Shown piece after piece: positions 1 through 64,000 of a stretch of DNA of 64,000 nucleotides. Every line of letters starts with the position of its first letter. Within the stretch, counting starts at the first letter, position 1. The DNA comes from Chlamydiia bacterium (lineage in GTDB: Bacteria > Chlamydiota > Chlamydiia > Chlamydiales > JAAKFR01), in NCBI GenBank assembly GCA_963827485.1, contig CAWHBB010000003.1:23476-87475 (forward strand), written 5' to 3'. Both the position numbers and the translations under genes were made by a program. Under the pieces are notes generated by a model that had not been told where the DNA came from, searched no databases, and was given only the letters and a program-made list of their open reading frames with translations.

Positions 1-648
1 CCAGGGGTGCGAGCTGCAAGGGTGCTGGTGCTTGGAGGGGGTGTTTCGGGAACGCAGGCGGCGCGCATGGCGATGGGCCTTGGGGCCGATGTGACGATTG
101 TAGAAAGAAGGCTTTCGAGGCTGCGCGAGCTCGATGATCTTTATGGACCGCGTTTGAAGACCCTCTTTTCGACTCCTCTGACTATCCAGGAAGAGGTAGC
201 GAGGGCCGACCTGGTCATTGGAGCTGTGCTTGTGCCGGGTCGCAAGGCGCCCAAACTGCTGACGGAAAGGATGATTGCGTCGATGGAGCCGGGAAGCGCC
301 TTTATCGACCTTGCGATCGATCAGGGGGGCTGTTCGGAGACATCGCGACCGACCACCTACCACGATCCGATTTACAAGACACATGGCGTCGTGCACTTCT
401 GTGTCACCAACGTCCCAGCAGCCTGTGCGCGCACCTCGAGTGCGGCTCTGGCCAATGCCACAACGCCCTATGTGCTTGCGCTCGCGAATAAAGGAGCGGC
501 TGCGCTCTTCGAGGACAAGGGCTTTTTAGAGGGGCTCAATCTAGCCTACGGCCACGTCACCTCTAAAGAGGTGGCTGAGGACATGCACCACGGCTGGACT
601 GCCCCACAAGAGGCGCTGTGCTCCACAAACACCTGTGCTCGTAGCTGA
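1..648 (+). CDS. ald: L-alanine dehydrogenase, C-terminal part (5' end upstream of window)
   Basis: Frame is open from base 1. Rossmann motif VLVLGGGVSGTQAA and VHFCVTNVPAA/ARTSS segments are typical of alanine dehydrogenase. Confidence 0.8.
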   Translation, partial: PGVRAARVLVLGGGVSGTQAARMAMGLGADVTIVERRLSRLRELDDLYGPRLKTLFSTPLTIQEEVARADLVIGAVLVPGRKAPKLLTERMIASMEPGSAFIDLAIDQGGCSETSRPTTYHDPIYKTHGVVHFCVTNVPAACARTSSAALANATTPYVLALANKGAAALFEDKGFLEGLNLAYGHVTSKEVAEDMHHGWTAPQEALCSTNTCARS

Positions 649-699
649 TCACGCGGGAAATAAGTTGCGCGAAACTGTAAACTAAGTTACCATTAGGAC

Positions 700-1020
700 T
701 TGCTCGTGACAAAGAAAAGGCCTCCAAAGCTCAAAAACCTCTTAAAGAAGATTAGGGGATGTCTCGAGAGTGGCAGATACATTCTTACTAAGCATGCTCT
801 TGTTCGCCAGAAAGAACGGGCAATTAACTTAGCAGAAGCGATTCATGTTCTGAAAACCGGGTATGAGGAAAAAAGCAAGGATTGTTTTGAACAGAATACA
901 TGGAAGTATGCGATTAGAGGGAAAACGATAATAGGTCGGCTAGATGTTCGAATTATCGTGGCCTTTGACGATGATGAGATGCTCATCATTACCGTAATGC
1001 ATGTAGGGGGGGATCTATGA
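700..1020 (+). CDS. DUF4258-like toxin candidate (type II TA)
   Basis: 106 aa. YILTKHALVRQKERAINLAEAIHVLKTG resembles the DUF4258 signature. 4-nt ATGA overlap with the next ORF. Locally AT-rich. Confidence 0.5.
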   Translation: MLVTKKRPPKLKNLLKKIRGCLESGRYILTKHALVRQKERAINLAEAIHVLKTGYEEKSKDCFEQNTWKYAIRGKTIIGRLDVRIIVAFDDDEMLIITVMHVGGDL

Positions 1021-1472
1021 GAAGAAAGGCAAAGAGGGGCACATTTATATATGAGGGGCTCGGCTTCCCCATCCGCCTAGTCAATGTTCCATTGAAGAAA
1101 GTCTTGGGCGAATGGGCGATCGATATCGACTTTAATGTTTTCCAAAAGATAGTCCTCCATATGCTTGCGACAATGCCCACACCATTAACGGGAAAGGAAC
1201 TGAGATTCATTATCGATTATTTTGAGATGTCTTTTAGGGATTTTGCAAAGTTATTTGGGGTCTCACATGCTGCTGTTGTTAAGTGGGAAAAAGAAGAATC
1301 CAAGATGAATGCGAGTACAGAGGTATATTTGCGCCTTTACATCCTCAATCGTTTGAAAGTTACGGATAAAGAATTCAGGAGATCTTATCTAGAAATGAGC
1401 CCAGCAAGCTTATCTCATGCTGAAATCGAAACTGAGCCTTTAGAAATCGATATGGAGGAGATAGCTTGTTGA
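1017..1472 (+). CDS. HTH (XRE/MqsA-like) antitoxin candidate
   Basis: 151 aa. LTGKELRFIIDYFEMSFRDFAKLFGVSHAAVVKWEK looks like a helix-turn-helix. Translationally coupled to the upstream small ORF. Confidence 0.5.
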   Translation: MRRKAKRGTFIYEGLGFPIRLVNVPLKKVLGEWAIDIDFNVFQKIVLHMLATMPTPLTGKELRFIIDYFEMSFRDFAKLFGVSHAAVVKWEKEESKMNASTEVYLRLYILNRLKVTDKEFRRSYLEMSPASLSHAEIETEPLEIDMEEIAC

Positions 1473-1497
1473 AGCATGTCCCCCTTGCCATCCTGCT

Positions 1498-2088
1498 TCA
1501 GTTCTTTTCTTTGAAGGTGAGGGTGCCTGAATCGGTGCGGGCGGTGATGAGGAATTTCTTCTCTTCATGGTCGGTGGCGTAGCTCTTGTTGAGCCAGCCG
1601 CGGCCCTGTTTTTTGAGCGACTCGAAAACCACGACACTGCCTTTGTATCCCATTTTGGTTTCAAGGGAGATGCCCACATCCTTGGGAAGCAGAATCTCCA
1701 CATCGCCCGCCTGGCTCGAAATCTGAACGTGGCAGCATTTGGCAAAGTGGCCCGTGAGGTCGATCACCATGTCGGCACTCGCACCTATAAATTCGATCGA
1801 GGTAAGCTCGGGGAAATCGCCTTTGAGCCCTGCTACGAGCTTGCCAAGGCTTGCCGTGTAGTTGACCGAGGCCAGTTTGGGATAGCTTCCGGGCAGGGTG
1901 AACTCGGCGCGGTACTTGCGCCTGCCGTCGATATCGATTTTCTCCAGATTGGCATATTCGCCAGGAAAGCTCATCTCCTCGACATACTTCTTCTCGCGCA
2001 GCTCAAAGGAGCTGATCGAGCTGTCCGGACTCTCAGCCGCCAAAGGCGATGAGACAAGCGCTAAAAGAAGAACGAGAACTTGAAACAT
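1498..2088 (-). CDS. secreted hypothetical protein
   Basis: Start moved to MFQVLVLLLALVSSPLAAE (signal peptide). The longer track ORF would run through the tRNA gene. Confidence 0.6.
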   Translation of the reverse strand: MFQVLVLLLALVSSPLAAESPDSSISSFELREKKYVEEMSFPGEYANLEKIDIDGRRKYRAEFTLPGSYPKLASVNYTASLGKLVAGLKGDFPELTSIEFIGASADMVIDLTGHFAKCCHVQISSQAGDVEILLPKDVGISLETKMGYKGSVVVFESLKKQGRGWLNKSYATDHEEKKFLITARTDSGTLTFKEKN

Positions 2089-2107
2089 AGGATCCTTACG
2101 AAGGGTT

Positions 2108-2190
2108 TGCGAAAGGGGGGACTCGAACCCCCACGGAGTCTCCTCCACTACCACCTCAAGATAGCGCGTATACCATTCCGCCACTTTCGC
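2108..2190 (-). tRNA. tRNA-Leu (anticodon GAG)
   Basis: Hand-folded cloverleaf: acceptor GCGAAAG/CTTTCGC, anticodon loop TTGAGGT, long variable arm, T-loop GGGGGTTCGAGTCCCCC. No encoded CCA. Confidence 0.9.
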
Positions 2191-2285
2191 TTAAAGCGAG
2201 TTCGCCAAGGATGCTATCAAGAGAGGGGGATTAGAGCAAGCGCGAGCTTTTCAAATAATTCTTTGCATAGCTGAAATAGCTTGGA

Positions 2286-3113
2286 TTGCTTAATCTGGGG
2301 CCAAAACTTAGCGAATCTTTTGTGCGCTGTACAGCCTATCTGACTGCGGGCAGTTATAATATGATTGCCCTCTTCGATTTTCTAAAAAACCACTACAACG
2401 TCACCCGCTTCCGGGAAGCGATTGCGGCGAGCCTCACCGAACCGGGTGCGGAGGGCGATCTCTTCTTTTTCCCCTATGGGGTTGTAGTGAGCTGGGGCCT
2501 TTCGGAGGGCGACGAGGAGCGGCTTTTGAGCAAGCTCTCAAACTTCGAGCTCGAGAAGCTCGCCATCCCATTGAAAGATGAAAATGATTATAGCTACGCG
2601 CAGGCCACTCGCATTCAGCGTGGGGAGATGTGGCTTGCCAGCCGCGATATGCTCACCAAGCTCGCCATCTCATTTGGCCTTGCCCAATCCTCGAAGCTCT
2701 CTATTTTTGAAGAGACGATCGATAAGACCATAGCTGTCACGCGCCATCTTCCAAAGGATCTTGCGGCGAAGGGCAAAATCCTGCTTTCGCGCAGAGAGCT
2801 TGCGCAGAAGATCGGCAAGCTCTTCATGGATAGAAGCTCGGTGAATCTGCACTCCGACATTCTCGATGAGCCCGACTTCTTCTGGGAAAACCCCGAGTAT
2901 GAGCCCTTTTACCGAGATACGATCAAATGCCTCGATATGAAGACGCGACTCGATGCCCTCAACCATCGCCTGGGGGTGATCGGCGATCTTCTCGGCATCT
3001 TGAGCGACCAGCTCAACCACCACCAGACTGTGGTGCTCGAGTGGGCCATTATCCTTCTGATCGTCATCGAAGTGATCTTGGCCCTCTTGCGCGACCTCTT
3101 CCATCTCATCTGA
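2286..3113 (+). CDS. RMD1/DUF155 family protein
   Basis: 275 aa. FFFPYGVVVSWGL and a C-terminal TM helix (WAIILLIVIEVILALL) are typical of DUF155/YagE-like proteins. TTG start is uncertain. Confidence 0.6.
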   Translation: MLNLGPKLSESFVRCTAYLTAGSYNMIALFDFLKNHYNVTRFREAIAASLTEPGAEGDLFFFPYGVVVSWGLSEGDEERLLSKLSNFELEKLAIPLKDENDYSYAQATRIQRGEMWLASRDMLTKLAISFGLAQSSKLSIFEETIDKTIAVTRHLPKDLAAKGKILLSRRELAQKIGKLFMDRSSVNLHSDILDEPDFFWENPEYEPFYRDTIKCLDMKTRLDALNHRLGVIGDLLGILSDQLNHHQTVVLEWAIILLIVIEVILALLRDLFHLI

Positions 3114-3340
3114 TGAGCAAGCTTTTCATCCTGCTCATCCGCCTCTACCAGATCGCCTTGGGCCCATTCACCTCGGGCTCTTGCCGCTATTTCCCCAGCT
3201 GCTCCGACTATGCCATCAAGGCTTTCAAACGGCATGGCTCTCTCAAAGGCTCTCTCCTCACCCTCTGGCGCCTCTTGCGCTGCGGTCCCTGGTGCAAAGG
3301 GGGATTCGACTTCGTTCCTCGTGCCAAAAGTAAGAAATAG
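3113..3340 (+). CDS. yidD: membrane protein insertion efficiency factor YidD
   Basis: MSKLFILLIRLYQIALGPFTSGSCRYFPSCSDYA...CGPWCKGGFD signature. ATG overlaps the upstream TGA (ATGA). Confidence 0.9.
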   Translation: MSKLFILLIRLYQIALGPFTSGSCRYFPSCSDYAIKAFKRHGSLKGSLLTLWRLLRCGPWCKGGFDFVPRAKSKK

Positions 3341-3386
3341 AGATTTTCTATCTCACAAGTACTGGTAGACGAAGTTTGTGTCCAGT

Positions 3387-3707
3387 GAATCGGGTACGGG
3401 CTCTGCAAACGTTGAGACTCTTGCATAACCCCAGCTTGTTACATAAATCGGCAAATTAATAACAATCTTGTTCATCTTGCCACGCCTCGCGATCATGCGC
3501 ATCCTGTTCCTTTTTGAAGAAGGAAGCAAGATATGCAGGATCGCGAGGCGTGGCAAGATGGGCAAGATGAACTTATTTTCAAGAGGGTAGCTGAACATGT
3601 TACGCAACGGTCTCAACGTTCACATTCACGAAAAAAAGATCACCATTTTGCGAAAAATGGCTCCGAGGGGCTATTTCGTGAACGTTTGCAGGGCCCGCGC
3701 CCGATTC
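3387..3707. repeat. RE-C copy 1: palindromic landing-pad repeat with 27-nt terminal inverted repeats, interrupted by RE-A1
   Basis: 3387-3413 GAATCGGGTACGGGCTCTGCAAACGTT is the near reverse complement of 3681-3707. Its internal module is shared with 12709-12854. Confidence 0.7.
3414..3614. mobile_element. RE-A1: about 200-bp palindromic miniature element
   Basis: 16-nt imperfect TIRs (3414-3429 GAGACTCTTGCATAAC; 3599-3614 GTTACGCAACGGTCTC). Flanked by AACGTT on both sides (3408-3413, 3615-3620). Core is shared with 35226-35405, 62331-62475 and 17888-18012. Confidence 0.65.
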
Positions 3708-3888
3708 CTGAGCAAAAAACTTGCTTACAAATGGTTGTGGGGCAGAAGGTCGGACACAGGCTCACCCGCGGGCAGAGGCACTAAAAGTAAATCATATTCC
3801 AGCTGCAGAAAAAGAAATTTATAGTTATAACTTCCGGTCTGCCGTTGGGCAGTCGTTGTGAAGACATCCATTTTCATCTGGAGGAGTT

Positions 3889-4851
3889 ATGCATTCAAGA
3901 GGAGTAAGAGGTGGCGCAGGTCCAGGTTATCAGCCTTATCAGAGAACCGACGATCCATTGAGAGCGGCTAAAGCACGGGTTCAAGCTGCCTATCAGGCTC
4001 AGAGTCTGGCTCTCACTCAACTGGCCACGCGCTCTGGATTTGGCGCCTCCAAAGAATTGCTTGCTGCTGAAGCAGAATTAGCCGCGGCTCTTGCCGCGCA
4101 GAAAGCTCTGCAGGGAGTGGGAGGAGCTGGGGCTCTCGCAGATTATTCAGCGCTTGTAGGAGAAGCGGAAAGAGGTATGGAGGCGCTGCGTTTAGGGGGA
4201 TTGGGTGACCGTGCCATTGGTCAATTCGATCGAGCAATCAGCGCCTATAGCGATTTTGATGCAAGTCCCGCTGTACCTGCTCCGAGATCAGGCGCAAGGA
4301 ATTCTTCATATGTTGACTATAAGCTACGAGATGCAATGGAAGGAGACTTGGAAGATGCGAGAGAGGAACTGGAAGAGTTGCGAGCAGAAGGAGGTGACTG
4401 GGAGGAAGAGCGATACCTACAGAACCGAATAAATCAATTAGAGGATGATATTGATGCTGTCAATGAGGGAAGAAATCCATACGAAGAGCGCTATACATTA
4501 ACTGATGATGAAGTGGCAGAATATGCGAGATTAGATAGGGTAGATAGGAGGCGAGCAGCCGAATTGGATGCACAAATAGCTGCAGAGCAGGCCAAACAAG
4601 TCGCTGCAAAAGCCGCACAAGCAGCAGCTGCTGCGATGAGCTCTCGAGCTGCTTATCCAGGAGGGGGCGCAGGAGCGGGCGCCGGCGCATCAGCGCACAG
4701 AGCGGCTCCAAGAGTGGTGAGCACGCATGTGGTCCACAGACCCGCTCCCCCGAGACCTATGCCTGCTCACAGGGCTCCCCCGCCCCATGCTCCAAGAGCT
4801 GCTCCATCTTGGTTGGCCGCCTCAAATGCTGGCAAAGCTGTCGGTTATTGA
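3889..4851 (+). CDS. hypothetical Ala/Glu/Pro-rich protein (effector candidate)
   Basis: 320 aa. GGAGG SD before the ATG. Coiled-coil-like middle and a proline-rich C-terminus (HRPAPPRPMPAHRAPPPHAPR). No recognisable domain. Confidence 0.5.
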   Translation: MHSRGVRGGAGPGYQPYQRTDDPLRAAKARVQAAYQAQSLALTQLATRSGFGASKELLAAEAELAAALAAQKALQGVGGAGALADYSALVGEAERGMEALRLGGLGDRAIGQFDRAISAYSDFDASPAVPAPRSGARNSSYVDYKLRDAMEGDLEDAREELEELRAEGGDWEEERYLQNRINQLEDDIDAVNEGRNPYEERYTLTDDEVAEYARLDRVDRRRAAELDAQIAAEQAKQVAAKAAQAAAAAMSSRAAYPGGGAGAGAGASAHRAAPRVVSTHVVHRPAPPRPMPAHRAPPPHAPRAAPSWLAASNAGKAVGY

Positions 4852-4863
4852 AAATCTACTTCC

Positions 4864-6057
4864 CTACCTACGGGGCACCTTGAGGGTCATGCCCGGTTTG
4901 AGATTGGATGTCGGTAGATGGTTGAACTCCATCAGAAAATCTTGCGAGACTCGGTATTTGGTCGAGATGGTGGCCAGCGTTTCACCCCGCTCGACAATGT
5001 GGATGAAAGGAGCCGGTGCCGCAGGTGGACGCTCCCGAAAATGGGGTCTCAGCTCGCCCACAGAGGGTCTCGGCCCCGGTTTTTGAGCAAGCTCTCCCGA
5101 TGGAGAGCCCTCCGCTTCAAGTCCAAGTTTTCTCTTGGCAAGCTCCTTGACCGATGAGCCTCTCGGTGAATTTGCAAGCGCCTTTGAGAAGCTCTGCACC
5201 AGCTTGCCTTCGGCCGGGAGCAGGGAGAGTATTTGCACGAGCGTGCGGTCATCGAGACGGTTCACCGTATGAGAATAGTCGAGCAGCACAAGAAGCAGCG
5301 CTGACGATTTGGATCTCGCATTGAGATAGCTGTGGAGGAAGGAGCGCAAGCTTTCCTGAGAGAGATCGTGCGATTGCCTCTGATCTCTGCAAAAATTATC
5401 GACCAGCTCCCACGGTCCTTCGATCAGGAGCTCGGCCACCGCACCCTTGCCAATCTTTGTCCCCGCCCTCTGGAATAGCTGAAAGACCAGCTGAAACTCA
5501 TCGGTCAGGTAGAGCGTGGCCGCAAGATCCCTCTTCACGCCCTTGCTCTTCTCCCGATCCGCCTTCTCAAGCCGCTTGAGAGCCACAAGAAGGCCCCGCG
5601 CAGTCAACGGGTAGCGCTCCTCAGCTATAAAGCGGGAGATCCTCTCAAAATCCTCATCGCCTAATGAAGGATAGAGAGGGAGCTTGCTCTTCTTATAAGA
5701 GAGCGTTGCCCTCTCAGGACTCCGCCCAAGGGCGCGCGCCACATCGAAATGGCGAAGCGCTAAACATGAGAGCGCAAGATCTCTCCTCCGATAGCCATGC
5801 TCGATGAGCTCGAAGCCCCTCTCTTCGGTGAGCATGGAGGCAAGTCCTTTAAAATCAAGGAGTTGTAGGTTCTTGATCTCCTCGATGTTGCCAAGCTCAC
5901 AGTCGCCAATCTTGGATCCAGTCGTCTTCTTTTGAAAGTCGAAGCGAATTGCAAGTGGTTTTTTATAAGTAAGATATATCGTAAACAGCGCCAAGATGGC
6001 GTTGAGCAGCATCGATAGAAGGAATGCTTTTTTGTAGTGCCTCTGCTCTTGCATCAT
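4864..6057 (-). CDS. LysM domain membrane protein
   Basis: C-terminal LysM (HIVERGETLATISTKYRVSQDFLMEFNHLPTSNLKPGMTLKVP) and N-terminal TM (AFLLSMLLNAILALFTIYL). Start set at MMQEQ with AAGGGA upstream. Confidence 0.65.
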   Translation of the reverse strand: MMQEQRHYKKAFLLSMLLNAILALFTIYLTYKKPLAIRFDFQKKTTGSKIGDCELGNIEEIKNLQLLDFKGLASMLTEERGFELIEHGYRRRDLALSCLALRHFDVARALGRSPERATLSYKKSKLPLYPSLGDEDFERISRFIAEERYPLTARGLLVALKRLEKADREKSKGVKRDLAATLYLTDEFQLVFQLFQRAGTKIGKGAVAELLIEGPWELVDNFCRDQRQSHDLSQESLRSFLHSYLNARSKSSALLLVLLDYSHTVNRLDDRTLVQILSLLPAEGKLVQSFSKALANSPRGSSVKELAKRKLGLEAEGSPSGELAQKPGPRPSVGELRPHFRERPPAAPAPFIHIVERGETLATISTKYRVSQDFLMEFNHLPTSNLKPGMTLKVPRR

Positions 6058-6111
6058 CCAATTTCCCTTGCTTGGATTGAAGAAGGGGGGGTACAATCCC
6101 CCTCTTCTATT

Positions 6112-8193
6112 ATGAGATTTTCACTTTCTTGGCTAAGAGAGTTTTTACCGAGTGCGCCCCCGCCACAAGAAATCGCTGAGATATTAACGCTTTCAGGGAT
6201 TGAGGTGGAAGGGGTAGATCCATTTTTGGACGATTTTCTCTTCCATCTCTCGCTCACACCCAACTTCGGCCACGCTATGAGCGTCTGGGGAGTGGCTCGA
6301 GAGCTTGGGGCAAGCCTCGATCAGAAACTCCTGCCCCATGAGGTCGATCTCGTTGAGGATCAGTCGCTTAAGACAGAAGATCGGATCGAGGTAGCAATAG
6401 AAGATCCGAGCTGCACGCGCTATATGGTCCGCTTGCTGACCGGAGTCGATCTCAACCGTTTTCAGACGCCCGGCAAGATCAAAGAGCGGCTCGAGCAATA
6501 CGGGATGCGCACGATCAATCTCGTCGCCGATATCACCAACTATGTCCTTCTCGAAACCGGGGCGCCGCTCCACGCCTTCGACTACGATCAAATCCAGGGC
6601 GCTAAGCTGATCGTGAGAAGGGCAAGGGCGGGGGAGAAACTCACCACCCTCGACCATGTGGAGCGCTATTTGACTCCGGAGGATCTCGTCATCGCAGATA
6701 GCCAAAAGCCGCTTGCGCTTGCAGGCATCATGGGTGGAGAGTCATCCGAGGTGACCGAAAAGAGCCAGAGCATCCTTCTGGAAGGGGCCTACTTCGAGGC
6801 GGCCACTGTCAGGCGGAGCTCTAGACGCCACGAGCTTGTCACAGAGGGCTCTAAGCGCTGGGAAAGAGGGGGCGATATCGGCGCGGTCGAGTCGGCCCTC
6901 AAGCTTGCCGCCGCTCTTATTCAACAGATCACAGGCTGCAAAGTGGCAAAAGGGGTTTTGAAAGCTAGAGAAAGCCCTCCAGCTGAAAGAGTGATCTCCT
7001 TGCGCTTAAGCCAGGTGAGACGGCTTCTGGGGATCTCTCTTGGCGCCTCCGAGGTGGAGGCGATCCTTTCTCGACTCGGCTTCAAGTCGAAGGGAGTCGA
7101 TAGCGACAGGCTCCTCCTTGTGGTTCCAAGCTTTCGCACCGATGTCAAAGAGGAGATCGATCTCGTCGAAGAGGTGGGAAGGCTCTATGGCTACAACAAC
7201 CTCTACACCAAAGGAGAGCTGCCCCGAAGCCGAGGCTCGAGATTGGGTCACACCCCGCTCTTTTCGCTCCAAGGCAGGGTCAGAGAGGCGCTTTTGAGGG
7301 AGGGGCTGCAGGAGTTTTTGAGCTGCGATCTGGTGGGCGAAGAGCTCTCCCGGATGGCGCTGACCGATGCCCTCCCTGCTCGCGCCCTGATCAAGGTACT
7401 CAATCCCCATTCGCAGGCCCAATCGGTGATGCGCCCCTCGCTCCTGCCCGCCCATCTCTCCATCGTAAAGGGCAATCTCGCTCACGGCATCGACTCCATT
7501 GCCGCCTTTGAAGTGGGTCGCATCCACTTCAAAGAAAAGGATAGCTACCGCGAGCCGACCGCCCTTGCGATCACGCTCTCAGGCAAACGGAGCCATTCCC
7601 ATTTCGACTCTCTCAAATCACCAAGTGGCTCAGAAGAGGTCGATCTGCTCGATCTGAAGGGGATCGTGGAGAATCTTCTCCAAGCTCTCAAATGCAAGGC
7701 CGATTTTCTCCCCTCGCATTTAAGCTCGATGCACCCCTTTCAGCAGGCCAAGATCGTCATCGATGGTCAAGAGATAGGGATCATGGGGCAGGTGCACCCC
7801 GCTCTCTTACAGGAGGCAGGTATCTTGCAGCCGCTCTTTTTCGCAGAGCTCTTCATCGAACCGCTTGCAGGCTATATCCCCAGCGATCTCAAGATGAAAC
7901 CGCTCGCCCTTTTCCCCTCGTCGAAGCGCGACTGGACTCTGACGGTGAAGGAGGAGCTCGAAGTGGGCGAGATTTTCAAAGCGGTAGAGAGGGCGCGAGG
8001 GCCTCTGCTCGAGAGCTTTGAGCTGCTCGCAGTTTTTAGAGGTGACAAGATCGCGAAGGGATGGAAGAATGTCACCTTGCGCTTTGTCTTTCGAAGTTCG
8101 AGCGAGACTCTCTCCCACGACTCTGTGGATCAGGAGATGGCCGCTCTCGTACGGCAAGTATCAGAATCATTAGAACAGAAGGTAATGAAATGA
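6112..8193 (+). CDS. pheT: phenylalanine--tRNA ligase beta subunit
   Basis: MRFSLSWLREFL N-terminus, B3/4 and B5 regions, and a C-terminal anticodon-binding-like domain. Start moved to the MRF motif. Confidence 0.9.
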   Translation: MRFSLSWLREFLPSAPPPQEIAEILTLSGIEVEGVDPFLDDFLFHLSLTPNFGHAMSVWGVARELGASLDQKLLPHEVDLVEDQSLKTEDRIEVAIEDPSCTRYMVRLLTGVDLNRFQTPGKIKERLEQYGMRTINLVADITNYVLLETGAPLHAFDYDQIQGAKLIVRRARAGEKLTTLDHVERYLTPEDLVIADSQKPLALAGIMGGESSEVTEKSQSILLEGAYFEAATVRRSSRRHELVTEGSKRWERGGDIGAVESALKLAAALIQQITGCKVAKGVLKARESPPAERVISLRLSQVRRLLGISLGASEVEAILSRLGFKSKGVDSDRLLLVVPSFRTDVKEEIDLVEEVGRLYGYNNLYTKGELPRSRGSRLGHTPLFSLQGRVREALLREGLQEFLSCDLVGEELSRMALTDALPARALIKVLNPHSQAQSVMRPSLLPAHLSIVKGNLAHGIDSIAAFEVGRIHFKEKDSYREPTALAITLSGKRSHSHFDSLKSPSGSEEVDLLDLKGIVENLLQALKCKADFLPSHLSSMHPFQQAKIVIDGQEIGIMGQVHPALLQEAGILQPLFFAELFIEPLAGYIPSDLKMKPLALFPSSKRDWTLTVKEELEVGEIFKAVERARGPLLESFELLAVFRGDKIAKGWKNVTLRFVFRSSSETLSHDSVDQEMAALVRQVSESLEQKVMK

Positions 8194-9155
8194 AAAAGAC
8201 CATCCTTGCTCTTGGAGGAGCTCTACTCCTAGTCACCGCATGCCGCAGCGACCGGCATTCAGAGATCGTGCAGGAGAGCTTCATCCACAAATTCGGCGTC
8301 CCCATCAGCAAATCGGATTGGGTGAGAAATGGCCATGATGGCCAGATCGTCCAGCTTCTGACAAGTGGTGTGACTGTCAAGCGAACCTACGAGAAAGGGG
8401 TTCTGAACGGACAGACGAGCTACACCTTCCCCAACAGCTCGACGATTGCCACGGTCGAAACCTACGAAAATGGCAAGCTTGTGAATAAGGTCGAAAATTA
8501 CCCTTCAGGTATCTCCAAAGTCGAGGAGTGCTTCAACGATAACAAGCTGGTCCAGCACACACAGTGGTATGAGGATGGCACCCCCGCCTTGATCGAGCGC
8601 TACGAAGGGGGATTTCTGACCTCAGCAGAATACCGCAGCCCCCTCAACGTGGTCGAATCGCGCGTCGAAGAGGGTATGGGAACCCGTCTTACCCGCTCTG
8701 AGGATGGGGCTCTCGCCTACCGCGACACCATCCGCGCAGGGCAGATGGTCGAGCGCATCACCTTTTTTGCAAATGGGGAGCCTTCGATCGTGACTCCGTA
8801 CGAAAACGGTCTGATTCACGGAACCCGTCTCACCTTCATCTCTGGCGGAGTTCCGAGCAGCGTTGAGAGCTGGGTGCATGGCAAGCAGGAAGGAATCACC
8901 GTCGTCTTCACCAACGGCGAAAAAGTGGCCGAGATCCCCTACGTAAAAGGGGAGAAAAATGGAATCGAGCTGCGCTTCCGCGACGGCAGCACGCTTGCAG
9001 AAGAGGTCACCTGGCGAAATGGAGTGCAGCACGGCCCGCGCAAAATCCTTGTCGATGGAACTGAGGCAAAGACCGAGTGGTACCATCAAGGTGAGATCGT
9101 CTCGCGCAGCGCCTTTGAAAGGCTCAATCTCCCCGCCAAGGTTCCTGCGCGCTGA
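8190..9155 (+). CDS. lipoprotein with MORN-variant (YwqK-like) repeats
   Basis: MKKTILALGGALLLVTAC lipobox. Repeated YENGKL/YEDGTP/YENGLIHG units. ATG overlaps the pheT stop. Confidence 0.7.
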   Translation: MKKTILALGGALLLVTACRSDRHSEIVQESFIHKFGVPISKSDWVRNGHDGQIVQLLTSGVTVKRTYEKGVLNGQTSYTFPNSSTIATVETYENGKLVNKVENYPSGISKVEECFNDNKLVQHTQWYEDGTPALIERYEGGFLTSAEYRSPLNVVESRVEEGMGTRLTRSEDGALAYRDTIRAGQMVERITFFANGEPSIVTPYENGLIHGTRLTFISGGVPSSVESWVHGKQEGITVVFTNGEKVAEIPYVKGEKNGIELRFRDGSTLAEEVTWRNGVQHGPRKILVDGTEAKTEWYHQGEIVSRSAFERLNLPAKVPAR

Positions 9156-9637
9156 TGGCAACGTCGAAGAGAAGGATGGGCAGGGGCCCCGCCCTTGCCC
9201 TATCAGCTCGCTTTGAGGAGGGTCGCCTCCTCTCGACATCGCTTGCACCGAGCGACCAGTTCACTGTCGAGGTGATGGGCGATGCGGGCGATAGAGGGGA
9301 GCTTCTCCTCCACTGGGCAAAAGCCTATAGCGAGCGTCGTCACCTACCTGTCGATCGGCTCTGCGATCTTGCAGATACGCCTCCTTTCAGGGCGCGAGTT
9401 TTAAATCGACTGATGGCAGTCGAGATGGGAGAGACCCTTTCCTATGGAGAGCTGGCCGCCTCCCTTGGGGCGCCTCTTGCACAGAGGGCGGTCGGTACCG
9501 CTTGTGGACGCAACCCTTTCCCTCTATTAATTCCTTGTCATCGCATCCTTGCAAAAGGGGGCTCGCTCGGTGGATTTCTCTTCGGTCTGGAAATTAAAAA
9601 AATGCTTTTAAAATTCGAAGCTGCTCTTTTAATTTAA
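9155..9637 (+). CDS. ogt: methylated-DNA--protein-cysteine methyltransferase
   Basis: Active-site LIPCHRIL and the SYGELA...G.A.A.RAVG.A...NP motif. Confidence 0.85.
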   Translation: MATSKRRMGRGPALALSARFEEGRLLSTSLAPSDQFTVEVMGDAGDRGELLLHWAKAYSERRHLPVDRLCDLADTPPFRARVLNRLMAVEMGETLSYGELAASLGAPLAQRAVGTACGRNPFPLLIPCHRILAKGGSLGGFLFGLEIKKMLLKFEAALLI

Positions 9638-9658
9638 CCACAAAAACTTTATAATGAT

Positions 9659-9838
9659 TAGACCTCTTGCATAATTCGCTTTGGAGGCCAAAACGGATGG
9701 ATCTGCCTGTGGGTTCAGCTAAGCGCATGTTGACATACTCGATTGAGAGTAGGCGACATGCGCGCGGCTGAATTCCGCAGGATTCCCACAGGCAGAGGCG
9801 CGGTTTTGGCCCCAAATGGAGTTAGTGCAAGAGGTCTA
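9659..9838. mobile_element. RE-B1: 180-bp TA-flanked MITE-like palindromic element
   Basis: Termini are TAGACCTCTTGC...GCAAGAGGTCTA. Roughly 90 percent identical by eye to 51552-51730. Nested stems (GGCCAAAAC/GTTTTGGCC, CTGCCTGTGGG/CCCACAGGCAG, GCGCATGT/ACATGCGC). Confidence 0.75.
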
Positions 9839-9861
9839 TTTAGTAAATTCTTATATAAACT

Positions 9862-10920
9862 ATGGATCCTTTAGCCGCCTATTCACCCGAACAGCTCAAG
9901 CCCTACTACAACCACAAATTTGCGAAAGAGGTGCAGATGCTGGCCTCTTTGGCGGTTATCCTCTCGATTGCCTTTGCAGCGATACTGGCAAGCACCCATG
10001 GAACGAGCTACTTCCTCACCCAAGATGCGCTTCCTTGCACAGTGGTTGCAGGAGCTGCCTTTTTCTTCGGTCTCCTTGTGATTGCGATCGCAGGTGCGAT
10101 GCGCATGCGAGCCACTCGCGAGATGAAGGCGCTTGAGCCTAAAGTGCAAGGCGAGGCGGATGCCCAAGAAGCTGAGGCTCTGGAGAGCGATTGCGACAGC
10201 GATGCTCAAGTGAGTTCCCCCTCCCAGGCAAGCGGTGAGGCGCTAGGCCCCACGTCGATTCTCTATTCGGAAAGTCCCAGATCCTCGAGAAGAGGCTCAC
10301 GCTTGAGCTCTCCCGCTCTCAGCCGCAGAGCCTCTTTTGTTCAAGGTCTAGGCGGCCTCGCCTCTCTCCCCACTACTCCGAGGCGAACCCCTCTTGCGCC
10401 AAGGACGCCTGCAACGGTTGCGAGAGTTGAGGACGACGCTCCCGCAAGAGAGCTCAATTTTGATGAAGAGCTCGATGCAGTTGTTGTAGCTGCCCGGGAG
10501 CCGGCCAGAGAGGCGGAGGCAGGAGCTCGAGTAGCTGAGGCAGCGCCTTCTCCCATAGAGGCGCCGCTCTCCGCAGGACCGGGAGCCGCCGTCGCTGCTG
10601 CTGCCGATGGAGTCGCTCCAGAGGCCCTTGCAGCTCCAAGAGTGAGTGCGGCTAAAATGAAAAAGGAGATCAATAGATGCCTGAAAGCGCTCCTAGAGGC
10701 CTTTAGCGGTATGTTTGGTGCAATGGTCGACGCTGACTATCGCGCCGCCCACGCTCGTAGCTCTAAAATAAAACCGACAGAGGAGGAGCTAGACGCGCCG
10801 CCACGCAGTGAGTCAAGCAATGCGCTTGATGAATCAGTTCACCCAGGCAGTCCGAGACCCCCAAGTGCTTTTCAATCTGGTTCTCAAGAGCTTGCTCAAA
10901 TCCACCAATTCCGAATTTGA
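9862..10920 (+). CDS. Inc-like membrane protein (bilobed hydrophobic domain), Ala/Pro-rich tail
   Basis: Two TM segments (MLASLAVILSIAFAAILAS and CTVVAGAAFFFGLLVIAIAGAM) are separated by a 14-aa loop near the N-terminus. The rest is low complexity. Confidence 0.45.
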   Translation: MDPLAAYSPEQLKPYYNHKFAKEVQMLASLAVILSIAFAAILASTHGTSYFLTQDALPCTVVAGAAFFFGLLVIAIAGAMRMRATREMKALEPKVQGEADAQEAEALESDCDSDAQVSSPSQASGEALGPTSILYSESPRSSRRGSRLSSPALSRRASFVQGLGGLASLPTTPRRTPLAPRTPATVARVEDDAPARELNFDEELDAVVVAAREPAREAEAGARVAEAAPSPIEAPLSAGPGAAVAAAADGVAPEALAAPRVSAAKMKKEINRCLKALLEAFSGMFGAMVDADYRAAHARSSKIKPTEEELDAPPRSESSNALDESVHPGSPRPPSAFQSGSQELAQIHQFRI

Positions 10921-12436
10921 CGACCACCCCGATGAGACTTTCCATAAGGTAGTTTTTGCAAAGAGTTTTGGATCCTATCACAATGACCAGCTCCTGCCTC
11001 TCGTGCATAAATATCAAGCCTATAAGGGCCATGTGAGGCGCAGAGAGCAGGCGACGGCCGATCTCTTTGCTGCTCTGAGGGAGGGGGGCAACTTTAAGAA
11101 GGTCATCGACGGAGTGGAGGCTTTCTTTACCACACTATTTGAGGTAGGAGCGGGGGAGCCACCCCCTAAAAAGAGCTACCTCTTAAGGAAAACGATCGTC
11201 CTTGATTGCCTTATGCCGCTGCTAAAGGACAACCAGAAAAAGATCCTTAGAAATGATGCAGTTGCAGAGAAGCTGAGCGCATTGCTCGAATGTGCAGGCA
11301 AGGAAGATGCAGAGGCGAGCGATCATGCCTTTAACGTTGCGCTACAGCAGGCTTTAGTGGCTCTTGTGCAAGCTTTGCCAGCCGATGTTCTAAAGGAGCG
11401 AGAGGAGGAGATAGCCCCTCTTCTATTCACCTTTTGCGAATCCCATGTCACCAGCCAGCTGAAGATGGGCCTTGAGCGGTTCAAACCCTACCTTCGCAAG
11501 GTATTTGGCCTGAGCAATCCAACCCAGTTTGAAAAAACGATTAGAGAGATGCAGCTCCACGACCGTATTCGCGAAGCAGGTGGTGATCCAGAGGTGGAAA
11601 GCGGCAGGAGCCATCCCCCCACGGTTGCCGAAGTGCTGGAAGCAGAGAAGCGTATTAGCGAAGAGATGGGCTTAGAGGTCAATCTCTTGGTTTATGATTT
11701 TGGTTCGATCAAATCCTTCACCGACTTCGAAGAGGGTGAAGAAACATTTGAAAATGTGAAGTTTAATTATGACAAGTTCTTTGCTCAGGAGGATCACCCA
11801 GTTGTCATGTGCGCCAGAGCCAAATGGGGCGACGATCTCGCTAAGGTGCTAGAGCCTCTCAAAAGGGTCCAGCAGAGCGTCTTTTCTCTCGAAGGCACCT
11901 CCTATGTCATGATCCCCATTCCCCAAGCGATGGCCTATCCCCACTTTAAAGTTGATAAAAAGGCGCGATGGGGTCTATGGGGCTTCCAGAAAAACCGGTT
12001 CGAAGGGAATCTGAGTACAAAATGGGCACTGCAATTGGGCCTTAAAGAGATAGATAAAGAGACACCGGTCAAAGTGCAGGATATGTCCCCCCTCTTGAAG
12101 GCCATTGAGTTGTTCTATGATGGCCTCATACGGCCTTTTTACTATGCTCTATTCGACGAGAAAGGTTGGACGAGCACCACCCCCGGCTATTTCAAAGAGC
12201 CCTTCGAGATATTGGTCGAGGGATTTGAAACACTGTTCGATCGACTCGCCGAGCTCAACAATCCCACTCTTGCCGCGTTAACGCCCCATGTCGTTGAGGT
12301 TCTGGCGGAAATGCAGAGCAGATTCGAAGAGGTCGACACTCAAGTGGAGCACGCCCCTCGAGTGCGTGCCGCCCGCCCCGAATCTAAGGTGGGTAGCCGC
12401 GCCTCTTCTAGACGGGGTTCGGCCGACCTGGCCTAG
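10808..12436 (+). CDS. hypothetical protein (542 aa)
   Basis: Long ORF with coding-like composition. Overlaps the previous ORF by 113 nt in another frame. GTG 10808 or ATG 10820 are possible starts. No recognisable domain. Confidence 0.5.
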   Translation: MSQAMRLMNQFTQAVRDPQVLFNLVLKSLLKSTNSEFDDHPDETFHKVVFAKSFGSYHNDQLLPLVHKYQAYKGHVRRREQATADLFAALREGGNFKKVIDGVEAFFTTLFEVGAGEPPPKKSYLLRKTIVLDCLMPLLKDNQKKILRNDAVAEKLSALLECAGKEDAEASDHAFNVALQQALVALVQALPADVLKEREEEIAPLLFTFCESHVTSQLKMGLERFKPYLRKVFGLSNPTQFEKTIREMQLHDRIREAGGDPEVESGRSHPPTVAEVLEAEKRISEEMGLEVNLLVYDFGSIKSFTDFEEGEETFENVKFNYDKFFAQEDHPVVMCARAKWGDDLAKVLEPLKRVQQSVFSLEGTSYVMIPIPQAMAYPHFKVDKKARWGLWGFQKNRFEGNLSTKWALQLGLKEIDKETPVKVQDMSPLLKAIELFYDGLIRPFYYALFDEKGWTSTTPGYFKEPFEILVEGFETLFDRLAELNNPTLAALTPHVVEVLAEMQSRFEEVDTQVEHAPRVRAARPESKVGSRASSRRGSADLA

Positions 12437-12496
12437 AAATTGCTTCTACACTGTTCGGATCACTGGTCAGATCATTGGCAGACCACTGGAGGGATT

Positions 12497-12679
12497 GTGG
12501 AAGAGAAGAAGCGGCTCTACAAGAAAATAGCCCATCTCGAATTTCTCAATGACCAGCTGCAGAGCGAGCTTCGCTATATCGACCGGCTGCTCAGGCTGAT
12601 CGGCTTTCCCGAAGGTTTAAACACGGTCAAAGAGAGTGCCGAAGAGGTACGCGGCGAGGAAGGCTTCGAAGAGGTCTAA
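12497..12679 (+). CDS. small coiled-coil hypothetical protein
   Basis: In-frame GTG start. EEKKRLYKKIAHLEFLNDQLQSELRYIDRLLRLIG heptad-like pattern. Weak call. Confidence 0.3.
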   Translation: MEEKKRLYKKIAHLEFLNDQLQSELRYIDRLLRLIGFPEGLNTVKESAEEVRGEEGFEEV

Positions 12680-12854
12680 TGGTTCAGCCTATGCTCTCTT
12701 GAAAACAAGATCGGGCCCGGGCTCGCAAACGTTCACGTTCACGAAAGAGTGCCGATACATTGTTTATCCAAAAGGCCTTCTTCCTTACCTTCGATCCATG
12801 GAGAATAGAGACCTCTTTGCGAAAAATAGCCCCAGGAGCTCTTTCGTGAACGTT

Positions 12855-14449
12855 CCCTAATTGCGCCGATTAAGTCAACATTTTCTCTTTTCCTCATTCT
12901 CAAGAGCTTCTTGGGAGTAGACCAACACAAGACTTCATCCACGGTTCCCTACGGGATCTATTTAAGAGGACTTTTTTCTTGCCCTCGTCCCATTATGCTG
13001 TGCGAATGGCTCAAGCCTGACAATGTGAACGACGGCTCTCTAGATAAACTAGGGCCAACGGTTATGACGTCTATGGCTTGGACATTCGGTCTGTCTTGTG
13101 AGGTTGACTCTTTCGCTCCTATTGTTTTTTTGCAAAAAAATGGAATCAAAGTTTTAGGGGGCGCCCCGCAGAATGGCCTTTAGGCCATTCCAAGAGCCTG
13201 TTCAGGCTCTCGCCGGCGAAGCCGGCGGCGGGGCGCCAGGGCAGGCCCTTTAGCCTTTGACACCACAGCTTCTTTGGAAGCGCCCTCTGGCGTACCCTCA
13301 GAAGGCCTTTCTTCTCCTGTCATAAAAGGCGTTTCCGTCACAAGCATCCTATGTAGAATCACTGCAAGCTTGCGGGCAACTGCAACCGCTGCTTTCTTAT
13401 GACCCTTCTTCTTGGCCAGCTTTAGACCCCAGCTTTTTAATTTGCTAGAGCCCTTTGTACGCGTTAGATGGACCACGGCTGCTTCTACAAGAAGAGACCT
13501 CGTGTTCGTATCCCCACACTTTGAAATCTTGCCTGTTCTCGAAGTCTCGCCAGATTCATATAGCCGGGGGGTGAGACCAAGGTAGGCGGCAACGCTTTTA
13601 GAATTTTTGAATCTAGATGGATCTCCAATGGCTGTTTTGAAGCTGAGGGCTGTCTGCACACCTACTCCAGGTACTGTCATCAGTACTTTGACCACCTCAT
13701 CCTCTTTAGCTAGCCCTTTAAGATAGCACTCTAGTTCCTCTACCTTTGCATTAACTGACTTGATGCTGCTCAAAAGCGCCTCCACAGATATGCTAAGGGC
13801 AATATCATTCTTATCTATCGAGCTCATCACCTTGGCCTCAAACTCTTTCCTAGAGGCCTTGATGCGTATGCCGTAGGACTTGAGAAGTCCACGTAGGGTA
13901 TTTTTGAGCTTTACCGCTCCTCTTATTAGGGCCTTTCTGGCTGTCACCGCCGTGCGTATGGCTACATCCGCCTCGCTTTTGATGGTGACCTCCTTACAGT
14001 AGCTGCCCCTGAGGGCTTGGGCTATCCCTCTGGCATCATTCTTATCATTTTTGTTGATCTGAGTGGAAAGTAAAGCGGCCATTTGCCGTGCATCGATGCA
14101 GACAGCCGGTAGGGCAAGCTTTTGAAGCTCTCGAGTAAGCCAATTGCTCAGAGAGCCGCTTTCAAGGCCTACCTTTTCAATAAGCAGCCCCTTACTTTGG
14201 AGATAAGCGGCTATCTGCTCAGGACCAGAATAAACCACAGTCTCGTGGATAACCTTGCCTCTCTCATCGATTACACAGATAGATGTTTCTTCCATAGAAA
14301 CGTCGAGTCCAACATAATGTCTCACGGGTTGCTTCTCCTTTTGTAATAGTTAACGATTGTTAACTTAATGCATGGAGAGCCTAGGCTACTCCGAGGCTTT
14401 TTAGCCAGAGAGCAACCCGCCTTTCCATTCCAACGCGCAATTACAGCAT
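12855..14449 (-). mobile_element. IS110/IS1111-family insertion sequence (about 1.6 kb)
   Basis: Boundaries come from comparison with the uninterrupted RE-C copy 1. GTGAACGTT is present at both junctions (12846-12854, 14450-14458). Sub-terminal 9-nt IRs: TAATTGCGC (12858-12866) and GCGCAATTA (14435-14443). Confidence 0.75.
13180..14325 (-). CDS. IS110 family transposase (DEDD RuvC-like recombinase)
   Basis: N-terminal YVGLDVS...ICVID, later DKNDARGIA, and a C-terminal MTVPGVGVQTALSF...AAYLGLTPRLYESGE motif. GTG start with AAGGAG SD. Confidence 0.9.
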   Translation of the reverse strand: MRHYVGLDVSMEETSICVIDERGKVIHETVVYSGPEQIAAYLQSKGLLIEKVGLESGSLSNWLTRELQKLALPAVCIDARQMAALLSTQINKNDKNDARGIAQALRGSYCKEVTIKSEADVAIRTAVTARKALIRGAVKLKNTLRGLLKSYGIRIKASRKEFEAKVMSSIDKNDIALSISVEALLSSIKSVNAKVEELECYLKGLAKEDEVVKVLMTVPGVGVQTALSFKTAIGDPSRFKNSKSVAAYLGLTPRLYESGETSRTGKISKCGDTNTRSLLVEAAVVHLTRTKGSSKLKSWGLKLAKKKGHKKAAVAVARKLAVILHRMLVTETPFMTGEERPSEGTPEGASKEAVVSKAKGPALAPRRRLRRREPEQALGMA

Positions 14450-14532
14450 GTGAACGTTTGCGAGCCCGGGCCCGATCTTCTCCATAAGAAGAGATTTGGG
14501 AGCTATTTCATGAACGTGAACAACTATGAACT

Positions 14533-15192
14533 TTAAGGAGGGCTGGCTTCGGGCGCTTTCTGCTTTCTAATCAGCATCAGCGATCGCAAATAGGGAATAA
14601 GACCGCTGCCATATTGGGCAAAAGAGATCCAGTCGTGAATCCGGACAAAGTAGACGAGCGAGAGAAGGCTCCCTATTAGGCTCAACCAGAAGAAGGAGGC
14701 GCCGATTTCGCTTGTCTGCTTTTTCTCAGCAAACCACCACTGCACCCAAAAGCGAGCCGCAAAGAGAAAGCCCCCGAGGCAGCCCATCAGGTGCCAGACG
14801 AGAGAGGTCTGCTGTTCGAAGAGGGGGGTTGCCATCCATTTGGGAGAGAAGAAGAGGAAAAAGAGCAGCACGAAGAGGGTGGCTGCGATTTCAAAGGCAA
14901 TGACCGTTGAAAAGGCTTTGGGCGCCCTCTTCTTTTGCATCAGGTCGAGATTGCGCCAGGCGATGACAGCAGTGACCGCCTGGATGAGCGCAAAGGGAAA
15001 CTGCATCTGCACGATGTAGTGGACCATCTGAAACGCATTGCCCGCAAGCGATAGCTGCCAGAAAAGCCGCGGACTGACGCTGCGGCCCGCTCGCTCGCTT
15101 GCAATCCAGAGAACCAGCATGCGCATCGAGAAAAAGAGGCTGGGAAGTAGGCCTAGGGGCAGATAGAGAAGGGCGCGCAGGCTATCGCTCAT
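14533..15192 (-). CDS. lipid-A-disaccharide synthase N-terminal (LAB_N) domain membrane protein
   Basis: Two LAB_N-like repeats (SLFFSMRMLVLWIASERAGRSV...; FLFAARFWVQWWFAEKKQTSE...). Confidence 0.65.
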   Translation of the reverse strand: MSDSLRALLYLPLGLLPSLFFSMRMLVLWIASERAGRSVSPRLFWQLSLAGNAFQMVHYIVQMQFPFALIQAVTAVIAWRNLDLMQKKRAPKAFSTVIAFEIAATLFVLLFFLFFSPKWMATPLFEQQTSLVWHLMGCLGGFLFAARFWVQWWFAEKKQTSEIGASFFWLSLIGSLLSLVYFVRIHDWISFAQYGSGLIPYLRSLMLIRKQKAPEASPP

Positions 15193-16148
15193 GCGCTCTC
15201 CCCCACGCTACAACCAGAGAGCTGTTTCCAAAGATGTTTTCGGCGGAAAGGCTTATTCGCCTCCCTCGCATCGAATGGCCTCAGAGCCCCCACCAGCTGA
15301 CACGATCTCGAACAGCAGCCCACCGCCTGCTCTAGGCAGCTTTTGCAGGAGAGAAAGAGGGTGTTGCACTGCATATTGGCGCAGTTGAAATAGGTGTCGC
15401 ACTCCTCCCGGCAGTAGTGGCAGTGGCTAATCGCAGGCGCCCCTTTCCTCTCATCGATCGGGATGGCGAGGCGATCGTCGAAGACGAAGAGTTTGCCCTT
15501 CCAGAGCTTGCTGCCGACGCGCGCACCGTAGTTGAGAATGCCCCCCTGCAACTGGCTGACCTGAGAGAAGCCCTCCCGTTTCATCAGCGCTGAAAAAAGC
15601 TCGCAGCGGATGCCGCCCGTGCAGTACATCAGAACAGCTGTTTTGCTCGGGTCATAGCGCTCTTTGAGCTTGGCGATGTAGCCTGGAAACTCCCTGAAGA
15701 GCTGTAAGGGGGGCAGATGGGCCCCTTCAAAGTGGCCTATCTTCGATTCATACTGGTTGCGCACATCGATCACAAGCTTGTCGCCCTCGCTCTCTAATGC
15801 CTCGGCGAAGGCCTCCGGAGAGAGGTAGTCGCCCCGCTTCTCGAGATCGACCTCTCTATCGAACGCCACCAGCTGCTCGCGGATTTTCACCGTCATTCGA
15901 GGGAAGATATTCTCCTCGCAGAATTGGGTGTTGAAGATCATCCCCTTGAAGCGCTCATCCTCGGTGAGCCAGAGCTGGTAGGCCTTCATCGCCTCCTCCG
16001 GGCCGCTCACCTGCACATTGATTCCCTGGCGGGAGATATAGATGCGCCCCGTGCAGCCGCGCTCTTTGAAAAAAGCGAGGTGGCGCGCTCTCTCTTTTTC
16101 AGGGTCGGCAAGCGGGATAAACCGGTAGCAGGCGAGGGCAAGGTGCAT
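15189..16148 (-). CDS. trhO: rhodanese-related tRNA U34 hydroxylase (UPF0176/YceA)
   Basis: Rhodanese active site MYCTGGIRCE, N-terminal RIYISRQGINVQVSG, and a C-terminal Cys cluster. Confidence 0.85.
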   Translation of the reverse strand: MHLALACYRFIPLADPEKERARHLAFFKERGCTGRIYISRQGINVQVSGPEEAMKAYQLWLTEDERFKGMIFNTQFCEENIFPRMTVKIREQLVAFDREVDLEKRGDYLSPEAFAEALESEGDKLVIDVRNQYESKIGHFEGAHLPPLQLFREFPGYIAKLKERYDPSKTAVLMYCTGGIRCELFSALMKREGFSQVSQLQGGILNYGARVGSKLWKGKLFVFDDRLAIPIDERKGAPAISHCHYCREECDTYFNCANMQCNTLFLSCKSCLEQAVGCCSRSCQLVGALRPFDAREANKPFRRKHLWKQLSGCSVGESA

Positions 16149-16277
16149 TTTTTTTATAAAAAACAGTTTGTGTCAGCTAGGTAAATTATAAGGGTTGGAG
16201 ACAATTCCATTGTAGGAAATTGAGAGCCGAATTACAATTTCCCTCTCACTTTACTGGAGTTTGAGGAAGAGGAAATC

Positions 16278-16904
16278 ATGGTTCGCTATCTGGGTCCCAA
16301 GAATCGTATCGCACGCCGTTTTGGCGCCAATGTTTTTGGACGCATGAAGAATCCCCTGCTCAAACGCACCAATCCCCCGGGGATGCACGGCGCCAAGCGC
16401 AAGAAGAAATCGGAGTTTGGCCTCGTTCTCGAAGAGAAGCAGAAGCTGAAGGCGTGCTACGGCATCATGACTGAAAAGCAACTTGTAGGCGCCTACCGGA
16501 AAGCGCTACAGGAAGAGGGCAACACCGCCCAACTTCTCATGGAGAAGCTGGAGTGCCGCCTCGACAATCTGGTCTACCGCCTCAAGTTTGGCAGAACCCT
16601 TTTCGCAGCCCAGCAGCTCGTCTCTCACGGCCACATCATGGTCAACGGACGCAAAGTGGACCGCCGCTCTTTCCTCGTCAAACCGGGCATGGTGATTGCG
16701 GTGCGCGAAAAGTCGCGCAAGCTAAAAGCGATTCAGGACTCTCTGGAGACAGCGCCTCGCGAAGTGCCCGACTACATGTCGCTTGAAAAGGAGCAGTTCT
16801 CGGGCAAGCTCCTCATGGTTCCCGACCTCTCGCAGGTTGAAGGTCAGCTTCCGCTGCCGATCAATGTGCCTCTCATCTGCGACTTTCTTGCCCACCATAA
16901 TTAA
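16278..16904 (+). CDS. rpsD: 30S ribosomal protein S4
   Basis: MVRYLGPKNRIARRFG N-terminus and S4 domain RLDNLVYRLKFGRTLFAAQQLVSHGHIMVNG. Confidence 0.95.
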   Translation: MVRYLGPKNRIARRFGANVFGRMKNPLLKRTNPPGMHGAKRKKKSEFGLVLEEKQKLKACYGIMTEKQLVGAYRKALQEEGNTAQLLMEKLECRLDNLVYRLKFGRTLFAAQQLVSHGHIMVNGRKVDRRSFLVKPGMVIAVREKSRKLKAIQDSLETAPREVPDYMSLEKEQFSGKLLMVPDLSQVEGQLPLPINVPLICDFLAHHN

Positions 16905-16921
16905 TCCCAGCTGGGAGTTCT

Positions 16922-17875
16922 GTGAACTTTCTCAAGCTTCTTGCCAGCTGCTTTCTCCTAGCTCTGTTTGGAGCTAAAGCGGCTTGTGACGAGCCCGCAA
17001 AAAAGATCAATCTGGTCTGGCAGGTAGGCGACTACTGGGAGGAGGAGTGGATACATGAAGTGCTCGCCGATGTGGAGTATGAAGAGATCCGCGATGGCAA
17101 GTATGAGGTTTTCAAGGACAATTCGATCGTTGTCATCAACTACTCAGACAATGACTATTTCCAGAAGCTTCATGCGATGGGTTACAAGTATGGCGTCATC
17201 CAACTGAGCGACGAGTGCTACACCACGAAGGACAACTACTCCGCTTTTGCCGCCTTTGTGCTGCGCAATTACTGGCATAAAAAATATCTGAATAGCCCCA
17301 AAATCAAAGCCTTTGCCCTCGGTTATAAGAGGGGGTTTTGGCAAGGTTGCTCTCAAAGCCCAACACGAGAAGCGGCTTTACGCAAATACACCTGGAGCTT
17401 TGCTGGGCAGATATCCAAATCGAGCCGGCGCTCCATGGCTGAGAACATGAGGAAATTCAGCAACCACTTCGTGCATGAGATCGCCTATTTCACCGATCCG
17501 AGTTGGCTCTCGATCGATAAATACCGCGATCTGATGCTCGATTCGGTCTTTGTCCCCTGCCCGCGGGGCAACTGGAATTTGGACTCTTTCCGGGTCTATG
17601 AAACGCTTGAGTGCGGCTCTATCCCGATTGTGGAGAAGGGCCCTCTCGATTATTTCACCCTCTTTCTGGGTCCCAATCCCTTCATCACCGTCGTCTCCTG
17701 GGATGAGGCTCCCCCGATCATAGAGGCGCTCCTTGCCGACCCTGCTCGCCTGGAGGCGAAGCGAAAAGAGTGCTACGATTGGTGGCTGAACTACAAAAAA
17801 ACGCTACAGCAAGAGGTGGCAACCCTCATCAAAAACTCCTTTGGCATTGACCAAGAGGGAGTCTCGAGCAAATAA
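16922..17875 (+). CDS. secreted exostosin-like (GT47-like) glycosyltransferase candidate
   Basis: Signal peptide MNFLKLLASCFLLALFGAKA. VFVPCPRGNWNLDSFRVYETLECGSIPIVE resembles the exostosin C-terminal motif. GTG start. Confidence 0.45.
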   Translation: MNFLKLLASCFLLALFGAKAACDEPAKKINLVWQVGDYWEEEWIHEVLADVEYEEIRDGKYEVFKDNSIVVINYSDNDYFQKLHAMGYKYGVIQLSDECYTTKDNYSAFAAFVLRNYWHKKYLNSPKIKAFALGYKRGFWQGCSQSPTREAALRKYTWSFAGQISKSSRRSMAENMRKFSNHFVHEIAYFTDPSWLSIDKYRDLMLDSVFVPCPRGNWNLDSFRVYETLECGSIPIVEKGPLDYFTLFLGPNPFITVVSWDEAPPIIEALLADPARLEAKRKECYDWWLNYKKTLQQEVATLIKNSFGIDQEGVSSK

Positions 17876-17887
17876 AAGAGCGTTGTA

Positions 17888-18012
17888 TATCCTGCCGCCG
17901 AAGGCGATCGTGCCTATCTTGTTTTGTCAAATTGGGATAACAAGCTTTGCTGAGAATGGTGAATGGGTCCATTTTTAACAGGATGGACAGGATCGCCTCC
18001 GGCGGCAGGATA
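17888..18012. repeat. RE-A4: divergent RE-A-like palindrome
   Basis: 17888-17909 TATCCTGCCGCCGAAGGCGATC versus 17991-18012 GATCGCCTCCGGCGGCAGGATA (21 of 22 complementary). Inner arms resemble the RE-A core (GCGATCGTGC.TATCTTGTT / AACAGGAT..ACAGGATCGC). Confidence 0.5.
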
Positions 18013-18029
18013 GTAAAAATACCTATACA

Positions 18030-18119
18030 CCACGTTTTTCGTTCGAAAAACGTGAAAAGTTCCACTTTTTTCCATGGAAAAAGGTGGTCGATCTACACGT
18101 TTTTCGTTGGAAAAACGTG
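18030..18119. repeat. cluster of three short palindromic hairpins
   Basis: CACGTTTTTCGTTCGAAAAACGTG (18030-18053), CCACTTTTTTCCATGGAAAAAGGTGG (about 18062-18088) and CACGTTTTTCGTTGGAAAAACGTG (18096-18119). Confidence 0.6.
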
Positions 18120-19743
18120 TTTGGTAAATCTTTTTTGAAGAGAAGCGGGCAGGAGCGTCTCGAAGAGCTCAGGCGTCTTGAAGAGAAAGGCCAAGGCGAA
18201 GAAGAGGGCGAGGAAGAGGCCTCCCTCCAGAAAGAGAAGGGTGCTTTTGGCGATAAGACCTTGAGGAAGGGGATGGAGGGGTCTATCGAGAAGGAAGGGA
18301 ATCGTATTATCATGCAGAATGAAGCCGAGGGCAAGGCATGCAAGCGAGGCGGCACTTGCAGCCACGAGCACTTTAAAGCCGCTCTTGAAGAGCCCCTGGG
18401 AGTAGCTGCCGATCTCTCTTCTGAGAGCAAAAGCGAGATGAGCCCGCATTGAGAAAGGCAGAAAGGGTCGTTGTGAGGGCTATCGCCGTCGCCCCGATCG
18501 AGAAGAAAAAGACCAGAAGCGAGTTCGCCACCAGGCTGAAGAGCATCGCGAGAACTGAGGCGATCGTCGGCGTGCGATAGTTTTTCCTAGCATAGAAGGC
18601 CGAGGCAAGGATGAAGACCAGCGTCGAGGGCACAAGCCCCAGGCTATAAGCCCAGAGCGCACTCGTGGTTTTGGTGAGGGCGCTCACTCCAAAGGCCCCA
18701 CGGCCGTAGACAAAGTCGGTCGAGGATAGTCCCAGGACGAGTAGCGCCGAGGTGAGCGGAATCATACACGCAAGGGTGCGCCGAATCGCCTGGTTGATGA
18801 GCTCGCGGTAGCGCTCCCTTTCTTCAGCTGCCCGTGCGATGGGAGGGAAAAAAGCGGCGCTCACCCCCACTCCGACAAGGGCAAGCGGCAGCTGCTGGAG
18901 CCTTGCGGCATACCAGAGGAGGGCGGGTCCCTCAGGGTCGGCAAAGCGGGCGAAGAAGGCGTCGAAAAAGGTGTTGAGCTGGGTAGCGCCCACCCCCACA
19001 AGAGCGAGGGCAAAGGGACGCAAGATAGCCATGTATTCTTTGAATTTTAGCCACTTTATTCCCTCGAGATGGGGTCGGATCTTTTTGAAAACAGCAAGCC
19101 AGGTGACAAACCATTTGAGCCCGAGGGCTGCGACGATCACCATGGAGAGGATCTCGAGCGCCCGCCCTTGATGGCTCGGCAAAAACAGGAGTGTCACCAC
19201 CCAGACCACATTCAGGAGGGCAGGGGCAGCGCTTGCCAAAAAGTAGCTCTCCTCGCACTGAAGAAATGAGGCGTTGAGAGCGTAGAGAGAGACGAAGATG
19301 AACGAGGGCAGCATCAAGAAGGTGAGCCGTGTGACCAGGCTCGTCTCCTCAGAGAGATTGCCGAAAAAGAGAGCGCTCCCAAGGGCAGCTTCGATTAAGA
19401 GCGCGAGAATAAAGAGCAGGGCGCCCAGGCCGAGAAAGAGGCCCAAGAAAAAGCCGTAGGCCTCTTTGGGGCTCTCTTTCTTTAGCCTCTCGAAGTGGGG
19501 CACAAAAGCCACATGCAGCCCCCCCTCTCCGAAGAGCCGACGCAGGAGATGGGAGAAGCGAAAGGCCATCCAGAAGGCGGCCACTTCGACCGAGATGCCA
19601 AAGAGAGCAGCCATAGCAAGCTCTCTGAAGAAGCCGGTGGCTCTCGAAAAGAGCGTGCCGGCAAAGAAGCGGCGGAAGCTTGAGCCAATGGCCTCCAGAT
19701 GGGATTTGGATTGAGCTTGAGAGAGGGTTTTTAGATCAGACAC
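18093..19743 (-). pseudogene. murJ: lipid II flippase MurJ, reading frame broken by an apparent 1-nt frameshift near 18445
   Basis: The N-terminal 430 aa (frame of ORF 18373..19959, GTG start 19743) carry MurJ motifs (TLFSRATGFFRE...FG, LLRRLFGEGGLHVAFVPHF). The expected C-terminus (LAFALRREIGSY... plus 2 TM) continues in ORF 18093..18449. Confidence 0.6.
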
Positions 19744-19807
19744 GGCCCAAAGATGACAGAGGGAAGCTCTCTTGTCAATAGAGACCACTTTTGATAAGCT
19801 ACCACCT

Positions 19808-20697
19808 ATGACTAAGAAAAAAAGCGACGTAGATAAGCTGCTAATCGGCGCCCATACCTCGATTGCGGGAGGGCTACACAACGCCCTGATACAGGGAAAG
19901 GCGATCGGAGCGACCACGGTGCAGATCTTCACCGCCAACCAGAGGCAGTGGAAGGCCAAAGAGATCAGCGAGGAGGCGGTCGAGCTCTTTCAGGCCACTC
20001 TTGAGGAGACCGGCCTCAGCTCGATCATGAGCCATGCAAGCTATCTCATCAATTTGGGCTCAGCCGATCCCGAGATCCTGACAAAGAGCCGCAAAGCGTT
20101 TAACGAGGAGATCGAGCGATCGCTTGCCCTCGGTCTCTCCTTCGTCAATTTTCACCCTGGTGCTGCGACGAGCGGCAGCCGTGAGCGCTGTCTGGACTGC
20201 ATCGTGGAGAGCCTTTGTGGCTACCAAGATCTCTTCGACGACGACGGCATGCGCCTGCTTCTGGAGAGCACAGCTGGCCAGGGCACCACGGTGGGAACCA
20301 CCTTTGAGGAGCTTGCCTACATCCTGGAGCGCACAGCGCACAAGCTGCCCATGGGAGTCTGTATCGACACCTGCCACCTCTTTGCGAGCGGCTACGACAT
20401 CCGCACGAAGCAGGATTGGCAAAAGCTTCTCTCTGAATTCGATCAAAAGATCGGTCTCAAGCACCTCTCAGCCATCCATGTGAACGATTCGGTTGCCGGC
20501 CTTGGCAGCCGCAAAGATCGCCACGCCTCTCTTGGCGAGGGTCAGATCGGTATCGACTCCTTCCGCTACATGATGCAGGCAAGCGAGCTTGCCTCTGTCC
20601 CCAAATATCTCGAGACGCCCGAGGGGCCCGCTGTCTGGGACAAGGAGATCTGGATGCTGCGAGAATTTGCTCTAAACCCGACTCCGGCAGGTCACTG

Positions 20698-20698
<1 letters not shown>
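19808..20698 (+). CDS. nfo: endonuclease IV
   Basis: LLIGAHTSIAGGL, VQIFTANQRQW, HPG and CIDTCHLFASGYD motifs. ATG 19808 is preferred over TTG 19772. Confidence 0.9.
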
Positions 20699-22077
<1,379 letters not shown>

Positions 22078-22107
22078 GCCAATTCTTCTCCATCGTTCTT
22101 ATCGTTG

Positions 22108-22156
22108 TATCGTTCTAATCGCTATCTTGAGGTCGAGGATAACGATTAGAACGATA
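22108..22156. terminator. bidirectional stem-loop between convergent asnS and the porin array
   Basis: Perfect 14-bp stem TATCGTTCTAATCG (22108-22121) / CGATTAGAACGATA (22143-22156) with a 21-nt loop. Confidence 0.5.
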
Positions 22157-22165
22157 GGAGATTCG

Positions 22166-22220
22166 TCAGGCAAAGAGTTTTGCACGCATCTCTTGCTTGG
22201 TAGGGAAGCCTCTGATCTCT
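22166..22220 (-). repeat. relic copy of the hemA 3' end (last 17 codons plus stop)
   Basis: Reverse strand reads EIRGFPTKQEMRAKLFA*, versus EIRRFHAKQEKRAKLFA* for hemA at 24947-25000. About 44 of 51 nt are identical by hand alignment. Confidence 0.6.
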
Positions 22221-22238
22221 CTTTGCTCTGTCTCTCTG

Positions 22239-23108
22239 TTAGAAGCGCAGCTGACCATTGACATAGAGCCCCCTCTCATCCCCCACGCGCCCTTCGACCG
22301 TTAGGCCGAGCTGATGGGCAAAGATGGTCGAAATGCCGTAGGCAAAGCCTATCTTTCTTCGCGAACGGAGATTATAGAGCGTTGCAGTTGTCGTTGCCGA
22401 GGGCAGGCCCACGATCACACTGTTGTTCATATCTAAGGTGGCCCTTGAGCCCTTCACCCCAACATAGGGAACTGCAGAGGTGATCAGGCTCCCCTTCAGT
22501 TTCAAATCGTAGTAGGCGCCAGCACCTATCTGCCATTCGGAGTATTTCATCGGCACTCCCTTAGGATAAACCACTACGCGGTGGGGATCGCGGAAGAAAT
22601 CGAGTTCGGAAGAGTTGCGGAAATATTGCCCCTCAGCGCCGATGCCAAAACAGCCATATCGGTAGAGGGTGGCCCGCGCCCCGAGGCTCCAGGAGAACTT
22701 AGCCTTAGATTCCACATGGTCGCGGTAGCGGTCGATAAAGGCATCAGGAGTATCTGTCGTTGCACTGAGAGCGCTTCCAAAGCTAATGAGAGAGATCTTG
22801 GTCGTCCCAAGGGTGCTAAAAATGTCGAGCCGATTGCATAGATTCACTACGAGAAAAGCGGCGTCGGTTCTGAGCTCTGTTCTGTAAATATCGGCCGGAA
22901 GTCTATTCCCCATGTAGCGATCGAAGACAAAGTCCCCATAGTAGCCGAAACCCACTCGCTCGATTGGCCAGAGATCAAAACAGCTGCAGCACGCCCCTCT
23001 ACTACGAAATAAGCGCGGCTCGGTAGGGTTGCCAAGAGGGAGCGCATAGGCGGTTGCAGAGGAGAGCGCCCAGAGAACCTTCCAGAGAATTGGCCATAAT
23101 TTTTTCAT
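22239..23108 (-). CDS. MOMP-family outer membrane porin, paralog 1
   Basis: Signal peptide then LPLGNPTEP (Chlamydia MOMP has LPVGNPAEP). Cys-rich. C-terminal ...VNGQLRF beta-barrel signature. Confidence 0.8.
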   Translation of the reverse strand: MKKLWPILWKVLWALSSATAYALPLGNPTEPRLFRSRGACCSCFDLWPIERVGFGYYGDFVFDRYMGNRLPADIYRTELRTDAAFLVVNLCNRLDIFSTLGTTKISLISFGSALSATTDTPDAFIDRYRDHVESKAKFSWSLGARATLYRYGCFGIGAEGQYFRNSSELDFFRDPHRVVVYPKGVPMKYSEWQIGAGAYYDLKLKGSLITSAVPYVGVKGSRATLDMNNSVIVGLPSATTTATLYNLRSRRKIGFAYGISTIFAHQLGLTVEGRVGDERGLYVNGQLRF

Positions 23109-23134
23109 AATCATTCTCTCTCGTCCTTTAGATT

Positions 23135-23989
23135 TTAGAAACGCAGCTGCCCATTTACATAAAGAGCCAGTTCATCTCTGAAGCGCGCTTCCACCGTTAG
23201 CCCAAGCTGATTGCAAAAGAGCAGCGTTGTTCCCAAAGCAAAGCCGAGATGCCGCCTTGAACGCAGGTTGGGAAGGTGGTAGCTGTCGATGTCAAAGCTG
23301 CTAGGTATAGTGATGAAGCCGTTGCTTAAATTAAGATGCGCCTTTGACCACTTCAAGCCAGCATAGGGAATTGCCGAGGAGAGGTAGCAATAGCAGGGAT
23401 CGCACTCGATCCTGTAAAAACCCCCTACGCCCACCTGCCATTCGCGATATTTCATAGGAATATGGTCGGGAAAAGCTAGAGAGTCTAGATTGTCGGCAAT
23501 AAAGTTGATGTTGGGAGTGGTGTGGGAATATTGACCCTCCACGCCGAGCCCAAAGCAGGAACATTGCCAGAGGGTTGCTCTCGCGCCTAAGCTCCAAGAG
23601 AAGTGGGAGGTCGATTCAAGGGTAACACCGCGCGGTGGAGGAACCCCTGCTTGCACCGATCCACCTCCGAAGTCCTTCCCGCGGCCCAAAAGCGTGATTT
23701 TGCTGACCCCTAGGCTTGTGAAAAGATCGATCGTGTCAAAGGCGTTTGCGACCAGATAGCCCGCCTGCGTAGTGATCTCTGTCTTTGGCATGGTCGAGGG
23801 TATGGAGGTGGCCATGCGGCGATTGAACACAAAGTCGCCGTAGTAGCCTAGGCCTACATTGAAATAGTCCCAGCTACATCCCGAATAGCAGTAGATTGGA
23901 AAGAGGCTCGGCTCAGCCGGATTTCCAAGAGGAAGAGCGTAGAGGGGAAGGTAGCTCAAGATCCACAGAAGCAGTGCAGTTTTTTTCAT
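23135..23989 (-). CDS. MOMP-family outer membrane porin, paralog 2
   Basis: MKKTALLLWILSYLPLYALPLGNPAEPSLF N-terminus. Ends in VNGQLRF. Confidence 0.8.
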   Translation of the reverse strand: MKKTALLLWILSYLPLYALPLGNPAEPSLFPIYCYSGCSWDYFNVGLGYYGDFVFNRRMATSIPSTMPKTEITTQAGYLVANAFDTIDLFTSLGVSKITLLGRGKDFGGGSVQAGVPPPRGVTLESTSHFSWSLGARATLWQCSCFGLGVEGQYSHTTPNINFIADNLDSLAFPDHIPMKYREWQVGVGGFYRIECDPCYCYLSSAIPYAGLKWSKAHLNLSNGFITIPSSFDIDSYHLPNLRSRRHLGFALGTTLLFCNQLGLTVEARFRDELALYVNGQLRF

Positions 23990-24010
23990 AAGTTCTCTTG
24001 GCATTTGAGA

Positions 24011-24895
24011 TTAGAATCGAATTTCTCCGTTAACAAAAAGCGCTCGTTCATCTCTAAAGCGGGCCTCAACAGTCAACCCAAAGCGGTTGCAAAAAGCAAG
24101 CGTCACCCCTAAGGCATAGCCCAGGCGCCTCTGTGAGCAAAGGTTTAAAAGAGTCAGTGAACTAATAGAGGAGAGGCCATTTTCATTGATGATCAGGGAA
24201 TTTCCCATATTCACATGGGCCGACGACCACTTGATACCTGCATAGGGAACTGCAGCAGAGACAAAAGATCCTTCGCAGAGGAAGAGGTAGTAGGCGCCAA
24301 GACCGAGCTGCCACTCCCGCTCCCTCATAGGCACCTTATCGGGATATTCGAGGAAGACCTCTTGGTCAGAGACCGAATCAACATGGGTGCTCGTATGGAA
24401 GTATTGCCCCTCAACTCCCACTCCAAAAGGACCACACTCAAATAGACTGGCGCGGGCGCCAAGGCTCCATGAAAAGCGGGTGTCCGATTCGATGGTGATC
24501 GCACGAGAGGCAGGAGGAAAGCGCAGCACTTGGTTGAGAGAGTCGCTGATGGCTAGCAGCTGTAGCCTAGAGGCGCCGAGCGTGGTAAAAAGATCGAGGC
24601 GATCGGCGAAATTCAGGGCGATAAACCCAGCCTGGGTGTTGATCTTGCTCTTCATCATCCCAGCGGGAAGATTATTTTTCAGATGGCGATCGAAGACAAA
24701 ATCGCCCACGTAGCCCACTCTGAGCGAGGTCATTTCGAAAAAATCGCCTCCCCATCCGCAAGGGTAGATCGGATCGCAGGGGGAAGGGAAGCTCCAAATG
24801 CAGCCCCTGTTAAATAGAGTCGGATCGGCAGGATTGCCCAGAGGAAGCGCTTGTAGAGAGGCAGTGGAGAGCAGGGCTAGCAGAAATTTCTTCAT
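24011..24895 (-). CDS. MOMP-family outer membrane porin, paralog 3
   Basis: MKKFLLALLSTASLQALPLGNPADPTLF N-terminus. Ends in VNGEIRF. Confidence 0.8.
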   Translation of the reverse strand: MKKFLLALLSTASLQALPLGNPADPTLFNRGCIWSFPSPCDPIYPCGWGGDFFEMTSLRVGYVGDFVFDRHLKNNLPAGMMKSKINTQAGFIALNFADRLDLFTTLGASRLQLLAISDSLNQVLRFPPASRAITIESDTRFSWSLGARASLFECGPFGVGVEGQYFHTSTHVDSVSDQEVFLEYPDKVPMREREWQLGLGAYYLFLCEGSFVSAAVPYAGIKWSSAHVNMGNSLIINENGLSSISSLTLLNLCSQRRLGYALGVTLAFCNRFGLTVEARFRDERALFVNGEIRF

Positions 24896-24946
24896 GGCAA
24901 CTCTTTCGCAAAATAGAAGAGCCACTTTTATATATTTAGTTTTAAT

Positions 24947-25954
24947 TTAAGCAAAGAGCTTTGCGCGCTTCTCTTGCTTGGCATGGAAGCGTCGGATCTC
25001 TTTGTGGACAGCCTCTAGGAGTGGCTGTGAGTGGGGGTGAAGGGGCAAATGGGGATTGTTTGAAGCCAGTTTCTGGATGTCGTCGATGTTGTAGAGCGTG
25101 CAGCTTTGGGCGATCCGAGGGTCGATGTTGCGAGGCAGCGCAAGGTCGAAGAGCAGCTTGCCCTGAGAGCGGGCCGTGAGATGGGAGGGCTCGAGAAGGT
25201 AGTCGCTCGAGCGCGTGGCAAAGATGAGCGCATCGTAGTTTAAAAAATGGTCCACTGCCTCCCACGGCTGCCACTCCACCTCCTCCTCGAGGGCGATGTG
25301 GGCCCCTCTTTTTTCGCTCCTATTGGTCAGGGCCACTCGGTAGAGCCCCCTTGCTTTCAAGAAGCGAGCAATTTTCTGGTTGATCGCCGAGGCGCCGATG
25401 AGAAGGATTCTTTTTTCGGGCGAGCAGGCCAGGCGCTGATCGATCAGCTTGACAAGCGCCTTTTCAAGAGCGTGATGGGCGCCTCTGTTCAACGAAGAGC
25501 TCTCATGGCGCAGCTTTTTGCCCATGTTGAGAGCTCGCTGGAAAAGGTAGTGCAGCTCGCTGGGGAGCGCCATCTGCTCTTGCGCCGCTGTATAGGCATT
25601 TTTGACCTGGCCCTGGATCTCGGTCTCGCCAAAGATGGCGCTATCAAAACCGGAGACCACTTTGGCCAGATGGAGGAAGCACTCGGGTCCAAAGAAAGAG
25701 TAGAGCGCCTGCTCGACCGGAAGCTCGCAGCACTCTTTAATTTCGCTGCGCAAGAAAGCCAAAAGAAAGCTATGAATAGAGGCAAGATCGGGGCCGCTGA
25801 AATAGAGCTCCGAGCGGTTGCAGGTCGAAAGGAGCACATAGGGAAAGAGATAGAGAAAAGGAGAGCGGAAGCGAAAATTCAGCTTTTTGGCGACTTCTTC
25901 TCGCAGGATTAAGCCGGCCGATTTATGATTGATTCCTATCACCGCTATTTGCAT
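24947..25954 (-). CDS. hemA: glutamyl-tRNA reductase
   Basis: MQIAVIGINHKSA...LLSTCNRSELYF catalytic Cys motif and an NADPH-binding region ILLIGASAINQKIA. Start trimmed to MQIAV. Confidence 0.9.
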   Translation of the reverse strand: MQIAVIGINHKSAGLILREEVAKKLNFRFRSPFLYLFPYVLLSTCNRSELYFSGPDLASIHSFLLAFLRSEIKECCELPVEQALYSFFGPECFLHLAKVVSGFDSAIFGETEIQGQVKNAYTAAQEQMALPSELHYLFQRALNMGKKLRHESSSLNRGAHHALEKALVKLIDQRLACSPEKRILLIGASAINQKIARFLKARGLYRVALTNRSEKRGAHIALEEEVEWQPWEAVDHFLNYDALIFATRSSDYLLEPSHLTARSQGKLLFDLALPRNIDPRIAQSCTLYNIDDIQKLASNNPHLPLHPHSQPLLEAVHKEIRRFHAKQEKRAKLFA

Positions 25955-25984
25955 AGGTAGAGGGTATATTTCAAAGTCCATATA

Positions 25985-27838
25985 ATGACAAGTATGCGTA
26001 AATACGACGAAGAAGCCATTCAGACCCTCGATGCTCTCACCCACATCCGCCTGCGCCCCGGCATGTACATCGGACGTCTCGGAGATGGCTCGCACATCGA
26101 CGATGGCATCTATGTGCTTCTCAAAGAGATCATCGACAACAGCATCGATGAGTTCATCATGGGCAACGGCCAGAAAATCCAGATCACCTTTGACGAAGAG
26201 ACCAACATGACCACCGTGCGCGATTTCGGTCGCGGCATCCCTCTCGGCAAAGTGATCGACTGCTGCAGTCTGATCAACACCGGCGCCAAGTATAGCGACG
26301 ACGTCTTCCAGTTCTCCGTCGGTCTCAACGGTGTCGGTTTAAAAGCGGTCAACGCTCTCTCCTCGCACTTCCGCATCCAGAGCTTTCGCGGTGGCCAGTG
26401 CTTCGACGCCACCTTCCGCTCGGGCAAGCTGGTCTCGAAGAAGCAGTCGAAGAGCAAAGAGCCGAGCGGCACCTATGTCGAATTTGCTCCCGATAAAGAG
26501 ATCTTCAACAAATTCCACTACGAGCTGGAATTCATCCGCAAACGGCTCTGGAACTACGCTTTCCTCAACCGCGGTCTCACTCTCTACTTCCAAGGCGAAG
26601 CGATCCAGTCGGAAAATGGCCTTGTCGATCTTCTGAACGCCGAGCTTTTGGAAAACCGACTCTACGAGCCGCTCGCCTACCGCGATGCCCACCTGGAGTT
26701 TGCTCTCCTGCACACCGAATCTTACGGCGAGGTCTATTTCTCCTACGTCAACGGTCAGTACACAAGCGATGGGGGCACCCATCTGGCCGCCTTTAAAGAG
26801 GCGCTTGCCCGCGCTGTCAATGAGTATGCCAAAAAGAGCTACCAGGCAGTCGACATCCGCGAAGGGATGGTGGGCGCTGTCGCGATTCGGATCAAAAATC
26901 CGGTCTTCGAGTCGCAGACCAAAAATAAGCTCTCCAACCCCGAGGTGAAGGGGGAGTTTGTCCAGAAAATTCAAGGAGCCATCCTCAACCTTCTCCACGA
27001 GAAAAAGGAGGTGGCCGCCCTTCTCTTAGAGCGTATCGCCTTCAACGAAAAGCTGAGGCGCGAGCTCTCCCTCGTCAAAAAAGAGGCCAAGGAGAAGCAG
27101 AAGAAGATCTCCTATAACATCCCCAAGCTGCGCGACTCTAAGTTCCACTACAACGAAGAGACGATCTACCGAGAAGAGACGATGATCTTCTTGACCGAGG
27201 GCGAATCGGCAAGCGCCTCTATCGTGGCCGCACGCAATCCCCACACGCAGGCGATCTACTCGCTCAGAGGCAAGCCGCTCAACGTCTACGGCATGAAACT
27301 CGATCAGCTCTATCGCAACGAGGAGATGTACAACTTGATGATGGCGCTTGGCATCGAAGAGGATCTGGCCAATTTGCGCTACAACAAGGTGGTTTTGGCC
27401 ACCGATGCCGATGTGGATGGCATGCACATCCGCAACCTCCTGCTCACCTTCTTCCTCACCTACTTCGAGGGACTGGTCTCCGCAGGCCACCTCTACATCC
27501 TCCAGACGCCGATCTTCAAGGTGCGCGATAAGGAGAAAACGGTCTTTTGCTATAGCAAAGCTGAGAAGGAAAAGGCGGTCGAGGCGGCTGCCAAAAGGGG
27601 GTCGAAGGCCTCGATCGAGATCACCCGATTCAAGGGCCTTGGCGAGATCTCTCCAGGAGAGTTTAAGCAGTTTATCGGCCCCGATATGCGCCTCGAGAGG
27701 GCCGCCATCAACCACCTCTCCGACGTGCCGACCACTTTGAGCTTCTACATGGGCAAAAATAGCCCCGAGCGCAAGAGCTTCATCATGGAAAATCTCATCC
27801 ACGAGGATAAAGTCTCTCCCGAGGAGGAAGCTCTATGA
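25985..27838 (+). CDS. parE: type IIA topoisomerase subunit B (ParE / GyrB-2-like)
   Basis: GHKL ATPase (LLKEIIDNSIDE, GLNGVGLKAVN), Toprim (IFLTEGESAS, LATDADVDGMHI) and KGLGE. The short B subunit suggests Topo IV-like. Confidence 0.85.
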   Translation: MTSMRKYDEEAIQTLDALTHIRLRPGMYIGRLGDGSHIDDGIYVLLKEIIDNSIDEFIMGNGQKIQITFDEETNMTTVRDFGRGIPLGKVIDCCSLINTGAKYSDDVFQFSVGLNGVGLKAVNALSSHFRIQSFRGGQCFDATFRSGKLVSKKQSKSKEPSGTYVEFAPDKEIFNKFHYELEFIRKRLWNYAFLNRGLTLYFQGEAIQSENGLVDLLNAELLENRLYEPLAYRDAHLEFALLHTESYGEVYFSYVNGQYTSDGGTHLAAFKEALARAVNEYAKKSYQAVDIREGMVGAVAIRIKNPVFESQTKNKLSNPEVKGEFVQKIQGAILNLLHEKKEVAALLLERIAFNEKLRRELSLVKKEAKEKQKKISYNIPKLRDSKFHYNEETIYREETMIFLTEGESASASIVAARNPHTQAIYSLRGKPLNVYGMKLDQLYRNEEMYNLMMALGIEEDLANLRYNKVVLATDADVDGMHIRNLLLTFFLTYFEGLVSAGHLYILQTPIFKVRDKEKTVFCYSKAEKEKAVEAAAKRGSKASIEITRFKGLGEISPGEFKQFIGPDMRLERAAINHLSDVPTTLSFYMGKNSPERKSFIMENLIHEDKVSPEEEAL

Positions 27839-29793
27839 AAAAAGAGGAGACAAAAAAGAGCGAGCGCAGAGCGCCGAGCGATATCAAAGAGCTCTTTCGA
27901 GAAAACTACATCCACTACGCCTCCTACGTCATCCTCGATAGGGCTATCCCTGAGATCACAGATGGCCTCAAACCGGTTCAGAGAAGGATTCTCTGGACGC
28001 TCTACGAGATGGATGATAGCAAGTTTCATAAGGTGGCCAATGCTGCCGGTCAGACGATGGCCCTCCACCCGCACGGAGATGCGCCCATCGTCGATGCTAT
28101 CGTGAACCTGGCAAATAAAAACTACCTGCTCGATAGACAGGGGAACTTCGGGAACCCGCTCACAAACGATCCTGCGGCCGCTGCTCGCTACATCGAGACC
28201 CGCCTCTCCCTGCTTGCAAAGGAGACGCTCTTCAACCCAGAATTGACCGAGGTGACCCCCTCCTACGATGGGCGCAAAAATGAGCCGGTGGTTCTGCCCG
28301 CCAAGATCCCGCTCTTGCTCATGCAGGGCGCTGAGGGCATTGCGGTGGGCATGGCGACGCGAATTCTGCCGCACAATTTCAAAGAGCTGCTTGAGGCAGA
28401 GATCGCCTATCTCGAGAAAAAGCCGTTCGAGCTGACCCCCGATTTCCCCTCAGGCGGCCTTATGGACCCTGCCGATTACCAAAAGGGCAGCGGCAGCGTG
28501 CGCCACAGGGCAACGATTGAGAGCAAGGATGAGAAAACTCTGGTGATCCGCGAGATCGCCTATGGAACCACCACCGAATCGGTGATCCGATCGGTCGACG
28601 AGGCTGCCAAAAAGGGAAAGATCAAGATCGACTCGATCCACGACTACACCGCGGAGAAGGTGGAGATCGAGATCAAGTTGCCGAGGGGCCAGTACGCAAG
28701 CGAAATCATCCCCCTTCTCTTTGCGCACACCGATTGCGAAGTGGTGCTGCACTCACAGGTGATCGCCATACGGGATAATATGCCCTGGGAAGGCACTGTC
28801 GAGGAGATCTTAATCTACCATGTCGAGCAGCTCGTCAGCATCTTGAAACGAGAGCTCGAGCTCGAAGAGCACCATTTGAGAGAAAAGATCTTCGGAAGGA
28901 CCCTTGAGCGCATTTTCATCGAAAATAGGCTCTATAAGCAGATCGAAAATGTCTCCACTCTTGAAAAGATCGATACCACCCTTGAGAGGGCGCTCGAGCC
29001 CTACTACATCGAACTTGCTCGCGTGCCTAAAAAAGAGGATAGGGCGTGGCTTCTTGAGCTGCCCATCCGCAAGATCTCTCGCTTCGATATCGACAAGAAC
29101 AGAAGCGATATCGCTGAGCTTGAAAAGAGGCTCAAGCAGTGCGAAAAAGAGCTGAAGAATGTGCGCGGCTACACCTTGAAATACCTGAAGGGGCTGCTCG
29201 AAAAACATGGCAAATACTACCCGAGAAAGACGGCGATAGAGAAGTTTCCAGAGATCGCAAGGGTGGCGGCCAAACCAGTTAAGCTTAAAATTGCTTTTGA
29301 CGAGGTGAAGGGGATGCTGGGCTCCCGCGTCTCGGCCAAGACCTCCCTCGAGTGCTCATCGAAGGACAAAATCCTGCTCTTCTATCGAGATGGGAGCTAC
29401 AAGGTGATCGCCATCCCCGAGCGCAGCTATGTCGGAGGTCCCTCTGGGATGCCTGTTTGGATTGGCCTTGCTGACAGGAAGACAGCTATCTCCGTTCTCT
29501 ACAGCGATTCCAAGGGGGTTATCTACGCCAAGAGATTCATCGTGAAGCAGTTTACATTGAACAAGAGCTACCGCTTCCTCGATGAGGGAGCCGAATTGCA
29601 CTTCATCTCTGAGGCAGAGAGCCCTGAGCTTGCGATCTACTTCAAGTCGAAGCCCAAAGACAAGATCAAATCCCTTGCCCTCAACTACACCGATGTGGCA
29701 GTAAAGAAGGTAGCTGCTCGAGGCACTCGAGTCGAAAAGAGGCCGATCGATCGCGTGGTCAGAATAACAGAAGAGGCAGAGAATGAGTCTTGA
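27835..29793 (+). CDS. parC: type IIA topoisomerase subunit A (ParC / GyrA-2-like)
   Basis: ASYVILDRAIPEITDGLKPVQRRILW and AAARYIETRL (catalytic Tyr region). Overlaps the parE stop. Confidence 0.85.
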   Translation: MKKEETKKSERRAPSDIKELFRENYIHYASYVILDRAIPEITDGLKPVQRRILWTLYEMDDSKFHKVANAAGQTMALHPHGDAPIVDAIVNLANKNYLLDRQGNFGNPLTNDPAAAARYIETRLSLLAKETLFNPELTEVTPSYDGRKNEPVVLPAKIPLLLMQGAEGIAVGMATRILPHNFKELLEAEIAYLEKKPFELTPDFPSGGLMDPADYQKGSGSVRHRATIESKDEKTLVIREIAYGTTTESVIRSVDEAAKKGKIKIDSIHDYTAEKVEIEIKLPRGQYASEIIPLLFAHTDCEVVLHSQVIAIRDNMPWEGTVEEILIYHVEQLVSILKRELELEEHHLREKIFGRTLERIFIENRLYKQIENVSTLEKIDTTLERALEPYYIELARVPKKEDRAWLLELPIRKISRFDIDKNRSDIAELEKRLKQCEKELKNVRGYTLKYLKGLLEKHGKYYPRKTAIEKFPEIARVAAKPVKLKIAFDEVKGMLGSRVSAKTSLECSSKDKILLFYRDGSYKVIAIPERSYVGGPSGMPVWIGLADRKTAISVLYSDSKGVIYAKRFIVKQFTLNKSYRFLDEGAELHFISEAESPELAIYFKSKPKDKIKSLALNYTDVAVKKVAARGTRVEKRPIDRVVRITEEAENES

Positions 29794-30049
29794 AGGAATT
29801 GAAGGATCCAAAGGAGTGCAACCCTCGAGCTCCCCAACGGGCGGAACAGAAGGACCTGAGGGGTTCACTGGCGACGGCCCTATCCAAACCCTCGACGATC
29901 TTCACGCATGGCTGATCAAGACCCTTGGCAAAGAGGAGGGTGAGAAGTGGTGGAATATGTTCGTGACCAATATGCAGATGAGCGTCATGTCACAACTCCA
30001 GCAGTCGCAGGCGCGCCTCAAAAAGGCCATGTCAGAGATGAGACACTAG
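29783..30049 (+). CDS. hypothetical small protein
   Basis: 88-aa ORF with coding-like composition. No recognisable motif. Confidence 0.35.
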   Translation: MSLEGIEGSKGVQPSSSPTGGTEGPEGFTGDGPIQTLDDLHAWLIKTLGKEEGEKWWNMFVTNMQMSVMSQLQQSQARLKKAMSEMRH

Positions 30050-30050
30050 A

Positions 30051-30329
30051 GTGAGGCCTTTTTTTTTTCTCGGGCTTGTGAAAACGGCCAAGATTGAAGA
30101 GGCGCTCTTCAAAGCCCCCGCCCATGAAAAAGCGCTCTTCTTCTCGACACAGGAGCCGTTAAAAGAGATCGAGATTTCGGGAAAAACCTACCTCGGTAAA
30201 ATAGCCCCCTCCCCGATTACGCTGGAGGAGCTGGAGAGCTTAGAGGCCCACCTGGTGAGTATCTTCTCCAGGCTTAAAATGGAACCTACTGATTTAGAGT
30301 TACTTACAATCGAAGATGGAGCGAGATGA
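30051..30329 (+). CDS. hypothetical small protein
   Basis: 92-aa ORF with a GTG start next to a T10 run. The start is uncertain. Confidence 0.3.
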   Translation: MRPFFFLGLVKTAKIEEALFKAPAHEKALFFSTQEPLKEIEISGKTYLGKIAPSPITLEELESLEAHLVSIFSRLKMEPTDLELLTIEDGAR

Positions 30330-31254
30330 GATCGTTGTTACCGAGGAAGAAGAGGGCATGCGCCTCGATGTCCTGCTCTTCTCTCGCTTTAAAGAGTTTT
30401 CCCGCGCCTACTTCCAAAAACTGATCGACCAAGAGCTGGTGCTGGTCTCGGGAAGCATCGTCAAGAAGCGCTACCTGGTCAAAGAGGGCGACGAGATCGA
30501 GATCGAGTTTCTGCTCACACAGGAAACTGCGATCCAGCCCGAGCCGATTCCCCTCGCTATCCTCTACGAAGATCCCTATCTCATCATCGTCAATAAGCCG
30601 AAGGGCATGGTGGTCCACCCCGCCCCAGGCAATCTTTCGGGCACCTTTGCTAGCGCCCTTCTCTACCATATCCAAGCCGAGAGAGGTGCGCTTGCGCTTA
30701 AGCCTGGGGATGTGAGACCGGGCATCGTGCACCGCCTCGATAAGGATACTACAGGGGTGCTCGTAGGAGCCAAAGAGGAGAGGGCTCACAGGCTGATGGT
30801 GGGCCTTTTTGCGACAAGGAAGGTGGAGAAAAAGTACCTTGCGATCACCGTCGGATCGCCCGGAAAGCGACTTGTCGAGGCTCCCATAGGCCGCCATCCG
30901 ACAAGGCGCAAGGAGATGGCGGTGCAAGAAGAGGGAAGGGCTGCCGAGACCCTTGTCGAGACGCTCGCCACACACGAGGGGCTTGCGCTTGCCCTGCTCA
31001 TGCCAAAGACCGGGCGCACCCATCAGCTCAGAGTCCATCTACAGGCCATCCAGACACCGATTCTGGGCGATCCGATCTACGGTTCGAGCTCGCTCAATCG
31101 CAAATATAAGGTCGACCGGGTGCTCCTGCACGCCTATGAGATCGCCTTTACCCATCCGATTTTGAATCAAGAGATCCGAATCAAAGCGCCTCTTCCAGAA
31201 GATTTCAAGCTCTGGGCAGAGAGAATAGCCCCCAAGATGGCTAAAGATTTTTGA
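30316..31254 (+). CDS. rluD: RluA-family 23S rRNA pseudouridine synthase
   Basis: S4-like N-terminus, catalytic HRLDKDTTGVL, and KTGRTHQLRVH. Confidence 0.9.
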   Translation: MERDEIVVTEEEEGMRLDVLLFSRFKEFSRAYFQKLIDQELVLVSGSIVKKRYLVKEGDEIEIEFLLTQETAIQPEPIPLAILYEDPYLIIVNKPKGMVVHPAPGNLSGTFASALLYHIQAERGALALKPGDVRPGIVHRLDKDTTGVLVGAKEERAHRLMVGLFATRKVEKKYLAITVGSPGKRLVEAPIGRHPTRRKEMAVQEEGRAAETLVETLATHEGLALALLMPKTGRTHQLRVHLQAIQTPILGDPIYGSSSLNRKYKVDRVLLHAYEIAFTHPILNQEIRIKAPLPEDFKLWAERIAPKMAKDF

Positions 31255-31322
31255 TAGAGGAATATTCGCGCGGTCGAGTAAGATCGCCAGTGGGATCGAA
31301 CTATCCTTTAGGACTGAATACT

Positions 31323-31586
31323 ATGAAAGAATTTGTTGCCTATATTGTGAAAAACCTGGTCGACCATCCAGACAAGGTAGTGATTAACGAAGTCGGTGGA
31401 ACCCACACGATTATCCTTGAGCTCTCTGTCGAAAAATCGGACATCGGTAAAATCATCGGCAAGAAGGGCAAAACCATCAATGCCATTCGCACCCTGCTGA
31501 TGTCGGTGGCGAGCCGCAACGGCCTGCGCGTGAACCTAGAGATCCTCGAAGAGGGCAAGGTTCGCAGCACCGAAGAAGAGGCTTAA
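31323..31586 (+). CDS. KH-domain RNA-binding protein (UPF0109/YlqC-like)
   Basis: IVKNLVDHPDKV...DIGKIIGKKGKTINAIRTLL (GxxG KH motif). Start set at MKEFV. Confidence 0.8.
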   Translation: MKEFVAYIVKNLVDHPDKVVINEVGGTHTIILELSVEKSDIGKIIGKKGKTINAIRTLLMSVASRNGLRVNLEILEEGKVRSTEEEA

Positions 31587-31593
31587 ACGCCAG

Positions 31594-31742
31594 TTTAACG
31601 TAAGCGCTTTCGCGTTGAGCTCGAGATTTTCGCATCGATACAGTCTTTTGCGGGCGATGTAGATAGCCAAAGAGCTATCTTCGAGCCCGAAAGGGCTGAA
31701 GATCAGCGAAAAGATGGGCTCAAGCGTCGCGATTATGTTAAA
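31594..31742. repeat. about 150-bp imperfect palindrome (structured element or sRNA candidate)
   Basis: Arms TTTAACGTAAGCGCTTTCGCGTTGAGC... and ...GCTCAAGCGTCGCGATTATGTTAAA. Inner hairpins GATAGCcaaagaGCTATC and AGCCCgaaaGGGCT. Confidence 0.4.
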
Positions 31743-31758
31743 GTGGTGTTTTAGAAGA

Positions 31759-31831
31759 CGGACCGAGCAGGATTCGAACCTGCGACCACCCGCTTAGAAG
31801 GCGGGTGCTCTATCCACTGAGCTATCGGTCC
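31759..31831 (-). tRNA. tRNA-Arg (anticodon TCT)
   Basis: Hand-folded: GGACCGA acceptor, anticodon stem-loop CCCGC-CTTCTAA-GCGGG, T-arm GCAGGTTCGAATCCTGC. Confidence 0.9.
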
Positions 31832-31910
31832 TCGGAAAGCCAGACTAGAAAGATTCAGTCTAGCTTCGGTTTCTCATTTCGCGCAAGAGAGGTCTCAAGG
31901 AGCAAGTGAG

Positions 31911-32435
31911 ATGACAAAGCCCGCTGTTCAAGTGGTGCTGGCCCTCGGAGGTAACTTCGAAAAAACAGGGTCTCTTTTCAAACAGGCGTGCGAAGAGCTT
32001 GCAAATTCAAATTTAATTTTTAATTTAACATGTTCAGCGCTTTACAAGACCCCACCTCTCTCACCGATTCCTCAAGCTCCCTTTCTCAATCTCTGTCTCT
32101 TGGGCCTCACCTCGCTCGCTCCGCTCGAGCTTTTCGAGTTGACCGAGAGGGTTGAAAGGAGGCTCGGGAAGGTGGCGAAACCCAAGGAGGCGCCCCGTCC
32201 CATCGATATCGATATTCTTTTTTACGGCACTGAGCGTGTCGAGAGAGAGGGGCTGGTGATCCCGCACAGGGAGTGGCAGAGAAGGCTTTTTGTGCTCTAT
32301 CCGCTCAAGGATCTCTTTGAAAGGGCCCCCACCGATGGGGATCTGACCCTTTTAGAGAGAATTAATGGCTTTTCGGAAAGTGAAAGAGAGGGGATAATAT
32401 CCCTTGGTCAATTCGAGATGGGCAGGCGCACTTGA
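31911..32435 (+). CDS. folK: 2-amino-4-hydroxy-6-hydroxymethyldihydropteridine pyrophosphokinase
   Basis: LALGGN..., YKTPP, RPIDIDILFYG and IPHREWQRRLFVLYPL motifs. Confidence 0.85.
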   Translation: MTKPAVQVVLALGGNFEKTGSLFKQACEELANSNLIFNLTCSALYKTPPLSPIPQAPFLNLCLLGLTSLAPLELFELTERVERRLGKVAKPKEAPRPIDIDILFYGTERVEREGLVIPHREWQRRLFVLYPLKDLFERAPTDGDLTLLERINGFSESEREGIISLGQFEMGRRT

Positions 32436-33274
32436 GCGTAGAGGTCGGCGATTTTCAGATAGGGGATAAAAAAAGGCTCACGATCATTGCAGGGCCCTGT
32501 GTGATCGAAAACGAGAGCATGCTCTTCGAGACGGCGGAGCGGCTTGCCGATCTTTTTGCCGACTCTCCCTTTAACTTCATCTTCAAGGCGAGCTATGACA
32601 AGGCCAACCGCTCCTCCGGCAAGAGTTTCCGAGGCCCTGGAGTCGATAAGGGCTTGAAGCTGCTCGAAGAGGTGAGGCGGCGCTTTTCGATTCCGATCTT
32701 CACCGACGTGCACACTGAAAGCGAGGCCCGCCTTGCAGGCCAGGTGTGCGATATGATCCAGATACCTGCCTTTCTCTGCCGCCAGACCGATCTTCTCATC
32801 GCCGCAGGAGAGAGCGGCGCTGCAGTCAATGTCAAAAAAGGACAGTTCATGGCGCCTTGGGATATGAAGGCGGTTGTGCAAAAGCTGCAAGATGTTGGAT
32901 GTCAAAGAGTTACGCTCACAGAGCGCGGCAGCTCCTTCGGCTACAACAATCTGGTTGTCGATTTTCGCTCGATTGCGATCATGCAGAAATTGGGGGTTCC
33001 GGTTCTTTTCGATGCGACCCATGCGGTGCAGCTACCGGGGGCGCGAGGGGAATCTTCTGGTGGCAATCCCGAATATGTTCCGCTTCTTGCGCGCGCCGGC
33101 CTTGCAGCTGGAGCTGATGGTCTCTATATCGAGGTGCATCCGAGCCCACGGCTAGCCAAGAGCGATTCTGAGACGCAGCTTGCTCTCGGTGAGATGGCGG
33201 CTCTGATCCGAGAATGGAGCCGCCTTGCCGAGGCGCTCTACACGACTACTTTATGCGCTTCATCCTCCTTTTGA
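32432..33274 (+). CDS. kdsA: 3-deoxy-8-phosphooctulonate (KDO8P) synthase
   Basis: IAGPCVIENE, FKASYDKANRSS, IQIPAFLCRQTDL and FDATHAVQLPG motifs. Confidence 0.95.
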   Translation: MSVEVGDFQIGDKKRLTIIAGPCVIENESMLFETAERLADLFADSPFNFIFKASYDKANRSSGKSFRGPGVDKGLKLLEEVRRRFSIPIFTDVHTESEARLAGQVCDMIQIPAFLCRQTDLLIAAGESGAAVNVKKGQFMAPWDMKAVVQKLQDVGCQRVTLTERGSSFGYNNLVVDFRSIAIMQKLGVPVLFDATHAVQLPGARGESSGGNPEYVPLLARAGLAAGADGLYIEVHPSPRLAKSDSETQLALGEMAALIREWSRLAEALYTTTLCASSSF

Positions 33275-33786
33275 GTTTTGCCTTGCCGATTCTTTTGCTC
33301 GTCGCTCTAATGGTGCCAACGAGCCGCGATAGAGCCGCCTTTGAACTCCTCTCGAGGGAGCTCGATTCTGCGAGGCAGAGCTTGCGCACGGCAAAGCAGG
33401 AGCGCACCGGTGTTCTCAAAGAGGCGTGGGTGGCTGGGCGCTATATTCGGATGGCCTCTCCTCGCTCGGAGCTCTTCTTGCTCCCCGATCAGAAAGATGC
33501 GATCGAGGAGCTGGCTGACCTTTCGGCCCATCTCTACGAAACAGGAGAGGATCGCCTCCGCTTTTTCGAGAGCAAAAATGCCAGATTTTACTATCGAGCT
33601 GAGAGGCTGCAAGCAGAGGATGTCCACTTTTTGGACTATAGGCTTGTAGAGATGAAGGGTGACTCGATCCATGAGCTGGGCCATCCTTTCATGTCGGGGA
33701 TGGCTGAGAAGCTCGAGTGCACGGTATTGGAGAGTGGAATGGATGTGGTTGCATATGGAGTGGAGGCAGATTTTGAACATCATTAA
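33253..33786 (+). CDS. membrane-anchored hypothetical protein (LptC-like by position only)
   Basis: N-terminal TM MRFILLLSFALPILLLVALMV. Lies between kdsA and the OstA-like gene. Confidence 0.4.
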   Translation: MRFILLLSFALPILLLVALMVPTSRDRAAFELLSRELDSARQSLRTAKQERTGVLKEAWVAGRYIRMASPRSELFLLPDQKDAIEELADLSAHLYETGEDRLRFFESKNARFYYRAERLQAEDVHFLDYRLVEMKGDSIHELGHPFMSGMAEKLECTVLESGMDVVAYGVEADFEHH

Positions 33787-34516
33787 GAGAGCTTTTCTCC
33801 CGCTACTGCTTTCACAGAGCCTTTTCGGGGCTATTCGGGTCACCTCCGAGAAGGCCCACTATAGCGACGAGCAGAAGGGGGCAGGTGCGCGCACGCTCAT
33901 CTTGGAGGGCAAGGTCAGAATCGAGGATGGCCAGGCCACTCTTTCGGGCCAGAAGGCTATTTTGGAGGCGGCCGCCCGAGATGATGTAAAAGAGATTCCC
34001 TTCTCTACGATGAGCCTTGAGGGCCAGGTGGAGCTGGTCTTCGTGAAGGAGGGCAAGCGGTTCGAGGCGCGCGCAGATCTTCTCGAGGGAGATCTGAAGA
34101 GTGGCCGCTTTGTCTTCAGGGGGATCCACTCGCCGCTATCGCTTCAAAGCGACTCCACGACGGTCCTTGCGCGGTGGGGCGAGCTCTTTTGTGAGGAGAG
34201 GGAGGGCGGCTTTGAGCTGAAGGCGCTCCATCTTTATGAAGAGATTCGGATCGAGCGAAGTGTGCAAGGGATGCAATATGCGCTTGCCGATCGGCTGGAC
34301 TACTTTCCGGAGGAGGATCAGCTGATGCTCGTCTCCCAAGCAGCGCCTGTGCTCTTTGTCGATGAGGCGAAGGGGGTGACGATCTCTGCGAGCAAGATCA
34401 TCGCAAAGAGTGGAGGGGAGAGGATCGAGGGCGTGGGCCAGGTTCAGTTCACCTTCAAAGAGGATGAGATCAAACGGATAGAAGAGCAATTTTCATGGAC
34501 GCAAAAAAGTTACTAG
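33755..34516 (+). CDS. OstA/LptA-like periplasmic protein
   Basis: Signal-like N-terminus and LILEGKVRIEDGQATLSGQKAILE beta-jellyroll-like repeats. Immediately precedes lptB. Confidence 0.5.
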   Translation: MEWRQILNIIKRAFLPLLLSQSLFGAIRVTSEKAHYSDEQKGAGARTLILEGKVRIEDGQATLSGQKAILEAAARDDVKEIPFSTMSLEGQVELVFVKEGKRFEARADLLEGDLKSGRFVFRGIHSPLSLQSDSTTVLARWGELFCEEREGGFELKALHLYEEIRIERSVQGMQYALADRLDYFPEEDQLMLVSQAAPVLFVDEAKGVTISASKIIAKSGGERIEGVGQVQFTFKEDEIKRIEEQFSWTQKSY

Positions 34517-35226
34517 TGGTCTCGAAGCTGACCAAAAGCTTTTCGAATCGCAAGGTGGTGCATAACTTCTCTCTCACGATAGGCTCAGGGGAGGTGGTGG
34601 GCCTGCTTGGGCCTAACGGGGCGGGCAAGACAACAGCCTTCTACATGATCATGGGGCTGATTCGCCCCGATGTTGGATCGATTTTTTTCGACGGTGTGGA
34701 TATTTCTGAGCGGCCCATTCATGCGCGCGCAAAACTGGGTATGGGCTATCTGGCGCAGGAGCCCTCTATCTTTCCCGATCTCACGGTCGAAGAGAATCTT
34801 CTCTCTATTCTGGAGATGCTTCCCATAAGCAAAGCCGAGCGGCTTGCTCGCATGAGGGCGCTCTTAGAAGAGCTCCATCTAACGCCTCTTGCTAAAAAGC
34901 GCGCCTGCACCCTTTCGGGAGGCGAGAGGCGGCGCCTGGAGATCACGCGTGTTCTGATCTTGGAGCCCAAGCTGCTGCTTCTCGACGAGCCATTTGCAAG
35001 CGTCGACCCGATTACGATCAGCGAATTGCAGAAGATGATCCGCATCCTCTCGATGCGCGGCATCAGCATTTTGATCACCGACCACAATGCTCGGGAGATC
35101 TTCTCTGTCGTCGATCGCTGCTACCTGATGCGCGCCGGCACATCGCTTCTATCGGGCGCAGTGGATGAGCTCATCGCCCACCCCGAGGCGCGAGAGAGCT
35201 ATCTGGGCAACGATTTTAGGTTGTAG
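34495..35226 (+). CDS. lptB: LPS export ABC transporter ATP-binding protein
   Basis: Walker A GPNGAGKTT, signature LSGGERRRLEI, Walker B LLLLDEPFA, and the YLG C-terminal motif typical of LptB. Confidence 0.9.
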   Translation: MDAKKLLVVSKLTKSFSNRKVVHNFSLTIGSGEVVGLLGPNGAGKTTAFYMIMGLIRPDVGSIFFDGVDISERPIHARAKLGMGYLAQEPSIFPDLTVEENLLSILEMLPISKAERLARMRALLEELHLTPLAKKRACTLSGGERRRLEITRVLILEPKLLLLDEPFASVDPITISELQKMIRILSMRGISILITDHNAREIFSVVDRCYLMRAGTSLLSGAVDELIAHPEARESYLGNDFRL

Positions 35227-35405
35227 GGATCACAGGTTTCGTGAAATTAACCACGATCTTGCTCATCTTGCCTGCTTCGCGATCGTGCTCATCCTGTTTC
35301 TTTTTGAAGAAAGAACAAGATATGCAGGATCGCTAGGAGCGGCAAGATGAGCAAGATGAACTTGTTTTCAAGAGGGTAGCTGAACAGTACGTTATGCTAC
35401 AGTCT
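35226..35405. mobile_element. RE-A2: palindromic miniature element between the lptB and ndk stops
   Basis: Core is nearly identical to RE-A3. Bounded by an 18-nt direct repeat CAACGATTTTAGGTTGTA (35208-35225 and 35406-35423). Confidence 0.7.
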
Positions 35406-35424
35406 CAACGATTTTAGGTTGTAA

Positions 35425-35850
35425 TTAACGGCTGAAGAGTTCCTCTTTTTTGAAGAAGAAGGCCACCTCTTGCGATGCGTTCGCTTCGCTGTCGGAGCCG
35501 TGCACCGCATTGGCATCGATCGAGTCAGCAAAGTCGGCGCGGATGGTTCCCTTGGCCGCCTCTTTGGGATTGGTCGCTCCCATGAGCTCGCGGTTCTTGG
35601 CCACCGCATTCTCACCCTCGAGCACCAGCACAAGAGCTGGCCCTGAGGTCATGAATTTCACAAGGTCGCCAAAGAAAGGCCGCGCCTTGTGGACCGCATA
35701 GAAGCCCTCCGCCTGCTCCTTCGATAGGTGGACCATGCGGGCAGCGACGATGACAAGGCCCGCTTTTTCAAAGCGAGAGAGAATCGCCCCGATCGCATTT
35801 TTGCTCACCGCATCGGGTTTGATAATGGAAAGTGTCTTCTGTTTTGCCAT
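35425..35850 (-). CDS. ndk: nucleoside-diphosphate kinase
   Basis: [10 protein letters not shown]..., NAVHGSDS active-site His. Confidence 0.95.
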
Positions 35851-35904
35851 AATAACCTTCTAGATTTTTGTGGCAGCGAGTATAAGAAATTAGCCCTTTA
35901 AAGT

Positions 35905-36477
35905 TCAATTGCTCTCGGCAAGCGCTCGCCGAATGAGCGAGGCAAGGTCGCGAGCCTCGCCCGCCTTCATCGCCTTCTCCACCGCTCCAGCGGCGATCTT
36001 GGGGCTATGGCCCAGATGCACCAGCGCCGAAATCGCCTCCCGCTCCACACTCGAAAGAGATCCCTGTGAAGTAAAAATTAGCTTATCGATTTTGCCCTTC
36101 AGCTCCAAGATGAGCCGCTCGGCCGTCTTCTTGCCGATGCCGGGCGTGGAGGTGAGTCTTTTTGCATTCCCTGTGAGCACCGTCTCCTGCAGCTCGCTTG
36201 GGTCGAGATGGGAGATCAGCGCAAGGCCGGTCTTAGGGCCGATTCCCGATATCGTGAGCAAAATCTCGAAGAGGTCGCGCTCAGAGGGGTCTAGAAAGCC
36301 GTAGAGCGCATGGCTATTTTCGCGAATCACAAGGCTCACATGGAGGGTCAGCTCATCGCCGAGAGCAGGCAGCTCCGCCCGCTGAGGCGTGGAGAGCAAG
36401 TAGCCGATCCCGCCCACATCCAGCACCACCGCCTGCTCCCGAATTTCAACTAATTTGCCTCTGATAAAGCTATACAT
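35905..36477 (-). CDS. ruvA: Holliday junction DNA helicase RuvA
   Basis: MYSFIRGKL..., HhH motifs ISGIGPKTG and TPGIGKKTAERL. Confidence 0.9.
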   Translation of the reverse strand: MYSFIRGKLVEIREQAVVLDVGGIGYLLSTPQRAELPALGDELTLHVSLVIRENSHALYGFLDPSERDLFEILLTISGIGPKTGLALISHLDPSELQETVLTGNAKRLTSTPGIGKKTAERLILELKGKIDKLIFTSQGSLSSVEREAISALVHLGHSPKIAAGAVEKAMKAGEARDLASLIRRALAESN

Positions 36478-36964
36478 ACCTTAATATCCTATTGCTATGG
36501 GCGTGGCAGATCGCGATGGCCAGGGCATCGGAGGCGTCCTCGGCAAGCCTCTCTTTCTTCAGGTCTAGAAGCATCTGCACCATGGAGCGGATCTGCGCTT
36601 TGCTCGCCCTTCCTGAGCCTGTGATGGCCTGTTTGGCGCGCGAGGGAGCATATTCAAAAATAGGGATTTCGCGCAAAGCAGCGGCCAGCAGGACCACTCC
36701 GCGGACCATCCCGAGCTTCAGAGCGCTGCCTGCATTCTTGTCCACAAATTGGGTCTCCACGGCGAGCGCTCCAGGTTTGTGCGTATCGATGAGGAGCAGC
36801 ACCTCCTCGAAGATCGTGCGGAAGCGGGCAGGCAGCTCCTTCGCTTTAGGCCGTATGCAGCCGAAAAGGCAGGCCGAAAGCCGGCTCCCTCGCTTGCGGA
36901 TGAGCCCATACCCGGTGACAACGCTGCCCGGATCGATGCCCAGAATGAGTTCTCCCTCTTCCAT
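36470..36964 (-). CDS. ruvC: crossover junction endodeoxyribonuclease RuvC
   Basis: ILGIDPGSVVTGYGLI and C-terminal DASDALAIAICH. The start (36964 or 36982) is ambiguous. Confidence 0.9.
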   Translation of the reverse strand: MEEGELILGIDPGSVVTGYGLIRKRGSRLSACLFGCIRPKAKELPARFRTIFEEVLLLIDTHKPGALAVETQFVDKNAGSALKLGMVRGVVLLAAALREIPIFEYAPSRAKQAITGSGRASKAQIRSMVQMLLDLKKERLAEDASDALAIAICHAHSNRILRYV

Positions 36965-36998
36965 GAGTTTAAAATAGTGCAAGTGGCGGTTTTAGGAA

Positions 36999-37162
36999 TA
37001 GACCTCTTGCGTAATTTGCTTTGGTTGAAAAAATTGATGATTTTTGAGCGGATTTGTCGACAAATTTTGAGGGCATATGCGAACATATGGCCGAAAAATT
37101 TGGCGACGAAGGCGCCAAAAATGGCAATTTTAGTAACCAAATGAAGTTACGCAAGAGGTCTA
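36999..37162. mobile_element. RE-B2: MITE-like element with RE-B termini but a different interior
   Basis: TAGACCTCTTGCGTAATTTGCTTTGG...CCAAATGAAGTTACGCAAGAGGTCTA. The interior is AT-rich and unrelated to RE-B1 and RE-B3. Confidence 0.65.
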
Positions 37163-37207
37163 ATATAGCGCTCTTGGTATCATCTTCGCCATTCCCTTAG
37201 GTAGGCG

Positions 37208-38257
37208 ATGTCGGAATATAAAAATATCATTGTCAGGATGCCCAACTGGGTGGGCGATTTTGTCATGGCAACGCCTGTGCTCGAAGACCTTCGGAGGCGC
37301 TTCCCTGAAGCCAAGATCACCGCCATGAGCCTAGAGAGCTTTGCCCCCTTGCTACTCGGTAGTCCCTATATCGATGAGATCTTCTCTTTTTCCAAGAGAA
37401 ACGAGTTCCTTCGCCACGATGAAAAGCGCGATATCATCTTGCGCCTGCAGCAGGGCAAATACGACCTTGGCATCCTCTTGACCGGCTCCTTTTCATCGGC
37501 TCTCTGGTTCTGGCGAGGCAAGGTGGAAAAGCGCATCGGGTTCAGCGGCCATGGGCGCTCTCTTTTATTGAGCAAAAGCCTACCAGAGCCACGCGAGAAG
37601 GGCCATGAGCATCTGGTCTCGACCTACAAAAGACTCCTCAAGCCGCTCGGGATCGCCCTCTCTGAGAGCGAGCCGCGCCTCTTTGTCACCGATAAGGAAA
37701 AAAGGGAGGTCCGCACCCTCTTGAAGGAGTTCCATGTGCCTGAGAGAGGGCCGAGGAGCCATCTCATCGGGATCAACCCCACCTCTGCCTACGGCTCTGC
37801 CAAGAACTGGCCCACCGAGAATTTCCACAAGTTCGCCTCCGATCTTCTCGAGAAGATGCCCGACCACACCCTGCTTTTTTTTGGCGATCCATCGGGTGCA
37901 CCGCTTGTGCAAAAAATCTGCCGAGGGCTACCTGAGAGGGTGATCAACCTGGCAGGCCGCACCAGCTTGCGCGAGCTCGTTGCGCTCATTTCGATATGCG
38001 ACCTTTTCATCACCAACGATTCAGGACCGATGCATATCGCAGAGGCGCTTTCGACCCCGCTCATCGCCATCTTCGGCTCCACCTCGGAGCTTGCGACAGG
38101 TCCCTATAGCAAGGGGCGGGTGATCCGAGGCGAGGCAGCCTGCGCCCCCTGTTTCCTCAGGCGCTGTCCCATCGATTTTCGCTGCATGCGCTCGATCACG
38201 CCTGCCCAGATGCTCAGAGCTGCTCAAGAGATGCTTGCATCAAGAGGGGGGAGCTGA
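37208..38257 (+). CDS. glycosyltransferase family 9 (LPS heptosyltransferase-like)
   Basis: MPNWVGDFVMATP, GAPLVQ and NDSGPMHIAEAL motifs. Confidence 0.8.
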   Translation: MSEYKNIIVRMPNWVGDFVMATPVLEDLRRRFPEAKITAMSLESFAPLLLGSPYIDEIFSFSKRNEFLRHDEKRDIILRLQQGKYDLGILLTGSFSSALWFWRGKVEKRIGFSGHGRSLLLSKSLPEPREKGHEHLVSTYKRLLKPLGIALSESEPRLFVTDKEKREVRTLLKEFHVPERGPRSHLIGINPTSAYGSAKNWPTENFHKFASDLLEKMPDHTLLFFGDPSGAPLVQKICRGLPERVINLAGRTSLRELVALISICDLFITNDSGPMHIAEALSTPLIAIFGSTSELATGPYSKGRVIRGEAACAPCFLRRCPIDFRCMRSITPAQMLRAAQEMLASRGGS

Positions 38258-38278
38258 TAACCTTTACTTCCTCTTTAG

Positions 38279-38352
38279 GCACCGATAGCTCAATCGGATA
38301 GAGTACCTGGCTTCGAACCAGGTGGTTAGAGGTTCGAGTCCTCTTCGGTGCG
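38279..38352 (+). tRNA. tRNA-Arg (anticodon TCG)
   Basis: Hand-folded: acceptor GCACCGA/TCGGTGC, anticodon stem-loop CCTGG-CTTCGAA-CCAGG, T-arm AGAGGTTCGAGTCCTCT. Confidence 0.9.
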
Positions 38353-38367
38353 TACCTTTCTATCGCT

Positions 38368-39438
38368 ATGCTACCCATCCTCTCTTTGACCAGCCGCTCC
38401 TTTGCAAAGAAAGCCGCCTCACTTCTCGGCTCAGGCGAGCTGCTTGCTCGGGAGTATTACTCGAGCTGGATTCGGCTCGGGCGCATCGATAGCGCGCGTC
38501 CCTGCTTCAAAAATGCACAAGAGTTTCTCGAGAAGCTCTCGATGGTGACCGATTTTTCCACCCCGCTTGTCAGCGAAAGTTTTGAGTCTCAGGGCACCCG
38601 CAAGGCGCTTTTAAAGACAGAGGATGGCCAGCTCATCGAGATGGTGCTGATTCCGATGAAGGGGCGCACGACCCTCTGTATCTCCTCTCAGATCGGCTGT
38701 AGGATGGGCTGCCTCTTCTGCCGCACCGCCAAGATGAATTTGAGGCGCAACTTGTCAGCTGGCGAAATCGTCTCGCAGCTCTTTCTCGCTCGCCACAAGT
38801 TCGGGGCAAATCCCTCCAATATCGTCTTCATGGGTATGGGAGAGCCCTTTGACAACTACGAAAATGTGGTCGAGGCGATCGCAATTCTGACCGATCCAAA
38901 GGGCTTTGGCATGGGCCCAAGCCGCATTTCGGTCTCCACCTCGGGCAAGGTCGATGAGATCTACCGTTTCATCGAGGATGTGGATCCGGCGGTCAATCTG
39001 GCCATCTCGATCAGCGGTGGCACCGATGAAGTGCGCACGCAGTTGATGCCGATCAACAAGGTGCATCCGATGAGCGAGCTCAGGCGTGCGATGGAGGCCT
39101 ACACCGCCCATCCCAGGAGGCGCATCTTGGTCGAATATGTGCTCATCGCAGGCAAGAATGATAGCCTCCTCCAAGCAGAGGCGCTCGGAGAATTTTTGAG
39201 GGATCTTCGCGTCACCATCAATTTGATCCCCTATAACCCGATCGGACAGCTCGACTGGAAGCCGTCGCAACCTACTCAGGCTGAAGAATTTGCGAATATT
39301 CTCCACCGTCAAGGTTATGGGGTCTATTTCCGGACGACCCATGGCGATCAGATCATGGCTGCCTGCGGTCAGCTCGGCAAACCCAAAGGACTCCAAAGGG
39401 CTGGAAAAGTAATGAGCTCTGTGGTAGCAAAAGAGTAG
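38368..39438 (+). CDS. rlmN: 23S rRNA/tRNA A2503 methyltransferase, radical SAM
   Basis: CISSQIGCRMGCLFCRT radical-SAM cluster, MGMGEP, and a C-terminal catalytic Cys (AACGQL). Confidence 0.9.
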   Translation: MLPILSLTSRSFAKKAASLLGSGELLAREYYSSWIRLGRIDSARPCFKNAQEFLEKLSMVTDFSTPLVSESFESQGTRKALLKTEDGQLIEMVLIPMKGRTTLCISSQIGCRMGCLFCRTAKMNLRRNLSAGEIVSQLFLARHKFGANPSNIVFMGMGEPFDNYENVVEAIAILTDPKGFGMGPSRISVSTSGKVDEIYRFIEDVDPAVNLAISISGGTDEVRTQLMPINKVHPMSELRRAMEAYTAHPRRRILVEYVLIAGKNDSLLQAEALGEFLRDLRVTINLIPYNPIGQLDWKPSQPTQAEEFANILHRQGYGVYFRTTHGDQIMAACGQLGKPKGLQRAGKVMSSVVAKE

Positions 39439-39464
39439 GCTTTAATCAATAGGCATAGGGAAAC

Positions 39465-40100
39465 ATGGCGAGACCAACAGAGGAAGCAATTCAGCAGAAA
39501 TACGAGGGTGACGGCTATCCGATTCACGTGGTGGGACGCCATGTCAAGGTGACCGAGCCGATGAAGGTCTATGCAGTGGATAAGCTGAAGAAGGCTAAGC
39601 GCTTTGGTGTACGGCTCAACGACGTCAACATCGCGATGGATCTGCAGAAGCTTGCCCACACGGTCGATTTTGTTCTCAATGTCAACAACATGGTCATCAA
39701 AGTTTCCGGCTGCGCCCCAGATATGTACTCTGCGATTGACGAGGCGATTGCCCGTCTAGAACGGATCTTGCGCCGCTATACGCAGAGGCTCCACATGCAC
39801 GCAGAGAAGCCTCTCAAAGAGATCGAGATGGAGGTGAGCGTGCTCGAGGCGAGCGCCCTTGAAGATTTGAACGATGAGATCGAGGAGGAGGCGCTCCATC
39901 TGGTCGAAGATAGCTTCAAGAGCCATCCGATTGTCAAGCGGGAGAAAATGGCGGTCAGAACCCTGACACAAGCTGAGGCGGTGATGCACATGGAGCTCTC
40001 AGGCCAAGCCTTCATGCTCTACTTCTCCGAGGAGGATCAGAAGCTGAAGGTGATCTACCGACATGCCGATGGCAACTTTGCCATCGTTGAACCCGAGTAA
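39465..40100 (+). CDS. hpf: ribosome hibernation promoting factor (long form)
   Basis: N-terminal S30AE fold (VVGRHVKVTEPMKVYAVDKL...DMYSAIDEAI) plus a C-terminal dimerisation domain. Confidence 0.85.
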   Translation: MARPTEEAIQQKYEGDGYPIHVVGRHVKVTEPMKVYAVDKLKKAKRFGVRLNDVNIAMDLQKLAHTVDFVLNVNNMVIKVSGCAPDMYSAIDEAIARLERILRRYTQRLHMHAEKPLKEIEMEVSVLEASALEDLNDEIEEEALHLVEDSFKSHPIVKREKMAVRTLTQAEAVMHMELSGQAFMLYFSEEDQKLKVIYRHADGNFAIVEPE

Positions 40101-40507
40101 TGAAGGCGCTCTTTGATCCGGTCCGCCGCGCTCTTGTGAGAGCGACTCCTGAGGAGCGCGTGCGCCAGATGTGGCTCAAATGGTTGATCGAGGAAGGAGG
40201 CTACCCTGCAGCGCTGCTTGCGGTTGAGAAGGAGCTCAGTGCACTTCCCCACATCTCCTCAGAAAGATTGCCTCGTAGGAGGGCCGATATCGTCGCCTTT
40301 GCAAGCGGCACACTCACTCCCTTGCTCTTGATCGAATGTAAGGCTGGAGCGCTCGGTGAGCAGGCGCTCGGTCAGCTCATGGCCTACAATAGCCACATCT
40401 GCGCCCGTGCAGTCGCCCTGGTGAATGCGAGCGAAGCGCTCGTCGCCCTCTATGAGGAGGGAAGCTACAGGCGTCTATCTGCTCTGCCTCTCTTTACTGA
40501 CCTCTGA
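40100..40507 (+). CDS. HsdR-N-terminal-like (restriction endonuclease-like fold) protein
   Basis: EERVRQMWLKWLIEEGGYP...RRADIVAF...IECK pattern (PD-(D/E)xK-like). Confidence 0.55.
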   Translation: MKALFDPVRRALVRATPEERVRQMWLKWLIEEGGYPAALLAVEKELSALPHISSERLPRRRADIVAFASGTLTPLLLIECKAGALGEQALGQLMAYNSHICARAVALVNASEALVALYEEGSYRRLSALPLFTDL

Positions 40508-42695
40508 GCCCATCCAGATATTCGATGATGTCGTTCCGGTGATGTTCTTCAGCGCGCTCTCGTGCTATTCGCAGCAGGGCATGTCGGTGGCTGCCTTGGG
40601 GAGAGCCAGGGCCACTGTAGGTAGCGATGAATTGGATTGCGCTGAGGCGGTTCGTTTTAGCTGCTTCACGGGTGGCGATGAGCCAAGCCTCTCGGTTGAT
40701 CGCTCCATTTCTTGCAAGCGCTTCCATAGCCTCGGCCCGGTCTGCTAGAGCAGCTCTCCAAAAGGCATCTGATCGCCCCCCTATGAGGCTATCGGGAGGG
40801 CAGTTTTCGAGGATGGCAAGGGTCGTATCAAAAAATTTATCGTAGGAGCTTGTCCGTGCCGCATGTTCTATGTCTTCAGGGGAGACATTTGCCATGCGGG
40901 GATCTGCTTTAAGCAGGCGAATGGCTTCGGTGTGGCCGCGCTCTGAGGCCCGTCTGAAGGCTCCCGCAAGATCGATCTCTGGAGAGGGGTTTGCCTGGAG
41001 GATGCGCTCTACAAGAGTGGGTGATCCTGCCAAGCTCTCAAGAGCCTCGGTGCAGAAGCCTGCATCTTGGAGAATCTCGGGGGTCAATAGGCGGCTCGCA
41101 ATGGCGTAATGTCCACCAGCGCCCGCTCCAAAAATAGCCCCACCTCTTGAGCCAAGGTCTATTTGGGCTCCTTCGGGTAGCCAGCGCTCGAGCCGCTCCA
41201 CGTCACCTGCTGCAGCTGCGAATTGGACGAGCCTCCCTCTTTGCATCTCTGTCAGAACATGGCCTGGGGGTATCAACGACTCGACTAGCGCAAGATGGCG
41301 CGCCTGGCCTGCTGCGCCAATAACTTCCATTCGACGCTCCAGAGTGAAATCTTCCCCAGCTCTCCCAATGAGCCAGCGGAGAATCTCCGGTTTATTGTGT
41401 CTAGCGGCCGTACTCATTGCTGCCATCTGGGCATCTATGTTGAGGATGCGATTCTCGGGCCATAGAAATTGTACGAGAGGTAGGTTTGTCGTCGCTGCTG
41501 CACGTATGAGCCATGAGAGTGATGCAGCAGGCACGATGTGACCTGCTGGCTGGATTGGGTTTCCATCCCCGTCCATTTCGGGATTTTCTATTTCACCGAC
41601 GGGAGGCACCATCACAGGGGCAATAAATTGGGCGATGTTGAGGTGGCCGCGAGATGCAGCCAGCTCAAGGATGCGTTGTCTCTCCCCATCAGTGAGCCCA
41701 AGTGCAGGGCAGAAGTGCGTCACAATATTGAGACGGCCCCTCCTGGAAGCCTCGAAGACAAGCTTGAGGCGCTCCTCTCTCGAAAGGGCATCGCCTCCAG
41801 TGAACAGCCGCAAAGCATCGAGATCGCCTGAGTGAGCGGCGGCCTCTCTTCCCTCTTTTCTCATTTCAGGTGTGAAGGCGGTTTTTGTCGAGAGATAGGC
41901 AACGACCTCTCTATGCCCAAGTTTGCAAGCATTTATTGCGGCATTCTGCAGATCGCGATCGAAAGGAGGCAGTGGAGTCTCACAAAGGGCTCTGACGATA
42001 TGGAGATGGCCCTCTTCGGCTGCTGCGTTGATCGCTCTGCCGAGTTCAGCTTTGCCCATGTCATATCGGGCGCTGCCCTCTCTCACAGTAGAGCAGGTGA
42101 GGATGATTTTCACAGCATCGAGGCAGCCCGCTTTTGCGAATATGTCTAACTTGGCAAATAGCTCGATTTTTCTTCGCGCCACCTCTTGTAAGAGAGCTCT
42201 ATAGGTTACATGGATTCTGGGCATCGGCCTGCCCGCTTTATTGAGACAGCCCATTAATCTGTCCACATAGTGATCGTGAGCCTGTCCATAATAACCTCCT
42301 GCGGGGAGGCTATCCGGCACTGCAAGCCCAAGGCGCGGAAGATGGGAGCGCCAGACAGTGTTGTCGATGGAGAGCCTATAGAATCGCCTGCAGGTAACGC
42401 CTAGGGCGAGGGTATCAAAGGGGTGGGAGAGCTTCATGATCTCGAGAAGGATAACCTCTGTCAGATGGGAGATCTGGGTGTGCTTGGATACGCGGACCCG
42501 CATCTCTGTCTGGTGCACGACCAGAGTGGTGGCTGCAGGCCCGGGGCCAGGACCCTCACTGCTCACTTGCATCTCGATCTGGCGCAAGGCCACCTGAATG
42601 GCACCTGAGTCGCTGGGTCGATCGCTTGGAGTCAGACCGACCATCGGCATCGGTGCCGCCGCAGCTGCCGCTGCCGCTGATGATGGATTTGCCAT
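40494..42695 (-). CDS. F-box / ankyrin-like repeat protein, paralog 1 (effector candidate)
   Basis: F-box-like LTEVILLEIMKLS..DTLALGVTCRRFYRLSIDNTVWRSHL. Many GH(L/R)xxVxxL helical repeats. Ala-rich N-terminus. Confidence 0.7.
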   Translation of the reverse strand: MANPSSAAAAAAAAPMPMVGLTPSDRPSDSGAIQVALRQIEMQVSSEGPGPGPAATTLVVHQTEMRVRVSKHTQISHLTEVILLEIMKLSHPFDTLALGVTCRRFYRLSIDNTVWRSHLPRLGLAVPDSLPAGGYYGQAHDHYVDRLMGCLNKAGRPMPRIHVTYRALLQEVARRKIELFAKLDIFAKAGCLDAVKIILTCSTVREGSARYDMGKAELGRAINAAAEEGHLHIVRALCETPLPPFDRDLQNAAINACKLGHREVVAYLSTKTAFTPEMRKEGREAAAHSGDLDALRLFTGGDALSREERLKLVFEASRRGRLNIVTHFCPALGLTDGERQRILELAASRGHLNIAQFIAPVMVPPVGEIENPEMDGDGNPIQPAGHIVPAASLSWLIRAAATTNLPLVQFLWPENRILNIDAQMAAMSTAARHNKPEILRWLIGRAGEDFTLERRMEVIGAAGQARHLALVESLIPPGHVLTEMQRGRLVQFAAAAGDVERLERWLPEGAQIDLGSRGGAIFGAGAGGHYAIASRLLTPEILQDAGFCTEALESLAGSPTLVERILQANPSPEIDLAGAFRRASERGHTEAIRLLKADPRMANVSPEDIEHAARTSSYDKFFDTTLAILENCPPDSLIGGRSDAFWRAALADRAEAMEALARNGAINREAWLIATREAAKTNRLSAIQFIATYSGPGSPQGSHRHALLRIARERAEEHHRNDIIEYLDGLRGQ

Positions 42696-42709
42696 AATTT
42701 CCCTCTAGG

Positions 42710-44875
42710 TTAGACCTTATGTTGCTCGCTTGCAGGCTTGTTCAAATATTCGATGATGTCGGAGTGGTGATATTCTTCAGCGCGCTCTCGTGCTATTCGC
42801 AGCAGGGCATGTCGGTGGATGCCTTGGGGAGAGCCAGGGCCACTGTAGGTAGCAATGAATTGGATCACGCTGAGATGGTCCTTGATGGTTGCTTCACGGG
42901 TGGCATCGATCCAAGCCATTCTGTTAATCGTTCCATTTCTTGCAAGCGCCTCCATAGCATCGGCGCGACCCGCTAAAGCAGCTGCGATAAAAGCCTTTTC
43001 ACGCGCATCTACGAAACTATCGGGAGGGCAGTTTTCGAAGATGGTAAGGGTCGTATCAAAGAGTTCGTCATTATAACTTTCCATTATCGCAACTTCTATG
43101 TCTTCCTGGCTGATATTTGCCATGCGTGGATCTGCTTTGAGTAGGCGAATGGTTTCGGTGTGACCGCGCTCTGAGGCCCGTTTGAAGGCTTTCCCAAGGT
43201 CGATCTCTGGAGAGGGGTTTGCCTGGAGGATGCGCTCCACAAGAGTGGGCGCCCCTGCCAAGCTCACAAGAACCTCGGTGCAGTAGGCCGCATCTTGGAG
43301 AATCTCGGGGGTCAATAGGCGGTCCGCAATGGCGTAATTTCCACCTGCGCCCGCTCCAAAAATAGCCCCACCTCTTGAGTCACGGTCTATCTGGGCCCCT
43401 TCGGGTAGCCATCGCTCGAATCGCTCCATGTCACCTGCAGCAGCTGCGAACTCGACGAGCGCCCCTCTTTGCCTCTCTGTCAGAACATGGCCTGGGGGTA
43501 TCAACGACTCGACTAGTGCTAGATGACGCGCCTGGCCCGCTGCGCCAATAATTTGCATTCGACGTTCCAGGGTAAAAGTATCCCCAGCTTTTCCAATGAG
43601 CCAGTGGAGGATCTCCGGATTATTGTGACTAGCAGCCGTTCTCATGAAACGCATGAGGGTCTCGGGGCTGAGGGTGCGATTCTCTGGCCATAGGAATTGT
43701 ATGAGAGGCAGGTTCCTTCCTCGCACGGCTTCAAAAATCGAGGAATTGAGCTGCTGTGCGGGCACAGCCAGGCCCGCTGGCTGGATCGGACGGCCATCCT
43801 CACCTATCTCGGGATCTTCTATCTCATCGACTGGAGGCACGATCACAGGGGCAATAAATCGGACAACGTTGAGATGACGCCAAGAGGAAGCGGCGGTAAA
43901 GATTCTGAGTCTCTCCTCATCCGTGAGCCCAAGCTCAGGGCAGAAGTGCGTCACAATATTGAGACGGCCCTTTCTGGAAGCCTCTAAGACAAGCTCGAGG
44001 CGCTCCTCTCTCGAAAGGAGATCGTCCTGGGTGAAGAGATGCAGGGCATCGAGATCGCCTGCGTGGGCCGCGGCCTTTCTTCCTTTCTTCCTTGCTTCAG
44101 GGGTAAAAGCAGTTTGAGTAGAGAGATAGGCAAGGATCTCTTTATATCCAAGGCTGCACGCTCCGATTGCGGCACCTTGTAGCATGTTGTCGAAAGGGCG
44201 CAGTGGGGTCTCACAAAGGGCTCTGATGACGTGGAGATGACCCTCTTTGGCTGCTTCGACAATCGCCTTGCTGAGTTCAGCACGGCCAAGGTCGCCTATG
44301 GGCTCTCTTGTAATAGAGGAGTTAAGGATGATTTTCACAGCCTCGAGGCAGCCCGCTTTTGCGAATATGTCTAACTTGGCAAAAAACTCGATTTTTCTTC
44401 GCTCTATCTCTTGTAGAAGAGCTCTATAACTCATATGGGTTCTAGGCACCGGCCTGCCCGCTTTATTGAGGCAGCTCAATAATTTTTCCACATAGGCATC
44501 ACGAGCCTGTCCACAATAGCCCCCTTCGGGAGGGACATCTGAGACTGGAAGCCCTAACTGTGGAAGATAGGAGCGCCAGAGTTCATTATCGCGAGAGAGC
44601 TCACGGAATTGGGTGCAGGTATTGCCAAGGGCAAGGGTGGTCGAGACAGAAGAGAGCTCCATGATTTTAAGAACAACTGGCTCCGTCATATCGGTGATCG
44701 GTCCCGAAGCTGGCCCTGTACACGGTGATACGCTCTCATTGCTTACTCGTAGCTCGATCTGGCGCAAGGCCACCTGAACGGCACCTGAGTCGCTGGGTCG
44801 ATCGCTTGGAGCCAGACCGACCATCGGCATGGGTGCCGCCGCGGCTGCCGCTGCTGCTGATGATGGATTTGCCAT
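42710..44875 (-). CDS. F-box / ankyrin-like repeat protein, paralog 2
   Basis: F-box-like VVLKIMELSSVSTTLALGNTCTQFRELSRDNELWRSYL. C-terminal 50+ aa are identical to paralog 3. Confidence 0.7.
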   Translation of the reverse strand: MANPSSAAAAAAAAPMPMVGLAPSDRPSDSGAVQVALRQIELRVSNESVSPCTGPASGPITDMTEPVVLKIMELSSVSTTLALGNTCTQFRELSRDNELWRSYLPQLGLPVSDVPPEGGYCGQARDAYVEKLLSCLNKAGRPVPRTHMSYRALLQEIERRKIEFFAKLDIFAKAGCLEAVKIILNSSITREPIGDLGRAELSKAIVEAAKEGHLHVIRALCETPLRPFDNMLQGAAIGACSLGYKEILAYLSTQTAFTPEARKKGRKAAAHAGDLDALHLFTQDDLLSREERLELVLEASRKGRLNIVTHFCPELGLTDEERLRIFTAASSWRHLNVVRFIAPVIVPPVDEIEDPEIGEDGRPIQPAGLAVPAQQLNSSIFEAVRGRNLPLIQFLWPENRTLSPETLMRFMRTAASHNNPEILHWLIGKAGDTFTLERRMQIIGAAGQARHLALVESLIPPGHVLTERQRGALVEFAAAAGDMERFERWLPEGAQIDRDSRGGAIFGAGAGGNYAIADRLLTPEILQDAAYCTEVLVSLAGAPTLVERILQANPSPEIDLGKAFKRASERGHTETIRLLKADPRMANISQEDIEVAIMESYNDELFDTTLTIFENCPPDSFVDAREKAFIAAALAGRADAMEALARNGTINRMAWIDATREATIKDHLSVIQFIATYSGPGSPQGIHRHALLRIARERAEEYHHSDIIEYLNKPASEQHKV

Positions 44876-44889
44876 AATTTCCCTCTAGG

Positions 44890-47109
44890 TTAGACCTTAT
44901 GTTGCTCGCTTGCAGGCTTGTTCAAATATTCGATGATGTCGGAGTGGTGATATTCTTCAGCGCGCTCTCGTGCTATTCGCAGAAGAGCAGATCGGTGGAT
45001 GCCTTGTGGAGAGCCCGGGCCACTGTAGGTAGTGATGAATTGAATCACGCTGAGACGGTCCCTTTTGGCTGCTTTACGGGTGGCATCGATCCAAGCCATT
45101 CTGTAAATCGCTCCATTTCTTGCAAGCGCCTCCATAGCATCGGCGCGACCCGCTAAAGCAGCTGCGATAAAAGCCTTTCCACGCGCATCTACGAGTCTAT
45201 CGGGAGGGCAGTTTTGGAAGATGGCAAGGGTCGTATCAAAGAGTCCCTTTTCATAACTTTTCTCTATCGCACGCTTTATGACGGCCTGGCTGATATTTGC
45301 CATGCGTGGATCTGCTTTGAGTAGACGAATGGTTTCGGTATGGCCGCACTCTGAGGCCTGTCTGAAGGCTTTCTCAAGATCGATCTCTGGAGAGGGGTTT
45401 GCCTGGAGGATGCGCTCTACAAGAGTGGGCGCTCCTGCCAAGCACATAAGAGCGTGGGTGCACGAGCCCGCATCTTGGAGAATCTCAGGGGTCAATAGGC
45501 GGCTCGCAATGGCGTAATTTCCAACCGCGCCCGCTCCAAAAATAGCCTCACCTCTTAAGCCAAGGTCTATCTGGGCCCCTTCAGGTAGCCATCGCTCGAG
45601 CCAGTCCATATCGCCCGCAGCGGCAGCGAATAGGACGAGCGCCCCTCTTTGTCTCTCTGTCAGAACATGGCCTGGGGGTATCAACGATTCGACCAGCGCT
45701 AGATGACCGGCCTGGCCTGCTGCGCCAATAATTTGCATTCGACGCTCCAGAGTAAAATCTTCCCCAGCTCTCCCAATGAGCCATCGGAGAATCTCCGGTT
45801 TATTGTGTCTAGCGGCCGCACTCATTGCTGGCATCTGGGCATCTATGTCGAGGATGCGATTCTCGGGCCATAGGAATTGTACGAGAGGTAGGTTTGTCGT
45901 CGCTGCTTCAGATATAAGCTCTGAGAGTGATTCAGCAGGCACGAGGTGACCTGCTGGCTGGATTGGGTTTCCATCCCCGTCCATTTCGGGATTTTCTATT
46001 TCACCGACGGGAGGCACCATCACAGGGGCAATAAATTGGGCGATGTTGAGGTGGCCGCGAGATGCAGCCAACGCAAGGATGCGGTGTCTCTCTTCATCCG
46101 TGAGCCCAAGTGCAGGGCAAAGGTGCTCCAAGATGTTGAGACGTCCCATTCTGGTGGCCTCTATGGCAAGCTCAAGGCGCTCCTCCCTCTCAAGGGCATC
46201 GCCTCCAGTGAACAGCCGCAAAGCATCGAGATCGCCTGAGTGGGCGGCGGCCTCTCTTCCTTCTTCTCTCATTTCAGGTGTGGAGGCGGTTTTTGTCGAG
46301 AGATAGGCAAAGATCTCTTTATGCCCAAGTTTGCAAGCATTTACTGCAGCTCTCTGCAGGTCGCGATCAAAAGGAGGTAGTGGGGTCTCACAAAGGGCTC
46401 TGACGACATGGAGATGGCCCTCTTCGGCTGCTGCGTTGATCGCTCTGCCGAGTTCAGCTTTGCCCATGTCATATCGGGCGCTGCCCTCTCTCACAGTAGA
46501 GCAGGTGAGGATGATTTTCACAGCATCGAGGCAGCCCGCTTTTGCGAATATGTCTAACTTGGCAAATAGCTCGATTTTTCTTCGCGCCACCTCTTGTAAG
46601 AGAGCTCTATAGGTTACATGGATTCTGGGCATCGGCCTGCCCGCTTTATTGAGACAGCCCATTAATCTGTCCACATAGTGATCGTGAGCCTGTCCATAAT
46701 AACCTCCTGCGGGGAGGCTATCCGGCACTGCAAGCCCGAGTTGCGGAAGATGGGGGCGCCAGACCACATTGTGGATGGAGAGACTATAGAATCGCTTGCA
46801 GGTAACGCCAAGGGCAAGGGTATCAAAGGGGCGAGAAAACTTCATGATCTCAAGAACGGCAACGTTTGCCAGATGGGAGATCTGGGTGTGCCTGGATACG
46901 CGGACCCGCATCTCCGTCTGGCGCACGACCAGCGTGGTGGCTGCAGGCCCTGGGCCAGGACCCTCACTGCTCACCTGCATCTCGATCTGACGCAAAGCCA
47001 CCTGAACGGCACCTGAGTCGCTGGGTCGATCGCTTGGAGTCAGGCCGACCATCGGCATCGGTGCCGCCGCAGCTGCCGCCGCTCCGCTATTGTTAGTTGA
47101 TGCTGCCAT
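44890..47109 (-). CDS. F-box / ankyrin-like repeat protein, paralog 3
   Basis: N-terminal half is near-identical to paralog 1 and the C-terminus to paralog 2. Has an F-box-like segment. Confidence 0.7.
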   Translation of the reverse strand: MAASTNNSGAAAAAAAPMPMVGLTPSDRPSDSGAVQVALRQIEMQVSSEGPGPGPAATTLVVRQTEMRVRVSRHTQISHLANVAVLEIMKFSRPFDTLALGVTCKRFYSLSIHNVVWRPHLPQLGLAVPDSLPAGGYYGQAHDHYVDRLMGCLNKAGRPMPRIHVTYRALLQEVARRKIELFAKLDIFAKAGCLDAVKIILTCSTVREGSARYDMGKAELGRAINAAAEEGHLHVVRALCETPLPPFDRDLQRAAVNACKLGHKEIFAYLSTKTASTPEMREEGREAAAHSGDLDALRLFTGGDALEREERLELAIEATRMGRLNILEHLCPALGLTDEERHRILALAASRGHLNIAQFIAPVMVPPVGEIENPEMDGDGNPIQPAGHLVPAESLSELISEAATTNLPLVQFLWPENRILDIDAQMPAMSAAARHNKPEILRWLIGRAGEDFTLERRMQIIGAAGQAGHLALVESLIPPGHVLTERQRGALVLFAAAAGDMDWLERWLPEGAQIDLGLRGEAIFGAGAVGNYAIASRLLTPEILQDAGSCTHALMCLAGAPTLVERILQANPSPEIDLEKAFRQASECGHTETIRLLKADPRMANISQAVIKRAIEKSYEKGLFDTTLAIFQNCPPDRLVDARGKAFIAAALAGRADAMEALARNGAIYRMAWIDATRKAAKRDRLSVIQFITTYSGPGSPQGIHRSALLRIARERAEEYHHSDIIEYLNKPASEQHKV

Positions 47110-47135
47110 ATCAGTTACCTTTTATTAATAATTAA

Positions 47136-56390: not shown

Positions 56391-56524
56391 AAATTATTTG
56401 TTTATAAATTATAACAAGATAGTAATCCATTATAACAAAAGTGTCATTTTAAATAAATAATAGCATGTCTTTATAAAATTATAATAATTAGAGTTTATAA
56501 TAGTAGAAAAATTTAGGTTTTTCT

Positions 56525-57247
56525 ATGGCAGCTATTTCTAATCCTGTCGATTCTATGGCAGCGGCGGCCTCTTCGAGGGAGCCTCGGATTCCCCCTGGGA
56601 TCGATGGCCGCATTAAGGAGATCTTTGCGGGAGTTGCGACCGTTTTCCAGAGGGATCCTGACAAACCTAAAGAGCAGTGGAAGCCGTTAAAGGTGGAGGT
56701 TTGGCTGCAGAAGCTGAGTGGAGGGCGCCAGTGCTATCGGCTCTACCGCGAGAGGGAGTGCATCGGCGAGATGACGCTGGTCTTCTGCCGCCTGCTCGCC
56801 GATGGAAAGTACGGCTGTGAGAATAGCTCTTCCCCGACCACCTGGACCTTTCAATGCCGCTTGAACTATCGCGAGGTAGGAGAGGGTGAGGATGCCCAAG
56901 CGGACACCTCGAATAAAATCGAAATTCTGCACATACGATCTCACAGACGCCACTTGCTATATGGTACGGGCAATGCGCTCTACCAGATTGCGGTGGAGCA
57001 TGGCAATAGGCTGGGCTGCGAGGGGCGGGTGGTGCTCGATGCAGATGGCTCCCACGATATTCACTTCCGAGCAGGCTTCCGCGCTGTGCAAAGAAGGGGG
57101 AACCAGGCTCTTGCAGCGGCGCTTAAAGCGGGAAAAGAGGTGCGGATGAATCAGCCCCTCAACATGTTTCTGGATAGCGAGGGGCGGGAAAAATTTGCCA
57201 AGAGAATCGCAGAGGCCCCTATCCTTACTGCATTCAAGGATAGTTGA
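56525..57247 (+). CDS. GNAT-like acetyltransferase-fold candidate
   Basis: HRRHLLYGTGNALYQIAVEHGNRLGCEGRVVLDA...HFRAGFR resembles GNAT motif A/B. Ala/Ser-rich N-terminus. Confidence 0.35.
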   Translation: MAAISNPVDSMAAAASSREPRIPPGIDGRIKEIFAGVATVFQRDPDKPKEQWKPLKVEVWLQKLSGGRQCYRLYRERECIGEMTLVFCRLLADGKYGCENSSSPTTWTFQCRLNYREVGEGEDAQADTSNKIEILHIRSHRRHLLYGTGNALYQIAVEHGNRLGCEGRVVLDADGSHDIHFRAGFRAVQRRGNQALAAALKAGKEVRMNQPLNMFLDSEGREKFAKRIAEAPILTAFKDS

Positions 57248-57968
57248 CCTTCACGAGAAATAGGGCGTGAGCGGGGGCAGGAGGTGGGGCGCACCTGCGA
57301 TCAGCACGCGCTAGAAGCTCTGCCGCCGAGCTCGGCATATATCTCCCTTTCCCTACTTCGAGCAGCATCCCGACGAGGTTGCGCACCATTTTATAGAGAA
57401 AGCCGTCGCCCTCAAACTCGAGCCGAACCCCTCCAGGCTGCTCCACAAAGTCGATTCGTATCAGCGTGCGCACATGGCTTTTCGCGCTGCTTCCCAAGTT
57501 GGTGAAGCTGGTGAAATCCCGCTTGCCGATCAGATAGCGGCTCGCCTCCTTCATCTTCTCGAGCGAGAGGCTGTAGCGAGGTCTGAAGCGGTAGGGCTGT
57601 AGGAAGGGATCTTCGATCTCGTCGAGCCAGAGGTGGTAGTGGTAGATCTTGGAGAGCGCGCTCCGCTGAGCATGGAAATCCTCCGAGGCCTCGCTCGTCT
57701 CTAGGATGCGGATCTCTTTTGGCAGCAGCGCATTGAGCCGGTGGCTGAGATCGCTGCAGCTATATCTTGGAGGCGCATCGAAGTGGGCCACCTGACCAAG
57801 GGCATGCACCCCGCTATCGGTGCGCCCCGCCCCAATCACGCGCGGCCCCTCGTTGAAGAGCCTCGAGAGGCACTCCTCGAGGGTGCCCTGAATCGATATG
57901 CCCTCTGGCTGGATCTGCCAGCCCACATATTTCTCGCCCGAGTAGGCGATCACTAATTTATATCTCAC
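57234..57968 (-). CDS. truA: tRNA pseudouridine(38-40) synthase
   Basis: MRYKLVIAYSGEKYVGWQIQP and the GAGRTDSGVHALGQVAHF catalytic Asp motif. Confidence 0.9.
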   Translation of the reverse strand: MRYKLVIAYSGEKYVGWQIQPEGISIQGTLEECLSRLFNEGPRVIGAGRTDSGVHALGQVAHFDAPPRYSCSDLSHRLNALLPKEIRILETSEASEDFHAQRSALSKIYHYHLWLDEIEDPFLQPYRFRPRYSLSLEKMKEASRYLIGKRDFTSFTNLGSSAKSHVRTLIRIDFVEQPGGVRLEFEGDGFLYKMVRNLVGMLLEVGKGRYMPSSAAELLARADRRCAPPPAPAHALFLVKVNYP

Positions 57969-58642
57969 ACAGATAGTCTAAGGAGTGCTGAGATCAGCTT
58001 CAAGTCGTCTTTTAGCGTGAGTTTGATATTGGTGCACGAGGAGGGAATGAGCGCCACATCAGCCCCCACAAGCTCTGCAAGGGCCACATCGTCGGTGAGC
58101 TCGAGCCCCTCTCTCTCAGCAAGGGCAAATCCTTTTTCTAAAACTGAGCGGTGCAGCAGCTGAGGCGTCTCGATCTCCCAAAGTAGGCTTCTGTCAAGGG
58201 TTTTATTGACTAAAAAATTTTCAGAATCCCGTTTCGCCTCTTTGATCGTCGAGGCGACGCGCCGTGCAAGGGTTGCTGCTTGGTAGCTTTTGCGCGCCTC
58301 TAGCAGGGCTAAGACCGCCTCTTTTCGGATCAGGGGGCGCGCCGCATCGTGGGTCAGCAGCCACTCGTTTTCGGAATGCGCTTGCAAGAACCCTGAGCGG
58401 AGCGAATCTTGCCTTCTCGCTCCAGGATCGGCAAAGCGCACAGGGTAGTGCTCGATCAAGTGCCTGTAACGCTTGGGTGACACGACGATCACCTCATCTA
58501 TCTCCTCGATCGAGAGGAGGAGCTCCAGAGCATAGGCGACGACCGGTTTTCCGTTGAGGTCGAGGAACTGCTTGGGTTCACTTGTGCCAAAACGGTTGCC
58601 AGTGCCTCCAGCCAGCACGATAGCCGAAATCGAATTATTCAT
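57965..58642 (-). CDS. ispD: 2-C-methyl-D-erythritol 4-phosphate cytidylyltransferase
   Basis: AIVLAGGTGNRFG..PKQFL and THDAARP motifs. Confidence 0.9.
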   Translation of the reverse strand: MNNSISAIVLAGGTGNRFGTSEPKQFLDLNGKPVVAYALELLLSIEEIDEVIVVSPKRYRHLIEHYPVRFADPGARRQDSLRSGFLQAHSENEWLLTHDAARPLIRKEAVLALLEARKSYQAATLARRVASTIKEAKRDSENFLVNKTLDRSLLWEIETPQLLHRSVLEKGFALAEREGLELTDDVALAELVGADVALIPSSCTNIKLTLKDDLKLISALLRLSV

Positions 58643-58713
58643 TGCTGTGCACTCCAGGATCGGCTGGGTGACACGACGATCATCTCATCGATAGCGGAAA
58701 TCGAGCTACTCAT
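58639..58713 (-). other. 24-codon upstream ORF assembled from ispD-derived fragments, stop overlapping the ispD ATG
   Basis: Hand translation gives MSSSISAIDEMIVVSPSRSWSAQQ*. Codons 1-8 mimic ispD MNNSISAI, and DEMIVVSP mimics ispD DEVIVVSP. The TGA overlaps the ispD ATG (CAATGAAT). Confidence 0.4.
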
Positions 58714-59686
58714 GGCTGCGCAGGGTGATCACAGCGATCTCAGGCGGCGCGCAGAGTCGGAAGGGCTTGGGGCCGCCGAGGCCGCGGTTCACGTAGAGCA
58801 GCTTGCCCTCGGCAAAGGCTTTGCCGCGCGAGTAGTTTGGGTTTTCAAGCCTTGCAAGCTTGCGCGAGAGCTTCGGCAGCATCGGTAGGTGGATCTGCTC
58901 GCCATGGGTGTGTCCCGAGAGCACGAGCTGGCCTGGGAAGCGAAGCAGGTGGGGGAAGGTGTCGGGGTTGTGGGAGAGGATGATCCCAGGAAGATCGGGG
59001 TTGTAGTCGGCAAAGGCTGCATCGGGATCAAAACGGCCGAGGCCATAGTCGCCAAGACCCACCACGTTGAGTCCGATGGGAAGCTGCACTGTGCGGTTAT
59101 CCAGAAGGGTGAAGGGGCTCTGCGAGATCAGCTCGAAGAGGCCGGGATGGTGACCCGTTCGGGCCGCGGCCAGGGTGACTTTGCCTCTCAGGCTCTCCTT
59201 CTCCTTGAAAAGCACATGGAAGGAGAAGAGGAACGAGGAGAGAGGGCTTGCCGGATGCAGCACATCGTAGTCGCCCGAGCGATTGCGGCTGACATAGGCG
59301 CCGTAGTCGTGATTGCCAAAGACGCAGAAGGAGCCATGGGTCGCCTGGAGGGTGTTGAGGAATTCTAGAAGCCGCGCGCTATCTTCCAGCTGTGAGTAGC
59401 AGATGAAGTCGCCCGTGAAGAGGATGAGATCGGGTCCAATTTCCTGCACGCGCTTGGAGATTCTTTTCAGGAAATGATTCGATACGCGGCGGTGGAAGTG
59501 TAGGTCGCTCAAGTGGACGATTTTGAAGCCGTCGAGCTTGCGGTTGCCCGAGATGAAGACCTCGTGCTCGGTGGTGAAGAGAAGTCGCGGCTCGATAAAC
59601 CTGGGCCAGAGGCCAACAAGGGTGCTGCTTGCTCCCACATCGAGAAGGAGGGAACCAAGTTTTCTGGAAAGATCGCTGGAGCTCAT
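58706..59686 (-). CDS. metallophosphoesterase (YaeI-like)
   Basis: IVHLSDLHFH, TGDF, FGNHDY and SGHTHGEQ motifs. Confidence 0.8.
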   Translation of the reverse strand: MSSSDLSRKLGSLLLDVGASSTLVGLWPRFIEPRLLFTTEHEVFISGNRKLDGFKIVHLSDLHFHRRVSNHFLKRISKRVQEIGPDLILFTGDFICYSQLEDSARLLEFLNTLQATHGSFCVFGNHDYGAYVSRNRSGDYDVLHPASPLSSFLFSFHVLFKEKESLRGKVTLAAARTGHHPGLFELISQSPFTLLDNRTVQLPIGLNVVGLGDYGLGRFDPDAAFADYNPDLPGIILSHNPDTFPHLLRFPGQLVLSGHTHGEQIHLPMLPKLSRKLARLENPNYSRGKAFAEGKLLYVNRGLGGPKPFRLCAPPEIAVITLRSHE

Positions 59687-59716
59687 GATTATTCTTTGCC
59701 CCTAGCTTTAAAAGGA

Positions 59717-59744
59717 ATCATCCCGGGCATTTGCCCGAGATGAT
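59717..59744 (-). terminator. putative rho-independent terminator of the SWIB gene
   Basis: ATCATCCCGGGCA / TGCCCGAGATGAT stem (1 mismatch) followed on the minus strand by TCCTTTTAAA. Confidence 0.45.
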
Positions 59745-59761
59745 AGGAGCACCTTACAGCA

Positions 59762-60025
59762 CTATTTTATGTGCTTTGATACTTTTTTTGTCATTTGAAA
59801 CATATCGACTGGGCTGGATGAGCCAAAAACTTTAGATAGTTTGGCATCGGGGATAATGTTTCTTTTATTTTTGGTGTCTTGGCACTTATTTTTTTTGATA
59901 TAAGCCCAAAGTTTTTTGATGATCTCTGTTCTGGGCATAGGGCCTGGGCCGACGACTTCTTTAAGTTCGTCGCTGATGTTAACAGGCTGCATGAAAGCGC
60001 TTTGCTTCTTCTTTTGAGCTACCAT
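59762..60025 (-). CDS. SWIB/MDM2 domain protein
   Basis: ELKEVVGPGPMPRTEIIKKLWAYIKKNKCQD...NIIPDAKLSKVFG matches the SWIB fold pattern of chlamydial SWIB proteins. Confidence 0.85.
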   Translation of the reverse strand: MVAQKKKQSAFMQPVNISDELKEVVGPGPMPRTEIIKKLWAYIKKNKCQDTKNKRNIIPDAKLSKVFGSSSPVDMFQMTKKVSKHIK

Positions 60026-60213
60026 TTGTTTTCTCCTTAAAAAGCTATATTTACGAGATGATTTTCCAAAGCTTGCAAACGTTGTATCCTCAAGCGCCCA
60101 TTCTCGTCAAACAAAAAGGTTGAAGAGCTCTCCTGCTGATTCTCTTTTTCATTTTCCCCTCTTCGGTTTATCATACTCGCACTCCTGAAATTCAGAAGGT
60201 CACCGCTTTCGAA

Positions 60214-62322
60214 ATGCCCTCTCTCTCTGCTATCGCTTCGCTTGTCGAAAAGATCCATTCTTCGAAAAGCGCGCAGGAAAAAAAAGAGATCCTTCTATCT
60301 GAAATTCGGGTCCAAGAGCTACTCAAGAGCCCCTTTTTCTCCAAGATGTGGCAATTGGTCCGGTCGAAAAAGCGCCTCGATCTCGAAATCGTCTTCCTTT
60401 CGCTCCTTGCAATCGGCCAGGGAGAGCATCTCTTGAGATCGGGAGATATCGCCCTGCTCGCGCCTCTGATCGAAGTGGAGATCTTCTATGCCGAGATGGG
60501 GGGGCTTGTCGGCTACCACGCCCAGATCCTCTCTCTGATCGGAGAGCTGCAAAAAGAGCCTAAGATGGCCTTTGAGGAGCTCCTCGCTCCCCCGGCTGTT
60601 TCGGGTTCTCTAGAGGAGACACAAGCCGGGCTTAGGGCCCTTCCAGAGGTGGCTGAAATCTATCCGCTCGGGGGACTCGGTGATCGACTCAATCTGAAGA
60701 GGCAGAGCGGTCATCCCCTTCCTGCCGCCCTGCTTCCCTTTCTAGGACGCTCGCTTCTCGAGCTGATGGTGCAGGATCTGGTTGCTAGAGAGTATCTCTA
60801 CTTCAAATGCTTCGGCAAGCAGCTGACCACGCCCATTGCGATGATGACCTCGCATGAGAAGCAGAATGCCGCTTATGTGCGCCTCTTATGCACGAAGAAG
60901 CGCTGGTTTCACCGTCCCAAAAATAGCTTCTTTCTCTTCTCTCAAATCTCCGTACCTGCCCTCACTGAGGAGGGGCTCTGGTCACAGAAAGAGGGAGGCG
61001 CTCTCCATCTGCTGCCGGGAGGCCACGGAGCGCTCTGGCGCATGGCAGAGATGCGCGGCGTTTTCGATTGGCTCTCAAAGCAAGCCAGGAGCTTGCTTCT
61101 CATTCGTCAGATCAATAACCCACTTGCAGGGCTCGGCTCTACTCTTTTTGATCTTTTGGGTTACGGCAAGAGGAAAAAAAAGGCCTTTGGGCTAATCGGC
61201 TGCGATCGATTGGCAAGTGCAGCGGAGGGGGTCCTTGCGCTTGCAAGAAGTCCTTCTGGCGACTGCTCTATTCGCAATATCGAGTATAGCGATCTCGATC
61301 GATTTGGGGTGAGAAGCCTTCTGAGTGGCCCTCAAGGGGACCATTTTTGCGCCAATACCAATATCCTCTTCGCCGACCTTGCTAAAATCAAGGAGGTGAT
61401 CAAGCGTCATCCTGTTCCTGCCTGCACCTTCAACTCCAAGAGCCAAGTGGCGCTCATGGAGCCCTCGGGAGAGCTTGTGCCAAAGAGAGGGGGAAGGCTT
61501 GAGTCGATGATGCAAAATATTTCCGACTTCCTCATCGCAAGGGAACCGACCTCTCTTGAGACTTTCGTCATGCGCCAAAAACGGGAGCATGTGATGGCTG
61601 CGGCGAAGAGAAGTTATGTCGAGGGAGGGCCTCTCCTGGAGACCCCTGAGGGGGCTCATTACGCCCTTCTCAGGGCAAACCACGAGCTGTTAAAGACTGC
61701 CTGCAAGGCGATTGTGCCTCCTTTTTGCTCCGAAGAGAGCTACCTTGAGAGGGGTCCTTCTCTTCTTTTTCACTACCACCCTGCTCTTGGACCTCTTCGT
61801 GAAATTGTAGCTCAGAAGCTTGTGGGAGGGCGCTTTGAAGAGGATTCGGAGTTGCAGCTCGAGATTGCCGAGCTTTTCATGCACGAGTGCGCCCTATCGG
61901 GCTCTCTTCTCATTCGAGCTGAAAATCTGGTAGGCCATCTGGAAAAAGAGCAGCTGGTTTACAGCGAAAGGGTCGGACGCTGCATTTTGAGAGGGGTTCG
62001 AATCGAGAATAGGGGGATCAATCGAGGCGGCAAAAACCTCTACTGGAAAAACAGCCTTGTGCGCAAAGAGGCGTTCTCGCTGAAGTTGATGGGCGATGCA
62101 GAATTTTACGCCGAGAATGTGACCTTCAGGGGCAGCTGGAACATCGTTGTGCCTGCTGGCATGCGTTGGGAGGCCTATATGCGACCCGATGGCCAAATAG
62201 AGTTTGAAAAGAGCCAGAAGGAGGCGCCTAGCTGGCAGTGGCGCATGCGCATCGATCGAGAGGGAATTCTCCTAGAACAGGAGGGCTCGCCAGCGAAGAC
62301 GCAAACCAGCTCCAGGGCATAG
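60214..62322 (+). CDS. UDPGP-family sugar-1-phosphate uridylyltransferase-like protein
   Basis: IYPLGGLGDRLN and LLPGGHGALW motifs of the UTP--glucose-1-phosphate uridylyltransferase family. Long C-terminal extension. Confidence 0.65.
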   Translation: MPSLSAIASLVEKIHSSKSAQEKKEILLSEIRVQELLKSPFFSKMWQLVRSKKRLDLEIVFLSLLAIGQGEHLLRSGDIALLAPLIEVEIFYAEMGGLVGYHAQILSLIGELQKEPKMAFEELLAPPAVSGSLEETQAGLRALPEVAEIYPLGGLGDRLNLKRQSGHPLPAALLPFLGRSLLELMVQDLVAREYLYFKCFGKQLTTPIAMMTSHEKQNAAYVRLLCTKKRWFHRPKNSFFLFSQISVPALTEEGLWSQKEGGALHLLPGGHGALWRMAEMRGVFDWLSKQARSLLLIRQINNPLAGLGSTLFDLLGYGKRKKKAFGLIGCDRLASAAEGVLALARSPSGDCSIRNIEYSDLDRFGVRSLLSGPQGDHFCANTNILFADLAKIKEVIKRHPVPACTFNSKSQVALMEPSGELVPKRGGRLESMMQNISDFLIAREPTSLETFVMRQKREHVMAAAKRSYVEGGPLLETPEGAHYALLRANHELLKTACKAIVPPFCSEESYLERGPSLLFHYHPALGPLREIVAQKLVGGRFEEDSELQLEIAELFMHECALSGSLLIRAENLVGHLEKEQLVYSERVGRCILRGVRIENRGINRGGKNLYWKNSLVRKEAFSLKLMGDAEFYAENVTFRGSWNIVVPAGMRWEAYMRPDGQIEFEKSQKEAPSWQWRMRIDREGILLEQEGSPAKTQTSSRA

Positions 62323-62330
62323 GCAACGCT

Positions 62331-62475
62331 GGCTATTTTCATGAATCTTGTTCATCTTGTCGCTTTTAGCGATCTTGCTCATCCTGTTTCTTTTTGAAGA
62401 AAGAACAAGATATGCAGGATCGGAGCGCGGCAAGATGAGCAAGATAAACTTGTTTTCAAGAGGGTAGCTGAACAG
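62331..62475. mobile_element. RE-A3: palindromic miniature element (right end truncated)
   Basis: Central about 60 nt (CTCATCCTGTTTCTTTTTGAAGAAAGAACAAGATATGCAGGATCG) are identical to RE-A2. Lies between convergent gene ends. Confidence 0.65.
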
Positions 62476-62492
62476 AAAGATGTGGGTATCGG

Positions 62493-62792
62493 TTATTCTT
62501 TAGCCACCTCAGGGGCCTCCTCAGAGGGTTTGCAGCGCCTCTGGTAGATCTTCATCACGAGATAGACAATGCCCACCATCACCGCAATCGTGACCAGCGA
62601 AAACAGGATCACCGTGCCCCAGTGCAGCTCAGGATGCAAGAAGAGCTCTCTAAAAAAATCTTGGGTGAAGCCGGAGAGGTTGATCCTGCTCGCCACCAGT
62701 GCAACTAGCGAGGGCGCCGTCACCCCAAGTGCCGGCACAAGTGCCCCTGTAAAGCCAAGGCAGACCTCTATTTCATGTGCAGGAGTAGCCAT
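62493..62792 (-). CDS. small membrane protein, hypothetical
   Basis: 99 aa with two hydrophobic segments (GALVPALGVTAPSLVALVAS; WGTVILFSLVTIAVMVGIVYLVM). AT-rich upstream region. Confidence 0.4.
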   Translation of the reverse strand: MATPAHEIEVCLGFTGALVPALGVTAPSLVALVASRINLSGFTQDFFRELFLHPELHWGTVILFSLVTIAVMVGIVYLVMKIYQRRCKPSEEAPEVAKE

Positions 62793-62847
62793 TGATTAAA
62801 ATAAAAATTATATGTTTTAATTGCGACCTTTCTAAATTCTTTCGATT

Positions 62848-62876
62848 TTGACATTTTTCGAAAAGGGGAATAGAAT
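62848..62876 (+). promoter_or_regulatory. putative sigma-70-type promoter for prfB
   Basis: TTGACA (62848-62853), 17-nt spacer, TAGAAT (62871-62876), about 30 nt upstream of the prfB ATG. Confidence 0.4.
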
Positions 62877-62907
62877 CCCTCGGTCCTTCAGGGAGAAGAT
62901 TTCCTCT

Positions 62908-64000
62908 ATGAGCGATGAGCTGCACGACAAAATTGAGAGCTTGATGGAGCGCCTTTCCAAGCTCGGGAGGTCACTTTGAGGTTGATGCGAAAAGAGCGAG
63001 GCTTTCAGAGCTAGAGGACGAGAGTGCTCGCGTTGAATTCTGGGAGAATAAGGAGCGAGCCCAAGAGGTCATTTCCGAGAAAAATAGGCTCCTGACCACC
63101 GTCGAGCCCTTTGAGGCCGCTCTGAAGGAGACGAAAAATCTCGAAGATCTCTCCCTTGCCCTGCGCGAGCAGACCGACGAGAGCCTCGAGGGCGAGGTCA
63201 GGGATGAGATCGAGAGGCTGGAAAAAGAGATTCGGACGCTCGAAGTGAAGCGGATGCTCTCGCAGGAGCTCGATCATGCGAGCTGCTATCTGAGCATCAA
63301 TGCGGGCGCTGGAGGAACCGAGGCGTGCGATTGGGCCGAGATGCTCGCCCGCATGTACGAGAGGTGGGCCGAAAGGCGTGGCTGGAAAGTCGAGATCATC
63401 GAAGCTCAGGGCGGCGATGTGGCGGGCCTGAAGAGCATCACCTTGAAATTTGCTGGCCTCTGGGCCTACGGCTATGCCAAGGCTGAGCGCGGCGTGCATC
63501 GCCTGGTGCGCATCTCCCCCTTCGATTCAGGGGCAAGGCGCCATACCAGTTTTGCAGCGGTCGATGTGGTCGCCGAGATCGAGGATGAGATCAGCGTGGC
63601 GGTCGACCCCTCCGAGCTGAAGGTCGATACCTACAGAGCTTCAGGCGCGGGCGGACAGCATGTCAACGTGACCGACTCAGCGGTGCGCATGACCCACATA
63701 CCGACAGGAGTGGTAGTGAGCTGCCAGAAGGAGAGAAGCCAGGTGCAGAATAGAGAGATGTGTTTGAAAATGCTGAAAGCAAAGCTCTACCAGATGGAGA
63801 TCGACAAACGGGAAAAGAGGCTCCAGGCGATGGCTGGAGAGAAAAAAGAGATTGCGTGGGGCAGCCAGATACGAAGCTACGTTTTTCAGCCCTACCAGCT
63901 TGTAAAGGATAACCGCACCGGTTATGAAGTTGGCAATGTGCATGCCATGATGGATGGTGAGCTTCTCGATGAGTTCATAGAGGCCTATCTACTTCAAGCC
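62908..64000 (+). CDS. prfB: peptide chain release factor 2, programmed +1 frameshift at 62977 (3' end beyond window)
   Basis: Frame 0 reads MSDELHDKIESLMERLSKLGRSL then TGA. The +1 frame continues EVDAKRARLSELED... through SGAGGQHVNVTDSAVR (GGQ) to the window end. Neither segment is called in the ORF track. Confidence 0.9.
62965..62979 (+). promoter_or_regulatory. RF2 autoregulatory frameshift site
   Basis: Internal SD-like GGGAGG, 3-nt spacer, slippery CTT followed by an in-frame TGA (GGGAGGTCACTTTGA). Confidence 0.85.

What the first reader, a model, noticed from the sequence alone, without database searches (positions are those of the whole stretch)
12709..14477. IS110/IS1111-family element sitting in a palindromic landing pad, with candidate bridge-RNA regions and a 9-nt internal match to its own junction
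A DEDD-type IS110 transposase gene (13180-14325) lies in a 1.6-kb insert that splits RE-C copy 2. The insertion point is immediately after GTGAACGTT, and that 9-mer is present at both junctions (12846-12854 and 14450-14458). Nine-nt sub-terminal IRs (TAATTGCGC / GCGCAATTA) and a long 325-nt non-coding region 3' of the transposase (12855-13179) both fit the IS1111 subgroup. IS110-family recombinases are known to use an element-encoded bispecific bridge RNA and often target REP-like palindromes. Within the 3' non-coding arm, ATGTGAACG (13023-13031) is identical to the sequence spanning the right junction (14448-14456), so it may be a guide segment. The 124-nt 5' leader (14326-14449) can also form a long-range stem (GGGTTGCTCTCT with AGGAGAAGCAACCC) that would occlude the SD.
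Basis: partly seen in the sequence, partly recalled or inferred. Interest (0 to 1): 0.7.

Follow-up and report, generated by a model that had tools for sequence, protein, structure and literature searches.

The report
RNA-guided IS1111-type jumping gene
This is an intact insertion sequence of the known IS110/IS1111 kind. It carries its own two-loop guide ("bridge"/"seek") RNA and has homed into one arm of a palindromic repeat, so it is a clear but ordinary new example of a system described in 2024.

Summary

The 3' non-coding arm encodes a roughly 155-nt RNA (window 12937-13089, minus strand). It has two internal-loop modules.
- A covariance model built only from six related elements finds it as the single hit in the window (77 bits, E 7e-15).
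- Its six helices are supported by compensatory changes.
- Its two target loops change with the flanking DNA across nine related IS families.
- In the smaller six-family test, the two donor guides track the families' end variants.

Corrections:
- The repeated GTGAACGTT is not a target duplication. It combines the element's conserved end (..GGGAAC) with a tandem GTTCAC already present in the target.
- The element is 12854-14449 plus one AC core.
- The empty site is GCAAACGTTC-AC-GTTCACGAAAG. An intact copy lies in the other arm of the repeat.

One oddity remains: the right-target guide pairs with only 5 of 8 flank bases, against 6-8 in relatives.

The parts
12854..14449 (-). Insertion sequence proper, 1596 bp (1598 bp with one copy of the AC core). 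In its own orientation it runs from ATGCTG-TAATTGCGC... to ...GCGCAATTA-GGGA.
   Evidence: The ends were defined by comparison with multi-site copies of related families, which share AC|AT[A/G]CTGTAATyGCGC and GCGCrATTAG[A/G]GA|AC next to unrelated flanks. A second copy that is 99.8% identical lies at a different locus, with identical junctions.
14450..14451 (-). Left copy of the 2-nt crossover core AC (GT on the + strand).
   Evidence: AC precedes the left end in all nine families.
12852..12853 (-). Right copy of the 2-nt crossover core AC.
   Evidence: The conserved terminal ..GA-AC is present in all families, and the donor guide UAGGGAAC includes it.
13180..14325 (-). DEDD recombinase/transposase gene, 381 aa, GTG start. 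It carries a C-terminal tail about 35 aa longer than relatives.
   Evidence: Pfam and NCBIfam matches. D8, E55, D94, D97 and the G250..P253....S258-G259 motif are invariant in an alignment with 9 relatives. The C-terminal domain aligns to IS621 recombinase 8wt6 with E 5e-14.
12937..13089 (-). Bridge/seek guide RNA: a target-binding module followed by a donor-binding module.
   Evidence: A covariance model built from six relatives, without this element, hits 12931-13093 (-) at 77.4 bits, E 6.9e-15, as the only hit in 64 kb. The region folds alone into exactly these two modules, z = -2.4. Across 7 families, 98.4% of cells are paired, 14 of 27 pairs have compensatory changes, and 0 of 500 shuffles reach that.
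13058..13068 (-). Right-target guide loop GUCAUAACC-GU, complementary to the top strand of core plus right flank.
   Evidence: The homologous loop in eight relatives pairs with 6-8 of the first 8 right-flank bases. Here it pairs with only 5 of 8, plus the 2 core bases.
13022..13032 (-). Left-target guide loop U-CGUUC-AC-AU-U. It is identical to the top strand of the left flank (5 nt), the core, and the first 2 nt of the element.
   Evidence: The segment changes with the left flank in nine families. Own pairing scores 43, against a permutation mean of 17, and only 4 of 362,880 permutations reach it.
12995..13001 (-). Right-donor guide ACAGCAU, complementary to the left end ATGCTGT.
   Evidence: It pairs at 7 of 7 positions. 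It varies with the left-end variants ATGCTG, ATACTG and ATGGCG as GCAU, GUAU and CGCCAU.
12944..12951 (-). Left-donor guide UAGGGA-AC, identical to the right end TTAGGGA plus core.
   Evidence: It varies with the right-end variants as GGGAAC (this element), GAGAAC (most relatives) and AAGAAC (Bradyrhizobium family).
12858..12866 (.). Right sub-terminal inverted repeat (GCGCAATTA in element orientation).
14435..14443 (.). Left sub-terminal inverted repeat (TAATTGCGC in element orientation).
12873..12878 (-). Outward-facing TTGACT (-35-like) box near the right end. It is a candidate half of a promoter completed only at the circle junction.
   Evidence: TTGAC is conserved at this position in most related families. 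The promoter role is inferred from published IS1111/IS110 circle-junction promoters.
14326..14418 (-). 5' leader with a long-range stem (14407-14418 with 14326-14339) that sequesters the Shine-Dalgarno sequence.
   Evidence: z = -4.7. The stem is conserved in relatives, with compensatory changes.
12707..12749 (+). Unoccupied arm of the palindromic repeat (RE-C copy 2). It holds an intact copy of the target: GCAAACGTTC (12725-12734), AC (12735-12736), GTTCACGAAAG (12737-12747).
   Evidence: Removing the element plus one AC from the other arm restores a perfect 43-nt inverted repeat of this arm.
12839..12851 (-). Right flank of the insertion, the inner part of the occupied arm (GTTCACGAAAGAG in element orientation).
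   Evidence: The second copy has the same flank.
14452..14479 (-). Left flank of the insertion, the outer part of the occupied arm (..GGGCTCGCAAACGTTC in element orientation).

Best explanation
**What it is**
This is an intact, probably recently active IS1111-group member of the IS110 family. It encodes a DEDD/serine recombinase. Downstream of that gene lies a bridge (seek) RNA of about 155 nt with two internal-loop modules.

**Guide layout**
- In the 5' module, one loop strand (GUCAUAACC-GU) is complementary to the top strand of core plus right flank.
- The other strand of that module (CGUUC-AC-AU) matches the top strand of left flank plus core, so it pairs with the bottom strand.
- In the 3' module, ACAGCAU pairs with the element's left end.
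- UAGGGA-AC in the 3' module matches the element's right end plus core.

**How it most likely works**
By analogy with IS621, ISEc11 and ISPa11, the RNA brings a circular copy of the element (junction ..TTAGGGA-AC-ATGCTG..) together with the site GCAAACGTTC-AC-GTTCACGAAAG. Recombination occurs at the shared AC and makes no duplication.

The site lies in each arm of a palindromic repeat. One arm is occupied here and the other is intact.

A conserved leader stem hides the ribosome-binding site. An outward -35 box at the right end probably forms a promoter only in the circle.

**Shown and inferred**
- Shown: the sequence features, the guide/flank and guide/end co-variation, helix covariation, and the second insertion at the same site.
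- Inferred: RNA expression, circle formation, the chemistry, and the promoter.
For: - **Protein family:**
- **Second copy:** a copy that is 99.8% identical sits at another locus, at the same position of another copy of the repeat. Assembled unitigs from a soil run cover 12844-13185 and 13168-14461 and stop 8 nt past the right core and 10 nt past the left core, which is consistent with several copies sharing these short flanks.
- **Ends:** conserved ends next to unrelated flanks in the related families fix the boundaries and the AC core.
- **RNA alignment:** the 3' arms align into conserved stems with variable loops.
- **Target guides:** guide loops match their own flanks better than any reassignment. 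For the right-target guide, 1 of 362,880 permutations reaches the own score. For the left-target guide, 4 of 362,880 do.
- **Donor guides:** they vary with the end variants.
- **Helices:** 14 of 27 pairs show compensatory changes and 98.4% of cells are paired, against about 50% when partners are slid.
- **Independent model:** the covariance model built without this element hits only here.
- **Fold:** the region folds into two modules by itself.
- **Guide order:** the top-strand match lies 5' of the bottom-strand match, as published for IS1111 seekRNAs.
Against: - There is no RNA or read evidence for expression, circles or an empty site. Only assembled contigs from three soil runs were available, and none carries this locus.
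- The right-target guide pairs with only 5 of 8 flank bases, the weakest of nine families.
- The structural alignment behind one search was made by hand and so leans towards the structure.
- The model does not detect the more distant Bradyrhizobium-type relatives. Their equivalent layout was read by eye.
- No Rfam family matched, and the two weak matches listed are chance-level hits to unrelated families.
Confidence: 0.87

Rival explanations
1. The element makes a 9-bp target-site duplication (GTGAACGTT) on insertion into a site holding a single copy of that 9-mer. Its ends would then be 12855/14449, as the reader drew them.
For: The 9-mer flanks the insert on both sides. A diverged copy of the repeat at 3600-3710 has one arm with a single GTTCAC unit: GCAAACGTTCACGAAATAG.
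Against: - Relatives with unrelated flanks keep ..GAGAAC as their last bases, so AAC is element sequence.
- The donor guide UAGGGAAC covers those bases.
- The unoccupied arm, both here and in the second locus, has the tandem CGTTCACGTTCAC. Removing the element plus AC restores a perfect 43-nt palindrome.
- The family is reported to make no duplication.
Confidence: 0.05
2. The guide RNA is real, but the right-target loop is not used or is only loosely used. Site choice would then rest on the left-target guide plus core. Alternatively, the element's best site is elsewhere (ideal right flank GGTTATGAC) and the repeat-arm insertions are tolerated near-matches.
For: - Only 5 of 8 right-flank bases pair, at alternating positions and with no wobble rescue. 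Eight relatives pair at 6-8 of 8.
- No better register exists on either strand of the site.
- A variant motif GTTCACGTTCATGAA at 14507-14521 fits slightly better.
Against: - 5 of 8 is still the best score in that guide's row. The off-diagonal mean is 2.0 with sd 1.2.
- Both known insertions, and the short unitig overhangs, share the same flank.
- The ideal site is absent from the window.
Confidence: 0.25
3. The 3' arm is only a 3' untranslated or terminator region of a decaying element. On this view the matches to the flanks are chance.
For: - The whole 337-nt arm does not fold better than shuffles (z = -1.5).
- Single 7-8-mer matches are expected by chance (my estimate).
- There is no Rfam hit.
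Against: - The guide/flank permutation tests and helix covariation.
- The independent covariance-model hit.
- An intact ORF with all catalytic residues.
- A 99.8% identical second copy.
Confidence: 0.03

Closest known systems
IS1111-group elements with a seekRNA: ISEc11, ISPa11, ISKpn4, ISPst6 (Siddiquee et al. 2024, bioRxiv 10.1101/2024.04.26.591405)
   Same: - Sub-terminal inverted repeats with short terminal extensions, and the long non-coding region downstream of the transposase gene.
- The GL-P----SG motif.
- A guide RNA with the top-strand match 5' of the bottom-strand match, the two overlapping at the insertion point.
- No target duplication. An apparent duplication is assigned to the element, as they did for ISEc11.
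- A repeated palindromic sequence as target, as for ISPa11.
   Different: - The transposase is only about 40-58% identical to anything retrieved. The nearest is 58%, from an unnamed metagenome contig.
- It is 381 aa, against the 330-350 aa typical of the group.
- The target sequence, a tandem GTTCAC in a repeat arm, is different.
- The right-target guide is a poor match.
- No sequence comparison with those named elements was made here.
IS621 / IS110-group bridge RNA (Durrant et al. 2024, PMC11208160; structures 8wt6-8wt9)
   Same: - Two-loop bispecific RNA, with left and right guides for both target and donor.
- A 2-nt core shared by donor and target.
- A guide that runs 2 nt past the core into the partner DNA (CGUUC-AC-AU), which recalls the handshake guides.
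- DEDD plus serine catalytic residues.
- A REP-like target.
   Different: - The RNA lies in the right end, downstream of the gene, not in the left end.
- The guide order within each loop is reversed.
- The core is AC, not CT.
- The sub-terminal repeats are long (9 bp).
- The proteins align only over the C-terminal domain (E 5e-14).
ISPpu9/ISPpu10 and other REP-targeting IS110-family elements (PMC12288879; Tobes and Pareja 2006, as cited in PMC11208160)
   Same: Orientation-specific insertion into a repeated extragenic palindrome. This serves as a harmless landing site between convergent genes.
   Different: The host lineage is different (an environmental chlamydia-like organism, going by the neighbouring genes noted), and so is the repeat family. 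No sequence relationship was tested.

Membership tests
IS110 family (DEDD transposases) | N-terminal DEDD RuvC-like domain plus C-terminal Transposase_20 domain | tested here: met
   Pfam PF01548 (E 4e-16) and PF02371 (E 3e-23). NCBIfam NF033542 at 261 bits against a cut-off of 140.
IS110 family (DEDD transposases) | Catalytic D-E-D-D residues and the conserved Ser-Gly of the C-terminal domain | tested here: met
   D8, E55, D94, D97, S258 and G259 are invariant among 10 aligned homologues. YESG aligns with the same motif of IS621.
IS110 family (DEDD transposases) | Site-specific insertion without a target-site duplication | tested here: met
   Two independent insertions lie at the identical position of two repeat copies. 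Only the 2-nt core is shared once the conserved ends are assigned. No empty orthologous site or circle was available.
IS1111 group | Sub-terminal inverted repeats of 7-17 bp with short terminal extensions | tested here: met
   The 9-bp repeat TAATTGCGC / GCGCAATTA sits 6 nt from the left end and 4 nt (plus core) from the right end.
IS1111 group | Longer non-coding region downstream of the transposase gene | tested here: met
   The 3' arm is about 326 nt and the 5' leader is 124 nt.
IS1111 group | GL-P----S(T)G motif in the C-terminal domain | tested here: met
   GLTPRLYESG is present, and G250, P253, S258 and G259 are invariant. The motif is as described.
IS1111 group | Transposase length 330-350 aa (typical, not defining) | tested here: not met
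   This transposase is 381 aa, against 339-383 aa for the homologues listed. The excess is a basic, proline- and alanine-rich C-terminal tail.
Bridge RNA / seekRNA | [quoted passage not shown] | tested here: met
   The loops are at 13058-13068 and 13022-13032. Flank co-variation was tested in nine families, helix covariation and the model hit. The right-target match is weak in this element (5 of 8).
Bridge RNA / seekRNA | Second loop matching the element's own two ends (donor) | tested here: met
   ACAGCAU pairs with ATGCTGT at 7 of 7 positions. UAGGGAAC matches TTAGGGAAC at 8 of 8. Both vary with the end variants in relatives.
Bridge RNA / seekRNA | The RNA is expressed, binds the recombinase and is needed for circle formation and insertion | not testable with these tools
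   No RNA runs hold this sequence, and only assembled DNA contigs were found.
Bridge RNA / seekRNA | Match to a curated covariance model of the family | tested here: inconclusive
   Rfam 15 gave no related match even at E up to 10; the two weak matches listed are chance-level hits to unrelated families. Whether Rfam holds such a family is not known to me, and the published models were not available.

The most novel reading that the evidence does not exclude
In this element the right-target guide is only loosely complementary to the flank it actually uses: 5 of 8 bases, at alternating positions. Eight related families pair at 6-8 of 8. Either recognition of a tandem-hexamer site inside a palindrome needs little more than the left guide and core, which would be a relaxed targeting rule. 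Or the element's true preferred site (..CGTTC-AC-GGTTATGAC) lies elsewhere, and the repeat arms are tolerated near-cognate sites.
Probability: 0.25. Interest if true: 0.45.

Novelty: new member of a known kind. Interest (0 to 1): 0.3.

Why it matters
The element adds a well-resolved natural example of RNA-guided recombination in an environmental chlamydia-like genome, and several of its relatives are also annotated in Chlamydiae genomes assembled from metagenomes. All four guides, the AC core and the site are assigned by comparison across nine families.

It is also a worked caution for annotation. An apparent 9-bp duplication was produced by the element's conserved end plus a tandem repeat in the target. 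Such cases mislead boundary and target calls, a problem the seekRNA authors also describe.

The poorly matched right-target guide is a small natural experiment on mismatch tolerance. That matters to people reprogramming these recombinases. Otherwise the finding is ordinary.

Tried and rejected
- **Genome census.** The genome search and the fetch from genomes were closed, so no census of copies or of the repeat family was possible.
- **Empty site from neighbours.** Exact-protein look-ups for three flanking genes, meant to find an IS-free strain, found nothing.
- **Reads.** Only three soil-metagenome runs were listed and two of them hold part of the element, all as assembled contigs. There were no joints, circles or empty sites. 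No run holds the unique flank.
- **Rfam 15.** The scan of 12600-14600 at E up to 10 gave only two chance-level matches.
- **Exact-word matching.** Matching the arm against target or donor alone gives many 6-8-mers at chance level. It could not identify guides without the comparative alignment.
- **Other registers for the right-target guide.** A search of both strands of the site found nothing better. The guide's ideal site is not in the window.
- **Reach of the covariance model.** The six-relative model does not reach the 40-46% identical Bradyrhizobium-type and other metagenome relatives. nhmmer also missed them. Their layout was read by eye.
- **Promoters and terminators.** The scan found nothing above shuffle level within the element.
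- **Guide in the 5' leader.** This idea was rejected. The leader has no flank-dependent variable segment and is explained by the stem over the ribosome-binding site.
Full report
**Observation**

- The minus-strand ORF 13180-14325 (381 aa, GTG start) matches Pfam DEDD_Tnp_IS110 and Transposase_20. It also matches NCBIfam NF033542 'IS110 family RNA-guided transposase' at 261 bits against a cut-off of 140.
- Its C-terminal domain aligns with the IS621 recombinase of PDB 8wt6.
- D8, E55, D94, D97 and the G..P....SG motif (S258-G259) are invariant among ten homologues.
- GTGAACGTT flanks the insert at 12846-12854 and 14450-14458. The 9-bp sub-terminal inverted repeats are at 12858-12866 and 14435-14443. 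The outer arms of the palindromic repeat (12707-12736 and 14450-14479) are 30 nt and perfectly complementary.
- The internal 9-mer at 13023-13031 is identical to 14448-14456.

**Surroundings and copies**

The exact transposase is, however, encoded on a 72-kb metagenome contig at a different locus (L001), and also on a short contig that is essentially the element alone (L002). In L001 the element is 99.8% identical. It sits at the same position of another copy of the same palindromic repeat, with the same flanks: GCAAACGTTCAC|ATGCTG... and ...TTAGGG|AACGTTCACGAAAGAG.

Contigs from a soil run cover 12844-13185 and 13168-14461 and stop about ten bases outside the element on each side. That pattern is expected if several copies share short flanks and then diverge.

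Several of the nearest transposase homologues (about 50% identity) are annotated in Chlamydiae genomes assembled from metagenomes. The nearest of all is 58% identical.

**Boundaries**

I fetched multi-site copies of three related families and compared where the copies stop being alike.
- All begin AC|AT[A/G]CTG-TAATyGCGC and end GCGCrATTA-G[A/G]GA|AC, next to unrelated flanks.
- Six further families give the same picture.

So the AAC at 12852-12854 belongs to the element or core, and only AC is common to both junctions. The element is 12854-14449 plus one AC, and the empty site is GCAAACGTTC-AC-GTTCACGAAAG.

One is the conserved end ..GGGAAC. The other is a tandem GTTCAC already present in the target.

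Two internal checks agree.
- The unoccupied arm, in the window (12725-12747) and in L001, reads exactly GCAAACGTTCACGTTCACGAAAG/A.
- Removing the element plus one AC restores a perfect 43-nt inverted repeat.

A diverged repeat copy at 3388-3707 has one single-unit arm. That keeps a small residual chance for the duplication reading.

**The guide RNA**

Aligning the 3' arms of this element with those of relatives shows conserved blocks separated by short variable segments. The blocks form two modules.

Module 1:
- outer stem, 13069-13080 with 13012-13021;
- 5' loop strand GUCAUAACC-GU, 13058-13068;
- hairpin, 13033-13057;
- 3' loop strand U-CGUUC-AC-AU-U, 13022-13032.

Module 2:
- closing stem AUUCG/UGGAU, 13003-13007 with 12937-12941;
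- 5' loop strand with ACAGCAU, 12995-13001;
- two nested inner stems (GGGA/UCCC and GAGGGC/GUCCUC), 12953-12991;
- 3' loop strand with UAGGGA-AC, 12944-12951.

The region folds into exactly these two modules by itself (z = -2.4).

On a hand-made structural alignment of seven families, 98.4% of cells are paired. Fourteen of 27 pairs show compensatory changes, no shuffle of 500 reaches this, and sliding the partners drops pairing to about 50%. The alignment was fitted by eye, so it leans towards the structure.

A covariance model built from six relatives, without this element, finds one hit in the 64-kb window: 12931-13093 on the minus strand, 77.4 bits, E 6.9e-15. Rfam 15 has no matching family, and the two weak matches it listed are chance-level hits to unrelated families.

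**Guides change with the DNA they should read**

Across nine families, the 5 nt before AC-AU in module 1 equal the 5 nt left of the insertion point in 4-5 of 5 positions. Own pairing scores 43 against a permutation mean of 17. Only 4 of 362,880 reassignments reach it, and those ties come from three families that share a TAT flank.

The 5' loop strand pairs with the first 8 bases of the family's own right flank. Own pairing scores 61 against a mean of 30, and it is the unique best of 362,880.

In six of these families, the donor guides follow the end variants.
- Left ends ATGCTG, ATACTG and ATGGCG go with GCAU, GUAU and CGCCAU.
- Right ends GGGAAC, GAGAAC and AAGAAC go with the same words in the RNA.

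The order, with the top-strand match 5' of the bottom-strand match and the two overlapping at the insertion point, is the one published for IS1111 seekRNAs.

**What does not fit**

The right-target guide pairs with only 5 of the first 8 right-flank bases, at alternating positions with no wobble rescue. This is the weakest of the nine families, though still the best score in its own row.

No other register on either strand is better. The guide's ideal site is absent from the window.

Both known insertions share the same flank, so the mismatch is tolerated. I cannot say whether it is a relaxed rule or a drifted guide.

**Other anatomy**

- The 5' leader folds so that GGGUUGCUCUCU pairs with AGGAGAAGCAACCC, covering the Shine-Dalgarno sequence next to the GTG start (z = -4.7). 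The stem is kept, with compensatory changes, in relatives. It holds no flank-dependent segment, so I read it as a translational block rather than a guide.
- An outward TTGACT at 12873-12878 is conserved as TTGAC in most families. With a -10-like hexamer spanning the joined ends, it could form the circle-only promoter reported for this family. This is inference.
- In several relatives the closing stem of module 2 is followed by a run of U. That suggests the RNA ends there. In this element the run is weak.

**Mechanism, comparison and verdict**

The best reading is RNA-guided, duplication-free recombination at a shared AC between a circular copy and the repeat arm, as shown experimentally for IS621 and ISEc11 (PMC11208160; bioRxiv 10.1101/2024.04.26.591405).

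All defining sequence features of the IS110 family, the IS1111 group and the bridge/seek RNA that can be tested on sequence are met. Expression, protein binding and circle formation could not be tested.

The differences are:
- a divergent transposase with a roughly 35-aa C-terminal tail;
- a new target, a tandem hexamer in a palindromic repeat arm;
- a weak right-target guide.

This is a new member of a known kind. Earlier notes of this scan describe similar ordinary cases in other genomes. I did not use them as evidence.

Noticed in passing
window 3388-3707: A diverged copy of the same palindromic repeat carries a different insert of about 201 bp (3414-3614). The insert has imperfect 16-nt terminal inverted repeats (GAGACTCTTGCATAAC / GTTACGCAACGGTCTC) and is flanked by AACGTT on both sides. 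It sits in the arm motif GCAAACGTT|..|AACGTTCACATTCACG. So two unrelated mobile elements have hit the same short motif of this repeat family.
   Followed up: partly
window 14503-14522: A third, partial copy of the target motif lies about 25 nt outside the repeat arm: minus strand TGTTCACGTTCATGAAATAG. Its CATGAA variant fits the right-target guide slightly better than the site actually used.
   Followed up: partly
window 13180-13290: The transposase has a C-terminal tail about 35 aa longer than its relatives: basic and rich in proline and alanine (..PSEGTPEGASKEAVVSKAKGPALAPRRRLRRREPEQALGMA). The stop is followed by a GC-rich palindrome GGGGCGCCCC and the palindrome TTTTTTTGCAAAAAAA.
   Followed up: no
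L022 about 3480-3553 (Bradyrhizobium erythrophlei): A related element has lost the whole guide-RNA region. The deletion apparently occurred between two CATGAACC direct repeats, while the right end was kept. This is a natural guide-less copy.
   Followed up: no
L043-L052, L063-L064, L067-L071: Related IS1111-type elements with the same AC core, and the same RNA layout wherever the 3' arm was inspected, occur at several loci in Parachlamydiales, Simkaniaceae, Chlamydiales and Rhabdochlamydiaceae genomes assembled from metagenomes. Each has its own target, for example TTCTCG-AC-TTTGCA and CAAGA-AC-CTATCCT. The distance from the TTGAC box to the right end is 18-19 nt in families whose left end is ATACTG. 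It is 21 nt in most families with ATG.. left ends, though P0091 (ATGCTG) lacks a clear TTGAC box.
   Followed up: partly
window 12440-12679 and 14533-15192: The repeat and the element lie between the 3' ends of two convergent genes, so the insertion disrupts no coding sequence.
   Followed up: no
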